Part shown: piece after piece, positions 1-64,000 of the stretch
Numbering within the stretch: the first letter of the stretch is position 1
Layout of the letters: every line of letters starts with the position of its first letter
From: Eledone cirrhosa
Taxonomy: Eukaryota
Assembly: GCA_964016885.1 (NCBI GenBank)
Contig: OZ024766.1
Span: forward strand, 8,742,001 to 8,806,000
Direction of reading: 5' to 3'
Length of the DNA: 64,000 nt
Program-made: the position numbers and the translations under genes
Notes under the pieces: generated by a model
Told to the model about the DNA's origin: nothing
The model's input: only the letters and a program-made list of their open reading frames with translations
The model's database searches: none

Positions 1-275
1 TGCTGGTCATTCACAGATTTGAATTTGCTGTGTAAACACAGATAGTTAGATCTTCTGCCTTGTTGAAAATCCGGATTTTGGCTACTGTGGTTTACTGATC
101 GATTGATGGTGAAATATATTTGTTTTAATGAAATATATACAAGGAGGATTAATCAATTTATAAGGTATCTATGTATCTATATTTAAAGTTCTAGTTAAAC
201 TTTAATTAGTTACCTACCTGGCTGTGTGTGCTTACACACTTTTACAAATTATTACCTGTGATTGTTTCATATGTT

Positions 276-318
<43 letters not shown>

Positions 319-320
<2 letters not shown>

Positions 321-486
321 AACAAGTAAGACCCCGACGGCTGAGCTCAAGCCGTTTCGACGGCTAATTCGAAACGGCTTGAGCTCAGCCGTCGAGGTCT
401 TACTTGTTCCTATTACCCACTCTACTACCCTAAGTATTGAGTACTTTGGTACGGTCCACTTGGTTCCTTACCACATTTCCTTCGTT
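319..486 (+). mobile_element. Family A fold-back element, non-autonomous Penelope-like (other copies 1807-1950, 6594-6807, 38321-38515, 43851-43968, 47098-47244, 49464-49599, 50765-50946)
   Basis: Shared body tcGAAACGGCttgagctc(a/t)GCCGTC ggggtc...taagtattgagtact...ggttccttaccaca with an inverted 5' arm; usually bounded by (TA)n. Confidence 0.75.
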
Positions 487-651
487 ATATATATATATAT
501 ATATATATATATTTGGATTTAATGCTCTGAAATAGCGATATATATGTGAAGACAAACATAGAATATTCGAAAATATTCTGTATGTTTATAATAAACATTT
601 TGAAGACCCAATCGCTATAGAATGGAGTACGTCACGTATTACAATTTGAGA

Positions 652-738
652 TTCTCGATAAAAGCAAGGGAAGTAACCTACGCGTTTCATTCTTATTAGA
701 AATCATCAGGATTACATATCCAATGCTTTTATCGAGAA
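652..738 (-). ncRNA. Inverted copy of the family B hammerhead
   Basis: Reverse complement of 903-989. Confidence 0.8.
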
Positions 739-902
739 CGACACAGCTAGAGACTTATTCGAATATTCTATGTTTGTCTTCACATATATATCGCTATTTC
801 AGAGCATTAAATCCAAATTCTAATTTCTGCCGGACCGGCTACCGCTCTTTCAAACCAGTTCCTGTACACAGCTAAGTATTCTATAAGTCTCTAGCTGTGT
901 CG

Positions 903-989
903 TTCTCGATAAAAGCATTGGATATGTAATCCTGATGATTTCTAATAAGAATGAAACGCGTAGGTTACTTCCCTTGCTTTTATCGAGAA
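903..989 (+). ncRNA. Minimal type I hammerhead ribozyme (family B)
   Basis: gtaatc CTGATGA t ttct-aata-agaa t GAAA C GC GT A ggttac. Palindromic stem III ACGCGT; extended stem I ttctcgataaaagca/tgcttttatcgagaa. Confidence 0.8.
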
Positions 990-1090
990 TCTCAAATTGT
1001 AATACGTGACGTATTCTATTCTATAGCGATTGGGTCTTCAAAATGTTTATTATAAACATACAGAATATTTTCGAATATTCTATGTTTGTC

Positions 1091-1125
<35 letters not shown>

Positions 1126-1349
1126 TATATATATATATATATATACGACCTCTATTATACCATAAACGTGGTTTTGTCTTCGCGTGTAATTGTTTTTCAC
1201 CGCTCCTATTAATGACGTATTATATTCGTTTTTTTTCCCGTTCTTTGCCAGGGAACGTTTCCACGAACCAAAGTATCGTCTTCCTGTCTTCCTCCGGCTG
1301 CAACGTTTTTTGAAATATTCACTTCTGCGTTTACAGATTGTCTTTGTTA

Positions 1350-1398
1350 GTTTCAGAAGATCCCGTTAAGGGTGAAAGCAGCGATTCTTTGCTTAAAC
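1350..1398 (+). ncRNA. Degenerate hammerhead (family G; core reads CAGAAGA)
   Basis: gttt CAGAAGA tccc-gttaa-ggg t GAAA gca...tgc TT aaac. All three stems pair; one core substitution. Confidence 0.5.
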
Positions 1399-1496
1399 TT
1401 TAATCTGTTATTTTAATAAATATATTATATATATATATATATATATGTCAATCAATTTCTAGTTGATATAAAAACATATATGTATGTGTTTATGTA

Positions 1497-1658
1497 CGCC
1501 ATGCTTTGACGTCATAGAGTTACGGCCCTTTCCAATCTGAGTTCGAATCCCGACAAGCTTAACTTTGCCTTTCATCCTACGGGAGTCGATAAAAAAGTAA
1601 GGTACCAGTAATACACTGGTAACTTTTGGCTGGCCTTGTGCCAAAAGTAGAAACAATT
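1497..1658 (+). mobile_element. tRNA-derived SINE, 5' truncated
   Basis: B-box-like gagttcgaatccc, body gcctttcatcc...gtcgataaa, tail ggccttgtgccaaaagtagaaacaatt. Confidence 0.8.
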
Positions 1659-1683
1659 ATGTATATATACACACATGTGTGTT

Positions 1684-1726
<43 letters not shown>

Positions 1727-1771
1727 ATAAAAAATTGAACAGGGACAGAACAGAGAGGCAGTACGACAAAT

Positions 1772-1809
<38 letters not shown>

Positions 1810-1973
1810 AAAAGTATGACCCCGACGGCAGAGCTCAAGCCGTTTCGACGGCTATTTCTGGAGTTTTTTTACTATTTCTCACTCTACTACCCTAAGTATT
1901 GAGTACTCTGGTGTGCTTGGTCCATCTGGTTCCTTACCACATTTCCTTCGTATATATATATATATATATATAG

Positions 1974-2017
<44 letters not shown>

Positions 2018-2290
2018 CTATCTATTCGTCCCCAGCTCAGTTCCCTTCTCTTATGCCCTGTCACATTACTTCTGCTACTGTGCCCTAAAACTGACCCCTA
2101 TTCCGACTCCCTTATCCTCTCTCACACAGACATATAAACTCACACACACACACACATATATATATATAAACAGATAGATCCTTGCACACATATATGTATC
2201 CGTACACACTTGTATATGTGTGTGTGTGTGTGTCTGTGTATATATATATGTATATATATGTATATATATGTGTGTGTCTGTGTATATATA

Positions 2291-2337
<47 letters not shown>

Positions 2338-2350
2338 CTGTGTATATATA

Positions 2351-2405
<55 letters not shown>

Positions 2406-2421
2406 TATATATATATATGTA

Positions 2422-2506
<85 letters not shown>

Positions 2507-3089
2507 CCATGTATATACACATATATACACATGTATATACACATATATCGGTAACATAAACAAGCAAACATCAAAATCTCGAAACAAACACAGTTTACGG
2601 TTCAACACTCACAGACACATACACACACTCTCACACATCGACTCACATATACACACACACACACTCTCACACATAGACTCACATATACTCACATATACAC
2701 ACTCTCACACATAGACTCACATATACACATACACACACTCTCACACATCGACTCACATATACACACACACACACACACAAACACTCTCACACACATACAC
2801 ACACACTAAAACACACACACACAAACCAGAAGGAGGTTTATTGAGTGAAAAACATGTGTAAGTCTTTTACAAGTAAACACAACGACACAAATATATCAAC
2901 ACAACATGGCGGCCCCGGGGGTGGGGGAGAGATAGAGTGGTGACGTGGGGGTGGAATGTCAACATGGCCGACAGAAGATTCCCCGTTGTGTGGGGTAGAG
3001 AGAGAGTTCGAGAGAGGGGCGGGGTAAAGTGACAATATGGCCGACAGAATATACCCCGGTGGGGAGGGGAGTAGAGAGAAAGATAGTGC

Positions 3090-6060
3090 TGGGGGGGGGG
3101 GGGTAGTATAGTTGACAGAAGATATCCCCGAGTGGGGGACTAGAGAGAGAGAGAGCGGGGTGTGATAATATACCTGACAGAAGATACCCCCGGAGGGGTG
3201 GACTAGAGAGAGAGAGCGGGGGGGGGATAGTATAGTTAACAGAAGATACCCCCGGGGGGTGGACTAGAGAGAGAGAGCGGGGGCGGGGTGGGTGATAGTA
3301 TAGTTAACAGAAGATACCCCCGGGGGTGGACTAGAGAGAGAGAGCGGGGGGGGGGGGTAGTATAGTTAACGGAAGATACCCCCGGGGGGTGGAGTAGAGA
3401 GAGAGAGCGGGGGGGATAGTATAGTTAACAGAAGATACCCCCGGGGGGTGGGCTAGAGAGAGAGAGCGGGGAGGGATAGTATAGTTAACAGAAGATACCC
3501 CCGGGGGGTGGGCTAGAGAGAGAGAGCGGGGGGGATAGTATAGTTAACAGAAGATACCCCCGGGGGGTGGACTAGAGAGAGAGAGCGGGGGGGATAGTAT
3601 AGTTAACAGAAGATACCCCCGGGGGGTTGGCTAGAGAGAGAGAGAGCGGGGGCGGGGTGGGTGATAGTATAGTTAACAGAAGATACCCCCGGGGGGGTGG
3701 ACTAGAGAGAGAGAGCGGGGTGGGTGATAGTATAGTTAACAGAAGATACCCCCGGGGGGTTGGCTAGAGAGAGAGAGAGCGGGGGCGGGGTGGGTGATAG
3801 TATAGTTAACAGAAGATACCCCGGGGGGTGGACTAGAGAGAGAGAGAGCGGGGGGGATAGTATAGTTAACAGAAGATACCCCCGGGGGATGGGCTAGAGA
3901 GAGAGAGCGGGGGGGTGATAGTATAGTTAACAGAAGATACCCCCGGGGGGTGGGCTAGAGAGAGAGAGTGGGGGGGAGATAGTATAGTTAACAGAAGATA
4001 CCCCCGGGGGGTGGGCTCGAGAGAGAGAGCGGGGGGGATAGTATAGTTAACAGAAGATACCCCGGGGGGTGGGCTAGAGAGAGAGCGGGGGGGGGGGATA
4101 GTATAGTTAACAGAAGATACCCCCGGGGGGTGGACTAGAGAGAGAGAGCGGGGGGGGGGTGATAGTATAGTTAACAGAAGATACCCCCGGGGGGTGGACT
4201 AGAGAGAGAGAGCGGGGGGGGATAGTATAGTTAACAGAAGATACCCCCGGGGGTGGGCTAGAGAGAGAGAGCGGGGTGGGTGATAGTATAGTTAACAGGA
4301 GATACCCCCGGGGAGTGGACTAGAGAGAGAGAGCGGGGGGATAGTATAGTTAACAGAAGATACCCCGGGGGTGGACTAGAGAGAGAGAGAGCGGGGGGGG
4401 ATAGTATAGTTAACAGAAGAAACCCCCGGGGGGTGGGCTAGAGAGAGAGAGCGGGGGGGATAGTATAGTTAACAGAAGATACCCCCGGGGGGGTGGACTA
4501 GAGAGAGAGAGCGGGGGGGATAGTATAGTTAACAGAAGATACCCCCGGGGGGTGGACTAGAGAGAGAGAGCGGGGGGGGGGGGATAGTATAGTTAACAGA
4601 AGATACCCCCGGGGGGTGGGCTAGAGAGAGAGAGCGGGGGGGGATAGTATAGTTAACAGAAGATACCCCCGGGGAGTGGACTAGAGAGAGAGAGCGGGGG
4701 GATAGTATAGTTAACAGAAGATACCCCCGGGGGTGGGCTAGAGAGAGAGAGCGGGGGGGATAGTATAGTTAACAGAAGATACCCCCGGGGGGTGGGCTAG
4801 AGAGAGAGAGCGGGGGGGATAGTATAGTTAACAGAAGATACCCCCGGGGGGTGGGCTAGAGAGAGAGAGCGGGGGGGATAGTATAGTTAACAGAAGATAC
4901 CCCCGGGGGGTGGACTAGAGAGAGAGAGCGGGGGGGTGATAGTATAGTTAACAGAAGATACCCCCGGGGGGTTGGCTAGAGAGAGAGAGAGCGGGGGCGG
5001 GGTGGGTGATAGTATAGTTAACAGAAGATACCCCCGGGGGTGGACTAGAGAGAGAGAGCGGGGTGGGTGATAGTATAGTTAACAGAAGATACCCCCGGGG
5101 GGTTGGCTAGAGAGAGAGAGCGGGGGCGGGGTGGGTGATAGTATAGTTAACAGAAGATACCCCCGGGGGTGGGCTAGAGAGAGAGAGCGGGGGGTGATAG
5201 TATAGTTAACAGAAGATACCCCCGGGGGGTGGGCTAGAGAGAGAGAGCGGGGGTGGGTGATAGTATAGTTAACAGAAGATACCCCCGGGGCGTGGGCTAG
5301 AGAGAGAGAGCGGGGGGGATAGTATAGTTAACAGAAGATACCCCCGGGAGAGGTGGACTAGAGAGAGAGAGCGGGGGGATAGTATAGTTAACAGAAGATA
5401 CCCCCGGGGGGGGGGGTTAGAGAGAGAGAGCGGGGGGGTGATAGTATAGTTAACAGAAGATACCCCCGGGGGTGGGCTAGAGAGAGAGTGGGGGGTGATA
5501 GTATAGTTAACAGAAGATACCCCCGGGGGGTGGGCTAGAGAGAGAGAGCGGGGGGGTGATAGTATAGTTAACAGAAGATACCCCCGGGGGGTGGGCTAGA
5601 GAGAGAGAGCGGGGGGGTGATAGTATAGTTAACAGAAGATACCCCCGGGGGTGGGCTAGAGAGAGAGTGGGGGGGTGATAGTATAGTTAACAGAAGATAC
5701 CCCCGGGGGGTGGGCTAGAGAGAGAGAGCGGGGGGGTGATAGTATAGTTAACAGAAGATACCCCCGGGGGGTGGGCTAGAGAGAGAGAGCGGGGGGGTGA
5801 TAGTATAGTTAACAGAAGATACCCCCGGGGGGTGGACTAGAGAGAGAGAGCGGGGGGGGGATAGTATAGTTAACAGAAGATACCCCCGGGGGGTGGGCTA
5901 GAGAGAGAGCGGGGGGGGTGATAGTATAGTTAACAGAAGATACCCCCGGGGGGTTAGAGAGAGAGAGCGGGGGTGATAATATAGCTGACAGAAGATACCC
6001 CGGGGGGGGTAGAGAGAGAGCGGGGGGGGGGGTGATAATATAGTTGACTGAAGATACCTC
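3090..6060. repeat. ~60-bp G-rich minisatellite, about 50 copies
   Basis: Unit gatagtatagttaacagaagatacccccggggggtgg(a/g)ctagagagagagagcgggggg. Confidence 0.95.
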
Positions 6061-6234
6061 GGGGGTGGAGTAGAGAGAGCAGGGGAGGGAGTGAGATAGA
6101 GAGACGGAGGGTAGAGTGACAATATGGTCGACAGAAAATACCCCCGGGGTGGGGTAGAGAGAGCAAGGGATGGAGAGAGAGGGAGAGAGAGAGAGAGAGA
6201 ATGCACGGGCTGTGACAGGATATCCTCTGAGGTG

Positions 6235-6288
<54 letters not shown>

Positions 6289-7340
6289 GAAGAGGGAGAG
6301 AGAAGGTGGAGTTATAATATATCCGACGGAAAATACCCCTGGGTGTGGGGTGAAGAGAGCAGAGGCAGAGAGGGAGACAGAGCGGGTGGAGTGCCAATAT
6401 GGCCGCCATAGATAACCCGGGAGGTGTGAGGGAGAAAGAGAAAGAGAGCGTGTGGCTGTGACAACATGGCCGACAGAGGATATCCCCCTCCCTCCGGGGG
6501 CGGGCGGGGGGGGATAGAGAAAGACAGGAAGAGCGTATATATAGCCTATAAATAAACGAACAACAGTAAATGTTTACATTTGAATATATATATAACGAAG
6601 GAGTTGTGGTAAGGAACCAGATGGACCATAACGCACCAGAGTACTCAATACTGTGGGTAGTAGGACTCCGACGACTGAGCTCAAACCGTTTCGACGGCTA
6701 ATTCTGGACTAAATGAAAATGATATACCAGGATAAAAATGTTCATTTAGTCCAGAATTAGCCGTCGAAACGGCTTGAGCTCAGCCGTCGGGGTCCTACTC
6801 GTTCCTACATATATATATATATATATATAAATGAGAGGTATAGAGATTGTTTTAGCAAGAAGCTAACGGCATTCTATAACATATATGCGACTATAACGTC
6901 AAGATGGGAAAAGTAGTTAACGAAAGATTTAGGAAAAATAACTCAAACTCATCTCAAAAGAGAATCAGGATATAAATTCCTCCACAGAATTTAGTGAAAT
7001 CCGGGGAAAAATCTATAGACCTTTAACTCATGATAAAATAAAGTTTGAAACACTTATCCTTCAATTTGGAATAACATCAAATGCTCTGTATAGTCTTAAA
7101 AGACTATTTCATGAAAACTTTCAGTGGAGATGGTCACGGTTGGATTTCATTCATCAGCAGAGCTCAACAGAAAACCAGGGCTCTCACAGTAATATAATCC
7201 GAAAAAGGGAATTCTAAAACTGGCTAGTTCGCCTTCATGTGTAATTATGAAAAAGTACAATGAGGAAAAAACGGGGCTTGTGACGTCAGGATGGAAGTGA
7301 ATGTTTATTTACAAGAAATATATATATATATATATATATA

Positions 7341-7997
<657 letters not shown>

Positions 7998-8149
7998 AAC
8001 GAAAAATCAGTGATGCATCTGAACTCAATTTATTGTGTGTTACAATTGTTTCGTCGGCGGACGGCTCGAGACGCGATCATTGTGTAGATCTTGTCTGACT
8101 CTGGACCCGCAGGTTCGACGGACACATCTAATGATTTCGGACCATATTC

Positions 8150-8573
8150 TCTCACCCTCCTCACCAAGTTTACTTGGTGAGGAGGGTGATTTTGGACACC
8201 CTGCAGAACAAAAAACAAAACCTGACAAAGGGCAAAAGAACTCATAAGAGGCAACAGCCATCCCCCACCCCCACCCACCCCCACCAGGACCCCTACTCTT
8301 TGTCAGGGCTTTCTTCTAGGAGAAGGCAACTCAGAAAACTGGGATAACTCCGATATAAAACCTACGGCTCAGTAGTTACCGATGATGTTGATCTTTTCTT
8401 CTTTTTGGGTTATAGCTACTGTCTCTCAGAGAGTGGGATTGGCTCAGTGCACAGTCTTTCCTCACTTTAAAAAATATCTTCACGCACAGGCATTGCACGA
8501 TGGCAATAGTTAATAATTATAATTATTGATAATGGTATATCGTGCAATGGCCATACTCGATAACGAGGGGGCA

Positions 8574-8580
<7 letters not shown>
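8150..8580 (+). mobile_element. Interspersed repeat resembling an RTE 5' UTR (second copy 29430-30030 on -)
   Basis: Shared ttggtgaggagggtga...ctaggagaagg(c/a)aactc...gatgttga blocks. Confidence 0.5.
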
Positions 8581-8637
<57 letters not shown>

Positions 8638-8674
8638 AATAAATAATAAATAAATTATGCAATTATCCAAGTTC

Positions 8675-8737
8675 CAATTAATAGCTGACAATCGTTTCTT
8701 CCAAACTCTCGTTTGGAATCATCGGAGCATTATCAAT
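8675..8737 (-). ncRNA. Hammerhead-like motif with CCGATGA core (family H-like)
   Basis: Minus strand: aatgct CCGATGA ttccaaac-gaga-gtttggaa GAAAC gatt GTC agctatt. Confidence 0.6.
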
Positions 8738-9129
8738 CTTTGCACATATAATGAACGTCCTATTCAACTGAACAATAATATAGATACATACAAATTGATG
8801 TTGTGAGCAACAGTTTCGTATTTACAGGGTGGAATGGATGTGACATATATTTTACGAGAATTGTACAATAATTGTACAAACATTCAAGTTCAAATTCAAA
8901 TTCAAATTGAATCAAAATCAAAAGCACGGAGTGGAGTACATGCGTCAGATAAAACAAGAGAATAGTCCAATCATTAAAGAGGCATTGAGAAAGTAGTTTT
9001 GAGAAAGGAAAGGTGCATATGCAATTCAGATGTGTGGAGAGTGCAACTGCATTAGTCATATACATGAGAAGGAGACAAGCAAAGCTATTATGCATATATA
9101 GATGAATAAATACTGCACTTTAAGCAAAT

Positions 9130-9320
9130 ATTGCACTCAGTGCTCCTTTGGGAGCCCCTACATGGACACACTAGAAGAGGAACACCAAGGTTAACGTATG
9201 TTGATGCCCTAAGGACAGACACTGGTCTGTTGGAGACGCAGGACATGTCAGCGATAATGAGGGACAGAGACCGCTGGAGAGAACTCGTCCCTGGATCTCA
9301 GGAATTTTACCCGCCTTAGA
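9130..9320 (+). mobile_element. RTE-clade LINE 3' fragment
   Basis: VLLWEPLHGHTRRGTPRLTYVDALRTDTG...MRDRDRWRELV. Confidence 0.75.
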
Positions 9321-9448
9321 TATAGATATATGTGTGTGGGGGGTGGAAGAGGGCGACAGATAATGTAGGGTGGCTGGGGTTCTTCCAAATCTGCCCACCA
9401 CAAAAAAAAGAAAGAGACTAACACGTGATAGGATTTCTAGTGAATCGT

Positions 9449-9454
9449 TTTATT
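9449..9454 (-). terminator. Candidate polyadenylation signal AATAAA
   Basis: tttatt on the + strand, about 130 nt downstream of the exon 5 stop codon. Confidence 0.5.
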
Positions 9455-9585
9455 GACTGGTCAGAGGTGGTGGGCACTATGGCAACTATGGACCTCTACA
9501 ACTACAACAACAACAACTACTACTAGTACTACTACTACTACTACAATTACCACAACAACAACAACAGTTTTGGTCAAGTGATTTG

Positions 9586-9638
9586 TTATTCTGGTCCGAG
9601 ACGTATGTATATGGCCATAGAATCAGCTACAGCAGGAT
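9586..9638 (-). CDS. Terminal coding exon 5 of the same gene
   Basis: ttattttcag acceptor; encodes (D)PAVADSMAIYIRLGPE followed by TAA. A minus-strand AATAAA lies near 9449-9454. Confidence 0.87.
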
Positions 9639-9702
9639 CTGAAAATAACAACAACAGCAGCAGTAACAACAACAATAGTAACAACAACAACAGGTAGACA
9701 AA

Positions 9703-10767
9703 CATTGTAGAGCTAGCCTAGGGTGTTAAATACCCAGGTACACATTGTAGAGCTAGTCTAGGGTGTTAAATACCCAGGTACATATTGTAGAGCTAGTGTA
9801 GTGTGTTAAATACCCAGGTACACATTGTAGAGCTAGTGTAGTGTGTTAAATACCCAGGTACATATTGTAGAGCTAACCAAGGGTGTTAAATACCCAGGTA
9901 TACATTGTAGAGGTAGCCTAGGATGTTAAATACCCAGGTATACATTGTAGAGCTAGTCTAGGGTGTTAAATACCCAGGTATACATTGTAGAGGTAGCCTA
10001 GGGTGTTAAATACCCAGTACACATTGTAGAGCTAGTCTAGGGTGTTAAATACCCAGGTATACATTGTAGAGGTAGCCTAGGGTGTTAAATACCCAGGTAT
10101 ACATTGTAGAGCTAGTCTAGGGTGTTAAATACCCAGGTACATATTGTAGAGCTAGCCTAGGGTGTTAAATACCCAGGTACACATTGTAGAGCTAACCTAG
10201 GGTGTTAAATACCCAGGTACACATTGTAGAGCTAGCCTAGGGTGTTAAATACCCAGGTACACATTGTAGAGCTAGTCTAGAGTGTTAGATACCCAGGTAC
10301 ACATTGTAGAGCTAGCCTAGGGTGTTAAATACCCAGGTACACATTGTAGAGCTCGTGTAGGGAGGTAAATATCCAGGTACACATTGTAGAGCTAGTCTAG
10401 AGTGTTAGATACCCAGGTACACCTTGTAGAGCTAGCTTAGGGTGTTAAATACCCAGGTACACATTGTAGAGCTAGTGTAGGGAGGTAAATACCCCAGTAC
10501 ACATTGTAGAGCTAGCCTAGGGTGTTAAATACCTTGGTACACATTGTAGAGCTAGTGTAGTGTGTAAATACCCAGGTACACATTGTAGAGCTAGCCTAGG
10601 GTGTTAAATACCCTGGTACACATTGTAGAGCTAGCCTAGGGTGTTAAATACCCAGGTACACATTGTAGAGCTAGTCTAGGGTGTTAAATATCCAGGTACA
10701 CATTGTAGAGCTAAACTAGGGTGTTAAATACCCAGGTACATATTGTAGAGCTAACCTAGGGAGCTAG
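9703..10767. repeat. 40-bp minisatellite in intron 4
   Basis: Unit cattgtagagctagcctagggtgttaaatacccaggtaca. Confidence 0.95.
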
Positions 10768-10812
10768 AAGAAGAAGAAAAACGATATATTTAAATATAAT
10801 ATACATACTTAC

Positions 10813-11000
10813 CGTCAGTCCATTGAACTTTGGTGGATAAATTCGAGTATAGGATGGTTGGATAAAATGAAGATTTCTCATACGAACACACAAATAATCT
10901 TTCACTAATAATTAACCAGCCGGCATCAGGCCAGCAATCACAGTCATGATTTCTTCTGCAGTGTTTATATCTATTGTTCACATAAAATCGACGGCTATTT
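10813..11000 (-). CDS. Coding exon 4 of the same gene
   Basis: ttcctatttacag acceptor, GTAAGT donor, 188 nt (phase 2 to 1). Encodes NSRRFYVNNRYKHCRRNHDCDCWPDAGWLIISERLFVCSYEKSSFYPTILYSNLSTKVQWTD. Confidence 0.9.
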
Positions 11001-11016
11001 CTGTAAATAGGAAAAT

Positions 11017-11540
11017 AATAGTTTCAGATTTAGGTACAAGGCCAACAATTTAGAAAGAAGGGGAAAGTCAATTAAATCAACCTCAGTGTATTACTGGTAC
11101 TTTATTTTATCGACCCCTGTCAGGATGAAAGGTAAAGCTATTACTAATAATTGTTTCTACTTTAGGCACAAGGCCAGCAATTACCCCAGTGTATTACTGG
11201 TACTTTATTTTATCGACCCCTGTCAGGATGAAAGGTAAAGCTATTACTAATAATTGTTTCTACTTTAGGCACAAGGCCAGCAATTACCCCAGTGTATTAC
11301 TGGTACTTTATTTTATCGACCCCTGTCAGGATGAAAGGTAAAGCTATTACTAATAATTGTTTCTACTTTAGGCACAAGGCCAGCAATTACCCCAGTACAT
11401 TACTGGTACTTTATTTTATCGACCCCGTAAGGATGAAAGGCAAAGTCAACCTCGGCGGGATTTGAACTCACGCCGTAAAGGGACGTAACTCTATGCTGGA
11501 AAGCATGGCGTCCGACCCTCTACCGATACTGTCAATCCAA
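11017..11540 (-). mobile_element. tRNA-derived SINE with a tandemly repeated 103-bp 3' segment
   Basis: ctattactaataattgtttctac recurs at 11138, 11241 and 11344; full head at about 11440-11540. Confidence 0.8.
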
Positions 11541-11569
11541 TAATGATTTCTACTATAGGCACAGCCTAC

Positions 11570-13077
11570 ATATTGTAGAGCTAGTCTAGGGTGTTAAATA
11601 CCCAGGTACATATTGTAGAGCTAGTCTAGGGTGTTAAATACCCAGGTACACATTGTAGAGCTAGCCTAGGGTGTTAAATACCCAGATACACATTTTAGAG
11701 CTAGCCTAGAGTGTTAAATACCCCAGTACATATTGTAGAGCTAGCCTAGGGTGTTAAATAACCAGGTACACATTTTAGAGCTAGCCTAGAGTGTTAAATA
11801 CCCAGGTACATATTGTAGAGCTAACCTAGGGTGTTAAACACCCCAGTACATATTGTAGAGCTAGCCTAGGGTGTTAAATACCCAGGTACATATTGTAGAG
11901 CTAGCCTAGGGTGTAAATACCCAGGTACATAATGTAGAGCTAGCCTAGGGTGCTGAATACCCCAGTACACATTGTAGAGCTAGCCTAGGGTGTTAAATAC
12001 CCAGGTACATATTGTAGAGCTAGCCTAGGGTGTTAAATACCCAGGTACACATTTTAGAGCTAGCCTAGGCTGTTAAATACCCAGGTACATATTGTAGAGC
12101 TAGTCTAGGGTGTTAAATACCCCAGTACATATTGTAGAACTAGCCTAGGGTGTTAAATACCCAGGTACACATTGTAGAGCTAGTCTAGGGTGTTAAATAC
12201 CCAGGTATACTTTGTAGAGCTAGCCTAAGGTGTTAAATACCCCAGTACACATTGTAGAGCTAGCCTAGGGTGTTAAATACCCAGGTACATATTGTAGAGC
12301 TAGCCTAGGGTGTTAAATACCCAGGTACACATTTTAGAGCTAGCCTAGGGTGTTAAATACCCAGGTACATATTGTAGAGCTAGTCTAGGGTGTTAAATAC
12401 CCCAGTACATATTGTAGAACTAGCCTAGGGTGTTAAATACCCAGGTACACATTGTAGAGCTAGCCTAGGGTGTTAAATACCCAGGTACATATTGTAGAGC
12501 TAGTCTAGGGTGTTAAATACCCCAGTACACATTGTAGAGCTAGCCTAGGGTGTTAAATACCCAGGTACACATTGTTGAGCTAGCCTAGGGTGTTAAATAC
12601 CCAGGTACACATTGTAGAGCTAGCCTGGGGTGTTAAATACCCAGATACACATTGTAGAGCTAGTCTAGGGTGTTAAATACCCAGGTATACATTGTAGAGC
12701 TAGCCTAGGGTGTTAAATACCCCAGTACACATTGTAGAGCTAGCCTAGGGTGTTAAATACCCAGTTACATATTGTAGAGCTAGCCTAGGGTGTTAAATAC
12801 CCAGGTACACATTGTAGAGCTAGCCTAGGGTGTTAAATACCCAGGTACACATTGTAGAGCTAGCCTGGGGTGTTAAATATCCAGGTACACATTGTAGAGC
12901 TAACCTAGGGTGTTAAATACCCAGGTACACATTGTTGAGCTAGCCTGGGGTGTTAAATACCCAGGTACACATTGTAGAGCTAGCCTAGGGTGTTAAATAC
13001 CCAGGTACACATTGTAGAGCTAGTCTAGAGTGCTAAATACGTAGGTACACATTGTAGAGCTAGCCTAGAGTAGCTAA
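11570..13077. repeat. Same 40-bp minisatellite in intron 3
   Basis: Same unit, about 37 copies. Confidence 0.95.
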
Positions 13078-13111
13078 AAAAAGAAATAGAAGGCAAAGAA
13101 GAAGAACTTAC

Positions 13112-13269
13112 CCAATTCCTCTCATTGAGAAATAGTTGAAAGGTCCAAATGTTTTCCACGGGCTACTCCTTACATTGACTTCACTAAACCAGTTCTCTCT
13201 GGAGGTGTTCCTGCCGTTAAATATCATTCTGACAACAGCTGATTGGTTCGTGGAAATAACCAGTTTTAC
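13112..13269 (-). CDS. Coding exon 3 of the same gene
   Basis: ttctccttcag acceptor, GTAAGT donor, 158 nt (phase 0 to 2). Encodes VKLVISTNQSAVVRMIFNGRNTSRENWFSEVNVRSSPWKTFGPFNYFSMRGI(G). Not in the ORF track. Confidence 0.9.
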
Positions 13270-13289
13270 CTGAAGGAGAATAAGTTATA

Positions 13290-13470
13290 TATCATCATCA
13301 TCATCCTCGTCGTCATCATCATTGTTTAACGTCCACCTTCCACGCTAGCATGGGTCAGACGGGATTGGTCGGGAGACTCTGTTTCACTCGAACGGAAGTG
13401 ACTCTTCTTTCTAATCTACACAAGTCTTCGTCACACAACGCCCACGTCTCACTACAATGTAATATCACCG
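13290..13470 (-). mobile_element. RTE LINE remnant with (GAT)n tail
   Basis: tttaacgtcc...tagcatgggtcagacgg terminus plus a reverse-strand SETWAL...DLCRLER coding remnant. Confidence 0.6.
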
Positions 13471-13883
13471 AAAAATATATATTTTATTCAATTAATGAAG
13501 CTTGGTTGATCATATACTCCGCCGACATTTTTGTAAATAGATGTAAAGTACTCTACAATTTGTATTCCTTAGGATTTTCTCCATTAGGTATCAACCAGAG
13601 TTTCAATATTATGAATAAGAGAAACAGTTTTATGTGTACATCTTCTCTTTAGCACATAGTTCTGTTATATGTATTTCAAAATACGTATAACAGAAATATG
13701 TAATAAAAAGATGTACACATAAAACCGTCACTCTTATTCATAATATATATATATATGTATGTATGTGTGTGTTTGTTTGTATGTATGTATGTGTACATAT
13801 GTACATACCAGAATATATATTTATGTGTGTGTGTGAACATATTAAACACTCACAAATGTGTATGTAGCTCTACAGAGACCTAC

Positions 13884-14062
13884 CTCATCAATTGGAAGCT
13901 CATTCCAAATATCCAGAATTGGATGCCGGAAAAAATTAGGACAGAAATTTCCAACACATTTCTCCACCTTCCAAGTCGACGCATTTCCTATATTAAGGAA
14001 GGAATTATAGACTAACGAGTTTGCTCCCATTGATAAGGCATACACCTTAATCCATTTATCTC
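13884..14062 (-). CDS. Coding exon 2 of the same gene
   Basis: tttcag acceptor, GTAGGT donor, 179 nt (phase 1 to 0). Encodes (R)DKWIKVYALSMGANSLVYNSF...CPNFFRHPILDIWNELPIDE. Confidence 0.88.
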
Positions 14063-14109
14063 CTGAAATAATAATAATAATAACAATAATGATAATAATA
14101 ATAATAATA

Positions 14110-14305
14110 ATAATTGTTTCTACTTTAGGCACAAGGCCAGCAATTATCCCAGTACATTACTGGTACTTTATTTTATCAACCCCGTAAGGATGAAAGGCAA
14201 AGTCAACCTCGGCGGGATTTGAACTCAAACCGTAAAGGGCCGTAACTCTATGCGCAAAAGCATGGCGTCCGACCCTCTACCGATACTGCCAATTCACCGC
14301 CCTTA
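14110..14305 (-). mobile_element. tRNA-derived SINE (further copies 35447-35638, 37418-37597, 44034-44220, 45000-45186, 49768-49958, 60191-60367, and 63890-64000 on +)
   Basis: About 190-bp conserved unit aattgtttctactttaggcacaaggccagc...gggatttgaactc...gatactgccaat. Confidence 0.85.
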
Positions 14306-15050
14306 ATAATAATAATGATTTCATTTATTGGCCACAGGGGCCGACATGTAGGGGACAATACAAAGACAGGGACAGTGGGGGTTTACAATAAGGTCGAGTA
14401 AAAGTGTACAATGGCAAGACTAATTTAACAATGAAGATATACAAATATAAAATAAACTACGCATAAATATAACAAAATAAATTCCCCAATGGGAGGGGGG
14501 GGGCGACCCATGGGTGACTCAGGTACCCCACCAATCCTGAACCACCCTGCATTTCTAGGGCACCCAAGGAGAGCAGCCCTCTCCTCAAATTAGCTAGCCT
14601 ATAGGCCACATTCATCCACCTTTTAGAAAATGTACTGGGGGGGGGGGGGGCAGCACTTCTCTCTCCACCCTCACCTTCCTTTGTTAATAACCAGCCTCTA
14701 GGCGCATGGTCAGCGTAGGCCCATTCACACGGGCCATTCTCTCCACATTCATCCACCTTTTAGGCAAATGTACTGGGGGGACAGCACTTCTCTCTCCACC
14801 CTCACCTTCCTTTCCAGGTGAAACTTGAAGAAGTTGATGAGGGATTGGCCGAAGAGAAAAGTGTCTGTCTTCAGTCCTTTCAATCTGGTCCACCCTATAA
14901 CCTCTTTCGCAACGGCCACCAGACAGAGGAAAATTGCCTGCTCTTCCTGACCAAAGGAAGGCGGGGGGTCGATCTTCACTATGGACTCGGCCGATAGCCG
15001 GATCCGTTCTACACGCGACAACAGCTGTTCGACATAACTCCACAAGTCAG
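14305..15050 (-). mobile_element. L1/Tx1-type LINE 3' fragment
   Basis: Translates to LWSYVEQLLSRV...AIFLCLVAVAKEVIGWTRLKG...FFKFHLERKVRVEREVLS; (TTA)n tail. Confidence 0.65.
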
Positions 15051-15112
15051 TAATAATAATAATAATAATGCTTTCTTTATTAACAACAAGGGTTGACACA
15101 AAGTAGACATTA

Positions 15113-18100
15113 AGGACAGTACAGGACAACACAGGACAATACAGGACAACACAGGACAGTACAGGACAATACAGGACAATACAGGACAACACAGGACAAC
15201 ACAGGACAACACAGGACAACACAGGACAGTACAGGACAATACAGGACAGTACAGGACAACACAGGACAATATAGGACAGTACAGGACAATACAGGACAGT
15301 ACAGGACAACACAGGACAGTACAGGACAACACAGGACAGTACAGGACAACACAGGACAGTACAGGACAACACAGGACAGTACAGGACAATACAGGACAGT
15401 ACAGGACAATATAGAACAGTACAGGACAGTACAGGACAATACAGGACAGTACAGGACAGTACAGGACAATACAGGACAGTACAGGACAATACAGGACAAT
15501 ACAGGACAACACAGGACAATACAGGATAATACAGGACAACACAGGACAGTACAGGACAGCACAGGACAATATAGGACAACACAGGACAATATAGGACAGT
15601 ACAGGACAGTACAGGACAATACAGGACAATACAGGACAACACAGGACAACACAGGACAATACAGGACAGCACAGGACAATACAGGACAATACATGACAAC
15701 ACAGGACAATACAGGACAGTACAGGACAATACAGGACAATACAGGACAGTACAGGACAATATAGGACAGTACAGGACAATACAGATCAGTACATGACAAT
15801 ACAGGACAACACAGGACAATACAGGACAATATAGGACAGTACAGGACAATACAGATCAATACATGACAATACAGGACAGTACAGGACAACACAGGACAAT
15901 ACAGGACAGTACAGGACCATACAGGACAGTACAGGACAATACAGGACAATACAGGACATTACAGGACAATACAGGACATTACAGGACAACACAGGACAGT
16001 ACATGACAATACAGGACAATACAGGACAACACAGGACAATACAGGACAATACAGGACAGTACAGGACAATACAGGACAGTACAGGACAACACAGGACAAT
16101 ACAGGACAGTACAGGACAATGCAGGACAGTACAGGACAACACAGGACAGTACAGGACAATACAGGACAACACAGGACAGTACAGGGCAATACAGGACAGT
16201 ACAGGACAATACAGGACAATACAGGACAATACAGGACAACAGGACAATACAGGACAACACAGGACAACACAGGACAATACAGGACAATACAGGACAACTC
16301 ATGACAATACAGGATAGTACAGGACAACACAGGACAGCACAGGACAGTACAGGACAATACAGGACAATATAGGACAGTACAGGACAGTACAGGACAATAC
16401 AGGACAACACAGGACAATACAGGACAACACACGACAGTACAGGACAACACAGGACAGTACATGACAGTACAGGACAACACAGGACAGTACATGACAGTAC
16501 AGGACAATACAGGACAACACAGGACAGTACAGGACAATACAGGACAACACAGGACAGTACAGGACAATACAGGACAACACAGGACAATACAGGTCAGTAC
16601 AGGACAACACAGGACAATATAGGACAATACAGGATAATACAGGTCAGTACATGACAATACAGAACAACACAGGACAGTACAGGACAATACAGGACAACAC
16701 AGGACAGTACATGACAGTACAGGACAACACAGGACAGTACAGGACAACACGGGACAGTACAGGACAGTACAGGACAGTACAGGACAACACAGGACAACAC
16801 AGGACAATACAGGACAGTACAGGACAATATAGGACAGTACAGGACAATACAGATCAGTACATGACAATACAGGACAATATAGGACAGTACAGGACAATAC
16901 AGATCAGTACATGACAATACAGGACAGTACAGGACAATACAGGACAGTACAGGACAGTACAGGACAATACAGGACATTACAGGACAACACAGGAGAGTAC
17001 ATGACAATACAGGACAATACAGGACAACACAGGACAGTACAGGACAGTACAGAACAGTACAGGACAATACAGGACAGTACAGGACAACACAGGACAATAC
17101 AGGACAGTACAGGACAACACAGGACAGTACAGGACAACACAGGACAGTACAGGACAATACAGGACAGTACAGGACAACACAGGACAATACAGGACAGTAC
17201 AGGACAACACAGGACAGTACAGGACAATACAGGACAGTACAGGACAATACAGGACAACTCAGGACAATACAGGACAGTACAGGACAATACAGGACAGTAC
17301 AGGACAATACAGGACAACTCATGACAATACAGGACAACACAGGACAATACAGGACAGTACAGGACAATACAGGACAATACAGGACAACACAGGACAACAC
17401 AGGACAGTACATGACAGTACAGGACAGTACAGGACAATACAGGACAATACAGGACAGTCCAGGACAATACAGGACAATATAGGACAGTACAGGACAATAC
17501 AGGTCAACACAGGACAATACAGGACAGTACAGGACAACACAGGACAGTACAGGACAATACAGGACAGTACAGGACAATACAGGACAACTCAGGACAATAC
17601 AGGACAGTACAGGACAATACAGGACAGTACAGGACAATACAGGACAACTCATGACAATACAGGAAAACACAGGACAATACAGGACAGTACAGGACAATAC
17701 AGGACAATACAGGACAACACAGGACAACACAGGACAGTACATGACAGTACATGACAGTACAGGACAATACAGGACAGTCCAGGACAATACAGGACAATAT
17801 AGGACAGTACAGGACAATACAGGACAACACAGGACAATACAGGACAGTACAGGACAACACAGGACAGTACATGACAGTACAGGACAACACAGGACAGTAC
17901 ATGTCAGTACAGGACAACACAGGACAATACATGACAGTACAGGACAATACAGGACAACACAGGACAGTACAGGACAGTACAGGACAATACAGGACAACAC
18001 AGGACAATACAGGTCAGTACATGACAATACAGAACAACACAGGACAGTACAGGACAATACAGGACAGTACATGACAGTACAGGACAATACAGGACAATAC

Positions 18101-21100
18101 AGGACAGTACAGGACAACACAGGACATTACAGGACAACACAGGACAGTACAGGACAATACAGGACAGTACAGGACAATACAGGACAACACAGGACAACAC
18201 AGGACAGTACAGGTCAGTACAGGACAGTACAAGACAGTACAGGACAACACAGGACATTACAGGACAGTACAGGACAGTAGAGGACAACACAGGACAACAC
18301 AGGACAATACAGGACAACACAGGACAGTACAGGACAACACAGGACAGTACAGGACAATACAGGACAACACAGGACAATACAGGTCAGTACATGACAATAC
18401 AGGACAACACAGGACAATATAGGACAGTACAGGACAATACAGGACAATATAGGACAGTACAGGACAATACAGGACAACACAGGACAGTACATGACAGTAC
18501 AGGACAATACAGGACAGTACAGGACAATACAGGACAATACAGGACAGTACAGGACAGTACAGGACAACACAGGACATTACAGGACAACACAGGACAGTAC
18601 AGGACAATACAGGATAGTACAGGACAATACAGGACAACACAGGACAATACAGGACAACACAGGACAGTACAGGACAACACAGGACAATACAGGAGAGTAC
18701 AGGACAACACAGGACAGTACAGGACAACACAGGACATTACAGGACAGTACAGGACAGTAGAGGACAACACAGGACAATACAGGACAGTACAGGACAATAT
18801 AGGAGAGTACATGACAATACAGGACAACACAGGACAATACAGGACAACACAGGACAGTACAGGACAATACAGGACAATACAGGACAATACAGGACAATAC
18901 AGGACAATATAGGACAGTACAGGACAACACAGGACAATACAGGACAGTACAGGACAATACAGGACAACACAGGACAATACAGGACAATACAGGACAACAC
19001 AGGACAGTACAGGACAACACAGGACAATACAGGACAGTACAGGACAATACAGGACAATACAGGACAATATAGGACAGTACAGGACAACACAGGACAATAC
19101 AGGACAATACAGGACAATACAGGACAACACAGGACAGTACAGGACAGTACAGGACAACACAGGACAATACAGGACAGTACAGGACAATACAGGACAATAC
19201 AGGACAGTACATGACAACACAGGACAATGCAGGACAATACAGGACAGTACATGACAACACAGGACAATACAGGACAGTACAGGACAACACAGGACAGTAC
19301 AGGACAATACAGGACAGTACATGACAACACAGGACAATGCAGGACAATACAGGACAGTACATGACAACACAGGACAATACAGGACAACACAGGACAGTAC
19401 AGGACAGTACATGACAACACAGGACAGTACAGGACAACACAGGACAACACAGGACAGTACAGGACAGTACATGACAACACAGGACAATACAGGACTGTAC
19501 AGGACAACACAGGACAACACAGGACAGTACATGACAGTACATGACAGTACATGACAACACAGGACAACACAGGACAGTACATGACAGTACATGACAGTAC
19601 ATGACAACACAGGACAACACAGGACAGTACATGACAGTACATGACAGTACATGACAACACAGGACAACACAGGACAATGCAGGACAGTGCAGGACAACAC
19701 AGGACAACACAGGACAATACAGGACATTACAGGACAATACAGGACAGTTCCGGACAATATAGGACAGTACAGGACAATACAGGACAATACAGGTCAGTAC
19801 ATGACAATACAGGACAATACAGGACAACACAGGACAATACAGGACAATACAGGACAACACAGGACAGTACAGGACAGTACAGGACAACACAGGACAATAC
19901 AGGACAGTACAGGACAATACAGGACAGTACAGGACAACACAGGACAATACAGGACAGTACAGGACAATACAGGACAGTACAGGACAATACAGGACAACAC
20001 AGGACAGTACAGGACAGTACAGGACAACACAGGACAGTACAGGATAACACAGGACAGTACAGGACAGTACATGACAACACAGGACAGTACAGGACAGTAC
20101 AGGACAGTACAGGACAATACAGGACAGTACAGGACAGTACAGGACAGTACAGGACAGTATATGACAACACAGGACAACACAGGACAACACAGGACAACAC
20201 AGGACAGTACAGGACAGTACAGGACAACACAGGACAACACAGGACAACACAGGACAGTACATGACAATACAGGACAGTACAGGACAGTACATGACAACAC
20301 AGGACAATATAGGACGATACAGGACAATACAGGACAATACATGACAATACAGGACAGTACAGGACAGTACATGACAATACAGGACAACACAGGACAACAC
20401 AGGACAACACAGGACAACACAGGACAGTACATGACAATACAGGACAATACAGGACAATACAGGACAACACAGGACAACACAGGACAACACAGGACAACAC
20501 AGGACAGTACATGACAATACAGGACAATACAGGACAATACAGGACAACACAGGACAATACAGGACGATACAGGACAATACAGGACAATACATGACAATAC
20601 AGGACAGTACAGGACAGTACATGACAATACAGGACAGTACATGACAATACAGGACAATACAGGACAATACAGGACAGTACATGACAATACAGGACAGTAA
20701 AGGACAATACAGGACAACACAGGACAGTACAGGACAACACAGGACAACACAGGACAGTACATGACAATACAGGACAATACAGGACAATACAGGACAATAC
20801 AGGACAATACAGGACAGTACAGGACAGTACAGGACAATACAGGACAACACAGGACAACACAGGACAGTACATGACAACACAGGACAATACAGGACAACAC
20901 AGGACAGTACATGACAACACAGGACAATGCAGGACAATACAGGACAATACAGGACAATACAGGACAGTACATGACAATACAGGACAACACAGGACAGTAC
21001 AGGACAACACAGGACAATGCAGGACAATACAGGACAATACAGGACAATACAGGACAGTACATGACAATACAGGACAACACAGGACAGTACATGACAACAC

Positions 21101-22865
21101 AGGACAATATAGGACAACACAGGACAGTACAGGACAGTACATGACAACACTGGACAGTACAGGACAGTACATGACAGTACATGACAACACAGGACAACAC
21201 AGGACAGTACAGGACAACACAGGACAGTACATGACAGTACAGGACAGTACAGGACAGTACATGACAACACAGGACAACACAGGACAGTACAGGACAACAC
21301 AGGACAGTACAGGACAGTACATGACAACACAGGACAGTACAGGACAGTACAGGACAGTACAGGACAACACAGGACAATACAGGACAGTACAGGACAACAC
21401 AGGACAACACAGGACAATACAGGACAGTACAGGACAATACAGGACAGTACAGGACAACACAGGACAACACAGGACAGTACAACACAGGACAACACAGGAC
21501 AATGCAGGACAGTGCAGGACAACACAGGACAATACAGGACATTACAGGACAATACAGGACAGTACAGGACAATATAGGACAGTACAGGACAATACAGGAC
21601 AATACAGGACAATACAGGACAGTACAGGACAATATAGGACAGTACAGGACAATACAGGACAATACAGGACAATACAGGTCAGTACAGGACAATATAGGAC
21701 AGTACAGGACAATACAGGACAGTACAGGACAATATAGGACAATACAGGTCAGTACAGGACAATATAGGACAGTACAGGACAATACAGGACAGTACAGGAC
21801 AGTACATGACAACACAGGACAGTACAGGACAGTACAGGACAGTACAGGACAACACAAGACAATACAGGACAGTACAGGACAACACAGGACAACACAGGAC
21901 AATACAGGACAGTACAGGACAATACAGGACAGTACAGGACAACACAGGACAATACAGGACAACACAGGACAGTACAACACAGGACAACACAGGTCAATGC
22001 AGGACAGTGCAGGACAATACAGGACATTACAGGACAATACAGGACAGTACAGGACAATATAGGACAGTACAGGACAATACAGGACAATACAGGACAATAC
22101 AGGACAGTACAGGACAATATAGGACAGTACAGGACAATACAGGACAATACAGGTCAGTACAGGACAATATAGGACAGTACAGGACAATACAGGACAATAC
22201 AGGACAGTACAGGACAATATAGGACAATACAGGTCAGTACAGGACAATATAGGACAGTACAGGACAATACAGGACAATACAGGACAATACAGGTCAGTAC
22301 AGGACAATATAGGACAGTACAGGACAATACAGGACAATACAGGACAATACAGGTCAGTACATGACAGTACAGGACAGTACATGACAACAAAGGACAGTAC
22401 ATGACAATACAGGACAGTACAGGACAATACAGGACAATACAGGACAATACAGGTCAGTACATGACAATACAGGACAACACAGGACAGTACATGACAGTAC
22501 AGGACAGTACAGGACAGTACATGACAACAAAGGACAGTACATGACAATACAGGACAGTACATGACAACAAAGGACAGTACATGACAATACAGGACAGTAC
22601 AGGACAATACAGGACAATACAGGACAATACAGGACAATACAGGACAATACAGGACAATACAGGTCAGTACAGGACAACACAGGACAACACAGGACAATAC
22701 AGGACAATACAGGACAATACAGGACAGTACATGACAACAAAGGACAGTACATGACAATACAGGACAGTTACAGGACAATACAGGACAATACAGGACAGTA
22801 CAGGACAGTACAGGACAGTACAGGACAACACAGGACAGTACATGACAATACAGGACAGTACAGGA
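15113..22865. repeat. 10-bp satellite ACAGGACA(AT/GT/AC), about 7.7 kb
   Basis: Continuous decamer array with three main variants. Confidence 0.97.
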
Positions 22866-23871
22866 TGGTACAAATGGGCATTTCTGCGTGTAAAAAAAAC
22901 AAAAAAACAGAGGATGTGACAAAAAAGGAAAACAAGGAAAAATTTCCCAATAGGGGGGAGGGGGGGAGACTTCCGAGGTTCGCTCGTGGAGAAAGCCCAC
23001 AAAAAAGCCACAGTTACCCTGATTGCTAGGGTAACTGTGGCCTCCGAGTAGGCCCATTCTCACGGGCCATGCTTGCCTCTCTCACCCACCTTTCAGCAAA
23101 CTGGCTGGAAGTCAGCACTTCCCTCTCCACCCTGATTTTCTTTTTCAGGTGAAACCTGAAAAAGTTAATGAGGGCGTCACCGAAGAGGAAAGTACCCGTC
23201 TTCAACTCTTTCGGACATGACCACCAGGCAGATAAAAACTGCCTGCCCTTCCCGGCTAAAGGCCGGCGGTGGGGAAATTCTCACGATGGACTCAGCTGAT
23301 AGCCAGATCTGTTCTACACGTGACAGCAGGTGTTCCACATAAACCCCCAAGTCAGCAATGCTCGGACACTGGACGAGTGCGTCCAGGCCAGGGATTTCTG
23401 GAAGTTGTCCATGGGCCCTGGCCCGAAAGTTCTCCCGATGAGATTGGCTGGTTGCTTTTCGTCGAGGCCCAGAGTCTCCCCCAGGACGTCATCGCTCTTT
23501 CCCTCTACTAACCCTCTATAGAACGCTAAGGTGGAGTTTCCACCGATCGTATTGCCCGACTGGTCGAGGGCTGTAAGCGCCTGCAGACATTCCAGCCTCC
23601 AAGCGCTTCCTCTCGGTCTTCGCTTGACCCAGGACTGCAGCTCCGTCAAGGAGACAAGCTGGGCAAAAACGCATCTAGCAAAGGGCGACCACACCTGATC
23701 ACCGTCGAGGAAGAGGTGGGTATGCCGTAGCCTGAGCGCATGTCTGCGCTCATCAGCCACGGCATGCCCAGTTCTCCGCGTAGCGGGTGTTGACAGCAGA
23801 TGGACCGTCTGACCATCGGAGCACGTCCCTTCTACAAAAAGCGAAAGAGCAAACGCTACAGCGCAGGGAGG

Positions 23872-25055
23872 TAAGCTAAGCTATCCTAAGCTAAGCTAAG
23901 CTAAGCTATCCTAAGCTAAGCTATCCTAAGCTAAGCTAAGCTAAGCTATCCTAAGCTATCCTAAGCTAAGCTATCCTAAGCTAAGATATCCTAAGCTATC
24001 CTAAGCTAAGCTATCCTAAGCTATCCTAAGCTAAGATATCCTAAGCTATCCTAAGCTAAGCTATCCTAAGCTATCCTAAGCTAAGCTATCCTAAGCTAAG
24101 CTATCCTAAGCTATCCTAAGCTAAGCTATCCTAAGCTATCCTAAGCTAAGCTATCCTAAGCTAAGCTAAGCTAAGCTAAGCTAAGCTATCCTAAGCTAAG
24201 CTAAGCTAAGCTATCCTAAGCTAAGCTAAGCTAAGCTATCCAAAGCTATCCTAAGCTAAGCTATCCTAAGCTATCCTAAGCTAAGCTATCCTAAGCTATC
24301 CAAAGCTATCCTAAGCTAAGCTATCCTAAGCTAGCCTAAGCTAAGCTATCCTAAGCTAAGCTATCCTAAGCTATCCTAAGCTAAGCTATCCTAAGCTATC
24401 CTAAGCTAAGCTATCCTAAGCTATCCTAAGCTAAGCTATCCTAAGCTATCCTAAGCTAAGCTATCCTAAGCTATCCTAAGCTAAGCTAAGCTAAGCTATC
24501 CTAAGCTAAGCTAAGCTAAGCTATCCTAAGCTAAGCTAAGCTAAGCTATCCTAAGCTAAGCTAAGCTAAGCTATCCAAAGCTAAGCTATCCTAAGCTATC
24601 CTAAGCTAAGCTATCCTAAGCTATCCTAAGCTAAGCTATCCTAAGCTATCCTAAGCTATCCTAAGCTAAGCTATCCTAAGCTATCCTAAGCTAAGCTAAG
24701 CTAAGCTATCCTAAGCTATCCTAAGCTAAGCTATCCTAAGCTATCCTAAGCTAAGCTATCCTAAGCTATCCTAAGCTAAGCTATCCTAAGCTATCCTAAG
24801 CTAAGCTATCCTAAGCTATCCTAAGCTAAGCTAAGCTAAGCTATCCTAAGCTAAGCTATCCTAAGCTAAGCTAAGCTAAGCTATCCTAAGCTAAGCTAAG
24901 CTAAGCTAAGCTATCCTAAGCTAAGCTAAGCTAAGCTATCCAAAGCTATCCTAAGCTAAGCTAAGCTAAGCTATCCAAAGCTATCCTAAGCTAAGCTATC
25001 CTAAGCTAAGCTAAGCTAAGCTATCCAAAGCTATCCTAAGCTAAGCTATCCTAAG
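23872..25055. repeat. Pentamer satellite of mixed CTAAG and CTATC units
   Basis: About 1.2 kb of two interspersed pentamers, with occasional CAAAG. Confidence 0.97.
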
Positions 25056-25408
25056 GATAGCTTAGGACAAGGCACGACGGTCAGGCGGAAGTAGATGACG
25101 GATGCGACGTACACGTTCGCTACTTCCGCTCGACCTTTCGGGGATACCTTCCTCTCGGCCCATTTCTGGGTGAGAGAGGCCACCCTGCTCATCACCTCGT
25201 CCCAGTTTTTGTCCGTCTGGAGATCCGGACCGAACCAGATCCCTAGCAATTTAGCCGGTCCGACCGTCCAGCGCCCGAGGACGTTGTTGGACGGCGTGGA
25301 CCTGCCTCTCCAGGTACCGAGTTGCAGGCCCGCCGACTATTCCTGCTTGATCATTGCTCCTGTCACCGCCTCGTATTCTCTTAGTGTGGTGCCCATCGCC
25401 TCCATGTG

Positions 25409-26152
25409 TAATAATAATAATGTTTTCTTTCTTAACCACAAGGGTTGACATAAAGTATGACATTAAGGACGGTACAGGATGGTACAAACGGGCATTTCTG
25501 AGTGTAAAGAAAAAACAAAGGAAGTAACACAAAAAAATACAAGGAAAATTCCCCAATAGCGGGATAGGGGGGGGGGGGGGGACTTCCGAGGTACACTCGT
25601 GGAGAAAGCCCATTAAAAAAGCCACGGTGACCCTGACCACCAGAGCAAGTGCCCTCTCCCAGTTTTCCATCTCCAATTTACAGGCGCATACTCAGAGCAG
25701 CATGGCCCATTCACACGGGCCATGCTTTTTTCTCTCACCCATCTTTTAACAAATTGATAATTTTCCTTTTCAAATGAACTTTGAAAAGGTTAATCAGAGC
25801 ATCACCGAAAAGGTAAGGGCTCATCTTCATCACACGATCTCTTTCGCCATAGCAGGCCCATTCACACGGGCCATGCTTTTTTCTCTCACCCATCTTTTAA
25901 CAAATTGATAATTTTCCTTTTCAAATGAACTTTGAAAAGGTTAATCAGAGCATCACCGAAAAGGTAAGGGCTCATCTTCATCACACGATCTCTTTCGCCA
26001 TAGCCACCAAGCAGATAAAAACTGCCTTCCCTTCCTGGCTAAAGGAAGACAGCAAGGCAATCCTCACAATGGACTCACCTGATAGCCGGATCCGACCTAC
26101 ACGCGACAGCAGGTATTTGACATAAACCCACAAGTCAGCAATGCTCGGACAC
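25409..26152 (-). mobile_element. Third L1/Tx1-type 3' fragment with a 151-bp internal duplication
   Basis: Homologous to 22865-23370; ggcccattcacacgggcc at 25704 and 25855. Confidence 0.65.
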
Positions 26153-26159
26153 TAATAAT

Positions 26160-26372
26160 AGTTTTAAAGGATTTGGGACTGTTATGAGATCAAAGTCGTC
26201 CCGATTGTCATAGGAGAACTAGGGACTATCTGAAAGAGTTTTCAAGGATGGTTAATGAACATTAGTCCAGCCCCCTTTTTTTTTTTTGGAACACTTCAAA
26301 AGGCATGCTTGCTGGGAACAGCAAGAACCCTCCGATACGTCCTGAATATCTGAGGCTGCAGGTAGCGGCATG
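26160..26372 (+). mobile_element. 3' end of a restriction-like-endonuclease LINE (R4/Dong-like)
   Basis: Decayed translation IKVVPIVIGELGTI...LQKACLLGTARTLRYVLNI-stop. Confidence 0.6.
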
Positions 26373-26848
26373 CCGATTTGATTTCTTGCGTATATTTCAT
26401 TTTAATCAAAGGGTTCCCCGGGGGCCCAAACCCCCGCTGAAAATTTTTCCCTTCGATTTACATGAAATTTAAACCAAAATTTCAGAAAATTTCAATTATA
26501 TTAAGACACCCTAATGGGGGTTAAACCCCCCTATAGTGGAAATTTTGTTAGCCCATAACTTGAGTATTGGAACCTCTATTATCACGAGGGTTTTCTATAA
26601 ATTAAACATAAATCAACAAAAAAAGCAGCTCTCTTTTATAGTAAAATTTGTGTAATTTAGACATTTTATCTATGGCAAAACATCACTAGAATTATGACAA
26701 CAAAAATTATTAGTTAATGCCTCTACTTTTTTAATATTTTCCCTTTATTTTTTCTCCATAAATTATATCATTGATTTAAAATCAATCATCATTTTCTTAC
26801 AGAAAAATTGTGTGAAATGCAGCAAGGAGCGGGTAATCCGACTAGTAA

Positions 26849-27359
26849 TCTATGTACATAAATGGCAATTTCTGTCTGTTTGTGTGTGTGTTTGTTTGGG
26901 GATTTGTTTGTGAACCTAAAGCTCAAAAACTACCAAACCGATCTTGATGAAACTTGAAACCTGTGTGGGACCCATGCACATTTCAAATCTTACGTATATT
27001 TCATTTTAATCAAAGGGTTCCACGGGGACTCAAACCCCCGCTTAAAATTCTTTCTCTTCGATTTATATGAAATTTAAACCATAGGTAAATGACAACATAA
27101 GATGCCTATTCACAAAAGCTTTGAATTGATATTTTTAAAAAAATTATTTACAAGAAACAAAATAAGAATAAGATTTAATGTAATTTTGATTTGATATATT
27201 ACAAAAAATGTTTTCCAATTTTTCATGGATTACATTTTACATTGAGTAATATTGAAATGCAGAGTTTTTCTCCATAATTTATATCACTGATTTAAAGCAA
27301 GCATCATTTTCTTCCAAAAAAATGTGTGAAACGCAGCAAGGCACGGGTAATTCAGCTAG
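26849..27359 (+). mobile_element. Non-autonomous Helitron (a 5'-truncated sister copy at 26385-26845)
   Basis: Starts TC(TATG), ends CTAG after a GC-rich subterminal segment, and sits between A and T. The sister copy also ends in CTAG-T. Confidence 0.7.
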
Positions 27360-27382
27360 TATTAGTAATAAAGGTAACTTAC

Positions 27383-27728
27383 TTCTATAATAAGCCATCT
27401 CGTTCATGTTCTGTCCAGTGGTGACTGTCAGTATATTCTTTGGTGAATATATCTTACAAAGCTGTTTGACTTCGTCGTAACTGAAGTATTCTGTTTCTTC
27501 GGTTAAAGCAGTGACCGCACACTTGAGAAGAGTGTTGCATGGAATGAAGTGGTCAGTTGTGGTCTTCAAAAGGTAGCTGTAGGTATAGCCACTAGCCAGA
27601 TGTTCATATTGGGCTTCACTGTAGTTCGGCCTCTCTGACCCTGAACACGATGATGTTGTTGAGGTGAGGGTGACCGCAATGGTCAGAAGTAGAAGTGGAG
27701 CGAGGTAGATTGGTAGTGACAGCTTCAT
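27383..27728 (-). CDS. Coding exon 1 of a 5-exon secreted PAN/apple-like protein (signal peptide + PAN-like domain)
   Basis: ATG at 27728, MKLSLPIYLAPLLLLTIAVTLTS (hydrophobic signal peptide), then CNTLLKCAVTA...YFSYDEVKQLCKIY (PAN-like Cys/FSY pattern). Ends at a GTAAGT donor (27382-27377); 346 nt, phase 1. Confidence 0.85.
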
Positions 27729-27929
27729 GTCGACCAACACTACCACAACTGGGACTGGACAGTGGGAAGAAGGACGGTGTAATATCCTGGGCTACCCTAT
27801 GAGGGCCGAGAGTGGGCAGTGAGAGGAGTGTGTTATAAGGATGGTGAAGTGACCAAGACAGACTTGGAAAACATACAGATAAAAGGGAGAATAGAGAAGG
27901 ATTAGAATAATAACAGGCTGGTCACTCTG

Positions 27930-28395
27930 GCCACTGATGTCCACTGTTGTCCACTGCTGCCACCAATATCAACTGTGATCTGAAATGTCCACTGCTCCAA
28001 GCTAAAATCAATGTCCACTAAAGGCAGAACTAACCAATATAGCCACCAACATCCACAAAAGCCAGAATTGACTACTATAGCCCCCAATGTTCACTACAGC
28101 CAGAACTGACCACTAAAGCGCGAACTGCCCACTACAGCCAGAACTGACCACTACAACTCGAGCTGCCCACTACAGCCAGGACTGACCTCAACAACCCGAA
28201 CTGCCCACTACAGCCACCAATTTCCACTGCCGCTAAAACCGACCACTACAGCCAGGACTGCCCACTAAAGCCAGGACTAACCACTACAACCAGAACTAAC
28301 CACTACAGCCACAAATGTTCACTAAATCAAGAACTAATCACAAAAGCTAGAATTGACCACTACAACCAGGACTGTTCACCACAACTGACCACTGA
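27930..28395. repeat. Degenerate ~20-bp tandem repeat upstream of exon 1
   Basis: ccactacagccagaactga-like units. Confidence 0.75.
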
Positions 28396-28749
28396 ATATA
28401 AACATCTCAGTTACTAACACATATATGTATAGAGAGAGAGACACGCTTCACTGAACATGGAGTGCTGTTTGGTCAATGGAGGGTGTAGGTGGATGGTGTA
28501 GTGGGAGGGGATGGTGTAGTGGTAATCAATGACACTTATTGAATACACACACACATATATATGTATACATATCTACACACTCTTATACATGCACACACAC
28601 ACACACACATATATATGTATACATATATACACACACTTATACATGCACACACACACATATACATGTATATATACTAACACAAATATACACATACCTATAC
28701 GCACGTGTGTGTAGGTAGGTGTATATTATATATAAATATATATATATAT

Positions 28750-29176
28750 GCAAAAGTTTTATTTAAAATTGTTGGGTTACAACAAGTAAATATTTTATAA
28801 CCGATATAAAGCACTCAACAGTTTCTGGAGTAGATATACGATATTAAACAAATGGAAACTATATTTATAAAACCATATTTATTTCATTATACATATTTCG
28901 GGGATACCATATTAAAAATATGGCATGCCTTCTTCAGATAAAATACAATATATAAACAGTTTTATAAATAATTTTGACGTACCATAAATATTGAGCAACC
29001 GGCTTCCTACATAACGGTTGCTCAATATTTATGGTACGTCAAAATTATTTATAAAACTGTTTATATATTGTATTTTATCTGAAGAAGGCATGCCATATTT
29101 TTAATATGGTATCCCCGAAATATGTATAATGAAATAAATATGGTTTTATAAATATAGTTTCCATTTGTTTAATATC

Positions 29177-29180
<4 letters not shown>
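28750..29180. mobile_element. Family C fold-back palindrome with two hammerheads (related copies 39403-39707, 55110-55332, 62843-63048)
   Basis: Arms about 28834-29000 and 29015-29180, short loop, unpaired tail 28750-28833, (TA)n flanks. Confidence 0.8.
29071..29136 (+). ncRNA. Minimal hammerhead (family C); inverted twin at about 28880-28945
   Basis: tattttat CTGAAGA aggcatgccatatt-ttt-aatatggtatcccc GAAAT atgt ATA atgaaata. Confidence 0.75.
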
Positions 29181-29210
<30 letters not shown>

Positions 29211-30050
29211 TTGCATACTTAGACACACAGTATATATATGTATGTATATATATACATACATACATATATATATATGCACACATATATATATATACATACA
29301 TATATGTATACATACATATATGTATATATATATATATATATGTGTGCACATACATATATGTATATGCACACATATATATATATATACATACATATATGTA
29401 TATGCACACACATATATATATATACATGGTGGCTGCCAACTCGTTTTCGAGTACGGCCACTACTTTATATCCATGTAGGAGAACCCCTACTGATGCGCTG
29501 AACGAGTGTGACTTTTTAGTCCAGCCAGCGACTTGAAAGCTCTGGTACAAACACCACACTTGTGACAATTATTGACACATAGTGCTGGGCCCATGGTACC
29601 ATGTGACGACAAATGCAGAGAGATCTCCAGATATAAAGCAATGCCTGTGCCGTGAAGCTTTTATAGTGAGCAAAGGCACTGCACAAAGCCAGTCCCACTC
29701 TCTTGACCAAGATGATATTTACCAAAAAGAAGAACAAGTCAACATCATTGGATACCATCAGGGTTGCAGGTGTTATATCAGAGTTTTCCTTCTCCTAGAA
29801 TTCTGCCTTGACAAAGGCTAAGGGGTCATCTCTCCCGGTGATTTTGGATGGCCATTGACTCTTAAGAGCTCCTTTGCCCTTTGACAGGTTTTGTTTTTAG
29901 TCCTGCAGGATGTCCAAAGTCACCCTCCTCACCAAGAAACCTTGGTGGGGTTGCCAGTTTAGTCGCCAACGACCCGACCATGGGACAGGTTGTACTGGAA
30001 TACATGTTACCAGTAGCACCAACTGGTGACCTGACATACATATATATGCA

Positions 30051-30093
<43 letters not shown>

Positions 30094-30094
30094 G

Positions 30095-30146
<52 letters not shown>

Positions 30147-30544
30147 GATAATAAGGGCGCTGCGGAGTTGCAAATGGGTTACATATGAATAAAGTTAGTC
30201 CTTCATCAGTGATCTTCCAACCTTCATAGGTATTTCATCACTTTAAAGACCATATACCTCCGGTTGGTGCGAGCAACGGCTTAAAAAAGTCGTTGGGACA
30301 CGTAAATAAAGGGGACACGAGGGTAAACAAACAAAATGGTGAAGCAACAGATACATATATATATATATGTGCACACATACATATATATATACATATATAT
30401 AGGTGCAAAAGGTTTTTCCCTCAAAATGGAAGGCAGGCAGTATGATGTGTGTATACGAACAGCAATGTTACATGGTAGTGAAACCTGGGCACTGTCTGTG
30501 GAAGACTTACTTAGATTAGAAAGAAACGAAGCCTCCATGCTCCG

Positions 30545-30546
<2 letters not shown>

Positions 30547-30577
<31 letters not shown>

Positions 30578-32648
30578 GTTTAACGTCCGTGTTCCACGCT
30601 TGCATGGGTTTGGACGGGGGTTTTCCCACTTGAGGCAAGAGTGATTGTCTTGCTCGCATAGGACTGTCTGGCGGGTTTTCTACAGTTGGATGCCCTTCCT
30701 AACACCAACCACATTTACAGTGTGGGGCTGGGAGGTTTTTACCGTGTTGCCTACACGGCCACATTACAGCGTGGACTGTCTGGCGGGTTTTCTACAGCTG
30801 GATGCCCTTCCTAACACCAACCACATTTACAGTGTGGGGCTGGGAGGTTTTTACCGTGTTGCCTACACGGCCACATTACAGCGTGGACTGTCTGGCGGGT
30901 TTTCTACAGCTGGATGCCCTTCCTAACACCAACCACATTTACAGTGTGGGGCTGGGAGGTTTTTACCGTGTTGCCTACACGGCCACATTACAGCGTGGAC
31001 TGTCTGGCGGGTTTTCTACAGCTGGATGCCCTTCCTAACACCAACCACATTTACAGTGTGGGGCTGGGAGGTTTTTACCGTGTTGCCTACACGGCCACAT
31101 TACAGCGTGGACTGTCTGGCGGGTTTTCTACAGTTGGATGCCCTTCCTAACACCAACCACATTTACAGTGTGGGGCTGGGAGGTTTTTACCGTGTTGCCT
31201 ACACGGCCACATTACAGCGTGGACTGTCTGGCGGGTTTTCTACAGCTGGATGCCCTTCCTAACACCAACCACATTTACAGTGTGGGGCTGGGAGGTTTTT
31301 ACCGTGTTGCCTACACGGCCACATTACAGCGTGGACTGTCTGGCGGGTTTTCTACAGCTGGATGCCCTTCCTAACACCAACCACATTTACAGTGTGGGGC
31401 TGGGAGGTTTTTACCGTGTTGCCTACACGGCCACATTACAGCGTGGACTGTCTGGCGGGTTTTCTACAGCTGGATGCCCTTCCTAACACCAACCACATTT
31501 ACAGTGTGGGGCTGGGAGGTTTTTACCGTGTTGCCTACACGGCCACATTACAGCGTGGACTGTCTGGCGGGTTTTCTACAGCTGGATGCCCTTCCTAACA
31601 CCAACCACATTTACAGTGTGGGGCTGGGAGGTTTTTACCATGTTGCCTACACGGCCACATTACAGCGTGGACTGTCTGGCGGGTTTTCTACAGCTGGATG
31701 CCCTTCCTAACACCAACCACATTTACAGTGTGGGGCTGGGAGGTTTTTACCGTGTTGCCTACACGGCCACATTACAGCGTGGACTGTCTGGCGGGTTTTC
31801 TACAGCTGGATGCCCTTCCTAACACCAACCACATTTACAGTGTGGGGCTGGGAGGTTTTTACCATGTTGCCTACACGGCCACATTACAGCGTGGACTGTC
31901 TGGCGGGTTTTCTACAGCTGGATGCCCTTCCTAACACCAACCACATTTACAGTGTGGGGCTGGGAGGTTTTTACCGTGTTGCCTACACGGCCACATTACA
32001 GCGTGGACTGTCTGGCGGGTTTTCTACAGCTGGATGCCCTTCCTAACACCAACCACATTTACAGTGTGGGGCTGGGAGGTTTTTACCGTGTTGCCTACAC
32101 GGCCACATTACAGCGTGGACTGTCTGGCGGGTTTTCTACAGTTGGATGCCCTTCCTAACACCAACCACATTTACAGTGTGGGGCTGGGAGGTTTTTACCG
32201 TGTTGCCTACACGGCCACATTACAGCGTGGACTGTCTGGCGGGTTTTCTACAGCTGGATGCCCTTCCTAACACCAACCACATTTACAGTGTGGGGCTGGA
32301 AGGTTTTTACCGTGTTGCCTACACGGTCACATTACAGCGTGGACTGTGTGTTTTTTTTTTCGTGACACCTACACGATCTCATTTGTTTCGGCCTGGATTT
32401 TGTGGCACCAACATAACTTTACATTGAAAGGGGCGGTGTGGATGGGGTGGGGGTGGTGGGACGGGGGGTGTATTTTGTTAGAGATGCCTACTGACTGTAG
32501 TAGGTTTTACTTTGTATTTAGGTAAGGCGGGTCTTCTCTGTTACTGAGTACCGCCAAAGGTCTCGGTCCAGTGACATTGTCTTGGAGAGGTGTAAGTGTG
32601 TGAGGTCGGAATTTATCAGCTCGTCCCAGGTTTTTCTGGGTCTGCCTA
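30547..32648 (-). mobile_element. Nested RTE 3' end with a 7-bp target-site duplication
   Basis: ctccgat at 30540-30546 and 32649-32655; (GAT)n tail; encodes a RPRKTWDELI...DRDLWR remnant. Confidence 0.75.
30661..32346. repeat. 112-bp tandem array, about 15 near-identical copies
   Basis: ORF starts recur every 112 bp; the unit contains gatgcccttcctaacaccaacc. Confidence 0.97.
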
Positions 32649-33025
32649 CTCCGATGGATGTGTAATAGTATTATACGCGAACGGCAAAGTATGAACGAAT
32701 TGAGGGAGAGTCTGAGCATAAGAGGCATCAAATGCTGTGTGCAGGAGAGGAAATTGACCTGGTATGGACATGTGATGAGTATGAAGGATGACAGCTGCAT
32801 AAAAAGGTGCAGAGCACTAGAAGTCGATGGAAACCGCGGAGTGGGGAGACCCAAGAAGACCTGGGATGAGGTGATAAAAGCGGACCTTGCCCGATTGCAC
32901 CTCTCAAAGGAGATGACGCAGGACCGTGACCTCTGGCGTCACGCAGTAATACAGATGACCCAACTTCCCACGAGTACAAGCCGAAGCTGAAGCTTATAGA
33001 CAATATGTCACAACCCCCTCCCTCT

Positions 33026-35333
33026 GCAAAGTGGTCATGTAGGTGTCACAACAAAAAGCACCCAGTCCACACTGTAAAGTGGTCATGTAGGTGTCACAAC
33101 AAAAAGCACCCAGTCCACACTGTAAAGTGGTCATGTAGGTGTCACAACAAAAAACACCCAGTCCACACTGTAAAGTGGTCATGTAGGTGTCATGACAAAA
33201 AACACCCTGTCCACACTGTAAAGTGGTCATGTAGGTGTCATGCCAAAAAACACCCAGTCCACACTGTAAAGTGGTCATGTAGCTGTCATGACAAAAAACA
33301 CCCAGTCCACACTGTAAAGTGGTCATGTAGGTGTCACAACAAAAAGCACCCAGTCCACACTGTAAAGTGGTCATGTAGGTGTCAACAAAAAGCACCCATT
33401 CCACACTGTAAAGTGGTCATGTAGGTGTCACAACAAAAAGTACCCAGTCCACACTGTAAAGTGGTCATGTAGGTGTCATGACAAAAAGCACCCAGCCCAC
33501 ACTGTAAAGTGGTCATGTAGGTGTCATGACAAAAAGCACCCAGTCCACACTGTAAAGTGGTCATGTAGGTGTCACGACAAAAAGACACCCAGTCCACACT
33601 GTAAAGTGGTCATGTAGGTGTCACAACAAAAAGACACCCAGTCCACACTGTAAAGTGGTCATGTAGGTGTCACAACAAAAAGCACCCAGTCCACACTGTA
33701 AAGTGGTCATGTAGGTGTCATGGCAAAAAGCATCCAGTCTACACAGTAAAGTGGTCATGTAGCTGTCATGACAAAAAACACCCAGTCCACACTGTAAAGT
33801 GGTCATGTAGGTGTCACAACAAAAAGCACCCAGTCCACACTGTAAAGTGGTCATGTAGGTGTCATGACAAAAAGCACCCAGTCCACACTGTAAAGTGGTC
33901 ATGTAGGTGTCACAACAAAAAAACACCCAGTCCACACTGTAAAGTGGTCATGTAGGTGTCATAACAAAAGGACACCCAGTCCACACTGTAAAGTGGTCGT
34001 GTAGGTGTCATGACAAAAAGCACCCAGCCCACACTGTAAAGTGGTCATGTAGGTGTCACAACAAAAAGCACCCAGTCCACACTGTAAAGTGGTCATGTAG
34101 GTGTCATGACAAAAAGTACCCAGTCCACACTGTAAAGTGGTCATGTAGGTGTCACAACAAAAAGTACCCAGTCCACACTGTAAAGTGGTCATGTAGGTGT
34201 CATGGCAAAAAGCATCCAGTCTACACAGTAAAGTGGTCATGTAGCTGTCATGACAAAAAACACCCAGTCCACACTGTAAAGTGGTCATGTAGGTGTCACA
34301 ACAAAAAGCACCCAGTCCACACTGTAAAGTGGTCATGTAGGTGTCACGACAAAAAGCACCCAGTCCACACTGTAAAGTGGTCATGTAGGTGTCACAACAA
34401 AAAAACACCCAGTCCACACTGTAAAGTGGTCATGTAGGTGTCATAACAAAAGGACACCCAGTCCACACTGTAAAGTGGTCGTGTAGGTGTCATGACAAAA
34501 AGCACCCAGCCCACACTGTAAAGTGGTCATGTAGGTGTCACAACAAAAAGCACCCAGTCCACACTGTAAAGTGGTCATGTAGGTGTCATGACAAAAAGTA
34601 CCCAGTCCACACTGTAAAGTGGTCATGTAGGTGTCACAACAAAAAGTACCCAGTCCACACTGTAAAGTGGTCATGTAGGTGTCATGACAAAAAGCACCCA
34701 GCCCACACTGTAAAGTGGTCATGTAGGTGTCATGACAAAAAGCACCCAGTCCACACTGTAAAGTGGTCATGTAGGTGTCATGACAAAAAGCACCCAATCC
34801 ACACTGTAAAGTGGTCATGTAGGTGTCACGACAAAAAGCACCCAGTCCACACTGTAAAGTGGTCATGTAGGTGTCATGACAAAAAGCACCCAGCCCACAC
34901 TGTAAAGTGGTCATGTAGGTGTCATGACAAAAAGCACCCATTCCACACTGTAAAGTGGTAATGTAGGTGTCACAACAAAAAGACACCCAGTCCACACTGT
35001 AAAGTGGTAGTGTTGGTGTCACAACAAAAAGCACCCATTCCACACTGTAAAGTGGTCATGTATGTGTCATTGCAAAAAGCACCCAGTCTACACAGTAAAG
35101 TGGTCATGTAGGTGTCACAACAAAAAGACACCCAGTCCACACTATAAAGTGGTCATGTAGGTGTCACAACAAAAAGCACCCAGTCCACACTGTAAAGTGG
35201 TCATGTAGGTGTCACAACAAAAAGCACCCAGTCCACACTGTAAAGTGGTCATGTAGGTGTCACAACAAAAAGCACCCAGTCCACACTGTAAAGTGGTCAT
35301 GTAGGTGTCACGACAAAAAGCACCCAGTTCACA
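33026..35333. repeat. 48-bp tandem array, about 48 copies
   Basis: Unit cagtccacactgtaaagtggtcatgtaggtgtcacaacaaaaagcacc. Confidence 0.97.
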
Positions 35334-35711
35334 CAATTATTTATTATATATATTTATATATAGTATATATTATATTATTTATTATATACTAGCTGTCAGG
35401 GGATTTCAGAGATCCACATGGTGTGGACATGGATATTTTCAAGAAATAATTGTTTCTACTTTTGGCACAAGGCCAGCAATTATCCAGTGTATTACTGGTA
35501 CTTTATTTTATCGACCCCGTAAGGATGAAAGGCAAAGTTAACCTCGGCGGGATTTGAACTCAGAATGGCAAGGGCCGTAACTCTATGCGTCAAAGCATGA
35601 CGTCCGACCCTCTACCGATACTATCAATCCACCGCCCATATATATAATAAATAAGATAATATATACTATATATAAATATATATTATATATTTTTATTTTA
35701 CTATATATATA

Positions 35712-35935
35712 CTCTTTTACCTGGTCCAGTCATCCGGCTGAGGCCATGCTGGGGCACCGCCGTTGTTGCTACACATTCTATCTCCACCCTGTGTTGGCTG
35801 GCCATTGGTGTAAGAGGGAGTTCGTTGCTGCTGCCCTTAGGTTACCTTCGTACCTTGCTGTGGGCTCATCTGGGATCCTGGTTAGCAGGAGTTTGAGATG
35901 TTTCTTGAAAACATCCCCGCCCACACCAAGCAGAT
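35712..35935 (-). mobile_element. CR1/L2-type LINE 3' end (second copy 63531-63775)
   Basis: DVFKKHL...IPDEPT...RAAATNSLLHQ; GTAAAAGA tail repeats. Confidence 0.7.
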
Positions 35936-36250
35936 CTCTCAACAGCTTATTGACGAGTTGAGGGTCATTGAACCCCAGGTTATCGCAATATATCGATTTT
36001 TCTGAGCATGTCCGTGTTGATGTAAATAACAGGCATATAAGTGGCATTGATTATAATAATTGTGAATATATTGCATGTACATACATGTACCTGCGTATAC
36101 ATGTATGTATACATGTATCTGTATATTGCTTCCCCGCTCTCTCTGTTTCTCTCACCTTCTTTCGCCCCCTCTGTCAGTTACACTTTCTCTTGACTGGCCT
36201 CTTCCTCGCACTTCCACTCACCCACTCTGTTTTCAAGAAATAATATATAT

Positions 36251-36652
36251 ATCATCATCATCGAAATCATTATCACCGTTTTACGTCCGTTCTTCCACGC
36301 TAGCATGGGTTAGAAGGGTTGTCCTGTTGTGTGCAGTGTCTGGTCGGCTGACCATGCCTTGCTCATACAGGAACTGATTTGGCTTGATTTCTACAGCTGG
36401 ATGCCCTTCCTAACACCAACCTCATTTACAGTGAGTGCTGGGTGCTTTTTCGTGGCGCCTACACGTCCACTTTACAGTGTGGGCTGGGTGCTTTTTTGCC
36501 GTGGCACCTCCACGACCACCTTGCAGTGGGGGGTGTGGGGGCATATTGTTTATATGCTTCAGCTTGTACCCATGGGAGGTCGGGTACTCTGTATTACTGC
36601 GTGACGCCAGAAGTCACGGTCGTGTGTCATTGTCTTTGAGAGGTGTAATTGG
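36251..36652 (-). mobile_element. RTE 3' end with an unexpanded 3' UTR
   Basis: LHLSKTMTHDRDFWRHAV remnant; gatgcccttcctaacaccaac; only about two 48-bp UTR repeats. Confidence 0.75.
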
Positions 36653-36882
36653 GTAAATCGATATATTGCGATAACCTGGGGTTCAATGACCCTCAACTCG
36701 TCAACAAGCTGTTGATATATATATATATTGTTATACTTTGGGAGGGTCATGTTGCCAATAAGAAACACACGCACCAGTTGCTTTCACTTCAATTTATTAT
36801 ATATTTATAAATTTACAAATCTACAAACTTATAAATTTCTGGTTGGTTGGTTGGTTCCACAACCAGATAGTTGTTTATATAT

Positions 36883-36927
36883 AGTCATAGTTCTTTCGTC
36901 ACACACTCTGTGACCTCTTCAGTGACT
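36883..36927 (-). ncRNA. Minimal hammerhead (family E)
   Basis: Minus strand: agtca CTGAAGA g gtcac-agagtgt-gtgac GAAAG aa CTA tgact. Confidence 0.7.
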
Positions 36928-37083
36928 GGGGATTCCTTTCTTTGTTTCTGTCCTACGCCATTTTGTTTCTGTGTGTGTGTTGTGTGCTCAGTCTGCGCAT
37001 GCGCCACATCCGGGTGTCTGTGTGTGTTTATGTTCATTTATCTATTTGTTTATTTACATGTTACTGGTTGGTTGTTTATATAT

Positions 37084-37132
<49 letters not shown>

Positions 37133-37948
37133 AGAAGGGGTATTTAATTTGTTGGAAGTCCGACAAATATAAATGTTTATAACTGATTTATAGCACTCAA
37201 CTGGTTACTAACAGGTTACTATCCAGTGAATTTCCAACCGATAAAAACAAACTTAAACCCTAACTAATTCCTCTAAGTTCATAATTCATTCAACCTCTCC
37301 TTCTTTCACATTATATCCTTAATATCCTTAATATTTTTATTTTAATAATACATATTAATAAATTCTTTTTTTCGCACATATTATTAAACCCTTCAATATA
37401 TAAACCTTAAATAAATACTTGTTTCTTCTTTAGGCACAAGGCCAGCAATTGCCCAGTGCATTACTGGTACTTTATTTTATCGACCCCGTAAGGATGAAAG
37501 GCAAAGTCAACCTCGGCGGGATTTGAACTCAGATCGTAAAGGGACGTAACTATGCTTGAAAGCATGGCGTCCGACCCTCTACCGATACTGCCAATCCTAA
37601 TTCCTTTTTCTTTAATCATAAACACCACCATTCATAAACCTCATAAACTTTTAATTTCAAAATCTTTTTAAATTATCTATTATCTTTCTCTGTGAGACAA
37701 TGTTTTCTCAGTTGTAAAGCCTATTTCTCTCTCTCTCTCTCTCTCTCTCATTTCTCCTCCTCTCTCATCCTTCGTTCTTATACTCCTCCCCCGTCATCCT
37801 TTATTTTCTTTCTTCCTCTTCCTTACCTTTTCCTAACCCCCTCTCCTTTTTTTCCCAATCTCATATATCCATCTTACTTTATTTTTCATATGTTGATTTA
37901 ACACTTCACTGGTCGCAAGTGTTTTTTAAGCTTCATATCATGTCTCCC

Positions 37949-38019
37949 TATTTTATCTGATGAGAACGCAAATATCATCCCATGATGATATTTGTTTTTG
38001 AAATGCGCATAATAAAATA
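37949..38019 (+). ncRNA. Minimal hammerhead with palindromic stem III ATGCGCAT
   Basis: tattttat CTGATGA gaacgcaaatatcatc-ccat-gatgatatttgttttt GAAAT gcgc ATA ataaaata. Perfect 8-bp stem I. Confidence 0.8.
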
Positions 38020-38049
38020 CATGGAACTCTTTTAACCATCTTTTGATGT

Positions 38050-38097
<48 letters not shown>

Positions 38098-38147
38098 TCA
38101 TCATCATCATCATCATCATTTTACGTCCGCTTTTCCCTGCTTGCAAG

Positions 38148-38211
38148 ATTTCATTATACATATTTCAGGGATACCAAATTAAATTATGGTATGCCTTCAT
38201 CAGACAAAATA
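38148..38211 (-). ncRNA. Minimal hammerhead (family C variant)
   Basis: Minus strand: tattttgt CTGATGA aggcatacca...tggtatccct GAAAT atgt ATA atgaaat. Confidence 0.65.
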
Positions 38212-38511
38212 CAATATATAACAGTTTTACAAAATTATAACAGTTTTACAAATAAGCTTTGACGTACCCTATTAAAATGCAACCATTGTTTTTGGAAGTC
38301 ATCCGGATATATATATATATAAGAAAGGAATTGTGGTAAGGAACCAGATGGACCATAACGCACCAGAGTACTCAATACTTAGGGTAGTAGAATGGGAAAT
38401 AGAAAAAAGTATGACCCCTACGGCAGAGCTCAAGCCGTTTCGACGGCTATTTCTGGACTCCAGAAATAGCCATCAAAACGGCTTGAGCTCTGCCGTAGGG
38501 GTCATACTTTT

Positions 38512-38568
<57 letters not shown>

Positions 38569-38694
38569 AAACAGGAAGTAAGGTTCTATAGTAAACAATG
38601 GATATAGAAAAAATGTGAAGTTGAAAATAGCACGGAAAATATATTTAAGGGTCTGTTTTTCTTTTTTTATCTTTTCAGGAGAAATCATCAGGAA

Positions 38695-38743
38695 GCTTCC
38701 TGATAATTTCTCCCGATTGAAACAGTTCTAGTCCTGTAGAAGC
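38695..38743 (+). ncRNA. Decayed hammerhead (family D)
   Basis: gcttc CTGATAA...GAAACAG ttctagtc CTGTA gaagc. The adjacent inverted arm retains tcatcag (CTGATGA). Confidence 0.55.
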
Positions 38744-38944
38744 CATTTCTATATTAAATATTTATACTCTGTTATGTATTGAGTACTTTATTTACTGTGG
38801 TTACCTCCGATTGAACCTGGTATAAACTTTAATCTGTTATTTTAATAAATATTTGTTCTACGGTTCTTATATATTTGATATATATTTATCCTTATCGAGC
38901 CCTCTTTGGATTTTAGTCTTCAAATTTATTATTATTACTATATA

Positions 38945-39385
38945 AGAAACTCACTCAGATGGTGGATGGGTGCTACACGAGAATGCTGAGGATGGCTCTG
39001 AACATTAATCAGTATACACTGAGAATGAAGAACTCAGAGCTGTTTGGGAGCCTCCCAAGAGTCAGCTCAAAAGTGACACAGAGGAGACTAAGGTTAGCTG
39101 GACATGCTCCCCGACATCCAGAGTTGACACTGCACTCAGTGCTCCTGTGGGAGCCCCTACATGGACACACTAGGTTAGCTGGACATGTTCACCGACATCC
39201 AGAGTTGACATTGTACTCAGTGCTCCTGTCGGAACCCCTACATGGACACACTAGGTTAGCTGGACATGCTCACCGACATCCAGAGTTGTCACTGCACTCA
39301 GTGCTCCTGTGGCAGCGATAATGAAGGACAGAGACCGCTGGAGAGAACTCGTCCATGGATGTCGGGAATTTTACCCGCCCTAGAA
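38945..39385 (+). mobile_element. RTE-clade LINE 3' fragment with an 81-bp triplication
   Basis: DGCYTRMLRMALN...RRLRLAGH...VLLWEP; same 3' end as 9130-9320. Confidence 0.75.
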
Positions 39386-39598
39386 ATATATATATATATA
39401 TATGCAAAAGTTTTATATAAAATTGTTGGGTTACAACAAGTAAATATTTTATAACTGATATAAAGCACTCGACAAGTTTTTTAACTGTGCTTAACACTAA
39501 ATATTTATAAACATCTCACTACCAAACCAGCTTCTTACATAACGGTTGGTCAATATTTATGGTACGTCAAAATTATTTATAAAACTGTTTATATATTG

Positions 39599-39664
39599 TA
39601 TTTTATCTGAAGAAGGCATGCCATATTTTTAATATGGTATCCCCGAAATATGTATAATGAAATA
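39599..39664 (+). ncRNA. Minimal hammerhead (family C)
   Basis: Same motif as 29071-29136. Confidence 0.75.
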
Positions 39665-39705
39665 AATATGGTTTTATAAATATAGTTTCCATTTGTTTAA
39701 TATCG

Positions 39706-39736
<31 letters not shown>

Positions 39737-39774
39737 GCACACACACACATATATATATTAACACACACATATAT

Positions 39775-64000: not shown

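What the first reader, a model, noticed from the sequence alone, without database searches (positions are those of the whole stretch)
512..1094. 312-nt permuted hammerhead unit, a retrozyme-like or circular-RNA-like template
Seen: the plus-strand segment 758-1094 begins and ends with the same 25-mer (period 312) and holds one hammerhead. The minus-strand segment 512-757 reads through the unit junction, from 883-1094 into 783-818. Both arms therefore derive from a tandem or circular 312-nt template. Established: retrozymes are small non-autonomous elements of tandem hammerhead-bearing units that can give circular RNAs. Inference: a cephalopod retrozyme-like family, or a Penelope pseudo-LTR.
Basis: partly seen in the sequence, partly recalled or inferred. 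Interest (0 to 1): 0.7.

Follow-up and report, generated by a model that had tools for sequence, protein, structure and literature searches.

The report
Two-armed retrozyme with RNA-editing barcodes
This is one copy of a very abundant, protein-free jumping repeat with a predicted self-cutting RNA motif; several sister insertions repeat the same cluster of A-to-G changes in every unit of both arms, so each insertion was likely copied round and round from one edited RNA circle, probably by a Penelope-type enzyme.

Summary
Observation confirmed. Bases 511-1094 are a head-to-head, two-armed insertion in (TA)n of a 312-nt unit with a type I hammerhead. The family has at least 16,385 units, in tandem arrays of up to about 22 units per arm. 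No copy examined is joined to a coding element. It is a non-LTR retrozyme with a Penelope footprint: in 66 of 71 two-armed loci one arm ends at site A and the other 36 nt further on (site B); none has two A or two B ends. Four arrays carry 4-11 A-to-G changes that are identical in every unit (both arms in the three two-armed ones) and found nowhere else in the assembly by exact pattern. The mirror T-to-C control gave only single units. This points to one ADAR-edited sense RNA monomer, most likely a circle, read repeatedly from both ends of a DNA break. Not shown: cleavage, circles, expression, the partner enzyme. Unit number can also change at DNA level. This copy has one hammerhead per arm and is probably progeny, not a source. 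Retrozymes and their Penelope link are published, and this scan found the family before on other DNA; the whole-array editing evidence was not found in the papers searched.

The parts
486..512 (.). (TA)n target tract, left flank
511..758 (-). Left arm: 0.79 unit, 5'-truncated at unit position 126, 3' end at site B (tailed end)
511..546 (-). 36-nt extension between sites A and B (Penelope-type 'tail'), equal to 783-818
   Evidence: tail as described in PMC8557442 and PMC11167929
659..724 (-). Second, inverted type I hammerhead; predicted cut at the mirror of 962 (window 679)
758..758 (.). Head-to-head junction of the two 5'-truncated arms, 1-nt overlap
   Evidence: L031
758..1094 (+). Right arm: 1.08 unit, 3' end at site A (untailed end)
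758..1069 (+). One full 312-nt unit, 35% G+C, folds better than shuffles (z -4.8)
903..989 (+). Long stem that encloses the hammerhead; in sister arrays its A run (unit 154-156) carries whole-array A-to-G changes
926..968 (+). Type I hammerhead: core 932-938 and 953-956, one-pair stem III with palindromic loop (956-961), predicted cut after 962
   Evidence: sequence; architecture as in PMC4209133 and PMC7229834
1052..1089 (+). Predicted hairpin with UUCG loop just upstream of site A; candidate start signal for reverse transcription, also visible in diverged relatives
1094..1145 (.). (TA)n target tract, right flank

Best explanation
The element is a short copy of a young non-coding retrozyme family inserted as two opposed arms in (TA)n, and it was likely made when a Penelope-type reverse transcriptase-endonuclease copied one probably circular, sense-strand RNA monomer from both ends of a DNA break. 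Steps: (1) multi-unit arrays are transcribed and paired hammerheads cut out 310-312-nt monomers that are ligated into circles (inferred from known retrozymes; untested here); (2) some monomers are A-to-I edited (inferred from whole-array A-to-G clusters, which are shown); (3) the enzyme, probably a dimer, cuts both strands of a (TA)n tract and primes one cDNA at site A and the other at site B, 36 nt downstream (the A+B pairing is shown; the enzyme is inferred); (4) each cDNA runs round the same monomer, through the cut site, for a fraction of a turn to about 20 turns (identical marks in every pass are shown; circularity is inferred); (5) the two independently truncated cDNAs are joined head to head by end joining (junctions shown; pathway inferred). 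This copy is a short product, 0.79 plus 1.08 turns.
For: Family size: 16,385 exact hits to a 30-nt hammerhead pattern, 601 to the 33-mer of this subfamily. Layout: 71 of 90 loci two-armed, head to head; 66 of 71 A+B, 0 A+A, 0 B+B, 5 with one odd end; two more A+B among 5 further loci. Arm lengths show no A/B bias and little correlation (Wilcoxon p 0.64, rho 0.22). Of 35 central junctions, 20 overlap by 0-7 nt, 6 have 2-13 extra nt, 8 overlap by 10-36 nt at palindromes, 1 is unreadable. 5' ends are scattered, with no pile-up at the cut site, and 180 of 180 matched passes over the cut site have no insertion or deletion. One template per insertion: arms of a locus share 15 marker variants and differ at 2, against 1.8 and 28 in shuffled pairs, 0 of 2000 shuffles reaching 15 (sites chosen as locus-wide, so partly circular). 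Editing barcodes: L184 differs from a natural 310-nt unit at 11 sites, all A-to-G, in every pass of both arms; L222 at 7 sites, all A-to-G, in 12 of 12 and 3-4 of 3-4 passes; L283 and L284 at 4 each. Without the site searched for and the common A190G, 19 of 19 changes are A-to-G, against 25 of 305 among sporadic differences. The L184 core pattern occurs 5 times in the genome, all at that locus; the L222 triple only at its locus; no other array among the 68 A21G hits shares the L283 or L284 set. First and last passes of the L184 and L222 plus arms carry the same rare marks. Strand control: A156G gives 34 hits, 31 in four whole arrays; its mirror T222C gives 6, all single units. Stem I variants G207A, T173C, A171G, A172G keep pairing. 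The genome has RT plus GIY-YIG elements, and one head-to-head coding copy (L113) shows the same one-tailed asymmetry. A purified Penelope-like protein cuts and extends both strands of AT-rich DNA from two adjacent internal start sites (PMC11167929).
Against: No RNA evidence for cleavage, circles or expression. No autonomous partner: none of 50 fetched GIY-YIG loci (of 150 listed, 10,595 candidates) has ends homologous to the unit. Unit number does change at DNA level: L068 and L177 are one insertion in a duplicated segment with 4.05 and 3.05 units in the plus arm, and a roughly 300-kb higher-order satellite of these units lies on C14. Some arrays are mosaic (L057 T83C in 19 of 23 passes, L063, L065). 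Many whole-array variants are not A-to-G (T179A, T182A, C189T, T22C, T106A). The ADAR signature is incomplete: 5'-G depletion 1 of 20 against 15 of 92, p 0.18, and changed adenosines are no more paired in the predicted circle than others, 0.58 against 0.61. A search for A298G+A299G found 0 hits. Uniqueness holds for one assembly and exact patterns; a source allele could be missing. The minimum-energy fold of the monomer blocks part of the core, and 8 of 9 frog retrozymes did not cleave in vitro (10.64898/2026.07.22.740005).
Confidence: 0.75

Rival explanations
1. Penelope-type enzyme, but a linear multimeric transcript is the template; arrays are long because the source array was long or because units were later multiplied at DNA level.
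For: Published Penelope templates are uncut multimers, and hammerhead cleavage is not needed in vitro (PMC11167929). DNA-level change of unit number is seen (L068/L177; C14 satellite). Mosaic arrays exist.
Against: Editing of a linear multimer should differ from unit to unit, and unequal exchange keeps the first and last pass of an arm, which come from different RNA units; yet in L184 and L222 first and last passes carry the same rare marks (A292G has 17 hits genome-wide). No source array with those marks is in the assembly. L184 has no other difference in 5.3 passes.
Confidence: 0.1
2. The template is a single hammerhead-cut linear monomer, and the reverse transcriptase jumps from its 5' end back to its own 3' end again and again; no covalent circle exists.
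For: Explains identical marks in all passes equally well. No RNA data show a circle.
Against: 180 of 180 matched passes over the cut site are exact, and 5' truncations do not cluster there; jumps would be expected to leave both (inference). Retrozymes of coral, mussel and axolotl accumulate mainly as circles (PMC7229834).
Confidence: 0.1
3. The element is the truncated end (pseudo-LTR) of an autonomous Penelope-like retrotransposon, with no life cycle of its own.
For: Same footprint as Penelope-like insertions (PMC8557442); such coding elements abound here.
Against: In 95 loci the sequence past site B runs into the next unit or into (TA)n, never into a reading frame. Diverged relatives are also closed, permuted units. 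The one candidate long-period array holds no Penelope-like coding sequence in the 9 stretches fetched.
Confidence: 0.04
4. The inversion is LINE-type twin priming or a DNA fold-back, with no second fixed start site.
For: A few central junctions are palindromic (L037, L052).
Against: Twin priming links the outer end of the inverted arm to the 5' end of the other arm, and a fold-back gives the same outer end twice (recalled mechanisms). Here the outer ends are two fixed sites in 66 of 71 loci and the 5' ends vary freely. No poly(A) tail.
Confidence: 0.01

Closest known systems
Metazoan non-LTR retrozymes (Cervera and de la Pena 2020, PMC7229834: passages and sections 14 and 17 read, supplements not read; Li, Clavereau and Pollet 2026, bioRxiv 10.64898/2026.07.22.740005: parts 1-3 of 5 read, supplements not seen)
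   Same: Tandem non-coding units of about 300 nt, low G+C, one type I hammerhead per unit with a weak palindromic stem III; proposed mobilisation by Penelope-like elements through circular RNA.
   Different: In the parts read, those papers describe head-to-tail arrays and propose, but do not show, tandem cDNA from a circle; the 2026 preprint favours local DNA amplification of a Penelope terminus. Here insertions are two-armed with paired A/B ends, and whole arrays carry one RNA's editing marks. RNA editing is only named as a possible cause of circle heterogeneity.
Endonuclease-bearing Penelope-like elements (Craig et al. 2021, PMC8557442, passages; Arkhipova et al. 2013, PMC3846280, passages; Cervera and de la Pena 2014, PMC4209133, passages)
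   Same: 5' truncation, tandem copies, inverted 5'-truncated copy head to head, 30-40-nt tail often at one end only, (TA)n targets, type I hammerhead predicted to work as a dimer.
   Different: No reading frame; the unit is closed on itself; many passes per arm; the tail is at exactly one end in 66 of 66 classifiable two-armed loci. PMC3846280 suggests self-priming on an antisense template for head-to-head layouts; the strand bias of the marks here favours a sense template.
Poseidon element of Anolis in vitro (Frangieh et al. 2024, PMC11167929, parts 1-2 of 4 read)
   Same: Cuts and extends both strands of AT-rich DNA; two adjacent internal start sites in a stem-loop define the tail; predicted dimer.
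   Different: Linear template, no pairing of start sites between strands reported, no rolling round a circle.
Plant LTR retrozymes (search listing and remarks only)
   Same: Non-autonomous, hammerhead-bearing, circular RNA intermediate.
   Different: Type III hammerheads in LTRs, 4-bp target duplications, Gypsy partners; none of these seen here.

Membership tests
Metazoan non-LTR retrozyme | Type I hammerhead with intact core in each unit | tested here: met
   Core read from sequence; 16,385 exact hits to its 3' half; pairing-preserving variants. Rfam hit is below gathering score.
Metazoan non-LTR retrozyme | Tandem units of 150-450 nt, G+C under 50% | tested here: met
   Periods 312 and 310; 108 of 312 bases G or C.
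Metazoan non-LTR retrozyme | No coding capacity | tested here: met
   No complex reading frame of 180 aa or more over the window element; the few frames that touch an array end run in from flanking DNA; arrays consist of the unit only.
Metazoan non-LTR retrozyme | At least two consecutive hammerhead units (the 2026 preprint's criterion for an active copy) | tested here: met
   Met by many sister loci; not met by this window's copy, which has one hammerhead per arm.
Metazoan non-LTR retrozyme | Self-cleavage of the transcript | not testable with these tools
   Needs an in vitro assay.
Metazoan non-LTR retrozyme | Accumulation as circular RNA in tissues | not testable with these tools
   No RNA holder listed; only indirect genomic evidence for a monomer template.
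Metazoan non-LTR retrozyme | Absence of primer-binding site and polypurine tract | not tested
   No search made; no LTR layout seen in any locus.
Autonomous Penelope-like element | Reading frame with reverse transcriptase and GIY-YIG endonuclease | tested here: not met
   None joined to the unit in 95 loci; no unit homology in the ends of 50 GIY-YIG loci.
Penelope-type insertion footprint (works like) | Inverted 5'-truncated copy, head to head | tested here: met
   71 of 90 loci.
Penelope-type insertion footprint (works like) | 30-40-nt tail at one end | tested here: met
   36 nt; 66 of 71 A+B, none A+A or B+B.
Penelope-type insertion footprint (works like) | Microsatellite, (TA)n target bias | tested here: met
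   Canonical ends nearly all run into TA-rich tracts in the printed flanks; not counted against a background.
Penelope-type insertion footprint (works like) | Target-site duplication | tested here: inconclusive
   Both flanks are (TA)n, so a duplication cannot be read.
Plant LTR retrozyme | Type III hammerheads in long terminal repeats | tested here: not met
   Hammerhead is type I; no LTR layout.

The most novel reading that the evidence does not exclude
This genome keeps a molecular record of circular RNA being retrotransposed: one ADAR-edited circle is read round and round by two coupled Penelope reverse transcriptases that start 36 nt apart from the two ends of one break, so host RNA editing is written into the germ line as whole-array mutations, at times destroying the ribozyme (L184). 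Thousands of young arrays would then be natural rolling-circle sequencing reads of single RNA molecules, giving the enzyme's processivity, error rate and the editing state of germ-line circles.
Probability: 0.6. Interest if true: 0.82.

Novelty: new member of a known kind. Interest (0 to 1): 0.64.

Why it matters
How animal retrozymes get back into the genome, and why Penelope-like elements insert as tandem and inverted structures with a one-sided tail, are stated as open in the papers read (PMC7229834 Discussion; PMC8557442; 10.64898/2026.07.22.740005). This family makes both testable from sequence alone: it has thousands of near-identical young insertions, two fixed start sites that always pair, and array-private editing marks that trace an insertion to one RNA molecule. 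If right, it shows circular RNA serving as a retrotransposition template in an animal, favours a sense template over the proposed antisense one, and shows RNA editing acting as a heritable mutator of a mobile element. The single copy in this window is ordinary within the family.

Tried and rejected
RNA data: no RNA holder listed. Five runs of unknown kind hold the unit; contigs of X4 and X5 go back 312 nt, which fits a circle or tandem DNA equally. The L184 marks were not seen in contigs of X1-X4; the individuals are unknown and contigs drop rare variants, so this is no evidence either way. Rfam at gathering threshold: nothing. DNA search with the 310-nt unit: nothing, since very common words are skipped. 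Partner: 50 of 150 listed GIY-YIG loci fetched; unit-like hits beside them (L071, L109, L114) are separate insertions set off by TA tracts; the 20 hits spaced 5-9 kb on C14 proved to be a satellite, with no reading frames and no hit to six Penelope-like proteins in 9 fetched stretches. ADAR neighbour and pairing tests were not significant. A298G+A299G: 0 hits. The classifier mislabelled L047 and L058 and was replaced by that. Left out of counts: alignments under 84-90% identity in the end tally and under 95%; 12-16 nt at each arm end in variant counts; L135 and L136 are cut by the fetched stretch and fall under 'single'; L068 and L177 are one insertion (65 of 70 if counted once); one extra plus arm at L062 lies 170 nt of TA away and was not counted as tail to tail. 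Literature searches without a matching report. Subscription journals and the supplements of PMC7229834 and of the preprint were not seen and could hold related data. Sequence look-up in earlier scan notes gave one irrelevant hit; a look-up for whole-array hyper-editing gave none.

Full report
Observation. Unit positions count from window 758 = 1. The 25-mer at 758-782 recurs exactly at 1070-1094, and the reverse complement of 511-758 matches a dimer of 758-1069 at 246 of 248 bases across the unit junction. The two arms point away from each other, share base 758 and end in (TA)n on both sides. Each arm holds a type I hammerhead: six-pair stem I, CUGAUGA, a four-pair stem II above a U.U pair, GAAA, and a one-pair stem III closed by a palindromic loop, with the predicted cut after 962 (sequence). 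This weak palindromic stem III is the form described as needing two hammerheads to pair (PMC4209133, passages; PMC7229834). Rfam gives only a sub-threshold hammerhead-clan hit on both arms.

The family. A DNA search of the window's own 3.0-Gb genome gave 235 matches in arrays of period 312 (39 of 483 candidates scored). Exact patterns give 601 hits for this subfamily and 16,385 for the family, most of the listed ones in a 310-nt subfamily. I examined 90 loci in three sets: the 39 best-scoring, 31 taken from variant searches or in order along C1, and 20 of the 310-nt type, 5 chosen for A-to-G marks and 15 in order along C1; 5 more came later. None runs into a coding sequence. Relatives at 61-75% identity are also closed, permuted units with the same core, hairpin and ends.

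Insertion anatomy. 71 of 90 loci are two-armed and head to head. The 3' ends fall at two sites: A (about unit 25, just past a predicted UUCG hairpin) and B (about unit 61). 66 of the 71 have one A and one B end, none has two alike, and 5 have one odd end; independent ends would give this about once in 10^20 (0.5^66, arithmetic). Arm lengths run from 0.1 to 22 units with no A/B bias. The 5' ends are scattered and join through 0-7 shared bases (20 of 35), a few extra bases (6), or palindromes (8); one is unreadable. An inverted truncated copy, a 30-40-nt tail at one end and (TA)n targets are the published footprint of Penelope-like elements (PMC8557442, passages), and a purified one extends both strands from two adjacent internal start sites that define the tail (PMC11167929). 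The genome has many RT plus GIY-YIG elements, and a head-to-head coding copy, L113, shows the same asymmetry with a tail of about 48 nt. The partner of this family was not found among 50 fetched loci.

One RNA molecule per insertion. Units within a locus share variants across both arms: 15 shared and 2 discordant in 33 two-armed loci, against 1.8 and 28 after shuffling (partly circular). The decisive cases are arrays with clustered A-to-G changes. L184 differs from a natural 310-nt unit at 11 sites, all A-to-G, eight of them in 13 bases that include the hammerhead's GAAA, identically in every pass of both arms and with no other difference; that core pattern occurs five times in the genome, all there. 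L222 has 7 such changes in 12 of 12 passes of one arm and all passes of the other. L283 (both arms) and L284 (one arm) have 4 each, shared with no other A21G array. Leaving out the site searched for and the common A190G, 19 of 19 changes are A-to-G, against 25 of 305 sporadic differences. The mirror site on the other strand of the same stem gives six hits, all single units, against 31 of 34 hits in whole arrays for A156G. Clustered A-to-G on one strand is the mark of ADAR editing (own knowledge; PMC5625713 and PMC9989829 seen as search listings only). Edits on a linear multimer should differ between units, and unequal exchange keeps the first and last pass, so identical rare marks in both require one monomer read repeatedly. 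180 of 180 matched passes over the cut site are exact, which favours a covalent circle over template jumps. This is inference from DNA; no RNA was available.

Against. DNA-level change is real: L068 and L177 are one insertion with 4.05 and 3.05 units, and C14 holds a satellite of about 300 kb built from these units. Some arrays are mosaic, many whole-array variants are not A-to-G, neighbour and pairing tests for ADAR were not significant, and one double-edit search was empty. Uniqueness rests on one assembly and exact patterns. Cleavage is untested, and most frog retrozymes tested did not cleave.

Comparison and verdict. The element meets the genomic definition of a metazoan non-LTR retrozyme and works like a Penelope insertion; it is not an autonomous Penelope element. 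The link between the two is proposed in PMC7229834 and argued by phylogeny in 10.64898/2026.07.22.740005. I found no paper reporting paired start sites or whole-array editing marks in retrozyme insertions; subscription papers and supplements were not seen. Earlier notes of this scan, read after my analysis, describe this 310-nt family and other families with the same two-armed layout, one with editing scars; they agree but are not independent support. Verdict: a new member of a known kind whose copies give unusually direct evidence on an open mechanism. Confidence 0.75 in the full model; interest 0.64.

Noticed in passing
window 319-485 and 1807-1950: A different, older non-coding element between TA tracts: a head-to-head hairpin whose right arm runs about 75 nt further than the left, i.e. 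the same short-end/long-end layout. The finding's element sits in its 3' TA tract. Its end resembles the hammerhead-bearing family in L109 and L114.
   Followed up: partly
G000:C14:25.02-25.33 Mb (L271-L279): Higher-order satellite of about 300 kb, period 5-9 kb, 27-59% made of rearranged retrozyme units, all on one strand in the output seen (part was cut), no coding sequence: a retrozyme turned into satellite DNA.
   Followed up: partly
L054:5525-5779, L071:2438-2864, L233:4154-4532, L036:2740-2987, L161:1140-1326, L049:5881-6302: Older relatives at 61-75% identity keep the core, the hairpin and the A/B ends; several have GTAAGT about 110 nt upstream of TTTCAG, which looks like a spliceosomal intron.
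   Followed up: partly
L186 (G000:C1:315.29 Mb): A205G, the base at the predicted cut site, in 5 of 6 passes across both arms.
   Followed up: no
L057:1712-8677: 22-unit arm with T83C in 19 of 23 passes and repeated two-allele changes at units 72, 113 and 277; also G169T in 2-3 passes of L063 and L065. May be misreading of a damaged or modified base on repeated passes, template switching, or DNA-level mixing.
   Followed up: no
L113:3295-5490; L105:1850-4865: Head-to-head RT/GIY-YIG coding copies; L113 has a hammerhead variant in its 3' end and one long and one short end about 48 nt apart.
   Followed up: partly
L110:8061 and 8572: Two identical hammerheads 511 nt apart: another tandem hammerhead family.
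   Followed up: no
window 3095-6079, 9702-13068, 15113-22865, 30661-32347, 33024-35334: Large minisatellites with periods 61, 40, 10/20, 112 and 48.
   Followed up: no
window 624 and 627: The only two differences between the arms are both T-to-C on the sense strand, three bases apart, in the left arm.
   Followed up: no
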